The notes beneath the pieces are model-generated. The model saw nothing but the letters and a program-made list of their open reading frames with translations, did not search any database and was not told where the DNA came from. Shown here piece by piece: positions 1-41,450 of a stretch of DNA of 41,450 bases; the first letter of the stretch is position 1; each line of letters starts with the position of its first letter. The translations under genes were made by a program, and so were the position numbers. Source of the stretch: Bacillota bacterium (lineage in GTDB: Bacteria; Bacillota; Clostridia; Lachnospirales; Bianqueaceae); contig JAFVHC010000024.1 in the NCBI GenBank assembly GCA_017474705.1, positions 1-41,450 of the forward strand, read 5' to 3'.

Positions 1-614
1 CAGCACAGATCCGCGCCGAGGTCCATGGGGTGCTGTGATGGTGTGAGAAAACGCAGGTACGCCCCGTGGGCGTTATCGACCGCAAGCAATACGTTATGAC
101 GATGGCAGACTGCGGCCAGGCTCCGCACATCGACCATATGGCCCAGATAATCTGGGCTCGTGATGTAGACGACATCCGGCTCCTCACGGCAGATCGCCTC
201 TTCCAGCGCTTCCGGCAGTATCGTACAGGCCTGATAGGATTCTCCCGGCAGAGGATACAGCCAGGACACGTCCAGATCCAGCAGCGCTGCTGCGCTCAGA
301 AACACTTTATGCGCGTTGCGGCCCGCCAGCACCTTTTTGCCACGGCCCAGCGTCGCAAGATACAGCATCGCCCGGATCGCCAAAGAGGAACCTTCCGTCG
401 AATAGAACGTCGGACACCCAAACAAGAGCGAAGCATTGGCCTCGCTCTCGGCTATGATGCCGGAAGCCTCGTACAAGCTGTCCGCCCCGTCGACTTCCGT
501 GATGTCCAACGGCTCTGCACCGATCGGGCCACGGCCTTTATGGCCTGGCATATGCAGACGGATGGGAGATGAATCTGCGTATCGTTTCACAAAATCATAA
601 ATAGGAGTATTCAT
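1..614 (-). CDS. Orn/Lys/Arg decarboxylase-family PLP-dependent enzyme, N-terminal ~204 codons (3' end beyond window)
   Basis: Absent from the ORF track because no stop lies in the window. My minus-strand translation from the ATG at 614-612 gives MNTPIYDFVKRYADSSPIRLHMPGHKGRGPIGAEPLDITEVDGADSLYEASG... The HMPGHKG N-terminus is typical of YaaO/SpeA-like decarboxylases. The ATG overlaps the upstream gene's TAA (TAATG). Confidence 0.75.
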   Translation of the reverse strand, partial: MNTPIYDFVKRYADSSPIRLHMPGHKGRGPIGAEPLDITEVDGADSLYEASGIIAESEANASLLFGCPTFYSTEGSSLAIRAMLYLATLGRGKKVLAGRNAHKVFLSAAALLDLDVSWLYPLPGESYQACTILPEALEEAICREEPDVVYITSPDYLGHMVDVRSLAAVCHRHNVLLAVDNAHGAYLRFLTPSQHPMDLGADLC

Positions 615-1372
615 TATTCCGGCTTTCTCAGTGTATACAGCACATACGTGTCTTTGAACACGACCAGGTCGCCGTTCTCGCATACGGTCCTTCGCAAGCC
701 TTCAAAGAATGCGGTCCGACCTGGTTCGGCGATCGTTAAATGATCGGAATGTGTGCCGCAGTAGGCGACGTACTCGTCGGCCGTCAACCGCCGCTCTCCA
801 AAAAACTCGTGCTTCTCAAGATCCACATAGCCGTAGGCTGGTCCGTTCGTATAATCGAACCTTTGGCGATACGGGATCTCCGGCTTATAGTACTGATCGT
901 AGACCTGCTGGATCTTCTGATACAGCGCTTCATTGGATGACCTGTATTCGCCGCTCGTCAGCATCATGGCCAGCATCCCGCCGGGCTTGAGCAGTTCAAA
1001 GGTCTTGCTATAGGCGACCTCCTCCGGGATCCACTGGATCGTCGCCGCGGAGTAGATCATGTCGAACTTCTGATCACCAAAATCGTGCGTGATGAAATCA
1101 TCGTTGATGATGTGGAAATTCGGGCACGCGCCGTATTTCTCCTGCATTTTGGCCGCCAGATGCGGTCCCAGCTCGATCGCGAGATAATCGCAGCCCGTCG
1201 CCAAAACAGAATCTGTCGCCTGACCGGTGCCCGGTCCCAGCTCCAGCACTTCAGAATCCACACCGATGCCCGCCTCCCGGATCAGGTGATCGAACAGTTC
1301 CTGACTGTAGCGCGGCCGCCAACGGTCGAACCGCTCCGGGATCGTATCAAAAATCTTCCTCAGCTCCATCAT
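614..1372 (-). CDS. class I SAM-dependent methyltransferase
   Basis: ORF 614..1435, trimmed to MMELRK (ATG at 1372 or 1369), which is preceded by GGAGGAAG. Motif I is VLELGPGTGQAT. The start overlaps the scfB 3' end by about 23-26 nt. Confidence 0.8.
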   Translation of the reverse strand: MMELRKIFDTIPERFDRWRPRYSQELFDHLIREAGIGVDSEVLELGPGTGQATDSVLATGCDYLAIELGPHLAAKMQEKYGACPNFHIINDDFITHDFGDQKFDMIYSAATIQWIPEEVAYSKTFELLKPGGMLAMMLTSGEYRSSNEALYQKIQQVYDQYYKPEIPYRQRFDYTNGPAYGYVDLEKHEFFGERRLTADEYVAYCGTHSDHLTIAEPGRTAFFEGLRRTVCENGDLVVFKDTYVLYTLRKPE

Positions 1373-2723
1373 CTTCCTCCGAGACCGCCAGCATGATGGC
1401 GCACTCCATGCGCTTCTTGAACAATTCGCAGCCATACTGATACACGCCCTTCACGCTGCCTGTGGCATGATAAGCATTGGCCGCACATCCACCGGAACAA
1501 TACAAGCGTGCCCAGCAGTTCCTGCAGTCCGGATGTGCGTACACGTTGCAGGAGGCGAATTCTTCCTGCACCTTCGCGTTGTCCACGCCGTGCCAGATGT
1601 CGCCCAGTTTGAAGGCTTCTTCTCCGACGAACTGATGGCAGGGATAGAGATCGCCCCATGGGGTGACCGCCATATATTCCGTGCCGGAACCGCATCCGGA
1701 GATGCGCTTGTAAATACATGGCCCGCCGGCCAGGTCCAGCATATAATGATAGAATGTGAAAGGCCTGCCTTCTCTGCGGCGCCGGCGCATGAGTTCCGCC
1801 AGGTCTTCATATTGTTTCAGAACGATCGGCAGATCCTCCTGTGTCAAAGCGGAGGGATCCTCCGGCGCGCAGACCACCGGTTCCATGGACAGTTCCGTGA
1901 ACCCTAGGTCGAGCATCGTTTTGATATCTTCCAGGAAATCAGGATTCGCATGGGTGAAGGTGCCGCGCATATAATAATTCTTTCCTTCGCGGGCATTCAC
2001 CAGTTTCTGGAACTTCGGCACGATCCTCTCCCAGCTGCCCTTGCCCGCGTAATCTACGCGGAACCGGTCATGGACCTCCTTACGGCCGTCCAGGCTCAGC
2101 ACCACGTTGCTCATCTCACGGTTGCAGAAATCGATCACGTCATCATCGATCAGGACGCCGTTGGTGGTCAGCGTAAAGCGGAAATTCTTGCCCTTCTCCT
2201 GCTCTACGCTGCGCGCGTAGGCGACCAACTGTTTGACCACGTCGAAATTCATCAACGGTTCCCCGCCGAAGAAATCCACCTCCAGATTGCGTCGGGTGCC
2301 GGAATTTTCGATCAGGAAGTCGAGCGCCTGCTTGCCCACCTCAAAACTCATGATAGCCCTGTCCCCATGATATTTGCCCTGGGACGCGAAACAGTAGGAA
2401 CAGTTGAGGTTGCAGGTATGGGCGACATGCAGGCACAAAGCCTTGACCACACCGGATGTCCGCTGTTTGAGTTCGCCTGCCATGGGCTCGAAGGTATCCG
2501 GGGCGAAGAGCATGCCCGCGTCCTTGAGCTCCGTGATCTGGTCATAACACTCCTGGATCTCCTCCTCCGGGACGTCCGGGTACGCCGCGGCGACTTTCTG
2601 CACCGCATCCGGCGCTTCATAGACTGCGATGAGATCATAGGCGATATCATCGACCACATGGACAGAGCCGGAGCACACGTCCAGCACGATATTGTAACCA
2701 CCGAGTTTATATTGATGGATCAT
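1347..2723 (-). CDS. scfB: radical SAM/SPASM thioether-forming SCIFF peptide maturase
   Basis: 458 aa. It has a CNLNCSYCFA CxxxCxxC radical-SAM motif and a Cys-rich C-terminal SPASM region (CGSGTEY...CHQF...CRNCWARLYCSGGCAANA). The N-terminus MIHQYKLGGYNIVLDVCSGSVHVVDD is typical of CteB-like enzymes. It sits in the same operon as a canonical SCIFF peptide. RBS is AAGGAGAA. Confidence 0.9.
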   Translation of the reverse strand: MIHQYKLGGYNIVLDVCSGSVHVVDDIAYDLIAVYEAPDAVQKVAAAYPDVPEEEIQECYDQITELKDAGMLFAPDTFEPMAGELKQRTSGVVKALCLHVAHTCNLNCSYCFASQGKYHGDRAIMSFEVGKQALDFLIENSGTRRNLEVDFFGGEPLMNFDVVKQLVAYARSVEQEKGKNFRFTLTTNGVLIDDDVIDFCNREMSNVVLSLDGRKEVHDRFRVDYAGKGSWERIVPKFQKLVNAREGKNYYMRGTFTHANPDFLEDIKTMLDLGFTELSMEPVVCAPEDPSALTQEDLPIVLKQYEDLAELMRRRRREGRPFTFYHYMLDLAGGPCIYKRISGCGSGTEYMAVTPWGDLYPCHQFVGEEAFKLGDIWHGVDNAKVQEEFASCNVYAHPDCRNCWARLYCSGGCAANAYHATGSVKGVYQYGCELFKKRMECAIMLAVSEEDDGAEEDF

Positions 2724-2746
2724 TGGTTTTCTCCTTACAGGATATA

Positions 2747-3958
2747 TTATGCTTGATCATTCCGGAAGAGCTTCCGGCTGGTCGCGATGAACATCAGGAT
2801 CATGCCAACACCGGTGACAGCCGCGCCGAACGCGAGGATCGTCTGCATGGGCAGGTGCTCCAGCATCCATCCACCGCCGATATTGGCCGCGACTCCGCAG
2901 ATCCCCGTGACGCCCACCGCCATGATGCTCTGTGCCTTGACCGAATCCCTGCGGCCTACGATGGAATTGATATAATAGACCGCGGCGACCATGTACAGAC
3001 CGGAGAAGAAGAACTGGATCAATTGGGATCCGATCAGCCATGTGGTATTGGGGATGAACATCATGGCCGTGAATTTAAGGAATCCGCCGATGGCACTGAC
3101 ACGCAGCATGGTCTCCGCCGAAAACTTCTTCATGATATACATGCCCAGGGCCACGGCCGGCATCTCCGCGAAGGCCATCACCGACAGCACAGTGCCCATT
3201 TCGGCCTCCCCGCCTCCATAATGCCGCACGAAAAAGATCATGTACGTGCTGGTCAGCATCTGCATGAAGAACACCAGCATGACGCTCAGAAGGAACAGGT
3301 CGTAGCGCGTGTATCTGCGGAAAAACTGCAGCAGATTGCTGGGTGCTTCCTCGTCCGCCACCGTCTGCCCCCGGGAGAGGACGACGTTGTCTGACTCCGG
3401 CTTCTTCATGAAGATGACCACGGCCATCATGAAGATCTGGATCCCGCAGAAGATCGGCAGCAGGATCTCCGTGCCGAAGGATTCAGTGATGCGGCCCATC
3501 ACGAAGCCGGCCAGCGCATAGCCCAGAGAGCCGATGCTGCGGGCCACGCCGAAGTTGATGTCCCGCCCTGCGGCGTTATACTGCAGGCAGAATGATACGG
3601 TCAGCGGGGAAAGGGTATTCATCAGGCTGAGTGCCGTGAACATGCAGATGAAAGACACCGCATAGGACTTGGGGATCAGCCACATGATTAAAGCGACCGC
3701 TGCGCCGCACAAAAGCAGTGCCAGGATGATCTGACGGACAGAGATCCGCTCGGACCGGTCCGCCAGGTCGGACAGCGTCGTTTGCAGGACGATGGTCAGC
3801 ACGGCACCTGTCGTTGTCACGTAACCGATCTCGGACGCGGTGAATCCGCGGCCGGACAAAAGGACCGCCGCGAAGGACGCGATGATCAGATAATCGATCC
3901 AATAGCTGAACTGAAGTGCAGAATACTCCACGTTCAGTCTGCGATCTGTTGTATCCAT
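2747..3958 (-). CDS. MFS transporter, 12-TM type
   Basis: ORF 2747..4138, trimmed to MDTTDRRLNVEYS (ATG at 3958). The upstream 60 codons of the track ORF run antisense-frame through the SCIFF gene and its terminator. The protein is hydrophobic and multi-helix throughout, with a central hydrophilic loop (KKPESDNVVLSRGQTVADEEAPSN). Confidence 0.8.
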   Translation of the reverse strand: MDTTDRRLNVEYSALQFSYWIDYLIIASFAAVLLSGRGFTASEIGYVTTTGAVLTIVLQTTLSDLADRSERISVRQIILALLLCGAAVALIMWLIPKSYAVSFICMFTALSLMNTLSPLTVSFCLQYNAAGRDINFGVARSIGSLGYALAGFVMGRITESFGTEILLPIFCGIQIFMMAVVIFMKKPESDNVVLSRGQTVADEEAPSNLLQFFRRYTRYDLFLLSVMLVFFMQMLTSTYMIFFVRHYGGGEAEMGTVLSVMAFAEMPAVALGMYIMKKFSAETMLRVSAIGGFLKFTAMMFIPNTTWLIGSQLIQFFFSGLYMVAAVYYINSIVGRRDSVKAQSIMAVGVTGICGVAANIGGGWMLEHLPMQTILAFGAAVTGVGMILMFIATSRKLFRNDQA

Positions 3959-3985
3959 ACTACTACCTTTACACTTCTTAATACA

Positions 3986-4012
3986 GGAAAAATGCCGCCT
4001 GGTACAGGCGGC
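3986..4012 (-). terminator. intrinsic terminator/attenuator between scfA and the MFS gene
   Basis: On the minus strand: GCCGCCUG-UAC-CAGGCGGC (8-bp GC-rich stem, plus coordinates 3994-4012), followed by AUUUUUCC. It lies 20 nt after the scfA stop. Confidence 0.65.
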
Positions 4013-4031
4013 TCTTTTCATTGGGTTGACA

Positions 4032-4175
4032 TTATTTCTTGTTTTCGCACTTCTGATTGGCAATGCCGCAGCTGGTCTTGCATGCGGACTGGCAGGAAGT
4101 CTGGCACTCGCCGCAGCCGCCTTTTTTGGCGCTCTCACACAGGTTGCGCGTAGTGATAGTCTTGATATGCTTCAT
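4032..4175 (-). CDS. scfA: SCIFF (six-cysteines-in-forty-five) ranthipeptide precursor, 47 aa
   Basis: Below the ORF-track size cutoff. My translation is MKHIKTITTRNLCESAKKGGCGECQTSCQSACKTSCGIANQKCENKK. The MKHIKT leader and the GGCGECQTSCQSACKTSC core match the family signature. RBS is GGGAGGA, 5 nt upstream of the ATG. Confidence 0.92.
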   Translation of the reverse strand: MKHIKTITTRNLCESAKKGGCGECQTSCQSACKTSCGIANQKCENKK

Positions 4176-4208
4176 GGTGGTCCTCCCTATTTTTCAAATC
4201 GTAAACTG

Positions 4209-4237
4209 ATTATAGCATGGAGGATGCCTCCTGTCAA
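4209..4237 (-). promoter_or_regulatory. perfect consensus SigA promoter for the scfA operon
   Basis: Minus strand: TTGACA (4237-4232), a 17-nt spacer, then TATAAT (4214-4209). The spacer contains the palindrome GGAGG-CAT-CCTCC (4219-4231). Confidence 0.75.
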
Positions 4238-4249
4238 CCGGGAAGGTCT

Positions 4250-4278
4250 TTGCAAAGTCCCGGCCAATATGATATCAT
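4250..4278 (+). promoter_or_regulatory. candidate promoter for the MATE gene
   Basis: TTGCAA (4250-4255), 17-nt spacer, TATCAT (4273-4278). It is divergent from the scfA promoter. Confidence 0.45.
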
Positions 4279-4300
4279 ATGCGTAAAGGAGGAATGTGTT

Positions 4301-5646
4301 TTGGCTTCGATCAACAATTTTACCGAAGGAAAGATCGCTGGTCCTCTGGTCCGCTTTACGATCCCTTTACTGCTGGCTTTCTGCCTGCAGTCCTTATACG
4401 GCGCCGTGGACCTGATGGTCGTCGGCCAGTTCGGTGTGCCAGCTGATGTTTCAGCGGTCTCCACCGGCAGCCAGATGATGCAGATGGTCCTGGTCGTGGT
4501 GGCCGGACTGTCCATGGGTGCGACCATCCTGCTGGGGCAGGCAGTCGGTGCAGGGAGATCCAAAGAATCCGGCAGTCTGATCGGCACCAGCATCACCTTC
4601 TTCATCGGTCTGGCACTGATCCTCACCGCACTCATGCTGCTGGTCACCGTTCCTTTCACCCGGCTCATGCAGGCTCCGAAAGAAGCTTTTGATAAGACCG
4701 TCACATACGTAAGGATCTGTTCCGTGGGCACGTTGTTCATCACTGCCTATAACGTGATCGGCTCCATCTTCCGCGGCATCGGAGATTCCCGCACGCCGCT
4801 TTTTACCGTTGCAGTTGCTACAGTGGTCAACATTATCGGCGATCTGGTCCTGGTCGCGGTCTTCCATATGGCGGCCGCCGGTGCGGCCATAGCGACCGTT
4901 GCCGCCCAGGGTGTCAGTGTCGTTTTGAGTCTGCTGCTGGTCCGCAGACAAGGCCTGCCTTTCTCCTTTGACAAGACCGATGTCCGGCTGGACAAGCGCC
5001 ATGCCCTTGACATCGTGAAACTGGGCATGCCCATCGCCCTGCAGGACGGATTGGTCTCCATCTCGTTCCTGGTCATCGCGGCCATCGTCAACAGCCTGGG
5101 CGTCATGGTCTCCGCCGGCGTCGGCGTGGCCGAGCGCGTCTGCGGGTTCATCATGCTCGTGCCCTCAGCCTTTTCCCAGGCACTTTCCACCTTTGTCGCC
5201 CAAAATACCGGTGCGAACAAACCGCAGCGGGCGATGCGCGGCACGATCATCGCCATGGCATCTCCTTCGCCATCGATGCTGTGATTGCTTACTTCAGTTT
5301 CTTCCATGGGGACCTGCTGGCCTCCATCTTCACTTCGGACAAGCAGCTGATCGCCTATGCCTGGGAATACCTGAAGGCCTACGCGATCGATACCCTGCTG
5401 GTCTCCTTCATGTTCTGCTTCATAGGTTACTTTACCGGTGTCGGACGTACGACCTTCTGCATGATCCAGGGGCTGATCTGCGCGTTCCTGGTGCGTGTTC
5501 CGGTCTCCTGGGTGATGAGCCGGCGCGTGCCGGTCAGCCTCTTCCACATCGGTCTTGCGACACCCAGTTCTTCCCTGGCCGGGATCCTGCTGTGTGTTGG
5601 ATTCCTGCTGTTCATACGAAACAAAGAGCAAAATAAGGGGGCGTGA
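4301..5646 (+). pseudogene. MATE family efflux transporter, interrupted by a 1-nt frameshift near 5257
   Basis: Track ORFs 4217..5284 and 5281..5646 are the two halves of one ~449-aa MATE protein. The likely start is TTG 4301, 8 nt after AAGGAGG. Inserting one G after ATG(5255-5257) restores ...QNTGANKPQRAMRGTIIAM-GISFAIDAVIAYFSFFHGDLLASIF... Confidence 0.8.
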
Positions 5647-5680
5647 AACAAGGGTGAATCTTTTTTCACAGCCCCTTTAC
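5637..5680 (+). terminator. weak terminator-like hairpin at the MATE 3' end
   Basis: GGGGC-GUGAAA ... UUUCAC-A-GCCCC, followed by only UUU. It overlaps the stop codon. Confidence 0.35.
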
Positions 5681-5695
5681 TAGAGAATTGGTCGT

Positions 5696-5915
5696 TTGGA
5701 GAGAAATCAGAAAAAAAGAAAATCGTCTCCAAAGAATTCCCATTTTTTCTGGAGACGATCATAAGGAGAGTCAATTGCTCTCCAATTTCAAAAGAATTTT
5801 ATATGGAGATGATTTGAAGATTTTCAATAAACTCTCCGGATTTTTGGAGAGGATTCTCTTTTTGCGGAAATCGTCTCCCGGAGACAAAATCAAGATCATC
5901 GGTTTCTTCTCCAAA
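5696..5915. repeat. AT-rich non-coding island dense in GGAGA / TCTCC inverted motifs with degenerate ~53-bp periodicity
   Basis: GGAGA occurs at about 5698, 5751, 5765, 5805, 5846 and 5880. TCTCC occurs at about 5726, 5779, 5833, 5873 and 5908. Stems include ATCGTCTCC/GGAGACGAT (5723-5759), GGAGAG/CTCTCC (5765-5783) and CTCTCC/GGAGAG (5832-5851). Confidence 0.6.
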
Positions 5916-5952
5916 AACGAAACTGAAAATGGTGAGAATCAGATACAACAAA

Positions 5953-5999
5953 TGAAAAAAGAGGCCGTGAAATAACGACAATCGTTACTTCATGGCCTC
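5953..5999 (-). terminator. intrinsic terminator of the SGNH hydrolase gene
   Basis: Minus strand: GAGGCCAUGAAGUAACGA-UUG-UCGUUAUUUCACGGCCUC, an ~18-bp stem with one wobble and one mismatch, followed by UUUUUUCAUUU. Confidence 0.8.
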
Positions 6000-6005
6000 C
6001 CAATT

Positions 6006-6725
6006 TTACTGCAGAAAGGGCAGCAATGCTTCCAGCACCGGTGCGTAGCCATCACCGTACATGTGCATGCCTTCGATGGTATATTCGGCCTTCATCTGGC
6101 CTTTTTCATCCTTGATGCCCGCGTTGCAGTCGATGAAGGTGGCGCCGATCTCCTCGGCTAGCTTTGCGACTGCCGCGTTGGCTGCGTTGACACGTGCATT
6201 GGTCCTCACCTTGAGGGCTTCTTTCATGAAGGGAATGTTCTCCGCCACTTCCGGGTTGACCGGATAATAGGCCATCATGAAGATCTTCGCCTCCGGCAGT
6301 CGCTCCTTGATCCTGTCAAGGATCTCGCGATAGCGCGCGATCAGACCCTCTTCCGTATAGTCCGGTGCGTTCAGATCGTTCGTGCCGATGTTGATGAAGA
6401 TCTTGTCCGGCTGCAGGTCAAACACACAAGCGTCCAGAGTCTCCAACAGTTCCTGCGTGGTGTAGCCGCCGATACCGCGGTTGTAGATGGTGTAGGGCAG
6501 CTGCTTGTCCAACAGCAGCTCGTAGATCGGAAACTGTTCCATCAGGCTGCTGCCGACGAACAGGATCTGATGCGGACGCACCAACTTGTTCAGGTGTTGA
6601 TACCTTACGACTTTATCCTTCTTGTCTGCCCGCATCCGCTCCATGAACTGTTCACGGATCGCAGCTTCTATCGCCTTTTGCTGCTCCGGTGTCAACTGCT
6701 GCATGATGTCACTGATATCGCTCAT
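6006..6725 (-). CDS. SGNH/GDSL-family hydrolase (esterase/lipase-like)
   Basis: 239 aa. Blocks seen: FVGSSLMEQFP (block I), NRGIGGYTT (block II), INIGTNDL (block III). RBS is GAAGGAGA. Confidence 0.75.
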   Translation of the reverse strand: MSDISDIMQQLTPEQQKAIEAAIREQFMERMRADKKDKVVRYQHLNKLVRPHQILFVGSSLMEQFPIYELLLDKQLPYTIYNRGIGGYTTQELLETLDACVFDLQPDKIFINIGTNDLNAPDYTEEGLIARYREILDRIKERLPEAKIFMMAYYPVNPEVAENIPFMKEALKVRTNARVNAANAAVAKLAEEIGATFIDCNAGIKDEKGQMKAEYTIEGMHMYGDGYAPVLEALLPFLQ

Positions 6726-6750
6726 GATAAATCTCCTTCGTTTTTTCTAT

Positions 6751-6779
6751 ATTATACGGCGAAGTGCAAGCAGATGCAA
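6751..6779 (-). promoter_or_regulatory. candidate promoter for the SGNH hydrolase gene
   Basis: Minus strand: TTGCAT (6779-6774), 17 nt, TATAAT (6756-6751). Confidence 0.5.
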
Positions 6780-6786
6780 GGTTCTG

Positions 6787-6822
6787 ACAAAAAAGAAGGA
6801 TCTTGGTCCACAAGATCCTTCT
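6787..6822 (-). terminator. intrinsic terminator after the acidic membrane-protein gene
   Basis: Perfect 12-bp stem AGAAGGAUCUUG/CAAGAUCCUUCU with a 5-nt loop. On the minus strand it is followed by UUUUUUG. The A-run on the other side makes it potentially bidirectional. Confidence 0.85.
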
Positions 6823-6828
6823 TACGTT

Positions 6829-7389
6829 TTATTCACCCAGTTTTAATGCCGCCTCATTCAATTTTTCGCTGCATCGCAGCAAGACCTCCGTATAATATAC
6901 GTCTTCTTCCTCCGTCAGATCCTTGTCCAACGCGTCTATTTTTCGTTCCTCTTCCTCGAGCTTGACCACAAACTCCAGATATTCTGCGATCAATTCAGCA
7001 TTCGTCGGATCTTCACTATAAACAGTAATGAACTCGCAGTACTCATCGATGAAAGCCTCATACGCATCGATCGCTTCTTTGACGTCGGGGCGGATGCCGG
7101 AGGCCTGAGATTCCTCGGCAGATTCTTCTTCTGCCGGCTCTTCTTCCTCAGGTTCTTCTGTTGGTTCCTTCTCAGGCTTTTCAGAGGAGGACTCCTCTTT
7201 CGAAGATTCTGCCTTTGAAAACTCTTCTTTTGACGTTTCTTCCCTTATCATTTGCTCCACGCGCGACGACGATCCTTCTCTGCGCGCCTCCCGTTCTTTA
7301 TCCTTCTTGTTTTTGCCGAAGAACCCCAGAACGGCCACTACAATGATCAGGACTATGATGATCGTAAATACACGTTTCAAGAATTTCAT
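6829..7389 (-). CDS. N-terminally membrane-anchored protein with a highly acidic Ser/Glu-rich linker and a helical C-terminal domain (function unknown)
   Basis: 186 aa. TM helix is VFTIIIVLIIVVAVLGFF. The low-complexity stretch is EESSSEKPEKEPTEEPEEEEPAEEESAEE. The C-terminal part is AIDAYEAFIDEYCEFITVY... The ATG overlaps the merR stop (TAATG). Confidence 0.7.
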   Translation of the reverse strand: MKFLKRVFTIIIVLIIVVAVLGFFGKNKKDKEREARREGSSSRVEQMIREETSKEEFSKAESSKEESSSEKPEKEPTEEPEEEEPAEEESAEESQASGIRPDVKEAIDAYEAFIDEYCEFITVYSEDPTNAELIAEYLEFVVKLEEEERKIDALDKDLTEEEDVYYTEVLLRCSEKLNEAALKLGE

Positions 7390-7727
7390 TATTCTTCCTC
7401 CCTATCGATAGATTCCAATGTTTCTTCCAACAATGCCAGGCGCGCCTCGATCCTCTGCATCTCCTTGTAGAGGAGTTGTTTCTGCTCCAGCAAAAGTACC
7501 CTCTCCTGTCCCCGATCATCCAGGATCGCCAGGATCTGAGGTTTATGCAGACCGATCTGCCGTAGAAGCGCGATCTTTTCCAGTTTTCTGAGCCCTTCCT
7601 CATCATAGAGTTTATAGGCGCCTTCATACTCCGTCGCCACCGCTGGTACGATCTGCTTATACTGGAACAGATGCTTACGGCTCAGACCTGTGCGTCTGCA
7701 CACTTCTCCCACACGATACAGTTTCAT
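7389..7727 (-). CDS. MerR-family transcriptional regulator (112 aa)
   Basis: ORF 7389..8042, trimmed to MKLYRVGEVCRRTGLSRKHLFQY (an N-terminal HTH typical of MerR). AAGGAGG lies 9 nt upstream of the ATG at 7727. A C-terminal coiled-coil is present. Confidence 0.8.
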   Translation of the reverse strand: MKLYRVGEVCRRTGLSRKHLFQYKQIVPAVATEYEGAYKLYDEEGLRKLEKIALLRQIGLHKPQILAILDDRGQERVLLLEQKQLLYKEMQRIEARLALLEETLESIDREEE

Positions 7728-7795
7728 CACTACAGTCCTCCTTTGCTTTCGTTCGCAAAGTGGACTTATGTTTCTGCGGCGCCGCCGCTCCGTTG

Positions 7796-7825
7796 ATGAT
7801 AGAACCGTTCCACAGGAACGGTCAA
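7796..7825 (-). promoter_or_regulatory. MerR-type promoter with a dyad operator inside the spacer
   Basis: Minus strand: TTGACC (7825-7820), an 18-nt spacer (19 nt if -35 is read as CTTGAC), then TATCAT (7801-7796). The spacer holds the palindrome ACCGTTCC-N3-GGAACGGT (7804-7822). Confidence 0.6.
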
Positions 7826-7892
7826 GCCCTCTCACGAACGAATTTAGTTCATAAGAGAACTTGTAATTTTCGCGCATCAGTCCGCGCCGTGC

Positions 7893-7953
7893 GCAAAAGA
7901 ACATCGATGGCAGCTCCTTGCTTGCAAGAGGGATGGCATCGATGTTCTTTTGC
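7893..7953. other. 61-nt near-perfect hairpin / inverted repeat
   Basis: Arms are GCAAAAGAACATCGATGGCA (7893-7912) and TGGCATCGATGTTCTTTTGC (7934-7953), pairing at 19/20. The 21-nt loop has its own CTTGC/GCAAG stem. It lies between the tandem array and the merR promoter. Confidence 0.7.
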
Positions 7954-8055
7954 ATAGGGCGCGACAAACCGTAATGAGGACGAAGTGCGCAGCACGAAAG
8001 TCCGAATGCTGTTTGCGTGTGGCGGATTCCAGATTGAACCAAGTCATTGTCGTCT

Positions 8056-8432
8056 AATTACGTTCTATTCAGCGACATTAATAGAATAAGACGTAGTCAT
8101 TTAGCCATGATTACGTTCTAAAAAGAGAGATTGAAAATCAGAACGTAATCAGACTGCCCTAATTACGTTCAAAATAAAATACTCAAAAAACAGAACGTAA
8201 TCGGCCCTCCTCGACTACGTTCCAAAAATGCAATACTGAAAAACAGAACGTAATCGCCTTCCTCGACTACGTTCCAAAAACGAAATACTCAAAAACAGAA
8301 CGTAATTCGGCGTGTCCGACTACGTTCTGAAACAAGATATTGGAAAAATAGAACGTAATCGCCTTTTCCGACTACGTTCTGAAATGAGATATTAGAAGAA
8401 CAGAACGTAATCGACCTTCCCGACTACGTTCT
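8056..8432 (-). repeat. tandem array of 7 units (period 52/53 bp); each is a ~12-bp stem-loop plus an AT-rich linker. Candidate structured ncRNA, terminator array or iteron cluster.
   Basis: Plus-strand unit starts are 8088, 8140, 8192, 8245, 8297, 8350 and 8402. Consensus: AGAACGTAATCG-(CCTTCCT)-CGACTACGTTCY-CAAAAAnnAATACTnAAAAAC. Five units are well formed; 8140 and 8088 are degenerate; an orphan half-site lies at 8056-8066. Confidence 0.9.
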
Positions 8433-8473
8433 ACACATAATAACAATACAAAACAAGCGCGTCGATCTGCGCA

Positions 8474-8977
8474 TCACCTGTGTATATACATCCTGGTCAT
8501 GTCCGGCTCGCCGTCACCCTGCACCATGCAAAGGAATTCCCAGCCATACTTTTCATAAAACCCGACATGATCCGTCACCAGATAGAGCGGTGAGATCCCT
8601 TTGGACCGCATATCCTCGACGACCATATCCAGCAGCTTACCGGCGATGCCTCTCCCCCGATATTCCTCTTCTGTATAGACCGCGCAGACGTTCGGTGTCA
8701 GGTCTTTGCGGTCGTGGAAATCATTCTCGATCACGCCCATGCCGCCGATGATCTTGTCCCCGTCGAGGCACAGGTACCAACCGTACTCCGTCTCTTGGCT
8801 CAGATACGCTTCCATGCATTCCAGATAGGCCGCGCGTGGTACACCCCACTTCTCATGGAACCAGTCCGCCGCCGTATCCTTCAGTTCCGGTCGCTCCCGC
8901 AGGGTCACATATCGGTAGGGGTCTTTCTTGTTCTTTTCTTTGTATGATCCAAACACTCCCAAAGCCAGGTTCATCAA
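8474..8977 (-). CDS. GNAT-family N-acetyltransferase
   Basis: 167 aa. The acetyl-CoA motif is EEYRGRGIAGKLLDMV. RBS is GGGAGGAAA. Confidence 0.8.
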   Translation of the reverse strand: MMNLALGVFGSYKEKNKKDPYRYVTLRERPELKDTAADWFHEKWGVPRAAYLECMEAYLSQETEYGWYLCLDGDKIIGGMGVIENDFHDRKDLTPNVCAVYTEEEYRGRGIAGKLLDMVVEDMRSKGISPLYLVTDHVGFYEKYGWEFLCMVQGDGEPDMTRMYIHR

Positions 8978-9011
8978 TAGTTTCCTCCCGTCTATAGATA
9001 CAAACAGAAGC

Positions 9012-9050
9012 GGCCGCTCTGTCGTATCATATTATTACGAGAGAGCGGCC
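9012..9050 (-). terminator. terminator-like hairpin downstream of the MptD-like gene
   Basis: Minus strand: GGCCGCUCU-C-UCGUA ... UACGA-C-AGAGCGGCC (9+5 bp), followed by GCUUCUGUUUG. Confidence 0.5.
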
Positions 9051-9078
9051 TTATGTCAAGAGGAACGTACTTTCAAAG

Positions 9079-9653
9079 TTATCGAGCCAGCTTTGCCGCC
9101 TGCTTTTGCAGCACTTTCTCGGCGATCCTTATGCCAAGCATCGCGATCGGGATCGTAAGAACGAGCATCAGGATCAGGATCGGATGTTCCGAATGACGAC
9201 TTCCATCTTATCAGCATAGCCTGCCGGCATCTCTTCAACTGCTTCAGCCAGAGACCCTTCCGTGTTGGTCCACCAGTGTGCAGCATATGCATAAAAGGCG
9301 AAGGCGAACGGGATAAAGCTTCGGCGGACACCTTTTAGCGTATCATACCCGTTCAGCTTTCTGACCGCTTCCGCGATCAGCGTCAAAATGATCACGCCGA
9401 TGACAAAGGGAAGGTTTCCTTCTCCCGCGATCACTGCCACGATCAGCATAAAGCCATTCAATACAAGCGCTGCTCCGAAGCATTGCATTTGTGCCGCTGT
9501 ATAGAGATAAACAAAGCTGAACAAAAGCGGAATGAACGTGCCTGCATAGGCATAACAGGCCGGATGGATCAATCCGCAGCTGGATGCCAGCACAAACAGA
9601 CCGCAATAGAGGATCGCGGCGATGATCACACCGATCCATGATGTTTTCTTCAT
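9079..9653 (-). pseudogene. MptD/Trep_Strep-type small multi-TM membrane protein (putative ECF S-component-like), frameshifted near 9189
   Basis: The track ORF, trimmed to MKKTSWIGVIIAAILY (ATG 9653), stops at 9174. The missing last TM helix, HPILILMLVLTIPIAMLGIRIAEKVLQKQAAKLAR*, is encoded in the -1 frame down to 9079. One extra G in the GG run (plus-strand CC 9189-9190) restores it. Confidence 0.55.
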
Positions 9654-9669
9654 AATGAACACCCCTTTT

Positions 9670-9828
9670 CTACAAACTCCAGCCTGCACTGGCATTCTGA
9701 AGCTGCGTCATGCGGCGGAATATGCCGTCTTCTTTTGCCATAAGTTCAGCGGGACTGCCCTCTTCGGCGACCTTGCCGTCTGCCAGCACCATTCCTTTCG
9801 GCATCCAGTTTTTATAATCCGGTTTCAT
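9670..9828 (-). pseudogene. 52-codon chimeric remnant: methyltransferase-like 5' end fused to the last ~40 codons of an ABC exporter ATPase domain
   Basis: My translation is MKPDYKNWMPKGMVLADGKVAEEGSPAELMAKEDGIFRRMTQLQNASAGWSL*. The stretch VLADGKVAEEGSPAELMAKEDGIFRRMTQLQ resembles the extreme C-terminus of MsbA-type ABC proteins. Confidence 0.5.
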
Positions 9829-9933
9829 TTCATCCCTGCCTTTCTGGGCAACTCGCCCTTACTCTGTTTTACAACAGAAGCAGCAGCGCCTGTAGAGCCT
9901 GCGCGTTCCTGTTGGTTCGAATATCAAACGTAA

Positions 9934-9949
9934 GTTAGTTAAAACTAAC
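9934..9949. promoter_or_regulatory. 7-2-7 inverted repeat, candidate operator
   Basis: GTTAGTT-AA-AACTAAC with perfect arms, immediately downstream of the -10 of the 9958-9986 promoter. Confidence 0.45.
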
Positions 9950-9957
9950 CTTATACC

Positions 9958-9986
9958 ATTATATCTTTCTACAGAGAAGATTTCAA
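9958..9986 (-). promoter_or_regulatory. near-consensus SigA promoter, now upstream only of the gene remnant
   Basis: Minus strand: TTGAAA (9986-9981), 17 nt, TATAAT (9963-9958). Confidence 0.65.
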
Positions 9987-10030
9987 GCCCTTTTCGCAAA
10001 ATCCATAAGGTGTTTATCTGGCTTTCTGCA

Positions 10031-10065
10031 CAAAAAAACGGACCGTTGTACAAACAACGATCCGT
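10031..10065 (-). terminator. intrinsic terminator of the NifU-like/GGGtGRT operon
   Basis: Minus strand: ACGGAUCGUUG-UUUGUA-CAACGGUCCGU (11 bp, one G.U), followed by UUUUUUUG. Confidence 0.85.
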
Positions 10066-10088
10066 TCTTGTGCACCAGCTGGTGGTTC

Positions 10089-11090
10089 TTATTTGTTCAT
10101 AGCCTCTTCAACAGCAACAGCGACAGCGACGGTAGCGCCGACCATCGGGTTGTTGCCCATACCGATCAGGCCCATCATTTCGACGTGGGCGGGAACGGAG
10201 GAAGAACCTGCGAACTGTGCATCGGAATGCATACGGCCCATGGTATCGGTCATACCGTAGGAAGCAGGACCGGCGGCCATGTTATCCGGATGCAGGGTAC
10301 GGCCAGTGCCGCCACCGGAAGCAACGGAGAAGTACTTCTTGCCCTTCTCGACGCATTCCTTCTTGTAGGTACCGGCGACCGGATGCTGGAAGCGGGTGGG
10401 GTTGGTGGAGTTACCGGTGATGGAAACATCGACATCCTCACGATGCATGATGGCAACGCCTTCACGAACGTCGTCAGCGCCATAGCACAGAACAGCAGCG
10501 CGCTCACCATCAGAATATGCGTGACGATAGAGTTCCTTCAGCTCGCCGGTGAAATAATCGAACTCGGTCGCAACATGGGTGAAACCATTGATGCGGGAGA
10601 TGATCTTCGCGGCGTCTTTGCCCAGGCCGTTCAGGATGACGCGCAGGGGCTCTTTGCGGACTTTGTTCGCGGTCTTGGCGATACCGATGGCGCCTTCCGC
10701 AGCCGCGAAGGACTCGTGGCCGGCCAGGAATGCGAAGCATTTGGTCTCGTCAGACAGGAGCATAGCGCCCAGGTTGCCATGGCCAAGACCGACCTTACGG
10801 TCGTCAGCAACGGAACCCGGAATGCAGAAGGACTGCAGGCCTTCGCCGATGGAGCGGGCTGCGTCCGCCGCCTTCTTGTCGCCCTTCTTGATGGCGATGG
10901 CAGCGCCGACGGTGTAAGCCCAGCAGGCATTCTCGAAGCAGATGTTCTGGATGCCCTTTACGATATTATAAACGTTAATGCCTTTTTCATCGCAGATCGC
11001 CTTCGCTTCTTCGATGGACCCGATTCCGTACTGGGCCAGAGCTGCATTGATCTGGTCTATTCTTCTTTCATAACTCTCAAACAATGCCAT
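10089..11090 (-). CDS. GGGtGRT-family protein (conserved, function unknown)
   Basis: 333 aa. It contains the eponymous motif in FSVASGGGTGRTLHPDN. The plus-strand ORF 10068..11159 is its antisense shadow. Confidence 0.8.
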   Translation of the reverse strand: MALFESYERRIDQINAALAQYGIGSIEEAKAICDEKGINVYNIVKGIQNICFENACWAYTVGAAIAIKKGDKKAADAARSIGEGLQSFCIPGSVADDRKVGLGHGNLGAMLLSDETKCFAFLAGHESFAAAEGAIGIAKTANKVRKEPLRVILNGLGKDAAKIISRINGFTHVATEFDYFTGELKELYRHAYSDGERAAVLCYGADDVREGVAIMHREDVDVSITGNSTNPTRFQHPVAGTYKKECVEKGKKYFSVASGGGTGRTLHPDNMAAGPASYGMTDTMGRMHSDAQFAGSSSVPAHVEMMGLIGMGNNPMVGATVAVAVAVEEAMNK

Positions 11091-11107
11091 GATCTCTTTC
11101 CCCCTTC

Positions 11108-11800
11108 TTATTCGTTTCTCGGATCGATGTACTTAGCGGCTTCTGCGAAGCGGCCATAGGAACCCTTCGCCTTTTCAAGCGCTTCGTTGGCGTCCATGCC
11201 CTTCTTGATGTTCTCCAGCATCGGGCCAAGCTTGATGTACTCGTAACCGATGATGGAACCTTCTTCATCCAGAGCCAGACGGGTGATGTAACCTTCAGCA
11301 AGTTCCAGATAGCGCGGACCCTTGAGCTTCGTTGCGTAGGTGGTACCTACCTGAGAACGAAGACCCTTGCCCAGATCTTCAAGACCAGCGCCGACCACGA
11401 GACCGCCTTCAGAGAAAGCAGACTGAGAACGTCCGTAGATGATCTGCAGGAACAATTCGCGCATCGCTGTGTTGATCGCATCGCATACGAGGTCGGTATT
11501 GACAGCTTCCAGGACGGTCCTGCCAACCAGAGCTTCCGCAGCCATAGCGGCGGAATGGGTCATACCGGAGCAGCCGATCGTCTCGACGAGAGCTTCTTCG
11601 ATGATGCCTTCCTTAATGTTCAGAGACAGCTTGCAGGCGCCCTGCTGCGGCGCACACCAACCGATACCATGGGTGAAACCGGAGATATCTTTGACCTCAC
11701 GGACGTTGACCCATTTTCCTTCTTCGGGGATCGGAGCGCAGCCATGTCTGGCATCGACCTTCACGCAGCACATGTTCTCAACTTCACGTGAATAAACCAT
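11108..11800 (-). CDS. NifU/IscU-N-terminal-like Fe-S scaffold-domain protein
   Basis: 230 aa. ETIGCSGMTHSAAMAAEALVGRTVLEA resembles the IscU GCGSAIASSS...G..L.EA block. Further Cys residues occur at MCCVKV, HGC, GWC and GAC. RBS is AAGGAGGAAAAGG. Confidence 0.6.
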   Translation of the reverse strand: MVYSREVENMCCVKVDARHGCAPIPEEGKWVNVREVKDISGFTHGIGWCAPQQGACKLSLNIKEGIIEEALVETIGCSGMTHSAAMAAEALVGRTVLEAVNTDLVCDAINTAMRELFLQIIYGRSQSAFSEGGLVVGAGLEDLGKGLRSQVGTTYATKLKGPRYLELAEGYITRLALDEEGSIIGYEYIKLGPMLENIKKGMDANEALEKAKGSYGRFAEAAKYIDPRNE

Positions 11801-11872
11801 ATACCTTTTCCTCCTTAAGAAAATAGTTGCATTGCTTTTCTTGATCCAGTAACTAAAGCGGTTTCAGTATAA

Positions 11873-11906
11873 CATACCCGTGAATCAGTGTCAATTCACG
11901 GGTATG
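11873..11906 (-). terminator. perfect 13-bp hairpin after the GH32 gene (terminator-like, poor U-tract)
   Basis: CATACCCGTGAAT-N8-ATTCACGGGTATG. On the minus strand it is followed by UUAUACUG. Confidence 0.45.
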
Positions 11907-11930
11907 TAGAAATTCTTGTATATAAAGGGT

Positions 11931-13220
11931 TTACGCCCTCTCGATCCTGATCTCCCGGAGCGGTTTTTCCGGGTAGATGAGCATGGTCCCGACACGGGTC
12001 CCACCGTCGGCATAAAGCTCCACGACGGAGTGATCGATGATCAGTGTGCAGTCGCAAGTACCCGTACAGAAACGCGAGCTGCGGCACAAGGAAAAAGCTT
12101 CTTTACCGTAGGCATCCGACCACTCCACCGGTTTTAAGCCCCTGCGGTCCATGTACAGCTGATCCTCCTCATCCAGGCCGAAGCACACGGATTCCTCATC
12201 GTTATACAGAGTGACGCGGAAGGGGCCGTCTTCCCGCAGCTGCAGGAGATAAGGCCGTTCCGGATCCCATTCCTTGTTCACATATGCGGAAACGTCCGCC
12301 GGCTTCTGCGCCAGTTTCAGCCCCTCCGGCGTCTCCACGAGGGACAGACGGCGCGGCAGTGTCATCTGACTGCGGAAACCTTCTGCCGCCGTGGGGACCT
12401 GGTTCGCGTAGACCCACTGAGATGCCCAACTGATCAAGGTAGGTTCCGGAGCGCCATGCCAGGTCGCGGCGGCATAATCATCCCGCGCGATGTTCAGGCG
12501 TTCGGGTCCGGTCTCCGGAATGAATGTACGGCCGTTCCAGTCACCGATCCAATAATAACCGTCGCCCAGCGGCCGTGTACCGACCGCACCCATGCTGATG
12601 ATGAAGACCCATTTGCCGTCCACCTCTATGATGCTGGGGCATTCCCAGATGCAGCCGTCGAATTCTTCGAAAGGACCGAAGTCCTTTTTGCCGGACCAGT
12701 TGATCATATTCTGGGAGCCCATGAAGACAGCGTGGTCGCCCGCGGCCATCACTGCGTTCCATCCACCGAACCAGCCGTTCTCGAACACTTTCGGATCACG
12801 GAAGTCCCGCAGGTGGTCATTGCGGATGACTGGGTTGAATTCAAAGGGAACGAACTTCACCGGCGGCTTCTCCGCGGTAAAAGCCTCGCTGAAGGCGATG
12901 CTCTGCTGCTCAAAGGAGCCGTGGCTGGTGTACATCAGTACCAGATGGTTTCCCTCCGGATCCGGCTGGCACCCATCGTCCGTACGTACTGCGGAGCCGC
13001 TGAAAGCCATACCGTTCTTATCCGGGAACAGCGCGATGGGCAGATGCTCCCAGTGGATCAGATCCCGGGAGATCGCATGGCCCCAATGCATCGGACCCCA
13101 GATCACATCGTCCGGATAGTACTGATAAAACAAATGATACCTGCCGTTTTCATAAACGAGGCCGTTCGGATCGTTCATCCAACCGGCCTCGGGTGTAAAG
13201 TGCAATTCTGGGCGATACAT
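11931..13220 (-). CDS. glycoside hydrolase family 32 (beta-fructofuranosidase / sucrose-6-phosphate hydrolase-like)
   Basis: 429 aa. GH32 motifs present: WMNDPNGLVY, FRDPKVF, WECPSI. No signal peptide. Confidence 0.88.
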   Translation of the reverse strand: MYRPELHFTPEAGWMNDPNGLVYENGRYHLFYQYYPDDVIWGPMHWGHAISRDLIHWEHLPIALFPDKNGMAFSGSAVRTDDGCQPDPEGNHLVLMYTSHGSFEQQSIAFSEAFTAEKPPVKFVPFEFNPVIRNDHLRDFRDPKVFENGWFGGWNAVMAAGDHAVFMGSQNMINWSGKKDFGPFEEFDGCIWECPSIIEVDGKWVFIISMGAVGTRPLGDGYYWIGDWNGRTFIPETGPERLNIARDDYAAATWHGAPEPTLISWASQWVYANQVPTAAEGFRSQMTLPRRLSLVETPEGLKLAQKPADVSAYVNKEWDPERPYLLQLREDGPFRVTLYNDEESVCFGLDEEDQLYMDRRGLKPVEWSDAYGKEAFSLCRSSRFCTGTCDCTLIIDHSVVELYADGGTRVGTMLIYPEKPLREIRIERA

Positions 13221-14299
13221 CAGTCAAGATATCCTTTCACTGCCAGAAGTTCTGCCGTCAGCACACCGCCGCCGGCCGCGCCGAGCAGCGTATTGTGTGA
13301 TAGGCACACGAATTTGACATCATATTGTTTATCGGGACGCAGACGTCCGATGGAGACCGCCATGCCATGCTCCAGGTTGCGGTCCAGCTTTGTCTGCGGA
13401 CGATTGTCTTCCTCAAAATAATGCAGGAACTGTTTCGGTGCGGAGGGCAGATCCAGTTCCTGGGCCTGGCCACGGAATTCCTTCCAGATCCGCTTGATAT
13501 CCTCGATCTCGGGCTTGCGCTCGAAGGAGGCGAAGACGGCGGCCATATGGCCATCGCTGACGGGCACGCGCAGGCACTGTGTGGTGATGGAAGGTCCATC
13601 CGCATCCACGATCAGGCCATCCTCGATATGGCCCCAAAGCTTCAGCGGCTCGACTTCACTCTTCTCCTCTTCCCCGCCGATGTAGGGGATGACGTTGTCC
13701 ACGATCTCGGGCATGGTCTCGAAAGTCTTGCCCGCGCCGGAGATGGCCTGATAGGTGCAGGCCAGGACCTTGGTCAGTCCATAGATGTCCTTCAGCGGCG
13801 TCAGCGGCGGCACATAACTCTGCAGCGAGCAGTTGGATTTCACGGCAATGAAACCTTTCTTGGTGCCCAGACGCTTGCGCTGGGTGGGGATCACGTCCAC
13901 GTGGTCCGCGTTGATCTCCGGAACGATCATGGGAACGTCCGGCTCATGGCGGTTCGCTTTGTTATTGGAAATGACCGGGATCTCGGCCTTCGCGTAGGCT
14001 TCTTCCAGGGCTTTGGTCTCTGCCACGGACATGTTGACCGCGCAGAACACGAAGTCGACTTTTTCTTTGACCGTCGCGATGTCAGCCGCGTCCATCACCA
14101 CCATCTGCTTGACCAGTTCCGGCATGGGCTCTGTCATGGCCCAGCGGGAACCGACGGCTTCCTCATAGGTTTTGCCTGCGCTGCGGGCAGAGGCCGCCAG
14201 GGCAGTGATATGGAACCAGGGATGTTCCGCAAGCAGTGTGATGAAACGCTGGCCGACCATTCCGGTCGCGCCGATGATACCGACCCGATAATTATACAT
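13220..14299 (-). CDS. asd: aspartate-semialdehyde dehydrogenase (archaeal-type)
   Basis: [45 protein letters not shown] matches the archaeal-type Asd N-terminus. The active-site region is KSNCSLQSY. The ATG at 14299 lies 7 nt after GAGGTG (the track ORF begins at an upstream GTG). Its stop shares one base with the GH32 ATG. Confidence 0.85.
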
Positions 14300-14337
14300 G
14301 ATATACACCTCGTTATCGAATTTATAACTTGGTAACC

Positions 14338-14366
14338 ATTATATGTGCATTTTTATGCTCCGTCAA
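14338..14366 (-). promoter_or_regulatory. near-consensus SigA promoter for asd
   Basis: Minus strand: TTGACG (14366-14361), 17 nt, TATAAT (14343-14338). Confidence 0.6.
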
Positions 14367-14410
14367 TGCGGCGAAACTGACGAAATCCAGAGCCGTAATG
14401 ACCGAATTTA

Positions 14411-15232
14411 TTATATTCTCGACAGTAAAAGATCCACATTGACGGTACTGTACTCGATCTGCTCTGAAACGCGGCAGATATGGCGGATGCTGCGGCCTTG
14501 GAGGGCGTCCATCATGGCGACCAAAGCGGTCATGTCCTGGGCTAGATTTTTCAGCTCCACGAGAGGGATCTCCTCCACACGCTCCAGCTGCCGGTACAGG
14601 AAATATGCCATGATCCTGTCATAATATGGACCTTCCGGCAGCTTAAGATCCAGCGGCACCTCCATCAGCTCGGCCAGTTCCCCCGGCCAGTCCGCGTCCA
14701 CCGCTTCCGTCTTCTTGAGGCGCTGCCAGAATGCCATGTCCGGACGTTTCGGTTGGAACCGGACCGGCTCCGCGGGCAGGCCCAGGGTTTCGATCAATTC
14801 CTCGATGGTCCAGGTCCCATCCGGATCCTCAGACAGGAACATTAAAGGCGCTTGCCTTTCTGTCAAAAGTTCCGCGGCCGCCTCACAGCATAGACCCACG
14901 CCCCAGAACTCATGCTCCTGCACGTCCAGGAAGAACCGTGGATGCAGGGCACAGATGTCGCAGAGCGCCTCTTCTCCCAGGCCGCAGATGATGTCACACA
15001 GACCGTCTTTGCGGAACAAGGGGCAGAAACCCGCTTCGTTCAGGCCGAAATACGCACCGTCCTCGTTGAACGCCATGGCGGCACGGATCCGGTCGCCCAA
15101 CGCGCCGGCCACTTGCTCATAATAGAAGGCCGTTTCGTCGTCGATGTCGATCTCCCAGGTCTTACAGCAGGTGTTGGTACAGGCACCGGCTTTACATAAG
15201 AACCGGTCATAGAAATCAGGTCGAACGATCAT
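14411..15232 (-). CDS. FliB/YkgJ-like cysteine-cluster protein (flagellin lysine-N-methylase family-like)
   Basis: 273 aa. The N-terminus is FLCKAGACTNTCCKTWEIDIDDETAFYYEQ, followed by FCPLFRKDGLCDIICGLGEEALCDICALHPRF. It shares an ATGA overlap with the upstream MATE gene. Confidence 0.5.
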   Translation of the reverse strand: MIVRPDFYDRFLCKAGACTNTCCKTWEIDIDDETAFYYEQVAGALGDRIRAAMAFNEDGAYFGLNEAGFCPLFRKDGLCDIICGLGEEALCDICALHPRFFLDVQEHEFWGVGLCCEAAAELLTERQAPLMFLSEDPDGTWTIEELIETLGLPAEPVRFQPKRPDMAFWQRLKKTEAVDADWPGELAELMEVPLDLKLPEGPYYDRIMAYFLYRQLERVEEIPLVELKNLAQDMTALVAMMDALQGRSIRHICRVSEQIEYSTVNVDLLLSRI

Positions 15233-16611
15233 GGCTCTTCACGCACCGGGGAGACCCGCAGTTTCCAGCGTCCGCTGATCAGATAGATGCTGCCGATGAC
15301 GAAGGGCATAAGCCCGGCAAACGCGTTGCCATACCAGAACCCACGGATGCCCCAGTTCAGGTAAACACCCAGCAGCAGCGCAAAGCCGATGCGGCAGATG
15401 ATGCCGTCCAGGATAGCGACCGTCAGGTTCAGGGCGGAATTGCTGGATCCGTTGATCAGTGCGAAGTTTGCGGGACGCAGGCTGGCGCCGGCATACTGGA
15501 TCAGCGCGACGGGGATATACGTCAAAGCCAATGTCAGGACCGCTTTGTCCGTCGTAAACAAGCCAAACAGCCACTCCGGCTTGAAGATCGTCAGGACCGC
15601 CATGATGATCGCCGGGACCAGGACCACAAAGAAGGCTGTGAACACCACCTTCGGTACGCGCTCCGTCTTGCGGCGGCCCAGCGCCTGAGCGATCATGGCA
15701 CCGCCCGCGGACGAGACCGCCTGCGACACGATATTGATGACGCTTTCCAGCTTGCGGGCCACGCCGGTGACCGCGACGGCCTCCACGCCGTAACTGTTGA
15801 CGTAACTATTGACGAACAGCATGGAGAAATGGATCGCCGCCGACTGGATGACCATGGGGATGCCCAGAGACATCAGCGGTTTGAAAACGTCGCCGTAGAT
15901 CCGGAAACTGTGTGGTTTGAAATCGAAACGGATCTCCGCCCGGTTTTTGTACAGCAGGCGCAAAGCAAAAATGAAGTTCACCGCCTGGCCGATGACGGTG
16001 CCGAGAGCAGCACCGAAAGCGCCCATCCCGAGGCCCGCCACGAAGACCAGATCCAGAATGATATTGATGATCGAAGCGATTGCGATGAACATGAAGGGAT
16101 GGCGGGAATCGCCCATGCCGCGCAGGATCGCGGAGACCAGGTTATAACCGTAGATGAATACCAGACCGGAGGCGCAGGTGATCACGTACTCCCGCGTCAT
16201 CTTCCAGGAAGCTTCCGGCGTGTTCAGCCAGTCCAGGATCTGCTTGTGCAGACCGAAGATCAGCACCATCATGACCACCGCCGCGGAGATCAGTAAGGTG
16301 AACAAGGTGCCCACCATCCGGCCCACGCGATCGTACCGTTCTTCCCCGATGTAACGGGAAATGGTGATCTGACCGGCATTGGAAAGGCCCATGGCAATGA
16401 ACGTCATCATCATGAGCAGGTCGCCGCCAATGGAGACCGCGGCCAGTCCGTTGGGGCCGACGAAGCGGCCGACCACCATCATGTCGACCATGTTGTACAC
16501 GGTCTGCAGAAGACCGGATAAGAACAGCGGCATCGCGAATTTCAGCAATGTTTTCGGAACCGATCCCACTGTCAGATCGCGGATCAGTTCATTCTTTTTT
16601 GTCTCTGCCAT
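15229..16611 (-). CDS. MATE family efflux transporter
   Basis: 460 aa and intact. The typical N-terminus is LTVGSVPKTLLKFAMPLFLSGLLQTVYNMVDMMVVGRFVG. Confidence 0.88.
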   Translation of the reverse strand: MAETKKNELIRDLTVGSVPKTLLKFAMPLFLSGLLQTVYNMVDMMVVGRFVGPNGLAAVSIGGDLLMMMTFIAMGLSNAGQITISRYIGEERYDRVGRMVGTLFTLLISAAVVMMVLIFGLHKQILDWLNTPEASWKMTREYVITCASGLVFIYGYNLVSAILRGMGDSRHPFMFIAIASIINIILDLVFVAGLGMGAFGAALGTVIGQAVNFIFALRLLYKNRAEIRFDFKPHSFRIYGDVFKPLMSLGIPMVIQSAAIHFSMLFVNSYVNSYGVEAVAVTGVARKLESVINIVSQAVSSAGGAMIAQALGRRKTERVPKVVFTAFFVVLVPAIIMAVLTIFKPEWLFGLFTTDKAVLTLALTYIPVALIQYAGASLRPANFALINGSSNSALNLTVAILDGIICRIGFALLLGVYLNWGIRGFWYGNAFAGLMPFVIGSIYLISGRWKLRVSPVREEP

Positions 16612-16725
16612 AGTATGCTCCTTATAATTAACCTATTAATTATTATACTAGATCCATTCTGTTTTGTAAACCGGAAAACTGAACAAATCGCGGAAAGCAC
16701 AGTTCTTTAAAATCAGGATATTACA

Positions 16726-16754
16726 TTGAAATACACCTTTGTCTATGCTAGAAT
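16726..16754 (+). promoter_or_regulatory. candidate promoter for the beta-helix/aminopeptidase operon
   Basis: TTGAAA (16726-16731), 17 nt, TAGAAT (16749-16754). Confidence 0.6.
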
Positions 16755-16801
16755 ATTTGAGAAATCATCCGTAAAAATGTTGATTGAAAGGAGATATTTC
16801 G

Positions 16802-18790
16802 ATGCAGTACTATGTAAAAGCTGATGCGCCTTTTGAAGGCAATGGCAGCAAAGAACGCCCGTTCCGCTACATCAACGATGCCGCCCGCATCGCCCTTCCG
16901 GGGGATGAAGTCCTGGTGGCACCCGGCATCTATCGTGAAACTGTCGATCCCCGGCATGCCGGCAAGGAAGACGCCCGCATCACCTATCGTTCTATAGAGC
17001 CCCTTGGCGCGGTCATCACCGGCGCTGAGCCGATCTGCGGATGGACCCCCTATGAAGGCAACGTCTGGACCGTTCGTGTGAACAACGGCGTATTCGGCGC
17101 CTACAACCCCTATACCACCTACGTCTGCGGCGACTGGTATTTCGCTCCGACCGTCCGCCACACCGGCGCCGTCTTCTTCAACGACGCAATGATGTACGAG
17201 ACCGTTACGTTGGATGAATGCATCGCCGCCGAGGCGGATCCCTGCGCTTGGGACGCCGAGGCTTCCACCTGGAAATGGTACACCGAGCAGGATGGCGATG
17301 AGACCGTTCTGTACGCCAACTTCCACGGCAAGGACCCGAACCAGGAAAAGACCGAGATCCTGGTGCGCCGCAACTGCTTCATGCCGGAACAGGAAGGCAT
17401 CAGCTACATCACCGTCAGCGGTTTCGATATCAACAAAGCCGCGACCACATGGGCACCGCCGGCCGCTTATCAGGACGGTATGATCGGCCCCCACTGGTCC
17501 AAAGGCTGGATCATCGAGGACTGCGAGATCTGGGGCAGCAAGTGCTGCGGCATCTCCCTGGGCAAATACCTCGACCCGGAGAACGACATGTACTTCTATA
17601 CCAAGCGCGTCAAGAGCCCGACCCAGATGGAGCGTGACGCTGTCTGCCGCGGTCAGTACCATGGCTGGCTGAAGGAAAATATCGGCAGCCACATCATCCG
17701 CCGCTGCAACGTCCATCATTGCGAACAGACCGGTATCGTCGGCCGCATGGGCGCGGTCTTCTCCACCATCGAGGACTGCCATATCCACCACGTCTGCAAC
17801 TCGCAGCAGCTGGGCGGCGCCGAGACTGCCGGCATCAAACTGCACGCCGCCATCGACGTTACGATCCGCCGCAATCATATCCACAACTGCATCATGGGCG
17901 TATGGCTGGACTGGGAGGCACAGGGTGCCCGCATCAGCCAGAACCTGATGTACAACAACCAGAAGCCGGAAGGTGTTGGACATGCGATGGGCGCCATGTT
18001 CAACTGCGATGTCTTCGTGGAAGTCGGCCATGGTCCCACATTGGTCGACAACAACATCCTTCTTTCCAAGGTCTCCTTCGTCCTGCCGTCTCAGGGACAG
18101 GCTTTCGTCCACAACCTGGCCTGCGGATCCTTCGGCCTGATCAACTCCGGTGTCGATAGTGTCATCAACGGGCAGCGTGAGCCGCGCTACACCCCGTACC
18201 ACATCCGCCACCGCACCGAAGTCGCCGGCTTCATGACCATCCTGCATGGCGACGATCGCATCTACAACAATATCTTCTTCCAGAAGTACCCGGTCACGGA
18301 TCCGGAGAAGACCCCGCAGAACAACGATTACGAAGTCGTCGGTACCGCCTGCTTCGACATCTTCCCGTCCTATGAGGAGTGGTACGCCAACTTCCAGATG
18401 GGTGAGGAGCCGCACATGGGCAAACTGGCGCTGACGCATTTCGGCCATCTGCCGGTCTGGGTCGACGGCAATGCGTATCTGAACGGTGCTGACATCAGTA
18501 AGCACGACACCAATTACGTCGCACCGGAAGCCACGGACGTATACTGCGACCTGGTCGAGGAAGACGGCGGTCTGGTGCTGAAGACCAACATCTTCGATCT
18601 GATCGGTGATTTCCGCACCGGCGTGATCAATTCGGACATCCTGGGCAAGGCTTTCGAGCCGGAGCAGCGCTTCGAGGAGCCGGATGGCACCGCGATCATC
18701 TTCAATACGGACTATTTCGGCAACCATGCCGGCGTATCCGTGATCCCCGGACCGTTCGTCGAAGGCGGCACATCGATCCGTGTATTATAA
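16802..18790 (+). CDS. right-handed parallel beta-helix repeat protein (polysaccharide lyase/hydrolase-like), cytoplasmic
   Basis: The ATG at 16802 follows AAAGGAG. Repetitive beta-helix turns are visible (IIRRCNVHHCEQTGIVG, IEDCHIHHV, IRRNHIHNCIMGVWLDW, ISQNLMYNN). No signal peptide. The minus ORF 16748..18727 is its antisense shadow. Confidence 0.7.
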   Translation: MQYYVKADAPFEGNGSKERPFRYINDAARIALPGDEVLVAPGIYRETVDPRHAGKEDARITYRSIEPLGAVITGAEPICGWTPYEGNVWTVRVNNGVFGAYNPYTTYVCGDWYFAPTVRHTGAVFFNDAMMYETVTLDECIAAEADPCAWDAEASTWKWYTEQDGDETVLYANFHGKDPNQEKTEILVRRNCFMPEQEGISYITVSGFDINKAATTWAPPAAYQDGMIGPHWSKGWIIEDCEIWGSKCCGISLGKYLDPENDMYFYTKRVKSPTQMERDAVCRGQYHGWLKENIGSHIIRRCNVHHCEQTGIVGRMGAVFSTIEDCHIHHVCNSQQLGGAETAGIKLHAAIDVTIRRNHIHNCIMGVWLDWEAQGARISQNLMYNNQKPEGVGHAMGAMFNCDVFVEVGHGPTLVDNNILLSKVSFVLPSQGQAFVHNLACGSFGLINSGVDSVINGQREPRYTPYHIRHRTEVAGFMTILHGDDRIYNNIFFQKYPVTDPEKTPQNNDYEVVGTACFDIFPSYEEWYANFQMGEEPHMGKLALTHFGHLPVWVDGNAYLNGADISKHDTNYVAPEATDVYCDLVEEDGGLVLKTNIFDLIGDFRTGVINSDILGKAFEPEQRFEEPDGTAIIFNTDYFGNHAGVSVIPGPFVEGGTSIRVL

Positions 18791-18802
18791 GGGAGATTAT
18801 TG

Positions 18803-20038
18803 ATGAAAAAAACGATCTTAAAACAATATGCCCGTCTCATCGCGACGATGGGCGGCAACGTCCAGAAGGGCCAGGATGTGATGATCAACGCATCGCTGGA
18901 TCAGCCGGAATTCGTGCAGATGCTGGTGGAAGAATGCTACCGTGCCGGCGCCCGCAAGGTGCGCGTCGACTGGAGCTATCCTTCTTTGACCAAGGTACAC
19001 GCCCGCTGGCAGAAGGAAAAGGTCCTGTCCGAAGTGACCGAGTGGGAACGTGCCCGCATGCAGGAGACGGTCGACCGTCTGCCTGTGCGCATCTTCCTGG
19101 CCAGTGATGATCCCGATGGCCTGAAGGGCATCAACCGCAAGTTCTTCGGCGCCATGCAGAAGCGCGCGGCCGTGATGAAACCCTATCGCGACGCCATCGA
19201 CAACAAGCATCAGTGGTGCATCGCCGCGGTGCCGGGCGAGGCCTGGGCCAAGAAGCTGTACCCCAAGCTGAGCCGCCGTCAGGCCGTCGAGCAGCTTTGG
19301 AAAGACATCCTGCTGACCTCCCGCGCGGATGGTGAGACCTTCGGTCCGGACCCGGTCGAGAACTGGGTCAAGCACAATGAGGACCTGAAAGAACGCTGCA
19401 AGTACCTGAACTCTCTGGACCTGCGCAAACTCTGCTACCGCTCCGCCAACGGTACCGACTTCTCCGTCGAACTGATGCCGGAAAGCCGCTTCCATGGCGG
19501 TTCGGACTTCACGCTGAGCGGCGTTGAGTTCAATCCGAACATTCCTTCTGAAGAAGCCTTCACTTCTCCGGACCGCCGCACGGCGGAAGGCATCGTCTAC
19601 TCCACCAAGCCCCTTTCCTTCCAGGGCCAGTTGATCGAGAATTTCTGGATCCGCTTCCAGGAAGGCCGCGCTGTGGAATGGGATGCCGAGAAAGGCAAGG
19701 AAGTGCTGGACTACCTCATCAACATGGATGAAGGCAGCCACTATCTCGGTGAAGTCGCTCTGGTTCCCAAGGAATCGCCGATCAACACCTCCGGCGTCCT
19801 CTTCTACAACACCCTGTTCGATGAAAACGCCGCCTGCCACCTGGCCCTCGGCGCCGGCTTCAACGAATGTGTCGAAGGTTTCCAGAACCTGTCAGAAGAA
19901 GAGTTGGCAGCGAAGGGGCTGAACGATTCTCTGAGCCACACGGACTTCATGATCGGATCGGAGGACCTGTCCATCGACGGTATCACCGCATCCGGTGAAA
20001 CCATCGCCATCTTCCGTGACGGGACCTGGGCGTTCTGA
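18803..20038 (+). CDS. M29-family aminopeptidase (AmpS/PepS-like)
   Basis: 411 aa. The N-terminus LKQYARLIATMGGNVQKGQDVMINASLDQPEFVQMLVEECYRAGARKV is typical of aminopeptidase II/T. It begins 13 nt after the upstream stop. Confidence 0.8.
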   Translation: MKKTILKQYARLIATMGGNVQKGQDVMINASLDQPEFVQMLVEECYRAGARKVRVDWSYPSLTKVHARWQKEKVLSEVTEWERARMQETVDRLPVRIFLASDDPDGLKGINRKFFGAMQKRAAVMKPYRDAIDNKHQWCIAAVPGEAWAKKLYPKLSRRQAVEQLWKDILLTSRADGETFGPDPVENWVKHNEDLKERCKYLNSLDLRKLCYRSANGTDFSVELMPESRFHGGSDFTLSGVEFNPNIPSEEAFTSPDRRTAEGIVYSTKPLSFQGQLIENFWIRFQEGRAVEWDAEKGKEVLDYLINMDEGSHYLGEVALVPKESPINTSGVLFYNTLFDENAACHLALGAGFNECVEGFQNLSEEELAAKGLNDSLSHTDFMIGSEDLSIDGITASGETIAIFRDGTWAF

Positions 20039-20060
20039 GGCCGATTTTTGAGCAAAACTA

Positions 20061-20092
20061 AGCGCTCTCACACAATGTGGGAGCGCTTTTTG
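20061..20092. terminator. bidirectional intrinsic terminator between convergent genes
   Basis: AGCGCUCUCAC-ACAAU-GUGGGAGCGCU followed by UUUUUG on the plus strand. On the minus strand the same stem is followed by UUAGUUUUG. Confidence 0.8.
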
Positions 20093-20136
20093 TAATGAGA
20101 GCAAGAGAAATATCTTCTCCGGCGGAGCAACAGTTG

Positions 20137-20796
20137 CTATCGCCGCAGATACTCCGCCGACACCGGAAAATTGAAATAGGTGTCCGGATAAGGCTCGTTT
20201 TCCAAGGTGAAATGCCACCATTCGCAGTCCAGCGGCTTGAAACCGTTGCGGACCATGACCTTCTGCAGCATCATGCGGTTGGCGAATTGTTCGTCCGTGA
20301 TGCCGCGGTAGTCCGGATGGGAAAGTTCACTGAAATAGTCAAAGGGGCCGCCCATATCCACTTCTTTGCCGGTCTTCATATCCAGCAGTGTCAGATCGAT
20401 CGTGCTGCCGCGGCTGTGGCCGCTCTTTTTAGCGATATAGCCTTCGACGAAGAGCGCTCCCTTTTCCAGATCCGGGTAAAAGTAAGGCTTCATGCGGACG
20501 TCCTGATCTTCGATGCCCCAGAGCACGAAGTGCTTGACCGCGCAGGCCGGGCGATAGGCGTCGAACACCTTCAGCCTATACCCCTGCACGAACATTTCGT
20601 TGCTGACACCCTTCAGAGCCCTGGCCGCTTCCTTCGTCAAAAGTGCCACCGGCTCCTCATACCCATCGATCCGATCGCCGATGAAGTTATAGGTCGAATA
20701 ATAGCGGATCTCCTGGATGATGTGCGGTATGTATTCAGCCAGTACGACAAAGCCTGATGGGTCCATCGTTACGTCGTTTTTATATTCTGCCCTCAT
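20137..20796 (-). CDS. M15D D-alanyl-D-alanine dipeptidase (DdpX/VanX-type)
   Basis: 219 aa. Motifs seen: IRYYSTYNFIG, VFDAYRP, SGHSRGSTIDLTL, EWWHFTL. Confidence 0.8.
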   Translation of the reverse strand: MRAEYKNDVTMDPSGFVVLAEYIPHIIQEIRYYSTYNFIGDRIDGYEEPVALLTKEAARALKGVSNEMFVQGYRLKVFDAYRPACAVKHFVLWGIEDQDVRMKPYFYPDLEKGALFVEGYIAKKSGHSRGSTIDLTLLDMKTGKEVDMGGPFDYFSELSHPDYRGITDEQFANRMMLQKVMVRNGFKPLDCEWWHFTLENEPYPDTYFNFPVSAEYLRR

Positions 20797-20799
20797 GTT

Positions 20800-22560
20800 T
20801 CAGCTCCTATTGATAGATTCCACGATCCGCCGGACGTTTTCAAACTCTTCCGGCAGGAGTTTCTGCAATTTGCGGTCGTAACTGAACAGCCCGTTGGTTT
20901 CATCCTCCACGTCGGAGACCTGGGTATAGACTACCGCACAAAGTCCTTTGGAGATCAGCGGTATCAGTTTCTTTTCATACATTTGCACGATGGCCTCTGC
21001 CAGTGACGGCCGGTCTTTGAACTTGCGGTACCCGTACATGTATTCCGGGTTGAAGGCGTGGCCATCCGGCCGCCAGGCCAGTCCGCCGCATTCACTGAGC
21101 ACGAAAGGCCGGCCTGTTTTATGTACCCGCAGTTTAAAGAAATAATTATGGCAGCTTTCCACGTCGGTCTTGAGCCCGTGGGGATGGAACCAGCCGGAAG
21201 CTGTGTCGATCCAGCGGGTATCGTCCTCATGGCGCAGCTGCATGTAGGCCTCCGTGCCGCAGAACTGCCCCCATCCCTCGTTGAAGATCGTCCAGCAAAC
21301 GATGGATGGATGCTCCTTCAATTGCTGCACCGTGGCCGTCATGCCCTCCAGGAAACATTTGCGTGCGGAAGGATCCGTGTGCAACTTTCGATCGCTGCGA
21401 CAGTGGATGGCAAGCGTCGGAAGGATCGTATCCCGCTTGAAATCATAATCACCGTTCTGCACCATATCCTGGAAGACCGCGATGCCCAGCCGGTCGCAGT
21501 CATAATAGAACAGCTCCGGTTCCACTTTGATGTGCTTGCGCAGCATGTTGAAGCCCAGCGCCTTGACCTTCAGGATCTCCTCCTCGAACTGGGCGGGATC
21601 TGCCGGGGTCCACAGACCGTCCGGCCAATATCCCTGATCCAACAGACCGTGGAAGAAATATGGTTTCCCGTTCAGACAAAGGCGCGGAACGCCATCGACG
21701 GTCCTGGTATCCAGTGTGCGCAGAGCGAAATAACTTTGCACCGCATCGCCGGAGGTGGCCTGCACGGCAAACTCGTACAAATACGGATCTTCCGGACGCC
21801 AGAGGCGCGGATGCCGGATGAAGAGTTCGGCCCAGCCTTCGGTCAGCGGCAGGGTCAGCTCCCCAAACACGACCTGGCCTTCAGAGATCCCTTCCGCCGA
21901 GATCATGACGCGCCAGGCACCGTCCGCTTCCCTCACGGTCTTCGTATGGACTGCCTGGATATATGCCTGCGGCACCGTCTCCATCCATACGGTCTGCCAG
22001 ATGCCGGAACAGGGCGTGTACCACATGCCGCCGCGCGTCAAGGACTGCTTGCCGTATGGGTATTCGAAAGTTCCGAGATGATCGTGCACCTGGATGATCA
22101 GTTCCGCAGAGCCTTCTGCGGGCATAAGATCCGTCAGTTCTGCGGTGAAGGCTTCATATCCGCCCTGGTGCGTGTAACCATTGTCACTCGTGCCATGCAC
22201 CAGCGGTGCCCGCCGTCCATCCACCCAGACCACGGCCGTCTGATCCGCCGCGCCAACGTGCAGCAGCACCCGTTCTCCATCCTTGCCAAACGGTGGCTCC
22301 AGACGCAGCCGATACCACAGGAAACTTCCGTCCGGGACCGCTTCTTCGATACCGGACAAGGCAGACTCAGGCACGAAGGGGACGCGGATCCTCCGTTCAA
22401 AGCGCTGGGGCGGCCGTTCGTCTGAAGTAATGGCAAAGTCCCACCAGCCATTCAGGTTGCGAAAACTGTCCCGCACCATCTGCGGTCGGGGATACTGAGG
22501 CCATGGCTGTGCATCCGACCGGAGCAGCGCCTCACCTTGTACAGTCAATAATCGTTCCAT
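20800..22560 (-). CDS. glycoside hydrolase family 2
   Basis: Trimmed to MERLLTVQGE (ATG 22560). It has an N-terminal sugar-binding-like region and a TIM-barrel block HPSIVCWTIFNEGWGQF. No signal peptide. Confidence 0.72.
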   Translation of the reverse strand: MERLLTVQGEALLRSDAQPWPQYPRPQMVRDSFRNLNGWWDFAITSDERPPQRFERRIRVPFVPESALSGIEEAVPDGSFLWYRLRLEPPFGKDGERVLLHVGAADQTAVVWVDGRRAPLVHGTSDNGYTHQGGYEAFTAELTDLMPAEGSAELIIQVHDHLGTFEYPYGKQSLTRGGMWYTPCSGIWQTVWMETVPQAYIQAVHTKTVREADGAWRVMISAEGISEGQVVFGELTLPLTEGWAELFIRHPRLWRPEDPYLYEFAVQATSGDAVQSYFALRTLDTRTVDGVPRLCLNGKPYFFHGLLDQGYWPDGLWTPADPAQFEEEILKVKALGFNMLRKHIKVEPELFYYDCDRLGIAVFQDMVQNGDYDFKRDTILPTLAIHCRSDRKLHTDPSARKCFLEGMTATVQQLKEHPSIVCWTIFNEGWGQFCGTEAYMQLRHEDDTRWIDTASGWFHPHGLKTDVESCHNYFFKLRVHKTGRPFVLSECGGLAWRPDGHAFNPEYMYGYRKFKDRPSLAEAIVQMYEKKLIPLISKGLCAVVYTQVSDVEDETNGLFSYDRKLQKLLPEEFENVRRIVESINRS

Positions 22561-22561
22561 T

Positions 22562-24589
22562 CTATTCCTGATCTTCTTTCTGCAAACGATTCCATGCATA
22601 GATCAGCCACGGCTGCCGGCCATCACGCAGGAACAGCGGGATCACGTCCAACGGCGCATCCACGGTGATCCTCTGCCCACCTTCGAACACTTCTCCGGTC
22701 GGCACATAGGTCCAGGAAGCGCCTGCCGGCAGATAGACCGCCCGCTCATAGGCTTCTTCCTGGCAGACCGGCGCCACCAGGATGTCTCTGCCGAACAAGT
22801 ACTGATCTTTGACCTCCCATGCGGCGGCATCTTCCGGGAATTCGTAGAACAGGGTCCGCATGACAGGCGTACCCTTCTCGTGCGCTTCCGCCATCACGGT
22901 GCGGGTGTAGTCCCGCATGGCTTCCCGCAGGAAGATGTACTTCTTCATGATCCTGAAGTTTTCTTCTCCATAGCTCCAGATCTCGTTCGGAGCGCCGGTC
23001 CACTCGCGGACCTCACCTGACTTGTCCACGACCTGACTGTGGGGATTGCGGGATCCATGGATCCGCATGACCGGGCAGAAGGTCCCGTACTCGAACCAGC
23101 GGATCAGCAGCTTGCGGAAGCTCTCATCTTCCACGTTGCCGTTATGGAAACCGCCGATGTCCGTGGTCCACCAGGGGATGCCCGCCAGGCCCATGTTCAA
23201 GCCGGCGCAGATCTGCTTGCGGAAATCCTCATAGGTCGACATGATGTCCCCGGACCACACCAGTGCACCGTAGCGCTGCGAGCCTGCCCAGGCACAGCGG
23301 ATCAGATTGACGATGTCATCCTGGCCATCCGCCTTCTGACCTTCATAGAACAATCTGGCATATTCTCTGGGATAGATGTTGCCGGTCTCCAGGACGGAGC
23401 CCGCCGCGTAATGATAATTCTCATAGGCATAGCCACGGAACTCCGGCTCCGCCTCATCCAGCCAGAAGGTCCTGATGCCCAGAGAACCATAATTCTCTTT
23501 GATCTTGTTCCAGACGTATGCTCTTGTGCGGGGATTGGTCGGATCCATGAAGACATTGTTGCCGTGGAAGTCCATCTGCACGTCTACACCGGAGCCCACG
23601 CGCACCAGCATGCCCTGCTGCTTCAGTTCATCGTAGTTCTCGCTGCGCCAGTCGACCTGCGGCCAGATGGAGACCATGGTCTCGATGCCAAGATCGTGCA
23701 GTTCGCGCACCATAGGCTCGGGATCCGGGAAATATTCCGGATCGAACTTCCAGTCGCCGCAGCGCAGCCAGTGATAATAATCGATGACCAGCACGTCCAC
23801 CGGCACGCCCAGTTCATGGTACTTCCGGGCGATCTCAAGGACTTCTTCCTGGTTATAATAGCGCAGTTTGCACTGCCAGAAGCCCAGGCCGTATTCCGGC
23901 ATCATCGGTGCCGTACCGACGACCTTGGCATAGTTTTCCTCGATCGCGGCGGGTGTGTCCCCCGCAGTGATCCAATAGTCCAGCTGACGGGTGGTCTCCG
24001 CGATCCATTCCGTCACATTCAGGCCAAAGTGCACCGCACCGATCGCCGCATTGTTCCACAGGAAACCATAGCCGCGGCTGGAGACCATAAAGGGGACGCT
24101 CGCCTGGGAATTGCGGTGCGCCAGCTCCAGGACGCAGCCCTTCAGATCCAGACGCTCCTGCTGATACTGGCCCATGCCGAAGATCTTCTCTTCCGGATCG
24201 GAGATGAAGCTGGCCTTCAGACGGTAGCCGCCGCCAGGCAGCGGCTGGAACAGACGGGCTTTCTTCTCCAGCGCACCGCCGTTGGTGATCTCCTGCAGCA
24301 AGACTTTCCCATCCGTATTTTTGAAGGTGATCTGCAGGGCACGGCCCCACTCCTGTACGTGCAGGTCCGCTATGATCTTACCATTCCGGATCGTTGCGTC
24401 CTGATCCCCGATCTCGATCGTGACGTCTTCTACGGGATCCACGTCCAGCAGCGCTGCACTGCCGGGCTTGATCTCCCCTAAAAACGTGGATCGTATTCGA
24501 AAACTATCCGGTCCCCACGGCGTGATGACCAGAGTTTCTCCATTCTCCCGAAAGATCAGTTCGGAACCTTTTTGCTCAAAAAACCGCAT
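22562..24589 (-). CDS. glycoside hydrolase family 31 (alpha-xylosidase/alpha-glucosidase-like)
   Basis: 675 aa. Blocks seen: VLVIDYYHW, FWLDEAEPE, WTTDIGGF. No signal peptide. Confidence 0.8.
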   Translation of the reverse strand: MRFFEQKGSELIFRENGETLVITPWGPDSFRIRSTFLGEIKPGSAALLDVDPVEDVTIEIGDQDATIRNGKIIADLHVQEWGRALQITFKNTDGKVLLQEITNGGALEKKARLFQPLPGGGYRLKASFISDPEEKIFGMGQYQQERLDLKGCVLELAHRNSQASVPFMVSSRGYGFLWNNAAIGAVHFGLNVTEWIAETTRQLDYWITAGDTPAAIEENYAKVVGTAPMMPEYGLGFWQCKLRYYNQEEVLEIARKYHELGVPVDVLVIDYYHWLRCGDWKFDPEYFPDPEPMVRELHDLGIETMVSIWPQVDWRSENYDELKQQGMLVRVGSGVDVQMDFHGNNVFMDPTNPRTRAYVWNKIKENYGSLGIRTFWLDEAEPEFRGYAYENYHYAAGSVLETGNIYPREYARLFYEGQKADGQDDIVNLIRCAWAGSQRYGALVWSGDIMSTYEDFRKQICAGLNMGLAGIPWWTTDIGGFHNGNVEDESFRKLLIRWFEYGTFCPVMRIHGSRNPHSQVVDKSGEVREWTGAPNEIWSYGEENFRIMKKYIFLREAMRDYTRTVMAEAHEKGTPVMRTLFYEFPEDAAAWEVKDQYLFGRDILVAPVCQEEAYERAVYLPAGASWTYVPTGEVFEGGQRITVDAPLDVIPLFLRDGRQPWLIYAWNRLQKEDQE

Positions 24590-24650
24590 GTCAATATTTC
24601 CTTTCCCCGAGTTTCATGGTAAGATAATACTATATAAAAGGAGGTACATC

Positions 24651-25394
24651 ATGAGATTCGGTATCTGCACCACCCCGGAACACATGGAAGAAACCGCCGC
24701 TCTGGGCTTTGATTATATCGAACTGGCCGCCAGCTCCTTGCTGAAACTGCCGCAGCCTGTCAAGGAACAGATCTGCCAGGCACCGATCCCCGTCGAGACC
24801 TTCAACGTCCTCTTCCCGGGTGATATCCGTCTGATCAACGGGACCCCCGACGAGGACATCCTCGCGTATCTGGAAGGCACATTCCGGCTGATCCATCACT
24901 TGGGCGGACATCTGGTCGTGTTCGGCAGCGGCAGGTCACGCTCCATTCCCGAAGGCGTTTCTTTCGATGAAGCATTTGCCCGTCTGACCACCGTTACGCA
25001 GATGATCTGCGACGTCGCACAGACCTATGGGCTTCAGGTCGCGGTGGAACCACTGCGGTATGAAGAAACCAACATCATCCACACCTTGACGGAAGGCGCT
25101 CTGCTCATGCAGGCGGCGAACCGTAAGAACACCGGCCTTCTGGCAGATCTGTACCACATGTGCGCCAACCACGAAGCCCTGACACAGATCGACGTGATGC
25201 CGAAGCTCTCCCACGTCCACATCTCCGCCGTCGGCCGAGGCGTACCCGTCGCTGAAGAAGCCGCGTATTATCAGGCCTTTTTCGACCATCTGAAGGCCAG
25301 CGGCTATGACGGACGCGTCAGTATCGAGAGCCGGATCCAGGACTTCCCACGTGAAGCCGCGGCAGGCCTTGCGGTACTGAAAAGCTTGTCTTGA
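24651..25394 (+). CDS. sugar phosphate isomerase/epimerase (xylose-isomerase-like TIM barrel)
   Basis: Trimmed to MRFGICTTPEHMEETAALGFDYIELAASS (the ATG at 24651 follows AAAGGAGG). 247 aa. Confidence 0.7.
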   Translation: MRFGICTTPEHMEETAALGFDYIELAASSLLKLPQPVKEQICQAPIPVETFNVLFPGDIRLINGTPDEDILAYLEGTFRLIHHLGGHLVVFGSGRSRSIPEGVSFDEAFARLTTVTQMICDVAQTYGLQVAVEPLRYEETNIIHTLTEGALLMQAANRKNTGLLADLYHMCANHEALTQIDVMPKLSHVHISAVGRGVPVAEEAAYYQAFFDHLKASGYDGRVSIESRIQDFPREAAAGLAVLKSLS

Positions 25395-25464
25395 TCAAAA
25401 TTTCCCTCATTATAGCATAGTCTTTGTTGTTTTCAAATATATATGAAACGAGGAAAACCACTTT

Positions 25465-26208
25465 ATGCTGGAACTCAAAAACATCTCCTTCGGCGTCGAA
25501 GATGACGGCCAGGAGAAGGAGATCATCCGGGATGTCAGTTTGACGCTGCCGGATAACAAACTCATCGTAGTCACAGGACCGAACGGCGGCGGCAAGTCCA
25601 CTTTGGCCCGCATCATCGCCGGGATCGAGACCCCTTCTTCCGGGCAGATCCTGCTGGATGGCGAGGATATCACCCATCTGTCCATCACAGAACGCGCCAA
25701 AAAGGGCATCGGCTTCGCCTTTCAGCAGCCGGTGCGGTTCAAAGGACTGCAGGTCCTGGATCTGATCCGTCTAGCCGCCGGCAAGCACCTGACGGTGATG
25801 GACGCCTGCTCCTATCTGTCCAAGGTCGGCCTGTGCGCGCGGGACTACATCAACCGCGAAGTCAACAGCAGCCTCTCCGGCGGCGAACTCAAGCGCATCG
25901 AGATCGCCACGGTCCTAGCAAAAGCTCCCTCGCTGGCCATCTTCGACGAGCCCGAGGCCGGCATCGACCTTTGGAGCTTCCAGAATCTGATCGAAGTCTT
26001 CCAGCGGCTGCGCGAACACATCAAGGATTCTTCCATCCTGATCATTTCCCACCAGGAACGCATCCTGAACATCGCGGATGAAATCATCGTTCTGCGCGAC
26101 GGCCAGCTGGTCCGCAGAGGGTCCCGCGACGAGATCCTGCCGGAACTGATCGGCACCAGTGCCGCGATCCCCGCCTGCCGCGTCGCGGAAGAAAGCGAGG
26201 CGATGTGA
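25465..26208 (+). CDS. sufC: SufC-like ABC-type ATPase (Fe-S assembly ATPase of the minimal SUF-like type)
   Basis: 247 aa and soluble. Walker A is GPNGGGKST, the signature is LSGGELKR, Walker B is IFDEPEAGID, and the H-loop is ISHQ. Confidence 0.7.
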   Translation: MLELKNISFGVEDDGQEKEIIRDVSLTLPDNKLIVVTGPNGGGKSTLARIIAGIETPSSGQILLDGEDITHLSITERAKKGIGFAFQQPVRFKGLQVLDLIRLAAGKHLTVMDACSYLSKVGLCARDYINREVNSSLSGGELKRIEIATVLAKAPSLAIFDEPEAGIDLWSFQNLIEVFQRLREHIKDSSILIISHQERILNIADEIIVLRDGQLVRRGSRDEILPELIGTSAAIPACRVAEESEAM

Positions 26209-26209
26209 G

Positions 26210-27151
26210 ATGGTACAATTCGGTAATATCCAGATCGATGAGATCCAGATGCGGCTGCTTAAGGAGGTGGCGGATCTGCATTCCGTACCCGAAGGAGCCT
26301 TCAACATCCGTTCCAACGGCAAGTCGGCTGCCCGCTTCTCCACGGCCAATATCGAGATCGAACCCAAAGAAGGTGCCAGTGGCATCGACGTGCATATCAA
26401 ACCGGGGACCAAGAATGAAAGTGTCCACATCCCCGTGGTCATGACACAATCCGGCCTTACGGAACTTGTCTACAACGACTTTCACATCGGTGAAGGTGCC
26501 GACGTCACCATCGTTGCCGGCTGCGGTATCGACAACTGCGGCCCCAAGGATTCCGAGCACGACGGTATCCACCGCTTCTACGTGGGCAAGGGCGCCAAAG
26601 TCCGCTACGTGGAAAAGCATTATGGCTCCGGTACGGGGTCCGGCAAGCGCATCCTCAACCCCGGCACGGAAGTCTACATGGAAGAAGACAGCACCATGGA
26701 GATGGAGATGGTGCAGATCAAAGGTGTAGACGATACGGACCGCACCACGACTGCCGACCTGGCCGCCGGGGCGAAACTGGTCGTGCGGGAACGGTTGATG
26801 ACCCACGACAAGCAGCGCGCCATCAGCACTTATGTAGTCAACTTAAACGGTGCCGGAGCGACCGCTGACGTGGTCTCCCGCTCTGTAGCCCGTGATGATT
26901 CCTATCAGAAATTCGATGCCAAGATCATCGGCAACGCGCCTTGCTCCGGCCACACGGAATGCGACTCCATCATCATGGACAACGGCCGTATCCTGGCCGT
27001 CCCGGGGCTGGAAGCCAACGACGTGGACGCCGCTCTGGTACACGAGGCCGCCATCGGCAAGATCGCCGGTGACCAGATCATCAAACTGATGACACTGGGC
27101 CTCACCGAGCAGGAAGCCGAAGAACAGATCATAAATGGATTCCTGAAGTAA
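26210..27151 (+). CDS. SufB/SufD-family Fe-S assembly protein (short ~313-aa form)
   Basis: Trimmed to MVQFGNIQIDE (ATG 26210, 1 nt after the sufC-like stop). The beta-helix-type SufBD core ends in ...VDAALVHEAAIGKIAGDQIIKLMTLGLTEQEAEEQIINGFL. Confidence 0.7.
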   Translation: MVQFGNIQIDEIQMRLLKEVADLHSVPEGAFNIRSNGKSAARFSTANIEIEPKEGASGIDVHIKPGTKNESVHIPVVMTQSGLTELVYNDFHIGEGADVTIVAGCGIDNCGPKDSEHDGIHRFYVGKGAKVRYVEKHYGSGTGSGKRILNPGTEVYMEEDSTMEMEMVQIKGVDDTDRTTTADLAAGAKLVVRERLMTHDKQRAISTYVVNLNGAGATADVVSRSVARDDSYQKFDAKIIGNAPCSGHTECDSIIMDNGRILAVPGLEANDVDAALVHEAAIGKIAGDQIIKLMTLGLTEQEAEEQIINGFLK

Positions 27152-27172
27152 TTCTATAAAGGAGGTTTTGCT

Positions 27173-30085
27173 GTGAAAACGATCCACTACCCCGAACGGT
27201 TCACCCGTTCCGACCTGAAGATCGACCCGCCGGAGATCCGCGACCAAAAGATCGAGGCGTTGGTCGAAGCCATGACCATGGATGAGAAATTCTCCCTGCT
27301 GGGCGGTTCCGTAGAACCGGCCGACAAGGGCAAGATCGGCAACGCCGGCTATCAGTGGGGCGTGCCGCGCCTGGGCATTCCCGAAGCCGTCATGTATGAT
27401 GGACCTGCGGGCATCACCGGCGTCGTTGAGACCACGGGTCTGCCTCAGCCATCACTTCTGGGCTGCACCTGGGACGATGAGATGGCCTATGAATTCGGCC
27501 GCGTCGCCGCCAGTGAAACAGCCGCCTGCTCCGGCAACTATCTGCTGGCACCGCAGGTCGACGTCATCCGTTCCCCGCACTTTGGCCGCAACAAGGACAT
27601 GAAGGCGGAGGACAGCTACCTGGCCGGACGACTTGGCGTCGCGGAGACCAAAGGCTGCCAGGATCAGGGTGTCGTCGCTACGATCAAGCATTTCGCTGTA
27701 GCTAACACCTTTGGCCGCACGTTCTTCAATTTCCCGAACAACATGGTCGATGAGCAGACCCTGCATGAGCAGTACACCCGCACCTTCGAGATGGCCATCC
27801 GTGAGGGTGACGCCGGCAGCGTCATGAACTCCTACAACCGTGTCAACGGTCCGTACATGTCCGCCAATGCCTCCATGCTGAAGGGCATTCTGCGCGATCA
27901 GTGGGGCTACAAGGGTTCCGTCATGAGTGACTGGGGCTCCGTCCATGGTTTCACCGCGAACTGCGGCATGGACATGGAGATGCCCTATCCCGCGTATAAC
28001 AAGGCTTTCCGCATCCTGAAGCACATCCGAAAGGGCGATATGTCCTTCGAGGACGTGGATGAAGCCGTGCGCCACGTATTGTATGGTATGTCCGTGGCCG
28101 GCCTCCTGGGTCTGGTCCAGCTGGACGAAGATGGCAGCGTCATGACCGATCCGTTCCACAAACAGCCGATCCAGATGGAGTGGCTGTACGAGCAGAAGAA
28201 TGCGGAAGGACTCTTTGAAGAGAACGCCGCCCGCGCCGCGAAGATCGTGGAAGAAGGCACCGTACTTCTGAAGAACAAGGATCAGGCCCTGCCGCTGACA
28301 GACAAGGATCTGTCCGGCCAGGTCGCGCTGATCGGTACCGGCGCGAAATATCCGGTCACTGGTGACATGCAGGAGCGCAGCTTCGGTACACTGGCTCGCA
28401 TGCAGTCTGGCAAAGAAGCGCTGGAAGAAGTCACAGGCCGCACCTTCAACGCCTATCCCGGCATCGACTATGTCGGCGAGCCCATCCCGGCAGAGGCGCT
28501 GTTCCAGGATGAAGCCCTGACCCAGCCCGGTCTGGTCCGCACCTATGGTATCCGTGATGAGGACCGCGATCCGGTCGCGTTGGAAGCGGGTCCCGGTGGT
28601 GCCGGCAATGCTTTCTTCGGCTTCACAGATTTTGATGAGGACGGCGTGCCGATCGATACCGGCATGACCAGCTACAACGATGCCGGTGAAAAGAAACTGG
28701 ATCCCGAAGTGCTGGGATCGTTCTGCTGCGTCGATCCGCAGATCGATTTCACCGTTGGCACGAACGAGGATGGTTCTCTGAACAAGACCTATCAGAATGG
28801 TCCGAATGGCACCGCTTTCGTCGATCAGGAAGCGTTCACCTGGAAGGGCTTCCTGAAAGTCCCGGAGACCGGCGAGTACATGCTGCTGCTGGAATGCATC
28901 GGCGGTATGGGCAGTTTCTTCATCCGGACCGAGGATGGCTGGCAGCAGGCCGGCCGCAGCGCCATGCGCGAATGGGCACAGTGGCCCTGGGAGTCCCTGA
29001 TCTGCACGCGTGAAGGCATGGGCATCACCGGCAAGAAGCTTACGCTGGAAGCCGGAAAGGCCTACCCGGTCCTGGTCCACGCCCGTCAATGTGTGCGCAA
29101 CAAGGACCTGCAGATCCGCATCGCCTGGCAGACGCCATCCTTCCAGAAGAAGAATTATGAAGACGCCCTGGCGGCAGCTGCAGCAGCCGATACGATCATC
29201 TACTATGCATGCGATAGGGTCATGCGCGAATTCCGCTTCGGCACCGTCAATGAGGAACAGCCTATCGAACTGACAGGAGAACAGCGTCAGCTGTTGGACG
29301 GCGTCCTGGCCGCGAAGAAACCAGGTGCTAAGGTCGTCGTGATCGTACAGGTCTCCAACGCCCGTGCTTTGGGCGACTGGGAAGATAAGGCCGACGCCAT
29401 CCTGACCGCCTATCATCCGGGACAGGAAGGTGCCCGCATCGTCGCGAAGATCCTGACCGGCGAGATCAATCCTTCCGGCAAACTGTCCCAGTCCTGGCCG
29501 GCACAGACCAAGGATACGCCGATCACCGACACACCCGAGCATCTTCTGGAGCGCGGCGGCGGTGTGGAGACCGCTCCCGGCAATTATGAGATCCGCTTCG
29601 GCGAAGGTATCTTCAACGGCTACCGTTATTACGACAAAGAAGGCGTCAAGCCGCTGTATGCCTTCGGCCATGGCCTGTCCTACACTACCTATGCATACAG
29701 TGATCTGGAGATCTGCGAAGCTCCTGCGGACCCGGATTTCGGCCCGACCTTCGAGGTCCGCTTCAATGTGACCAACACCGGTGACAGAGCCGGCGATGAG
29801 ATCTGCCAGATCTATCTGGGCAAGGCTCCGGTCCCCGTGTACATGCAGATCGCCGAGAAGCAGCTGATCGGCTACACCCGTCTGAAGAACATCCAGCCCG
29901 GCGAAACGCGTGAAGCTTCCATAACGATCGATCCGCGCATGTTCTGCAGTTGGGATCCCGCGCAGACTTTGATCAGCCGCAGCGACGGTACGAAAGACAA
30001 GTGGATCCGCGTCAAGGGCGACCGCAAGCTTTACGTGGCCGCCGCCAGCGATGACATTCGTCTAGAAGGTACCGTGCTGGTATAA
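27173..30085 (+). CDS. glycoside hydrolase family 3 beta-glucosidase-like enzyme with an inserted PA14-like domain
   Basis: 970 aa, GTG start after GGAGG. Blocks seen: IKHFAVAN, GSVMSDWGSV. The PA14-like stretch is FTWKGFLKVPETGEYMLLLECIGG. A C-terminal Fn3-like region is present. No signal peptide. Confidence 0.85.
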   Translation: MKTIHYPERFTRSDLKIDPPEIRDQKIEALVEAMTMDEKFSLLGGSVEPADKGKIGNAGYQWGVPRLGIPEAVMYDGPAGITGVVETTGLPQPSLLGCTWDDEMAYEFGRVAASETAACSGNYLLAPQVDVIRSPHFGRNKDMKAEDSYLAGRLGVAETKGCQDQGVVATIKHFAVANTFGRTFFNFPNNMVDEQTLHEQYTRTFEMAIREGDAGSVMNSYNRVNGPYMSANASMLKGILRDQWGYKGSVMSDWGSVHGFTANCGMDMEMPYPAYNKAFRILKHIRKGDMSFEDVDEAVRHVLYGMSVAGLLGLVQLDEDGSVMTDPFHKQPIQMEWLYEQKNAEGLFEENAARAAKIVEEGTVLLKNKDQALPLTDKDLSGQVALIGTGAKYPVTGDMQERSFGTLARMQSGKEALEEVTGRTFNAYPGIDYVGEPIPAEALFQDEALTQPGLVRTYGIRDEDRDPVALEAGPGGAGNAFFGFTDFDEDGVPIDTGMTSYNDAGEKKLDPEVLGSFCCVDPQIDFTVGTNEDGSLNKTYQNGPNGTAFVDQEAFTWKGFLKVPETGEYMLLLECIGGMGSFFIRTEDGWQQAGRSAMREWAQWPWESLICTREGMGITGKKLTLEAGKAYPVLVHARQCVRNKDLQIRIAWQTPSFQKKNYEDALAAAAAADTIIYYACDRVMREFRFGTVNEEQPIELTGEQRQLLDGVLAAKKPGAKVVVIVQVSNARALGDWEDKADAILTAYHPGQEGARIVAKILTGEINPSGKLSQSWPAQTKDTPITDTPEHLLERGGGVETAPGNYEIRFGEGIFNGYRYYDKEGVKPLYAFGHGLSYTTYAYSDLEICEAPADPDFGPTFEVRFNVTNTGDRAGDEICQIYLGKAPVPVYMQIAEKQLIGYTRLKNIQPGETREASITIDPRMFCSWDPAQTLISRSDGTKDKWIRVKGDRKLYVAAASDDIRLEGTVLV

Positions 30086-30092
30086 AACAATG

Positions 30093-30127
30093 AAAAAAAG
30101 GAATGTGCAGTAGCACATTCCTTTTTT
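30093..30127. terminator. bidirectional intrinsic terminator after the GH3 gene
   Basis: AAAAAAA-GGAAUGUGC-AGUA-GCACAUUCC-UUUUUU. Confidence 0.88.
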
Positions 30128-30268
30128 AGCGTCTTTCATTCATGAACCTTGCCTGAAATCCGACTCATTGGAGAGAATTCATGCCCACCAACAAAAAACT
30201 CGGCTATGAGCATGTATTGATTTCAGGTAAAATATGCTCCATTCCCACTCTTAGGCGTTTTTTATGGC

Positions 30269-30471
30269 AAAAGGCATGTATCATGAGGCGTTTCCATTTG
30301 GGCAGATACCCACCTTATTGATGATTTAATAGAAAAGGACATGTATAACGGCGGTCATAGCCACCGCTTCATACATGCCCTTTTGCATTCTTCTTATAAC
30401 AAAGCATGAAAAGCAGTCAATAGATGCTTGCCTGATACATGCCCTTTTTCGAAAAAGGCAGCTATGTGCAT
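30269..30471. repeat. five copies, in both orientations, of a 13-14-nt motif AAAAGG(G/A)CATGTAT, forming nested inverted repeats
   Basis: Direct copies: 30269-30281, 30333-30346 and a degenerate one at 30451-30471. Inverted copies: 30371-30384 and 30435-30449. A perfect 16-nt palindrome CCTTTTTCGAAAAAGG lies at 30443-30458. Confidence 0.7.
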
Positions 30472-30530
30472 GAAATGCCGCTAAAATACAACAATTTTCG
30501 CAGAAAACCGGCAGTGCATTATCTAATACA

Positions 30531-30561
30531 ATGGAAAGAGACCGAGCAAATGCGCGGTCTC
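30531..30561 (-). terminator. intrinsic terminator of the aminopeptidase operon
   Basis: Minus strand: GAGACCG-N10-CGGUCUC followed by UUUCCAUUG. Confidence 0.55.
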
Positions 30562-30569
30562 CTTATGTC

Positions 30570-31804
30570 TCATTTCTCTGCCATAAAAGCTTCGATCTCG
30601 TCCGGATCCTTGATGATATCTTTCGACAGCACCTCGCACCCATCTTCCGTAATCAGCAGGTCGTCCTCGATCCGGATGCCGATGGCTTCTTCGTCGATGT
30701 ACAGACCGGGTTCATTGCTGATGATCCAGCCGGGCTGCAGTACGTCCCCCGCAAGGGAGATGTCATGCACGTCGATACCGATCGGATGGCTGACGCCATG
30801 CATGTAGTACTTGCCGACCTCGGCTGCGTCCTCGATCAGTCCCATGGCGACCAGACCTTCTCCCAGCACATTTTTCGCCACGTCGTTCAGATCGCGCGTG
30901 GTGATCCCGGGCTTGGCCGCCGCAGCGACCGCTGATTTGCCTTCAGGACCAGTTCATAAACTTCCCGCTGTCTGGGAGTGAATTTGCCGTTTGCCGGATA
31001 GGTCCGTGTGATATCGCTGCAGTAATTCTCATACTTCGCGCCGAGATCCAGCAGGATCAGCGTTCCGTCCTGGACTTCACAATGGTTCGTGCCATAGTGC
31101 ATCATGCACCCGTTGATGCCCGACCCGGCGATGGTCGGAAACGCCTGTTTCTTCGCGCCGAGCCGTCTGCAGGTGTATTCGAAATCCGCCTGCACCTGAT
31201 ACTCCATCATGCCGGGCTTCAGGTTCTTCATGACGAATTCCAGCCCTTGTCGGGTGATGTCCAGTGCTTTTCTGACCTTTTCGATCTCGTCCGCATCCTT
31301 CTGCTCCCGCAGCGGGACGCAGGCCGTGTGCAGGTCCTTGAGTACCACATGCGGATAGATCTTTTCAAAGCGCTCCGCCATGACGACGTTGTAATCCGGC
31401 AGATCACTCATCTGGCAGCGGTACAGGTCAAAGTACGCATACTCCACCCGGAACCGGCTCAAATAGCCGCCGATGGCCCCTTCCAGGCTGTCCGTGTAGC
31501 GGACGTCCTCGATGCCGGAGATCGCGCTGACCTCTTCTTTTGTGGGCATCTTGCCGGTCCAGCGCTCGAAACGCGGGTTCGGCTCCTCGATGAACAACAC
31601 TTCCGTTGTTTTCTCCGCCGTCTTATAGGCTACGAATGCGGTGCTTTCCCGCTGCAGCCCCGTCAGATAGAAGTACTGGCTGTTGACCTCGAAATCATAG
31701 TAATCATCCTCGTTCGTATGGATCGGGATGCCGGCATAGGAAATGACCAGGCTGTTGTCCTCAAGCGAGTTGTACAGCCGCTGTCTGTGTTCTGCAAATG
31801 ACAT
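30570..31804 (-). pseudogene. M24B Xaa-Pro aminopeptidase, interrupted by a 1-nt frameshift near 30932
   Basis: Track ORFs 30887..31804 and 30570..30881 are one gene. Inserting one G gives ...EVYELVLKANQ-AVAAAAKPGITTRDLNDVAKNVLGEGLVAMG... The metal-site block is HGVSHPIGIDVHD...SNEPGLY. Confidence 0.8.
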
Positions 31805-31818
31805 GATACTACCTCTCT

Positions 31819-32973
31819 TTATGCGCCGAAGATGCCTTCAGCTTTGCTCATATGCTCGATGATGTGCACACCGAAGGGACAGCGGGTCTCGCAGGCACCG
31901 CACTGGATGCAGTCGCTCGCATGGACCGCAAGTGCATCATAATGCTCCCGCAGCGTTTCCGGCACGAAGCCCTGGGCTTCGCACAGATCCGCGAACTTGT
32001 TGACCGTAGCGATATCGATACCGACGGTGCAAGGCGCGCAGTGGCCGCAGTACATGCATTTGTCCGTGAACGGATGGGCCGGGCAGCCGGCCAGCAACTG
32101 CGCGTAGTCCCTCTCCTCTTCCGGAGCATCGCAGTAGGCCACCGCCTGCATCAGCTCTTCTTCACTGCGGGCACCGCTCATGACGACCTTGACGCCGGGG
32201 CGGGTCAGGCAGTAATGCAGGCACTGGGTCACGCTCATGGCCACACCGAAGGGTGACTCGCCGGCATTCAGCAGCGCTCCGCCGCCATAGGGTTTCATGA
32301 CGGTCAACGCCACGCCTTGACTCTCGCACAGGCTGTAGAGCTCCTGTCGCACCGGGTCCGTACTGGACAGGACATCCGGGGCCTCATAGGTCTCTTTCTC
32401 GAACAAGGTATTGACATCTTCGTTCGGCGGCAGGATGTCGTACGCCGGGTTGATACTGAACATGATGACATCGATCAGCCCCGTCTTGACCGCTTCGATC
32501 GCAACTTTGGGGTTGTGGGTGCTCATGCCCAGGAAGCGGATGTGTCCCGCCTCTTTCTGCGCCTTCGCGAACTCGATGACCGGCCCATGGAAGACCTGAT
32601 CGAAGTCCTTCTGCTCATCCACATAGTGGATCATCCCGACGTCGATGTAGTCCGTCTGCAGGCGTGTCAAAAGATCCGCGAACGCCGCTTCGACCTCCGG
32701 CATTTTGCGGGTGCGTTTGTACTGCCCGTCGAGCCAGGCTGAGCACATATGCGCCTGCATGATGAACTGCTCTCTGCGGCCCTGCATCGCAATGCCGAAC
32801 GCGTCACGGATGTATGGCTCAGGGTTGTACAAGTCGAAATAGTTGACACCGGCTTTCAGCGCCTTCTCGATCAGATCCACACCGTATTCCGTGGAATGAT
32901 TGACGAATGCTTCGCTGCCCAGGCCGATCTCGCCGACCTTGAGTCCGGTCCGTCCTAAAGTACGATAGTTCAT
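31819..32973 (-). CDS. aldo/keto reductase fused to a C-terminal 4Fe-4S ferredoxin-type domain
   Basis: 384 aa. The AKR N-terminus is MNYRTLGRTGLKVGEIGLGSE. The C-terminus carries CMYCGHCAPC and CIQCGACETRCP. Confidence 0.8.
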   Translation of the reverse strand: MNYRTLGRTGLKVGEIGLGSEAFVNHSTEYGVDLIEKALKAGVNYFDLYNPEPYIRDAFGIAMQGRREQFIMQAHMCSAWLDGQYKRTRKMPEVEAAFADLLTRLQTDYIDVGMIHYVDEQKDFDQVFHGPVIEFAKAQKEAGHIRFLGMSTHNPKVAIEAVKTGLIDVIMFSINPAYDILPPNEDVNTLFEKETYEAPDVLSSTDPVRQELYSLCESQGVALTVMKPYGGGALLNAGESPFGVAMSVTQCLHYCLTRPGVKVVMSGARSEEELMQAVAYCDAPEEERDYAQLLAGCPAHPFTDKCMYCGHCAPCTVGIDIATVNKFADLCEAQGFVPETLREHYDALAVHASDCIQCGACETRCPFGVHIIEHMSKAEGIFGA

Positions 32974-32983
32974 GGCTGCTCCT

Positions 32984-34258
32984 TTACTTCTTCTTGATCA
33001 CGTTCTGATACGGCATGATCATGCCCTGTGTCATGTTCCCGCCGATCTTTTTCTTTAGTTTCTTATTGCGCATCATGCCGCCCACCAGGTACATGGCGGC
33101 GATCTTTACCTTGTGCTTCTGCGGGTAATCGTCATAAAACCCGTGCTTCTTGTAAAATTGGTGGTCCGCCTGCATCAGGCCTTGCATCTGGTAGATCAGA
33201 TCCCGGAAGATCTTCATGCCGCCGACGCCGTAGAAGTTCGCCGGCTGTGTGTAATGATGCCGCAGGGCGTAGGCCAAAGTCTCCGCCAGGGGCAGGATCT
33301 CTTCCGGCTCGTTCGCGATGCCGGCCAGGAAATTGCCGCCGACCTCGGCGCGGGCTTCCATCAGCATCTGCAGGTTCGGCTCCTGCTCCAGCGCTCCTTC
33401 CACCAAATATCCCACGGGTTTGCCCATGGTGACGGTCCGATGGCCGTTGCAGAACTGCCGGTCGTCGTACAGCTTGAAGCGGTACCCCATGGAATGGTCC
33501 CGGATCGTGTACGCGTAGACGATGGCGTCCGCCGACTGGATATGTTCGCGCAGGTACGTGTCGAACCCATCTTTATAGATGCAGGTGCCGTCTGCCGCAC
33601 AGTTGAAGCACCCCAGACAGCCGCCCGCGAAGGGGAACTCGTGCAGGTCGACGACCGTCGTTTCGATCGGCAGTACAGCGCGAAACGCTGCGATCATGTT
33701 CTGCAATGGGCTTTCCTGCAGGCCATCTGAGTCTGTCACGATGACCACTTTACCCTTCTGATGCGCGGGCATCCTGCGGCCTTCCTTGATCATATTCCAG
33801 CGCACGAAATGGAAGAACGCATAGGCTTCCTTGCGGCCTTTCTTGGTCAGCAGGTCTTCCATGTCCGCGGAAAGGCCGCCGATGTACTTCAGACCCAGGT
33901 CCTTACAGTTCTCTTCGATGAACTTATGCGCCGTCACATCATAAAAATGCTTGGATGTGGTGATCTGCGCCGCCCATTTGCCGGACAGGTCCAGGCCCGA
34001 CGCTTTCATCAGTTCGATGAACCGGTGCAGCTGCGAAGGCACCAGGAACGTGTACACCGGATAGGTGAACAAAAGCAGATCTGCTCTCTCCAACTGCGGC
34101 AGATAGGACGCCGGATCTTGCTCCAGCCTGCGGATCTGCTGTCCCACGTGGAGCGTTTCAAAGGTGCAGTCCGGGAACTTCTGCTCGATGTAGTGTACCG
34201 TGTATAAAGTGATGCTGTTCTCCCCGGACGGCGAACCGTTCAATACCAATATGTTCAT
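32984..34258 (-). CDS. two-domain flavodoxin-like/NAD(P)H-dependent FMN reductase-family protein
   Basis: 424 aa. The first domain begins MNILVLNGSPSGENS and the second KVVIVTDSDG...GGCLGCFNCAADGTCIYKD. RBS is GGGGAGG. Confidence 0.6.
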   Translation of the reverse strand: MNILVLNGSPSGENSITLYTVHYIEQKFPDCTFETLHVGQQIRRLEQDPASYLPQLERADLLLFTYPVYTFLVPSQLHRFIELMKASGLDLSGKWAAQITTSKHFYDVTAHKFIEENCKDLGLKYIGGLSADMEDLLTKKGRKEAYAFFHFVRWNMIKEGRRMPAHQKGKVVIVTDSDGLQESPLQNMIAAFRAVLPIETTVVDLHEFPFAGGCLGCFNCAADGTCIYKDGFDTYLREHIQSADAIVYAYTIRDHSMGYRFKLYDDRQFCNGHRTVTMGKPVGYLVEGALEQEPNLQMLMEARAEVGGNFLAGIANEPEEILPLAETLAYALRHHYTQPANFYGVGGMKIFRDLIYQMQGLMQADHQFYKKHGFYDDYPQKHKVKIAAMYLVGGMMRNKKLKKKIGGNMTQGMIMPYQNVIKKK

Positions 34259-34336
34259 GATCGGAACCTCCCCTTTTTCTACTTTGTATTATAGGAAAAA
34301 GCCTGTGGTTTGTCAAAGTTTCTTGCCTCTTTTGGC

Positions 34337-34351
34337 ATACCATGATAGTAT
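34337..34351. promoter_or_regulatory. candidate LysR box (T-N11-A within ATAC-N7-GTAT), overlapping a possible lysR -10
   Basis: ATACCATGATAGTAT. A possible promoter is TTGCCT (34323-34328), 17 nt, TAGTAT (34346-34351). Confidence 0.3.
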
Positions 34352-34372
34352 AGCAGCAGGAGGGATCGACCT

Positions 34373-35194
34373 ATGCTGGAATTACAACACCTGGAATACC
34401 TGACCGTCATCGCGGAAGAAGGAACCATGTCCGCCGCTGCTGAGCGGCTGCATCTCTCGCAGCCTGCTCTGTCCCGCTCCATGCAGCGGCTCGAAGCATC
34501 CCTGGGCCTTTCCTTGTTCGACCGCGGTAAAAATCGCGTGGAACTGAACGAAGCCGGGCTCCTGGCGGTCGCACATGCCAAGGCCGTGCTTTCCGTCGCC
34601 GATGAAATGGAACAGCGCATGGAAGATTATAAAAGAAGCCTGACGACCATCACCATCGGCTCCTGCGCTCCTGGTCCGCTCTGGCAGTTGACGCCGGAGA
34701 TCTCGGGCCGTTTTCCCGGCATGACTCTGTCTACATATTTGAAGGAAAACAGTTTGTTGGACGACCTGAAAAAGGACGTCTGTCAGATCGCCATTCTGGA
34801 TCATCCCGTGGATGAGGCCGGGCTGATCTGCCGGCCTTACGTCGCGGAATCTCTGTCCATTCTGTTGCCCAAGCACCATCCTTTGGCTTCCAAAAGCGGA
34901 CTGTACTTGTCCGATCTCGACGGGATCACGATGCTGGTCTATGCGCATCTTGGCATCTGGCAGAAGCTCCATGATGAGAAAATGCAGCAGATCCACTTTA
35001 TCGTCCAGCATGACCGCGCCGCATTCAACGACCTGATCTCAGCTTCGCAGCTGCCCTGTTTTTCCACCAATCTGACGATACAGTTTTCCAATGCCGCAGA
35101 AAACCGTACTGCAGTCCCCATCCTGGATCCGGAGGCCGAGATCCGGTTCTACCTGTGCGCAAAGAAAAAGAATCGTAAATATTTAGAAGCATAA
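34373..35194 (+). CDS. LysR-family transcriptional regulator
   Basis: 273 aa. The N-terminal wHTH is LEYLTVIAEEGTMSAAAERLHLSQPALSRSMQRLEASLGLSLFDR. It is divergent from the flavodoxin-like operon. Confidence 0.88.
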   Translation: MLELQHLEYLTVIAEEGTMSAAAERLHLSQPALSRSMQRLEASLGLSLFDRGKNRVELNEAGLLAVAHAKAVLSVADEMEQRMEDYKRSLTTITIGSCAPGPLWQLTPEISGRFPGMTLSTYLKENSLLDDLKKDVCQIAILDHPVDEAGLICRPYVAESLSILLPKHHPLASKSGLYLSDLDGITMLVYAHLGIWQKLHDEKMQQIHFIVQHDRAAFNDLISASQLPCFSTNLTIQFSNAAENRTAVPILDPEAEIRFYLCAKKKNRKYLEA

Positions 35195-35196
35195 AA

Positions 35197-35237
35197 GGCT
35201 CAAACAGGCCATCTTCCGGTCTGTCTGAGCCTTTTTT
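35197..35237. terminator. bidirectional terminator between lysR and the convergent reductase operon
   Basis: GGCUCAAACAGGCC-N7-GGUCUGUCUGAGCC (14 bp with one wobble and one mismatch), followed by UUUUUUCGC. Confidence 0.75.
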
Positions 35238-35250
35238 CGCTTTTTCTCTT

Positions 35251-35823
35251 TTATTCTCCCAGCAGTTTGCGTCCGTCGCGCCATGCCTGTCCTGCCTGCG
35301 CGCCGGTCACATAGTAGCCAGCCTGGAACTGATCGAAGATCAGAGCATTCAATTTGCTGATCTCGACCTTACCGTTCTCGTTCAGGACTTTCTCATCGAC
35401 GCTCGTGTTGATGATGCGGCCGATCACGGCATGTACGTTCTCCGTCTCGACGATCTCCGCCAGTTCACACTCCATGCAGACGGGGAATTCTTCGATGATC
35501 GGAGCGTTCACCTTTTCGCTCTTGGTGGCCGTCAGTCCGCTCTTCGCAAACTTATCCGGCGTCTTGTTGCCGGTCGCGATGCCGAGATAATCCGCCTCCG
35601 CCAAGTGATCCTGATCCGCCAGGCTGACTGTGAAGGCCTTGGTGGCGCGGATGTTCTGCGTCGTTTTGTGCTCCTCATCAATGAACAGTGCGATCTCATG
35701 ATAACCGCAGATCATGCCCCAGGCCGCGTTCATGGCACAGGGTACGCCGTTTTCATCGTAGGCAGCGACGATCAATACGGGCATCGGATAAACAGCCCCA
35801 AGATTTCCAAGATCTTTTCTCAT
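35251..35823 (-). CDS. flavin reductase-like (FMN-binding split-barrel) protein
   Basis: 190 aa. The sequence AVYPMPVLIVAAYDENGVPCAMNAAWG is typical of the family. Confidence 0.75.
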   Translation of the reverse strand: MRKDLGNLGAVYPMPVLIVAAYDENGVPCAMNAAWGMICGYHEIALFIDEEHKTTQNIRATKAFTVSLADQDHLAEADYLGIATGNKTPDKFAKSGLTATKSEKVNAPIIEEFPVCMECELAEIVETENVHAVIGRIINTSVDEKVLNENGKVEISKLNALIFDQFQAGYYVTGAQAGQAWRDGRKLLGE

Positions 35824-35841
35824 GATCCTTTCTCCTTTCGT

Positions 35842-36663
35842 TCAATATACGGTCCCGGAGGACAGATCCGCAAACTTTTCTGCTTCGTCGATCCGGCCTT
35901 TGGCAGTGGTGACCACCGCGTTCACCGCGTCGGCACCCAGCAGCAGACGGAACGGTGCCTCTTCCGCATATGCCATCTGATAGACCAGCGCGCCGGCCTT
36001 CATCGGATCGCCCGGCTGCAGACGCTTGTTGACCGCGTTCGCGTTTTTCCAGGTGGAATCCTTATAGGCATCGATCGTAAGCGGGGCGCTCTTGAGCGCT
36101 TCGTCATAGAAGTGAGTGCGGAAGGAACCCGGCTCGATGACCATGACACGAATGCCTAAGGGGGCCAGTTCCTTGCACAAGCCATCGGTCAGCAGATCCA
36201 GCGCCGCCTTGGAGGAAGCATAATAGCCGGAGCCGATGGCGGACCGCTCCGCCGCGATACTGGTCGTGTTCATGATAACACCGGAACCTTGTGCGCGCAA
36301 GTAGGGCAGCACTTCCTTGATCAGCCAGATCGGGCCAAAGAGGTTCGTCTCATACAGTTCACGGATCGCGGCCTCTTCGCCTTCTTCAACGGAAGAGCGA
36401 TAGCCATGACCGGCATTATTGACCAGCACATCGATGGAGCCGAACTTCTCGATGGCCTGGGCCACCACGTTCTTCATCTGCGCACGATCGGCCATGTCCA
36501 AAGTAACAGCCAGGCAGGTCTGCGGATACTCCGCCGCGATCGCTTCCAGTTTCTCCATGCTCCGGGCCGTAATGACAGCGTTGTCACCATTGGAAAGCAC
36601 GGCCCGTGCGATCCCTTCTCCAATACCGCCGGCACTCGCGCCGGTGATAATCCATGTTTTCAT
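35842..36663 (-). CDS. SDR-family oxidoreductase
   Basis: 273 aa. Motifs: TGASAGGIGEG (TGxxxGxG), NNAG, YASSKAAL (YxxxK). Confidence 0.88.
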   Translation of the reverse strand: MKTWIITGASAGGIGEGIARAVLSNGDNAVITARSMEKLEAIAAEYPQTCLAVTLDMADRAQMKNVVAQAIEKFGSIDVLVNNAGHGYRSSVEEGEEAAIRELYETNLFGPIWLIKEVLPYLRAQGSGVIMNTTSIAAERSAIGSGYYASSKAALDLLTDGLCKELAPLGIRVMVIEPGSFRTHFYDEALKSAPLTIDAYKDSTWKNANAVNKRLQPGDPMKAGALVYQMAYAEEAPFRLLLGADAVNAVVTTAKGRIDEAEKFADLSSGTVY

Positions 36664-36679
36664 AGAAAACCTCCTTTTC

Positions 36680-37042
36680 TTAGTGAACGAGCGCCGTAAA
36701 TGTAAACTGGATCAGTTTCCATGCTCCATCCCTGTTCTGGAACACTTCAGTCGTCATAAAATGATGCGTTGTCTCATGTCCGCCAAGCAGCAGGCTGTAA
36801 TCTACATCCGTCAAACAGATGGCGGTATCACCCCACTCTTTGACTTCCTGACCGTGGATCGCGATCACTGTCGGCTGAAAGATCTTTCGTTCAAATGCAG
36901 CCATTTCTTCATCCAACCCGCAATTCGCCCCAATGTGCACGAAAAAGCAATCCGGATCGCATACTGCCCGCATTCCGGCCGTATCTGCCGCTTCTAAAGC
37001 TTTCCAGAATCTCTGAGACTGTTCAAGAATGATCTCTTTCAT
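36680..37042 (-). CDS. NTF2-like / SnoaL-DUF4440-type small protein
   Basis: 120 aa. The call rests on size and a pattern consistent with the NTF2 fold (FWKALEAADTAGMRAV...WKLIQFTFT). Confidence 0.55.
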   Translation of the reverse strand: MKEIILEQSQRFWKALEAADTAGMRAVCDPDCFFVHIGANCGLDEEMAAFERKIFQPTVIAIHGQEVKEWGDTAICLTDVDYSLLLGGHETTHHFMTTEVFQNRDGAWKLIQFTFTALVH

Positions 37043-37063
37043 GGGCTTTCTCTTTTCTATTTT

Positions 37064-37924
37064 TTAGTTCAAAACTCTGCGGTTCAGGAACTGTACCAGT
37101 TTCGGGTCAAAATGATCGATGATCTCGCTGTGATCCAATGATAATGCGCTGATCTTTGCCATTTCCTCATCTGTCAGTTCAAAATCCAGCACATCGATGT
37201 TCTGCTGCATGCGTTCCACATGCGTGGATTTCGGAATGATGATCACGCCGCGCTGTACATTCCAACGCAGGACGACCTGTGCCGCGCTTTTCCCATACTT
37301 TGCACCGATCGCGGTGAGCATGGGATCCGTGAAGATCCCGTGCTTCCCTTCAGCGAGGGGTGCCCAGGCTTCTGGGATGACACCATATTCCTTCATGATC
37401 TCCAATGCTTCAGGCTGCGCGAAGAAGGGGTGGAGTTCCACCTGATTGACCGCGGGTTTGATCTCTACGTTTTCACAGAAATTGACCAGTATCGACGGAA
37501 AGAAGTTGCAGACCCCGATGGCCTTCAAAATGCCTTCTTTATAGGCTTCTTCCATCGCATGCCATGCGCCGAAATAATCCCCCATAGGCTGATGCTCCAG
37601 ATACAGATCCAGGTAGTCCAGGCCGAGTTTATCCAAGGAACGACGGATCGCAGTTTTAGCTTTCTCATAGCTGGCATCGGTGACCCAGAGCTTCGTGGTG
37701 ATAAACAGTTCCTCACGTGTGACGATGCCTTGATCGATCGCCTCCCGGATCGCGGCGCCGACAGCTTCTTCATTGCCATAACTGGCCGCGGTATCGATCA
37801 GTCGGTATCCCGTTTTGATCGCATCAAGCACTACACGCTTGCATTCCTCAGCATCCGGGATCTGAAATACACCAAACCCTATCTTTGGGATCTGCGCTCC
37901 CGTGTTTAATGTCGTATATTCCAT
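37064..37924 (-). CDS. aldo/keto reductase
   Basis: Trimmed to MEYTTLNTGAQIPKIGFGVFQIP (the ATG at 37924 follows AAGGAGG). Blocks seen: IDTAASYGNEEAVG, LDYLDLYLEHQP. Confidence 0.88.
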   Translation of the reverse strand: MEYTTLNTGAQIPKIGFGVFQIPDAEECKRVVLDAIKTGYRLIDTAASYGNEEAVGAAIREAIDQGIVTREELFITTKLWVTDASYEKAKTAIRRSLDKLGLDYLDLYLEHQPMGDYFGAWHAMEEAYKEGILKAIGVCNFFPSILVNFCENVEIKPAVNQVELHPFFAQPEALEIMKEYGVIPEAWAPLAEGKHGIFTDPMLTAIGAKYGKSAAQVVLRWNVQRGVIIIPKSTHVERMQQNIDVLDFELTDEEMAKISALSLDHSEIIDHFDPKLVQFLNRRVLN

Positions 37925-38039
37925 CGATCGTGTCCTCCTTGTTTTTTTCTTGATTCTATAATATGATAAGACAAGGAAAAAGTACAATGCCGATTCAGTC
38001 TTTTTCTATAACATAATGTAATAGCAAGGAGATGCTTCC

Positions 38040-39566
38040 ATGCGTAATGTGATCCTGATCGTCTGTGATCAGCTGCGACCGGACTACCTGCCCTGCTACG
38101 GCGCTGATCATATCTCCATGCCTAACCTGGCTGCTTTGGCCACAGACGGCTGCGTCTACACGAATGCCATCACCGCTTCCACGGTCTGTGCACCGGCCCG
38201 CGCCTCCATCATGACCGGGCTTCCTGTCTCCGCGCACGGTGCCTGGACCAACGATATCCCCGTCAAAGAAGGCATCACCTACCTGCCGGAGCGATTGAAC
38301 CAACTGGGTGTCCTGACCGCCGCCGTGGGCTGTTATGACCATGCCCCACGCGGAAACACCATCGGATATCAGTACTTCCATCCGCTGATCGATGGCAGGA
38401 ACAACGAACATCTGACCTTGTTGAAAGAAAAGCATTCCGAGGCCACGACATCTTACATGGCTGATGGCCTGCAATTCAAATATACCGAACCGGAGCACTA
38501 TGACCGTTGGGCTTGCGACCAGGCCTGCCGGTTCCTGGAAATGCCCAAAGACCGGCCATTCTTCCTGTACTGCGGCTTCCTGGAGCCCCACGGGCCCTAT
38601 CTGCCCCCCAAAGAGATGCGCGGCCGCATCGACCTGGACAAGGTCCCGGAGCCCTGGACCCAGACCCGCACCGACATTCCATCCGTGGAGCAGTACCGCC
38701 ACGCTTTCATCAATCCGACACCTGCCCTTTCCCCGGAGCTGGACCCGGAAGGTGCAAAGCAAGTGCAAGAGCTGCGGCGCAAAGAACGCCTGGCTTACTG
38801 CGAAATGATCTGTGAGATCGACGACCTGGTCGGCCGGATCATATCCACCTTGAAAGCCACTGGGCAATATGAAGATACCACGATCATTTTCACCGCCGAC
38901 CATGGCAGCATGGAATTCGATCTGGGCGTAGATACCAAGGGTCCCTGGCCGTACACGCCGCAGTTGTTCATCCCCATGATCATCGCGAACGCACCGGGAC
39001 TGGAGCCGGGTAGCCGTTCTGACATCCTCTGCGGGAACCGTGATGTCGGCGCCACCGTGCTTGATCTCATGGATGACTGCAATCCCTTTGGCCTGTCTCG
39101 TTCCATGATCGGAATGGTCCAGGGTTCAGTGCCGCGACGCGAGGTCAACTTCAGCGAATTCAATGACAGTGTAAAGACGGCCGTCGACGATCGTTACACC
39201 TTCTCCTACTACCCCTTCACCGGCGTCATGACCTTGTTCGATCGCATCGCCGACCCGCATTTCCAGAAAGATTTGAGCAAAGGCCCGTCCTTTGCTTCGA
39301 CGGTCCAATACTTCTTATCCAAGGTCATCGACTTCATGGTCGTCAGCAAGGGTGTCCGCATCGAGGCCCATGATCTGACACCGGAAGTGCGTTCGGGTAT
39401 CGAGCAGATGGCGCCGCACTTCATGGATGATTTCGAGATCTGCTACCCACTGTCTCATCCGGAGCAGGTGGACCGCGTCAAAGCCCAGGGTCTGGATGGG
39501 GATTACAATGAATTCTGTAAAGATCGGCCCATCAAGGCACATTACGGAGTCTACTGGGAATCATAG
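38040..39566 (+). CDS. Cys-type sulfatase (formylglycine-dependent), cytoplasmic
   Basis: 508 aa. The N-terminus is MRNVILIVCDQLRPDY. The sulfatase signature is STVCAPARASIMTG (C-x-P-x-R). No signal peptide. The minus ORF 37995..38903 is an antisense shadow. Confidence 0.85.
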   Translation: MRNVILIVCDQLRPDYLPCYGADHISMPNLAALATDGCVYTNAITASTVCAPARASIMTGLPVSAHGAWTNDIPVKEGITYLPERLNQLGVLTAAVGCYDHAPRGNTIGYQYFHPLIDGRNNEHLTLLKEKHSEATTSYMADGLQFKYTEPEHYDRWACDQACRFLEMPKDRPFFLYCGFLEPHGPYLPPKEMRGRIDLDKVPEPWTQTRTDIPSVEQYRHAFINPTPALSPELDPEGAKQVQELRRKERLAYCEMICEIDDLVGRIISTLKATGQYEDTTIIFTADHGSMEFDLGVDTKGPWPYTPQLFIPMIIANAPGLEPGSRSDILCGNRDVGATVLDLMDDCNPFGLSRSMIGMVQGSVPRREVNFSEFNDSVKTAVDDRYTFSYYPFTGVMTLFDRIADPHFQKDLSKGPSFASTVQYFLSKVIDFMVVSKGVRIEAHDLTPEVRSGIEQMAPHFMDDFEICYPLSHPEQVDRVKAQGLDGDYNEFCKDRPIKAHYGVYWES

Positions 39567-39658
39567 GAATCCCTCTTGAAAATGCTACCGGCGGTAGCAG
39601 ATATGCCGCACTGATTCCTCTACAATCAGGGTATCACAACCACATGAGGGAGGAAGGC

Positions 39659-40171
39659 ATGATGAATGAACGTATGATTTTTCTGGACATCGACGGTGTG
39701 CTGAACAACATCGCCACCCGCGAACGGTCCAACAACGGTATGATCGGGATCGATCCCGCCAAAGTGCAGCTGCTCAAGGAGATCAAGGACCAGACAGGTG
39801 CCCGGATCGTCCTCACTTCCACCTGGCGCAATGAGTGGGAGCCGGATTATGAAAACTGCGGACTTGATGGAAAGTATCTCTCCAACAGCCTCACTTCGGG
39901 CGGCGTCGAGATCCATGATAAGATCCCCGGTCTGTCCGGCATCCACCGCGGCTCGGAGATCCGCCGCTACGCTAAAACGACCGGCTGCCGGTCCTTCATC
40001 GTCCTGGATGATGAAAAGTTCCCTGATTTCACCATCAGCGGCATTCGTGAGAAGGGTTCTCGTGCCAATTGGATCCGCACGCAGTTCTACACACAAAACG
40101 GCGGACTGCAGCCGGAACACGTCCAGGCGGCAGTCCGTCTGTTCCAACAGCAGGATCGATTACTGGAATAA
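39659..40171 (+). CDS. HAD-like domain protein
   Basis: Trimmed to MMNERMIFLDIDGVLNN (the ATG at 39659 follows GAGGGAGGAAGG). It has a DxDGV motif I and a later VLTSTWR. Confidence 0.55.
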   Translation: MMNERMIFLDIDGVLNNIATRERSNNGMIGIDPAKVQLLKEIKDQTGARIVLTSTWRNEWEPDYENCGLDGKYLSNSLTSGGVEIHDKIPGLSGIHRGSEIRRYAKTTGCRSFIVLDDEKFPDFTISGIREKGSRANWIRTQFYTQNGGLQPEHVQAAVRLFQQQDRLLE

Positions 40172-40182
40172 GGAATAAAGAT

Positions 40183-40221
40183 AGCTCCCGGATTTTGGTT
40201 TATTACCAATGTCCGGGAGCT
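40183..40221. terminator. perfect 10-bp hairpin between convergent genes (terminator-like)
   Basis: AGCTCCCGGA-N19-TCCGGGAGCT. On the minus strand it is followed by AUCUUUAUU. Confidence 0.45.
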
Positions 40222-40236
40222 TGTCCGTCTGGTCCT

Positions 40237-40602
40237 TCAATACTTCGTGATCAGAAATCTACAATGTTCTGCTCCGCGCAATATTGTTTCCAGGATCTCA
40301 ACCTCAAACATACTATTGGGTTCCAGGCAATTTAAAATATACAAAATGCTTTGTCTGCTGCAATTACACTGATCCGGATCAGTAACTTGGCCAGACTGTA
40401 CTTTGGGACAGGTGCATTTCTCGTATCCAAGTTCATAGACATGTCCGGGCTTGATCACTTTTCCAGAATATCCGTTTCCATTCATTGCTTCGCCGTAGAT
40501 TGTATCAAGATCACCACCACAGGACTCATACAACTTGATCTGTGCCGGAAGAACCGTGTCTCTTACACAGGTTACGGCCTGTTCATAATACTTGTCTTTC
40601 AT
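40237..40602 (-). CDS. small Cys-rich protein of unknown function
   Basis: 121 aa. Motifs: CTCP, CNCS, and a C-terminal RGAEHCRFLI. The coding region is AT-richer than the rest of the window. Confidence 0.5.
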   Translation of the reverse strand: MKDKYYEQAVTCVRDTVLPAQIKLYESCGGDLDTIYGEAMNGNGYSGKVIKPGHVYELGYEKCTCPKVQSGQVTDPDQCNCSRQSILYILNCLEPNSMFEVEILETILRGAEHCRFLITKY

Positions 40603-40694
40603 AAATCGTGCCCTTATCTACAAAGTTTGTACTTTGCATTCAAATCCGGATTTTCCGAGACATTAGTACCTGGGAAAGCATATGGTTATGGGAG

Positions 40695-41183
40695 TCATTC
40701 ACTCATGATCAATTCAGCAATTTGCTCAACAGTCAATTCACTGGTATCAATGACGTCTTTCATGGATGAGAAGTACTGCAATGAAGCCAGGCTGACTTCA
40801 AGCCATTGTTCCGTCCTCCATTCGCAATTGTGATCGTTCCTCCAGCGTTTGATCAATACTTCTCTTTCACATACTAGAGTGATGTTTTTTACTTCTGCCC
40901 GTAAAGCAGAAAGTCCATCCCGGATACGCCGGAGGACCCATTGATCATCCATCAGCCACACAAGCACGACCATTCTGCATTCGCTGCATTTCTGATAGTT
41001 GCCGATCATATGCAGAATATTGTCGATTGCCATAGCTTTTGTTTCACGATTCCCGACAAAAGGATGGATGTCCATACACCAATCACCGTCAATGAAAGCG
41101 GTCCCGGGATTTTTATCAGCAATGATTCTTCCTGTTACTGTTTTCCCGACCCCCATAGGCCCGTTTATGATGATTACTCTCAT
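40695..41183 (-). CDS. P-loop NTPase / AAA-type small kinase-like protein
   Basis: 162 aa. Walker A is NGPMGVGKT at the N-terminus. RBS is AGAGGAG. Confidence 0.65.
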   Translation of the reverse strand: MRVIIINGPMGVGKTVTGRIIADKNPGTAFIDGDWCMDIHPFVGNRETKAMAIDNILHMIGNYQKCSECRMVVLVWLMDDQWVLRRIRDGLSALRAEVKNITLVCEREVLIKRWRNDHNCEWRTEQWLEVSLASLQYFSSMKDVIDTSELTVEQIAELIMSE

Positions 41184-41265
41184 ATTAGTGAACTCCTCTG
41201 ATTTTTTCGTGCTTCATATGATTCGCGATCCTTCTCTTTTGCCCGCTAAGTTCCCATTTGTGAAA

Positions 41266-41450
41266 TTACATTCTCGGTTTTTGATCCAGTACGCGTTCGA
41301 GCGCGACCCAGCCCAGGTATTTTGGATGATCTCCGTTCAATGCCGTCAACTTTTCGATTGCCACATAGTCATCGATTCGAACCATGTCCCACGCATGAAT
41401 CACACGGCTATCCCCTAAACTTATGCCGCAATGTCCCCAGTTGACCGGGC
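41266..41450 (-). CDS. C-terminal fragment of an NlpC/P60 (C40)-like protein (5' end beyond window)
   Basis: My minus-strand translation is ...PVNWGHCGISLGDSRVIHAWDMVRIDDYVAIEKLTALNGDHPKYLGWVALERVLDQKPRM*. The H-x-G-I..G....IHA pattern resembles the NlpC/P60 His region. Confidence 0.4.
   Translation of the reverse strand, partial: PVNWGHCGISLGDSRVIHAWDMVRIDDYVAIEKLTALNGDHPKYLGWVALERVLDQKPRM

Follow-up and report, generated by a model that had tools for sequence, protein, structure and literature searches.

The closest described systems are the SCIFF precursor–maturase pairs CteA/CteB of Acetivibrio thermocellus and Tte1186a/Tte1186, and thioether cross-linking has been established for CteB and Tte1186 (PMC8326336). 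A published survey recorded 234 maturases encoded within 500 bp of scfA (PMC5300114). The earlier note on this DNA held that the role of SCIFF peptides was unknown, which is now partly outdated, because a quorum-sensing role of SCIFF ranthipeptides was reported by Chen et al. (2020), to the extent that this work is recounted in PMC13673991 and PMC8326336. A second point of reference is provided by YaaO of Bacillus subtilis and the Staphylococcus aureus Orn/Lys/Arg decarboxylase family protein 2X3L, short "ancestral" AAT-fold decarboxylase homologs of approximately 433–460 aa; YaaO orthologs are recognized by their position just upstream of tmk (PMC8503589).

We analyzed a 41,450-nt stretch of contig JAFVHC010000024.1 (GCA_017474705.1; hereafter the window) from a Bacillota bacterium of the Bianqueaceae. 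It carries scfA, an MFS transporter gene, scfB, a methyltransferase gene, and a PLP enzyme gene, all on the minus strand (Table 1), and the five-gene arrangement described in the earlier note, including its promoter and tight junctions, was found as stated. Matching arrangements in other assemblies (L099, L082, L083, L001/L084, and L081) exclude an assembly chimera, and the arrangement is kept across lineages at dS values of approximately 0.9–1.2.

Table 1. Features of the expanded SCIFF locus in the window.
Feature	Coordinates	Strand	Basis
Sigma-70-type promoter TTGACA-17-TATAAT with extended -10 TG	4209..4237	-	12/12 match, sole one in 6 kb
scfA, SCIFF ranthipeptide precursor, 47 aa (MKHIKTITTRNLCESAKKGGCGECQTSCQSACKTSCGIANQKCENKK)	4032..4175	-	TIGR03973, PF13165
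Intrinsic-terminator-like hairpin GCCGCCUG-UAC-CAGGCGGC then AUUUUU	3988..4012 (hairpin 4012-3994)	-	pairing and folding
MFS transporter, 403 aa, MFS_1_like / LacY-HcaT-like branch	2747..3958	-	PF07690, PF12832
scfB, radical SAM/SPASM SCIFF maturase, 458 aa	1347..2723	-	TIGR03974, 767.2 bits (cutoff 425)
Class I SAM methyltransferase, Tam/HvrF-like small-molecule type	614..1372 (start 1369 or 1372)	-	Pfam Methyltransf_25/11/12
YaaO-like short AAT-fold Orn/Lys/Arg-decarboxylase-family PLP enzyme, 5' part	1..614 (<1)	-	PF01276, 63 bits

As in the CteA/CteB and Tte1186a/Tte1186 systems, the precursor has a six-cysteine core and the maturase scores far above its family cutoff; the SCIFF family is widespread in Clostridia and has an established thioether chemistry (PMC8326336), which this locus would share. 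ScfA scored 80.2 bits with TIGR03973 (cutoff 50) and 83.4 bits with PF13165 (cutoff 27), and its core, GGCGECQTSCQSACKTSCGIANQxCE, is common to nearly all relatives. ScfB scored 558 bits with the "not_ScfB" orphan model NF040492, which is under the cutoff of that model (855), and its translation contains the radical SAM motif CNLNCSYC and the SPASM cysteines CRNCWARLYCSGGC; the domain scores were 56 bits for PF04055 and a marginal 20.4 against 21.5 for PF13186. By orthology, ScfB would cross-link ScfA as in other SCIFF systems. Unlike the surveyed pairs, which lie within 500 bp of each other (PMC5300114), scfA (stop at 4032) and scfB (start at 2723) are separated here by 1,308 nt containing the MFS gene, on the same strand and behind the same promoter, and the operon has two extra genes.

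We then compared the locus with the neighborhoods in the 80 species genomes having the closest ScfB (77–93% identity), out of at least 594 ScfB loci. The standard unit among these 80 loci consists of a promoter, scfA, a terminator hairpin, scfB, and a YaaO-like PLP enzyme gene, and no description of such an operon was found in the literature searched. In 75 of the 78 loci that could be assessed, the PLP gene stands directly 3' of scfB, at a median distance of -1 nt (between -20 and +5 nt in 68 of the 75), while the flanks of the three-gene block are not conserved; the biggest flank gene cluster has 4–5 members versus 72 for the PLP enzyme, and gene clustering over 72 loci found no family downstream of the PLP gene in more than four. 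These results reverse the suggestion of a possibly unrelated housekeeping role for the decarboxylase gene: judged from gene order, it is the one conserved, translationally coupled neighbor of scfB and the third member of the operon. Although only the first 204 of its approximately 433 residues lie inside the window, the full-length L082 ortholog, which has 433 aa and hits to both PF01276 and PF03711, can be matched to PDB 2X3L across residues 2–430, and the protein has the PF01276 major domain and C-terminal domain, the length (about 430–490 aa), and the lack of an N-terminal wing that define the YaaO-like class. It thus belongs to the same fold family and length range as YaaO and 2X3L; unlike the YaaO orthologs, it is encoded after scfB, and no gene downstream of it is conserved. 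The window shares with the three-gene operon the promoter, the hairpin, the peptide core, and a PLP gene that comes last with a start-stop overlap. It differs in having the MFS gene between the hairpin and scfB and the methyltransferase gene between scfB and the PLP gene, so that two overlaps, scfB/methyltransferase and methyltransferase/PLP gene, take the place of the direct scfB/PLP gene overlap.

The MFS protein agrees in length with its homologs, and its gene is separated from scfB by a 23-nt spacer containing AGGAG. Its NCBIfam matches were weak and far under the cutoffs, and they were to sugar-efflux, phenylpropionate, and nucleoside symporter-like models rather than peptide exporters. 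The methyltransferase gene can begin at 1369 or 1372, giving an overlap with scfB of 23 or 26 nt, in agreement with the approximately 25 nt noted before. The start at 1369 appears slightly better, because homologs begin with MEFRKIF and the ATG at this position gives MELRKIF; a GGAGG lies 6 nt 5' of the start. At the other end, the stop codon overlaps the PLP gene ATG as TAATG, as had been noted. In an AF2 model of the protein (pLDDT 87), the best fold match was HvrF (9E72; TM 0.80), followed by trans-aconitate methyltransferases (Tam), TTHA0223, and GtmA/TmtA, with Tam, TTHA0223, and GtmA at TM 0.65–0.75. HvrF/Tam-type enzymes have the Rossmann core and C-terminal cap in common with the model but only 13–20% sequence identity. 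On the basis of this model, the closest folds would be those of small-molecule carboxylate and thiol methyltransferases.

The survey of the 80 closest species genomes restricted the MFS/methyltransferase association to one narrow clade, which comes close in spirit to the outcome that the earlier note had named as counting against its proposal. A single one of the 80 loci has both genes, and all MFS-bearing assemblies form a single ScfB clade (SH-aLRT 97) of ruminant/herbivore-gut bacteria. Within this clade, L086 keeps the MFS gene but lacks the methyltransferase gene, and its scfB and PLP genes join in an ATGA overlap, while L081 has an additional carboxylesterase gene between scfA and the MFS gene. 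In another lineage, a 315-aa ORF lies between scfA and scfB of L023, an alpha/beta-hydrolase as read from its sequence rather than via Pfam. Outside the clade, none of 15 loci with MFS or methyltransferase relatives had scfA, scfB, or the PLP enzyme gene nearby. The MFS is tied to SCIFF solely at 77% identity or more; its relatives outside the clade (51–64% identity) have unrelated neighbors, among them a MATE gene, a GH127 arabinofuranosidase, an alpha-amylase, a sugar ABC system, an ABC ATPase with ILVD, and GNAT, and in three of the six contexts these are sugar-uptake or polysaccharide-degrading genes. The methyltransferase family, with 1,637 matches, is very large and highly conserved across the Clostridia, and relatives at 66–71% identity lie in three unrelated contexts. 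Both inserted genes are under purifying selection (dN/dS 0.06–0.17 for the MFS and 0.06–0.13 for the methyltransferase) and resemble the neighboring genes in GC content. Their retention across a dS of about 1, the overlapping or near-overlapping junctions, and the lack of promoters of their own make up a pattern that is also expected of true pathway recruitment.

Upstream of these genes, the promoter, which is the perfect TTGACA-17-TATAAT element of the earlier note, sits about 33 nt 5' of the scfA ATG. In 47 of 77 related loci, a promoter matching at least 11 of 12 positions was found approximately 31–34 nt 5' of scfA, versus 9 of 500 random windows, so the recurrence is above chance. Between scfA and the MFS gene lies a hairpin that the earlier note did not mention, with an 8-bp stem including 7 GC pairs (predicted dG -22.4 kcal/mol, z -3.15). 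An equivalent hairpin with a T-run is present in 71 of 78 loci at a median of 12 nt past the scfA stop, and because only about 15–40 nt are left between it and scfB in most related loci, there is no room for a promoter. From this arrangement, the hairpin is a probable attenuator that sets an excess of the precursor and makes the downstream genes reliant on read-through. The opposite reading, that the hairpin terminates fully and that the MFS, scfB, methyltransferase, and PLP genes are transcribed separately from an unrecognized internal promoter, could appeal to the strength of the hairpin, which is followed by AUUUUU, and to the fact that promoters for alternative sigma factors are invisible to consensus scans. 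We regard it as highly improbable. The hairpin is just 36 nt away from the MFS ATG, and the total scfA–scfB spacing goes down to 44 nt in canonical relatives. A consensus scan of the minus strand found no promoter-like site from position 4209 to 1, and one RNA contig (3887–4037, 151 nt, 1 mismatch), although of low depth, unstranded, and possibly derived from carried-over DNA, reads through the hairpin. Metatranscriptome Logan contigs cover all four junctions at a depth of 2–5, again unstranded and with possible DNA carry-over. The high RNA depth over scfA consists of short k-mers common to other organisms. The promoter, the junctions, and the lack of a further promoter-like site fit a single transcription unit, and the reading of the locus as one co-directional, coupled unit with a single promoter and the MFS gene between scfA and scfB is supported, as the probable one, by these features together with its persistence across lineages and the junction-spanning contigs.

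The role of the two inserted genes within this unit was judged from the same comparisons. The earlier note proposed the MFS as a candidate exporter or immunity component and the methyltransferase as a candidate tailoring enzyme, in which case the clade would make a modified, exported ranthipeptide. The genes are indeed co-directional, tightly coupled, without promoters of their own, and kept by purifying selection within the clade; the structural matches include the RiPP C-terminal methyltransferase LahSB (6UAK; TM 0.60), and the quorum-sensing role reported by Chen et al. (2020), as it is cited in PMC13673991, implies that SCIFF peptides leave the cell. However, 79 of the 80 closest species lack both genes, the methyltransferase is dispensable within the clade, as seen in L086, and the same site holds an esterase or a hydrolase in other genomes. 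Both families are widespread without SCIFF, with MFS relatives at 64% identity or less lying in non-SCIFF contexts, the MFS matches solute-type models rather than those of peptide exporters, and the methyltransferase fold is closest to small-molecule enzymes. Furthermore, the ScfA core is unchanged with or without the two genes and shows no clade-specific change. We thus find no comparative support in the gene neighborhoods for export or tailoring roles and consider such dedicated roles very unlikely. It is somewhat less improbable, though still unlikely, that the inserts were recruited to the PLP enzyme as a small-molecule module, in which an amino-acid-derived product would be methylated and transported under co-regulation with SCIFF. 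The methyltransferase gene is placed exactly at the scfB/PLP gene junction with the TAATG coupling re-created, its fold is of the small-molecule type, and the MFS is a solute-type transporter. In addition, the methyltransferase and PLP genes seem to move together, because both have low dS between the window and L082 (0.12 and 0.34, versus 0.88 in the MFS gene and scfB). Against this, none of the three contexts examined for methyltransferase relatives at 66–71% identity places them beside the PLP enzyme, L086 carries just the MFS gene of the two, and YaaO of B. subtilis influences the 5-aminopentanol modification of EF-P and not polyamine levels (PMC8503589). Genuine recruitment in the wider sense, with the methyltransferase acting on either the ScfB-modified peptide or the PLP enzyme product and the MFS moving that product, also seems rather improbable.

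Most likely, the MFS and methyltransferase genes are passengers, and the locus is probably a lineage-specific enlarged form of a conserved Oscillospirales-type operon into which two ordinary genes were inserted. The ancestral operon of Oscillospirales-type gut Clostridia would comprise a near-consensus promoter, scfA, the attenuator, scfB, and the translationally coupled YaaO-like PLP enzyme gene. Most transcripts would stop at the hairpin to give abundant scfA mRNA, and the read-through transcripts would carry the MFS, scfB, methyltransferase, and PLP genes with translation coupled at the overlapping junctions. In one narrow herbivore-gut clade, two genes from families otherwise without a link to SCIFF would have been inserted, the solute-type MFS gene just downstream of the attenuator and the methyltransferase gene, with its own Shine-Dalgarno sequence, as a clean cassette of about 770 nt between the last scfB codons and the PLP gene ATG, after which the TAATG coupling was presumably restored. 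Comparison of this junction with that of L086 shows that the final ~10 scfB codons extend into the 5' end of the methyltransferase gene. The two proteins may do their own, probably small-molecule, jobs and use the operon for expression only.

Because the comparative evidence fails to back SCIFF roles for them, the MFS and methyltransferase have no priority as SCIFF pathway genes, and the locus is not backed as a handle on export or tailoring. If they were truly recruited, the clade would be a natural "gain-of-step" variant revealing what the three-gene scfA-scfB-PLP system makes. The conserved hairpin directly 3' of scfA must be reckoned with in any expression experiment. Unrelated genes (MFS, carboxylesterase, and alpha/beta-hydrolase) appear to have landed repeatedly in the space behind the probable attenuator, a small, clear example of gene accretion into a strongly expressed operon. 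As a result, adjacency rules, for instance one that expects the maturase no more than 500 bp from scfA, do not always hold. The PLP gene stays under the scfA promoter even with another gene inserted ahead of it, and the YaaO-like enzyme would be a better lead to SCIFF function than either the MFS or the methyltransferase.

The five co-directional minus-strand genes that the earlier note had proposed at the SCIFF locus, together with their promoter and tight junctions, were all borne out by profile matches and by inspection of the sequence (see the table). In particular, the CNLNCSYC motif and the SPASM cysteines were present in the ScfB translation, scfB and the class I methyltransferase (MT) gene overlapped by 23-26 nt, and a TAATG at 616-612 combined the MT stop codon with the start of the PLP-enzyme gene. 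Because MT homologues begin with MEFRKIF, the ATG at 1369, which gives MELRKIF and has GGAGG 6 nt upstream, is a marginally better start than that at 1372. What had been overlooked was a strong terminator-like hairpin between scfA and the MFS gene, the latter starting 36 nt beyond it; the remaining terminator-like matches on the minus strand were weak 5-bp stems within coding sequence. No Rfam family reached the gathering threshold in the entire window, and thus the hairpin is not a known riboswitch or leader. An assembly chimera was ruled out because the gene order was common to independent assemblies.

Features of the SCIFF locus and its divergent flank in the window
Feature	Coordinates	Strand	Description
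promoter	4237-4209	-	12/12 match, extended -10 TG
scfA	4175-4032	-	47-aa peptide; TIGR03973 80.2 bits (cutoff 50), PF13165 83.4 bits
terminator-like hairpin	4012-3994	-	8 bp (7 GC) then AUUUUU; dG -22.4 kcal/mol, z -3.15
MFS gene	3958-2747	-	403 aa; PF07690 and PF12832
scfB	2723-1347	-	TIGR03974 767 bits (cutoff 425)
MT gene	1372 or 1369 to 614	-	class I methyltransferase domain matches
PLP-enzyme gene, 5' part	614-1	-	first 204 codons inside window; PF01276
MATE efflux gene	4301-5646	+	divergent from scfA; split by 1-nt deletion near 5259
intergenic stretch	5600-6000		AT-rich (GC 0.38), MATE gene to GDSL-lipase-like gene
hairpin	5832-5851		bidirectional, probably a shared terminator
GDSL-lipase-like gene	6006-6725	-	

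The MATE efflux gene has its true start at about 4301, not 4217. Its deletion relative to L082, a related locus with the MFS gene, reads GGGATC versus GC-ATC; the gene is intact in L099 (same species), L082, and L086 and likewise split in L083. The deletion reflects either pseudogene formation specific to the strain or an error of assembly.

The five window proteins were placed by tblastn in the best 80 of at least 594 ScfB relatives in the species-genome collection (ScfB 77-93% identical to that of the window). The PLP-enzyme gene directly followed scfB in 75 of the 78 assessable loci with a median gap of -1 nt, the gap lying within -20 to +5 nt in 68 of the 75, which reverses the earlier suggestion that this "decarboxylase" may be an unrelated housekeeping gene. 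When flanking ORFs were clustered, the PLP enzyme formed one cluster of 72 and any other upstream or downstream family occurred in at most 4-5 loci, showing that the flanks outside the scfA-scfB-PLP block are not conserved. A hairpin with a T-run began a median of 12 nt past the scfA stop codon in 71/78 loci. The stem in most of them, ATGCCGCC/GGCGGCAT followed by TTTTT, was kept across many genera with a variable loop, and fully covarying alternative stems appeared in a few lineages (e.g., L009, L011, L032, L058, and L076); for an intrinsic terminator, such conservation of sequence is unusually strong. A promoter matching at 11/12 positions or better lay about 31-34 nt upstream of scfA in 47/77 loci, compared with 9/500 random windows. 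Because the PLP linkage, the hairpin, and the promoter recur and the flanks do not, the ancestral unit consists of promoter, scfA, a probable attenuator (the hairpin), scfB, and PLP enzyme. Outside L001, the scfA-to-scfB distance was 44-276 nt, and in many loci the hairpin-to-scfB gap was just 15-40 nt, so scfB would have to be transcribed by read-through past the hairpin.

Some loci depart from this order. In L056, L064 (6 kb upstream searched in each), and L004 (1.4 kb upstream), which carry scfB and the PLP-enzyme gene, neither tblastn nor a Cys-motif scan found scfA anywhere in the locus; relocation or loss of the precursor gene is a possible cause. Conversely, L060, L063, and L067 possess scfA-scfB, and the PLP-enzyme gene was not found within 1.2-6 kb downstream; these exceptions to the three-gene rule could act as natural controls for the contribution of the PLP enzyme.

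The full-length PLP enzyme of L082 (433 aa) matches 2X3L, an Orn/Lys/Arg decarboxylase family protein of S. aureus, end to end (E 8.5e-30) and so belongs with the short "ancestral" AAT-fold homologues. The B. subtilis paralogue YaaO leaves polyamine levels unaffected and has an influence on how EF-P is modified with 5-aminopentanol, and its orthologues are recognised by their position upstream of tmk (PMC8503589). Unlike these, the window-type gene has no conserved downstream gene, and we therefore call its product YaaO-like rather than a YaaO orthologue. In published accounts, the conserved core of SCIFF systems is limited to the precursor and the RRE/radical SAM gene (PMC13673991), with 234 maturases reported within 500 bp of scfA (PMC5300114), and our literature search found no paper tying SCIFF to this PLP enzyme.

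In the same 80 loci, an MFS gene between scfA and scfB and an MT gene after scfB were found only in L001 (ScfB 93% identical). Among 5.8 billion proteins, the MFS protein had 38 relatives, and those with at least 77% identity all occupied the SCIFF slot (L081, L082, L083, L086, L099, and L084, the last of these being the L001 contig). L099, the sole locus with the MFS gene from the metagenome scan, is of the same species and arrangement (MFS 97% identical). In L085 (64% identity), a MATE gene rather than scfB comes next, and at 51-60% the MFS gene adjoins a GH127 arabinofuranosidase, a GNAT, an ABC ATPase with ILVD, a sugar ABC system, or an alpha-amylase. The MT family is very large (1,637 matches, most of the 120 listed being 66-71% identical), and the three contexts examined (GGDEF/EAL with MIP, PNPOx with a Na/H exchanger, and heparinase with URO-D) were not SCIFF-related. 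In all, none of scfA, scfB, or the PLP-enzyme gene occurred in the 15 outside loci holding MFS or MT relatives.

In a quick IQ-TREE analysis of ScfB, the MFS-bearing loci formed a single clade (SH-aLRT 97). Within it, L086 has the MFS gene and no MT gene, with scfB and the PLP-enzyme gene overlapping there in an ATGA; the placement of L086 has a support of 88 and is not reliable, and the MT gene may have been lost or never gained. Junction comparison showed that the MT gene is a clean cassette (Shine-Dalgarno sequence and ORF) that replaces the last few scfB codons and ends exactly at the ATG of the PLP-enzyme gene. The slot behind the scfA attenuator has also received other material: a 519-aa carboxylesterase (PF00135, at 3428-4987) lies between scfA and the MFS gene in L081, a 315-aa membrane-anchored ORF (5042-5989) interrupts scfA-scfB in L023 of an unrelated lineage, and non-coding spacers of about 430-450 nt occupy it in L031 and L070. 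The L023 ORF looks like an alpha/beta-hydrolase from a nucleophile-elbow motif read by eye, and the slot itself resembles a hot spot for repeated insertion.

Values of dN/dS were 0.06-0.17 for the MFS gene and 0.06-0.13 for the MT gene, indicating that both are under purifying selection. Their GC and GC3 match those of neighbouring genes and dS between clade lineages is about 0.9-1.2; they are real, resident genes, and their acquisition by recent horizontal transfer was rejected on the same composition and within-clade divergence. Compared with L082, window positions 1-4251 show mosaic divergence, dS being 0.12 in the MT gene and 0.34 in the PLP-enzyme gene but 0.88-0.89 in the MFS gene and scfB, which suggests recent recombination replacing part of the operon between lineages.

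Gut metagenomes, among them bovine and sheep ones, contain the window sequence. In four metatranscriptome runs, represented by sparse, unstranded Logan contigs of depth 2-5 with possible DNA carry-over, contigs with 0-4 mismatches covered every junction: 3887-4037 crossed the hairpin and the scfA stop codon into the MFS gene, 2550-2778 covered MFS/scfB, 1045-1421 and 1249-1586 covered scfB/MT, and 539-702 and 519-765 covered MT/PLP gene. These low-depth contigs are consistent with, but do not prove, co-transcription of the five genes, and an unseen internal promoter that drives separate transcription is very unlikely. Read depth was not accepted as a gauge of attenuation, because a second search at 99% likeness traced the high scfA depth to 30-50-nt unitigs common to many Clostridia, and neither this depth nor the scfA-to-downstream ratio can be assigned to the window organism.

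The earlier note had put forward the MFS protein as a candidate exporter or immunity component and MT as a candidate tailoring enzyme. The comparison supports the note's structural reading of the locus but not this functional one. True recruitment to these roles is very unlikely, given the single occurrence among the 80 loci, the relatives in non-SCIFF contexts, and the unchanged ScfA core. This core, GGCGECQTSCQSACKTSCGIANQxCE, is common to nearly all loci, and the changes in clade ScfA are confined to one leader position (E8T) and the basic tail. Nothing points to new tailoring chemistry. The AF2 model of MT (pLDDT 87) best matched HvrF (9E72, TM 0.80), followed by trans-aconitate methyltransferases, TTHA0223, and GtmA/TmtA, whereas the RiPP methyltransferase LahSB was less similar (TM 0.60); the modelled fold is thus closest to small-molecule methyltransferases. 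The MFS protein matched sugar-efflux and 3-phenylpropionate MFS models weakly, and a PDB sequence search with it gave no match. It is somewhat more plausible, though still unlikely, that both proteins were recruited to the PLP enzyme and form a small-molecule module with it.

Probably, then, two ordinary genes have been inserted into a conserved, strongly promoted, and attenuated operon of one narrow herbivore-gut Clostridia clade, and are expressed there with no part in SCIFF maturation. The inserts would be a solute-type MFS and a Tam/HvrF-like small-molecule MT, expressed through read-through and translational coupling, and SCIFF maturation would proceed without either. [quoted passage not shown] 2020, as cited in PMC13673991 and PMC8326336). 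The locus represents a known system in a variant form particular to one lineage. As a lead, the conserved coupling between scfB and the PLP enzyme is more useful, and it has outlasted even the MT insertion.

What the first reader, a model, noticed from the sequence alone, without database searches (positions are those of the whole stretch)
8056..8432. Seven-unit 52/53-bp tandem stem-loop array with strand-asymmetric pairing, SD-like loops and U-runs
Seen directly: unit starts at 8088, 8140, 8192, 8245, 8297, 8350 and 8402 are spaced 52, 52, 53, 52, 53, 52 bp, about five helical turns. Each unit has a 12-bp inverted repeat (AGAACGTAATCG / CGACTACGTTCY) around a 5-8-nt pyrimidine loop, then a ~21-nt AT-rich linker with its own conserved core (AATACT..AAAAAC). 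In the five best units, the one non-Watson-Crick position is an A.C mismatch if the plus strand is the RNA. It is a G.U wobble if the minus strand is the RNA (AGAACGUAGUCG...CGAUUACGUUCU, a perfect 12 bp). Flanking genes are also on the minus strand. On that strand the loops read GGAAGGU, GAAAAGG, ACACG, AGGAAGG and AGGAGGGC, which are Shine-Dalgarno/GGA-like. Every hairpin is followed by GUUUUU or AUUUUU. Three readings are possible. (a) A multi-hairpin decoy RNA presenting SD/GGA loops, analogous in architecture to CsrB/RsmZ sponges; no such sponge is established in Firmicutes. (b) A stack of six intrinsic terminators insulating merR from the GNAT gene. (c) DNA iterons phased on one helix face for a cooperative binder. 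I know of no described element matching this.
Basis: partly seen in the sequence, partly recalled or inferred. Interest (0 to 1): 0.85.

Follow-up and report, generated by a model that had tools for sequence, protein, structure and literature searches.

The report
Variable tandem palindrome array, rumen Clostridiales
The 52-bp hairpin array is real, but it is one copy-number-variable member of a scattered family of tandem palindromic intergenic repeats in uncultured rumen Clostridiales; here it most likely acts as a stack of transcription terminators, not as a protein-sponge RNA.

Summary
The array at 8056-8433 is real: seven 52/53-bp hairpin units plus one orphan half-site. It is not unique. 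Copy number varies among near-identical strains and a sister species (about 3, 6, 7 or 10 units, and none in the short stretch held for one allele). A relative with 68%-identical MerR has 14 units at the same place that keep the period and one arm but have lost the hairpin. Pattern scans found arrays of the same build at 11 further unrelated intergenic loci, all in rumen Clostridiales assemblies, six of them in one MAG. The family shares the inverted 8-mers AGAACGTA/TACGTTCT and a fixed geometry (23-24 and 28-29 bp, period 52-53). Loops, linkers, U-runs, SD-like loops and the G.U/A.C asymmetry are array-specific. Where the arms vary, the changes are mostly uncompensated, so sequence rather than pairing is conserved. 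No conserved neighbouring gene, transposase, phage or plasmid link was found. In this window the minus-strand hairpins (-15 to -17 kcal/mol), four with U-runs, are the only terminator-like signals between the GNAT gene and merR. Best reading: a REP/BIME-like repeat family that here serves as redundant terminators. The CsrB-like sponge reading is not supported. A diverged Clostridiales-1 RNA lies next to the array, probably because both are post-gene elements.

The parts
8056..8433 (.). Whole tandem array: one orphan half-site plus seven hairpin units, period 52/53 bp
   Evidence: Arm 8-mers alternate < > with start-to-start gaps of 28-29 and 23-24 bp.
8056..8067 (.). Orphan half-site TAATTACGTTCT with no partner arm at hairpin distance
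8088..8119 (+). Unit 1, AAGACGTAGTCA..TGATTACGTTCT. Polarity is opposite to units 3-7: G.U on the plus strand.
   Evidence: plus -11.9, minus -8.2 kcal/mol.
8140..8171 (-). Unit 2 hairpin. Position 9 is A-T; the mismatch is displaced by one position.
   Evidence: minus -16.0 kcal/mol; terminator-like, tail GATTTTCA.
8192..8224 (-). Unit 3 hairpin, minus-strand loop AGGAGGGC, tail GTTTTTTG
   Evidence: -16.0 kcal/mol.
8245..8276 (-). Unit 4 hairpin, minus-strand loop AGGAAGG, tail GTTTTTCA
   Evidence: -15.3 kcal/mol.
8297..8329 (-). Unit 5 hairpin, minus-strand loop ACACG, tail GTTTTTGA
   Evidence: -15.2 kcal/mol.
8350..8381 (-). Unit 6 hairpin, minus-strand loop GAAAAGG, tail ATTTTTCC
   Evidence: -16.3 kcal/mol.
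8402..8433 (-). Unit 7 hairpin, the first one met by a GNAT transcript. Minus-strand loop GGAAGGT, tail GTTCTTCT (no U-run).
   Evidence: -16.9 kcal/mol.
8474..8974 (-). GNAT acetyltransferase gene upstream of the array (minus-strand sense)
8449..8472 (-). Weak 4-bp GCGC hairpin plus TTGTTTTG just after the GNAT stop codon. Its stem is not conserved in L033.
   Evidence: read directly from the sequence.
7885..8024 (+). Diverged Clostridiales-1 RNA (RF01699) lacking the last stem. It is a neighbour of the array, not part of it.
   Evidence: 33.1 bits (gathering score 48), E 2e-5. The orthologous allele in L010 scores 54.5 bits.
7796..7825 (-). merR promoter: TTGACC, 18 nt, TATCAT. The spacer holds the perfect dyad ACCGTTCC-N3-GGAACGGT (7804-7822), a probable MerR operator.
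   Evidence: Conserved in L011 and L014.
7389..7727 (-). MerR-family regulator gene downstream of the array (minus-strand sense)

Best explanation
The array is a locus-specific, copy-number-variable expansion of a dispersed family of about 52-bp tandem palindromic intergenic repeats found in uncultured rumen/gut Clostridiales.

Each unit is an inverted repeat of a conserved 8-10-mer (AGAACGTA(A/G)T ... ATTACGTTCT) at fixed spacing. Loops and linkers drift and are homogenised within each array.

Shown: family membership, dispersal, copy-number variation, fixed geometry, sequence-level rather than structure-level conservation of the arms, and location mostly at the 3' ends of genes.

Inferred:
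(i) Arrays grow and shrink by slippage or unequal recombination.
(ii) The arms are kept by sequence-specific recognition by an unknown trans-acting factor, as REP/BIME elements are.
(iii) At this locus, a GNAT transcript on the minus strand meets six 12-13-bp hairpins, four followed by U5-6. The local effect would be redundant intrinsic termination and 3'-end protection, insulating the autoregulated merR operon from read-through.
For: Copy number: 7 units here, 6 in L001, about 3 in L008 and 10 in L033 (MerR 86% identical); L010 shows none in the 414 bp held upstream of merR.

Same site in L014 (MerR 68% identical): 14 units of period 52 that keep GATTACGTTCT plus a T-run but have lost the other arm.

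Dispersal: 11 further unrelated loci. Six are in MAG RUI017, two in RUG14172 and three more in JAEEGL01.

Geometry in every array: 23-24 and 28-29 bp, period 51-53.

The exact arm 8-mers occur almost only inside arrays across the window and the 23 loci scanned, about 215 kb; the six isolated copies are about what chance predicts.

Arm statistics over 44 hairpins: GTA/TAC invariant in 44 of 44. At variable positions there are 6 C.C, 5 A.G and 1 G.G against 1 compensated pair. Position 10 is A-T 24, A.C 9, G.T 7, so there is no strand bias.

Flanking genes are unrelated housekeeping genes, about half of them convergent pairs, with no transposase.

Local terminator reading: 4 sites on the minus strand; 7 terminator-like sites in the region on both strands against 1.5 expected. 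Hairpins are -15 to -17 kcal/mol on minus against -10 to -13 on plus. merR has its own conserved promoter and dyad.
Against: Terminator-like units are almost confined to this array. The same scan gives 1 site in L025 and none in L032, L018 or L014, so termination is not the family's conserved property.

The GNAT-proximal unit has no U-run.

Strong conservation of the arms while loops and linkers diverge is not explained by termination or by neutral drift. It points to an unidentified sequence-specific factor.

No expression data were available, so the transcribed strand is unknown.

Dispersal within this organism's own genome could not be checked. There is only one array in the 41-kb window, and the species is absent from the genome collection scanned.
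Confidence: 0.55

Rival explanations
1. DNA-level binding platform. The alternating AGAACGTA/TACGTTCT half-sites at fixed 23-24/28-29-bp spacing are cooperative binding sites for an unknown sequence-specific DNA-binding protein: a nucleoid-associated protein, a regulator, or a HUH or other recombinase. Hairpin potential would be a by-product of dyad symmetry.
For: The arms are conserved in sequence and their variation is mostly uncompensated. The geometry is invariant across 12 loci even though loops and linkers differ. L014 keeps one arm and the 52-bp period without any hairpin. The 8-mers are found almost only in multi-copy arrays.
Against: No candidate protein was found: flanking genes differ at every locus, and no transposase, partition or replication gene was seen. 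Copy number is very labile. The adjacent MerR has a different operator, ACCGTTCC-N3-GGAACGGT, in its own promoter, and only the CGTTCC hexamer is shared with some arms.
Confidence: 0.2
2. Neutral or selfish minisatellite with no host function. A palindromic progenitor was amplified by slippage, and terminator-like features here are accidental.
For: Large copy-number differences between near-identical strains. Arrays with mismatched or missing arms still expanded: L014, L017, L029, L030. There is no conserved context.
Against: It does not explain why the arm 8-mers stay about 90-100% conserved across loci and genomes while loops and linkers diverge to near-randomness. It also does not explain why spacing never drifts by more than 1 bp.
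Confidence: 0.15
3. Plus-strand non-coding RNA. Transcription of the adjacent Clostridiales-1 RNA, which here lacks its terminal stem, runs into the array. The hairpins would then display CU-rich (CCUCCU/CCUUCC) anti-Shine-Dalgarno-like loops, like the C-rich seed loops of Firmicute sRNAs (RsaE/RoxS, LhrC; from memory).
For: The Clostridiales-1 hit is on the plus strand directly 5' of the array. The same arrangement is seen at two other loci, L022/L031 and L025/L043-46. The CU-rich-loop sub-family is shared by the window and L022.
Against: Most Clostridiales-1 copies in this clade have no array, and 9 of 12 array loci have no Clostridiales-1. No plus-strand promoter was found. Plus-strand hairpins carry A.C mismatches and are weaker. 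CU-rich loops are absent from most arrays. There is no complementarity between Clostridiales-1 and the array beyond shuffles.
Confidence: 0.06
4. A minus-strand multi-hairpin decoy RNA presents SD/GGA loops and titrates CsrA or 30S subunits, as CsrB/RsmZ do.
For: GGA is present in 4 of 7 minus-strand loops and G.U pairs make perfect minus-strand stems. A weak promoter-like site lies just upstream, at 8465-8437 on the minus strand.
Against: Each hairpin with a U-run would terminate the RNA after one unit. The loops are not conserved in the family or in L014. The -35 of the promoter-like site is not conserved in L033. Copy number ranges from about 3 to 10. The G.U/A.C asymmetry is not general.
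Confidence: 0.03

Closest known systems
REP elements and BIME arrays of Enterobacteria and Pseudomonas (REPINs; RAYT-associated)
   Same: Short imperfect palindromes with sequence-conserved stems. They occur in alternating orientation with linkers of fixed length and can be iterated in tandem. They lie downstream of genes and between convergent genes. They vary between strains. They are credited with termination, mRNA stabilisation and protein binding. General properties are from PMC3733652; BIME architecture is from memory.
   Different: No unpaired GTAG or CGTC tag. No singletons or simple dimers beyond the few isolated 8-mers that chance predicts. Far fewer loci. No RAYT seen nearby. The host is Clostridiales, and PMC3733652 does not mention Firmicutes or Clostridia.
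Pneumococcal BOX elements (boxA-boxB(n)-boxC) and staphylococcal STAR repeats (from memory)
   Same: Firmicute intergenic repeats. A 40-50-bp module is iterated a variable number of times, forms hairpins, and is dispersed over many loci.
   Different: No conserved terminal modules flank the arrays here. The unit sequences are unrelated. The strict alternation of one inverted 8-10-mer is not a BOX or STAR feature.
Intrinsic terminators and hairpin clusters as termination units (PMC8355165)
   Same: Stable hairpins with U-runs downstream of a stop codon, several in a row.
   Different: Seven homologous copies at an exact 52-bp period. The same unit recurs at unrelated loci, mostly without U-runs.
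CsrB/RsmZ protein-sponge RNAs
   Same: Many short hairpins, some with GGA in the loop.
   Different: No evidence of a discrete transcript. The GGA loops are not conserved. Each unit would self-terminate. The element is dispersed and its copy number is labile.
Plasmid centromere and iteron arrays, for example F sopC (12 x 43 bp, each with a short inverted repeat; from memory)
   Same: A tandem array in which each unit carries a short conserved inverted repeat at fixed phase.
   Different: Chromosomal, at many loci, with no partition or replication genes nearby. Nothing similar was found in the plasmid or phage collections.
Type III toxin-antitoxin RNA arrays (ToxI, CptI; PMC3401426 appeared in the search list but was not read)
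   Same: Tandem repeats of tens of nucleotides with strictly kept unit length, found in gut Clostridiales.
   Different: No toxin gene is adjacent at any locus. The linker-loop pseudoknot idea failed its control.

Membership tests
REP/BIME | 20-40-nt imperfect palindrome with a sequence-conserved stem | tested here: met
   31-32-nt hairpins. The arms AGAACGTA/TACGTTCT are conserved across 12 loci.
REP/BIME | Unpaired GTAG (or CGTC) tag at one end of the palindrome | tested here: not met
   GTAG occurs only inside the stem of some arms (ACGTAGTCG). Most arms read GTAA. There is no conserved unpaired tag (criterion from PMC3733652).
REP/BIME | High copy number, with singletons and dimers dispersed through the genome | tested here: inconclusive
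   Six loci in one MAG. In about 215 kb of the window and 23 loci the 8-mers occur in arrays, plus six isolated copies, about the number chance predicts. No complete genome was available.
REP/BIME | Associated RAYT (IS200/IS605-like tyrosine transposase) in the genome | not testable with these tools
   None among the flanking genes examined. Whole genomes could not be searched.
REP/BIME | Location downstream of genes, between co-directional or convergent genes | tested here: met
   window.
BOX element | Modular boxA-(boxB)n-boxC with conserved end modules | tested here: not met
   Arrays start and end directly with an arm. The flanks are unrelated between loci.
Intrinsic terminator | Stable G+C-containing hairpin immediately followed by a U-run on the transcribed strand | tested here: met
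   Four of seven units on the minus strand, -15 to -17 kcal/mol. Not met by most other arrays. Transcription itself was not tested.
CsrB/RsmZ-type sponge | Conserved GGA motifs in hairpin loops of a discrete, separately transcribed RNA | tested here: not met
   GGA is in 4 of 7 loops here, but the loops are unrelated in other arrays and in L014. No conserved promoter.
CRISPR array | Identical repeats separated by unique spacers, with cas genes or a leader | tested here: not met
   The 'spacers' (linkers) are homologous within an array. No cas genes among the neighbours.
Type III antitoxin RNA array | Tandem pseudoknot units directly upstream of a ToxN/AbiQ-like toxin gene | tested here: not met
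   No conserved downstream gene. Linker-loop pairing is no better than non-cognate controls: -5.0 versus -5.3 kcal/mol.
Any Rfam family (4227 models) | Score at or above the gathering threshold over the array | tested here: not met
   No hit at gathering score in the window. Over the array there are only chance-level hits, E 0.4-5.
Clostridiales-1 RNA (RF01699), for the neighbouring element at 7885-8024 | Four-stem structure scoring at least 48 bits | tested here: inconclusive
   The window copy scores 33.1 bits and lacks the last stem. The orthologous allele L010 scores 54.5 bits. The long stem shows paired changes between alleles.

The most novel reading that the evidence does not exclude
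The arm 8-mers stay invariant and the 23-24/28-29-bp geometry is strictly kept across unrelated loci, while everything else drifts. This could mean the arrays are cooperative recognition platforms for an as yet unknown sequence-specific factor of rumen Clostridiales: a DNA- or RNA-binding protein, or a HUH-type recombinase that also seeds new arrays. That would be a Gram-positive counterpart of the REP-RAYT/BIME system with its own architecture, possibly linked functionally to the Clostridiales-1 3'-UTR element.
Probability: 0.15. Interest if true: 0.65.

Novelty: new variant of a known kind. Interest (0 to 1): 0.38.

Why it matters
If confirmed, this would be a previously undescribed family of tandem palindromic intergenic repeats in uncultured rumen Clostridiales. 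I found no REP/BIME-like system reported for that group. Three consequences follow. The repeats break short-read assemblies: 13 of the 19 contigs carrying this MerR protein are under 2 kb, and several of those examined end inside the array. They vary between strains and could serve as strain markers. They may shape transcription at gene ends. The sequence-conserved arms with fixed spacing point to an unidentified trans-acting factor worth looking for.

Tried and rejected
1. Rfam over the window and the array: no family. The RAGATH-21 and rliA hits are chance level.

2. H-type pseudoknot between linker and following loop. The idea came from GAATC/GATTC and from two covarying sub-units in L032. 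It is rejected: cognate duplex energies (-5.0 kcal/mol) are no better than non-cognate ones (-5.3).

3. tracrRNA-like complementarity between Clostridiales-1 and the array: none beyond shuffles.

4. Obligatory Clostridiales-1 plus array composite. It looked promising at first, with three loci having the array 3' of Clostridiales-1. It was weakened when rplL, rplA and rplJ loci of relatives showed Clostridiales-1 directly after stop codons without arrays.

5. Array polarity from the linker consensus: ambiguous. The consensus linker is itself palindromic (GTTTTGA..TCAAAAC).

6. Link to the GNAT gene: rejected. Homologues that are 80-86% identical sit in other operons without arrays.

7. Link to MerR. 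L011-L013 (MerR 71% identical) have no array. The MerR operator-like dyad shares only CGTTCC with some arms.

8. Phage, plasmid or viral origin: no hits.

9. CRISPR, integron attC, TIGR arrays, iterons and type III antitoxin arrays: considered and rejected on architecture and context.

10. The flank alignment of Clostridiales-1 in the Weinberg 2010 supplement: the stored part holds no array motifs beyond a single 8-mer, and its first entries are low-complexity hits.

11. One search used wrong coordinates for two loci, so its pair counts should be ignored. Only the window, L033, L008 and L010 rows are informative.

Full report
**1. Observation.**
Region 8056-8433 holds a genuine tandem array. 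Tandem Repeats Finder gives period 52, 6.2 copies, 78% matches and score 297. Repeat finding recovers the 52/53-bp spacing and the 12-nt inverted arms. The 10-mer GAACGTARTC (up to 1 mismatch) occurs 17 times in the window, 14 of them in the array, against 3.2 expected by chance.

Four details needed correction:
- Only four of seven units have a real U-run.
- Unit 1 has the opposite polarity.
- There is an extra orphan half-site at 8056-8067.
- The five 'best' units are copies of one another, so the asymmetry is one or two events, not five.

Both strands fold far better than shuffles: minus -148 kcal/mol, z -9.9; plus -107, z -8.9. Any array of palindromes would do so.

**2. Context.**
The surroundings are chromosomal, with about 56% G+C. 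On the minus strand a GNAT acetyltransferase gene (8474-8974) precedes the array. A MerR-family gene (7389-7727), followed by DUF6591 and GDSL genes, comes after it.

merR has its own promoter, TTGACC-18-TATCAT. Its spacer holds a perfect dyad, ACCGTTCC-N3-GGAACGGT (7804-7822). The promoter and dyad are conserved in relatives that lack the array.

Between merR and the array, on the plus strand, lies a sub-threshold match to the Clostridiales-1 RNA (RF01699, 33.1 bits against a gathering score of 48, E 2e-5). The orthologous allele in L010 scores 54.5 bits.

Sample names (XIEF21, STEW19, WILK20) and protein names such as 'MAG: Clostridiales bacterium' place the organism among uncultured ruminant-gut Clostridiales.

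**3. Same locus in relatives.**
Contigs encoding the identical MerR protein show the array with 7 units, with 6 (L001, exactly one 52-nt unit missing) and with about 3 (L008). One allele (L010) has no array in the stretch held. It has a second Clostridiales-1 copy instead.

A sister species with 86%-identical MerR (L033) has 10 units of the same type.

A more distant relative with 68%-identical MerR (L014) has 14 units of period 52 at the same place. They keep GATTACGTTCT plus GTTTTTTGAG and a G-rich stretch. The other arm is lost, so there is no hairpin.

L011-L013 (71% identical) have no GNAT gene, no Clostridiales-1 and no array.

So the array is a variable-number tandem repeat. Neither hairpin number nor even the hairpin itself is conserved.

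**4. A dispersed family.**
Two pattern scans of public genomes and metagenomes found arrays of the same build at 11 further, unrelated intergenic loci. All are in rumen Clostridiales assemblies:
- six in MAG RUI017 (L016, L017, L018, L022, L025, L027);
- two in RUG14172 (L029, L030);
- three more in JAEEGL01 (L032, L034, L035). L031 and L033 from that assembly are orthologues of L022 and of the window locus.

The other eight genome hits look like chance or unrelated repeats.

In every array the start-to-start distance from AGAACGTA to TACGTTCT is 23-24 bp, and from TACGTTCT to the next AGAACGTA it is 28-29 bp. The period is 51-53 bp, although loop and linker sequences differ between arrays. 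The exact 8-mers occur almost only inside arrays across the window and the 23 loci scanned, about 215 kb; the six isolated copies are about what chance predicts.

A family consensus can be read from the units: TACGTTCT-GTTTTGAGCGAATCAAACAAT-AGAACGTA-ATGAGCCAGATTCAT. The linker is itself palindromic. That makes the unit look like a bidirectional terminator, and it makes array polarity ambiguous.

Flanking genes are unrelated: transporters, glycoside hydrolases, rplJ-rplL, regulators and tRNAs. About half the arrays lie between convergent genes. No transposase or other recurrent partner was found. Nothing similar exists in the viral, phage or plasmid collections.

**5. Structure or sequence?**
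I compared 44 hairpins from 12 arrays.
- The inner GTA/TAC is invariant.
- AGAAC/GTTCT is about 85-93% conserved.
- Where arms vary, the change is usually uncompensated: 6 C.C, 5 A.G and 1 G.G against one compensated G-C.
The family therefore shows no strand preference.

Arrays with mismatched arms (L017, L029, L030) or a missing arm (L014) still expanded. Stem extensions beyond 9 bp are array-specific: ATCG/CGAY here, ATGA/TCAT in L025, TGAG/CTCA in L034. This is weak covariation at best.

The purine-rich (minus) or CU-rich (plus) loops are shared only with part of the L022 array. U-runs are nearly confined to this array. The same scan finds 1 site in L025 and none in L032, L018 or L014.

What is conserved, then, is a sequence motif and its spacing. 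It is not an RNA helix, its loops or a terminator tail.

**6. Clostridiales-1.**
Three independent loci have the array directly 3' of one or more Clostridiales-1 copies: the window with L033, L022 with L031, and L025 with L043-46. I tested whether this is a composite element.

In relatives, Clostridiales-1 (68-92 bits) lies immediately after the stop codons of rplL, rplA and rplJ. Most of those copies have no array. Nine of the 12 array loci have no Clostridiales-1. There is no complementarity between the two beyond shuffles.

The adjacency is best explained by both being post-gene elements. A functional link is not excluded.

**7. Mechanism.**
I commit to the following reading. The array is an expansion of a REP/BIME-like repeat family. 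The arms are probably kept by an unknown sequence-specific factor (inferred). Copy number changes by slippage or unequal recombination (inferred from exact 52-nt indels).

At this locus the minus-strand RNA coming from the GNAT gene meets hairpins of -15 to -17 kcal/mol, four with U5-6. The only other post-stop signal is a 4-bp GCGC hairpin whose stem is not conserved in L033. In L014 the first family-type hairpin, 16 nt after the stop, carries U7. Redundant termination, 3'-end protection and insulation of the autoregulated merR operon is therefore the most likely local effect.

Confidence is about 0.85 that this is a member of a dispersed, variable repeat family. It is about 0.45 that termination is its effect here, and 0.55 for the joint statement as worded.

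**8. Rivals.**
- DNA-level protein-binding platform (0.2). This is the best fit to sequence-only conservation and fixed spacing, but there is no candidate protein.
- Function-less minisatellite (0.15). This does not explain the conserved arms.
- Plus-strand RNA continuing from Clostridiales-1 with CU-rich loops (0.06).

**9. Comparison with known systems.**
The array works like REP/BIME arrays and somewhat like pneumococcal BOX elements. It fails their membership tests: no GTAG or CGTC tag, no boxA or boxC modules, and no RAYT seen. PMC3733652, which catalogues REP families, does not mention Firmicutes or Clostridia. Hairpin clusters as termination units are described in PMC8355165. The array is not a CRISPR array, an integron, a type III antitoxin array or an iteron set.

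**10. Verdict.**
The feature is real. The sponge interpretation is not supported, the terminator reading is plausible locally, and the element belongs to an apparently undescribed but conceptually familiar class. Novelty: new variant of a known kind. Interest: 0.38. The residual puzzle is what recognises AGAACGTA at a fixed 52-bp rhythm. That is the part worth following up.

Noticed in passing
window 7885-8024 (+); L010 84-252; L025 1126-1444; L022 6750-7209; L044-L057: Clostridiales-1 RNA (RF01699, function unknown) is frequent in this clade. It starts immediately after the stop codons of rplL, rplA, rplJ and a sugar-isomerase-like gene, often as tandem or partial tandem copies, some with their own terminator. 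It behaves like a 3'-UTR or post-gene repeat rather than a free-standing sRNA gene. The window copy is antisense to all neighbouring genes and lacks the last stem.
   Followed up: partly
window 7796-7825 (dyad 7804-7822): The merR promoter TTGACC-18-TATCAT has a perfect dyad, ACCGTTCC-N3-GGAACGGT, in its spacer. It is conserved in L011 and L014 and is probably the operator of this rare MerR family (only 8 homologues at E below 1e-10). A second imperfect dyad, CTCTTATGAAC..GTTCGTGAGAG, lies just upstream at about 7828-7858.
   Followed up: partly
window 8474-8974 (-): The GNAT acetyltransferase has more than 8000 homologues at 80-86% identity in many Firmicutes (Agathobacter, Lachnospiraceae MAGs). 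They sit in quite different operons, and some are fused to a Mor domain. This is unusually high conservation across genera and suggests horizontal spread or strong constraint.
   Followed up: partly
L014 1952-2685: A 14-copy, 52-bp array that has lost one arm. Each unit reads AGGGGGT, 8 nt, then TTG followed by a 10-codon frame. That looks like tiny SD-plus-ORF modules but is probably coincidence, since the period is not a multiple of 3.
   Followed up: no
L010 1-250: One allele of the window species carries two tandem Clostridiales-1 copies and no array in the 414 bp held upstream of merR. The long stem differs from the window copy by several paired (compensatory) changes.
   Followed up: partly
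window 4217-5646 (+): The MatE efflux gene appears split into two overlapping frames (4217-5284 and 5281-5646). This is either a frameshifted pseudogene or an assembly error.
   Followed up: no
window 7118-7159: A 15-bp tandem repeat (2.8 copies) inside the Glu/Ser-rich linker of the DUF6591 membrane protein gene. Relatives have products of 185-190 aa for this gene, so it may be length-polymorphic.
   Followed up: no
L032 10415-10790: This array has a higher-order 104/105-bp period made of two alternating sub-units with different loops and linkers. TRF also reports a 105-bp period for the window array.
   Followed up: partly
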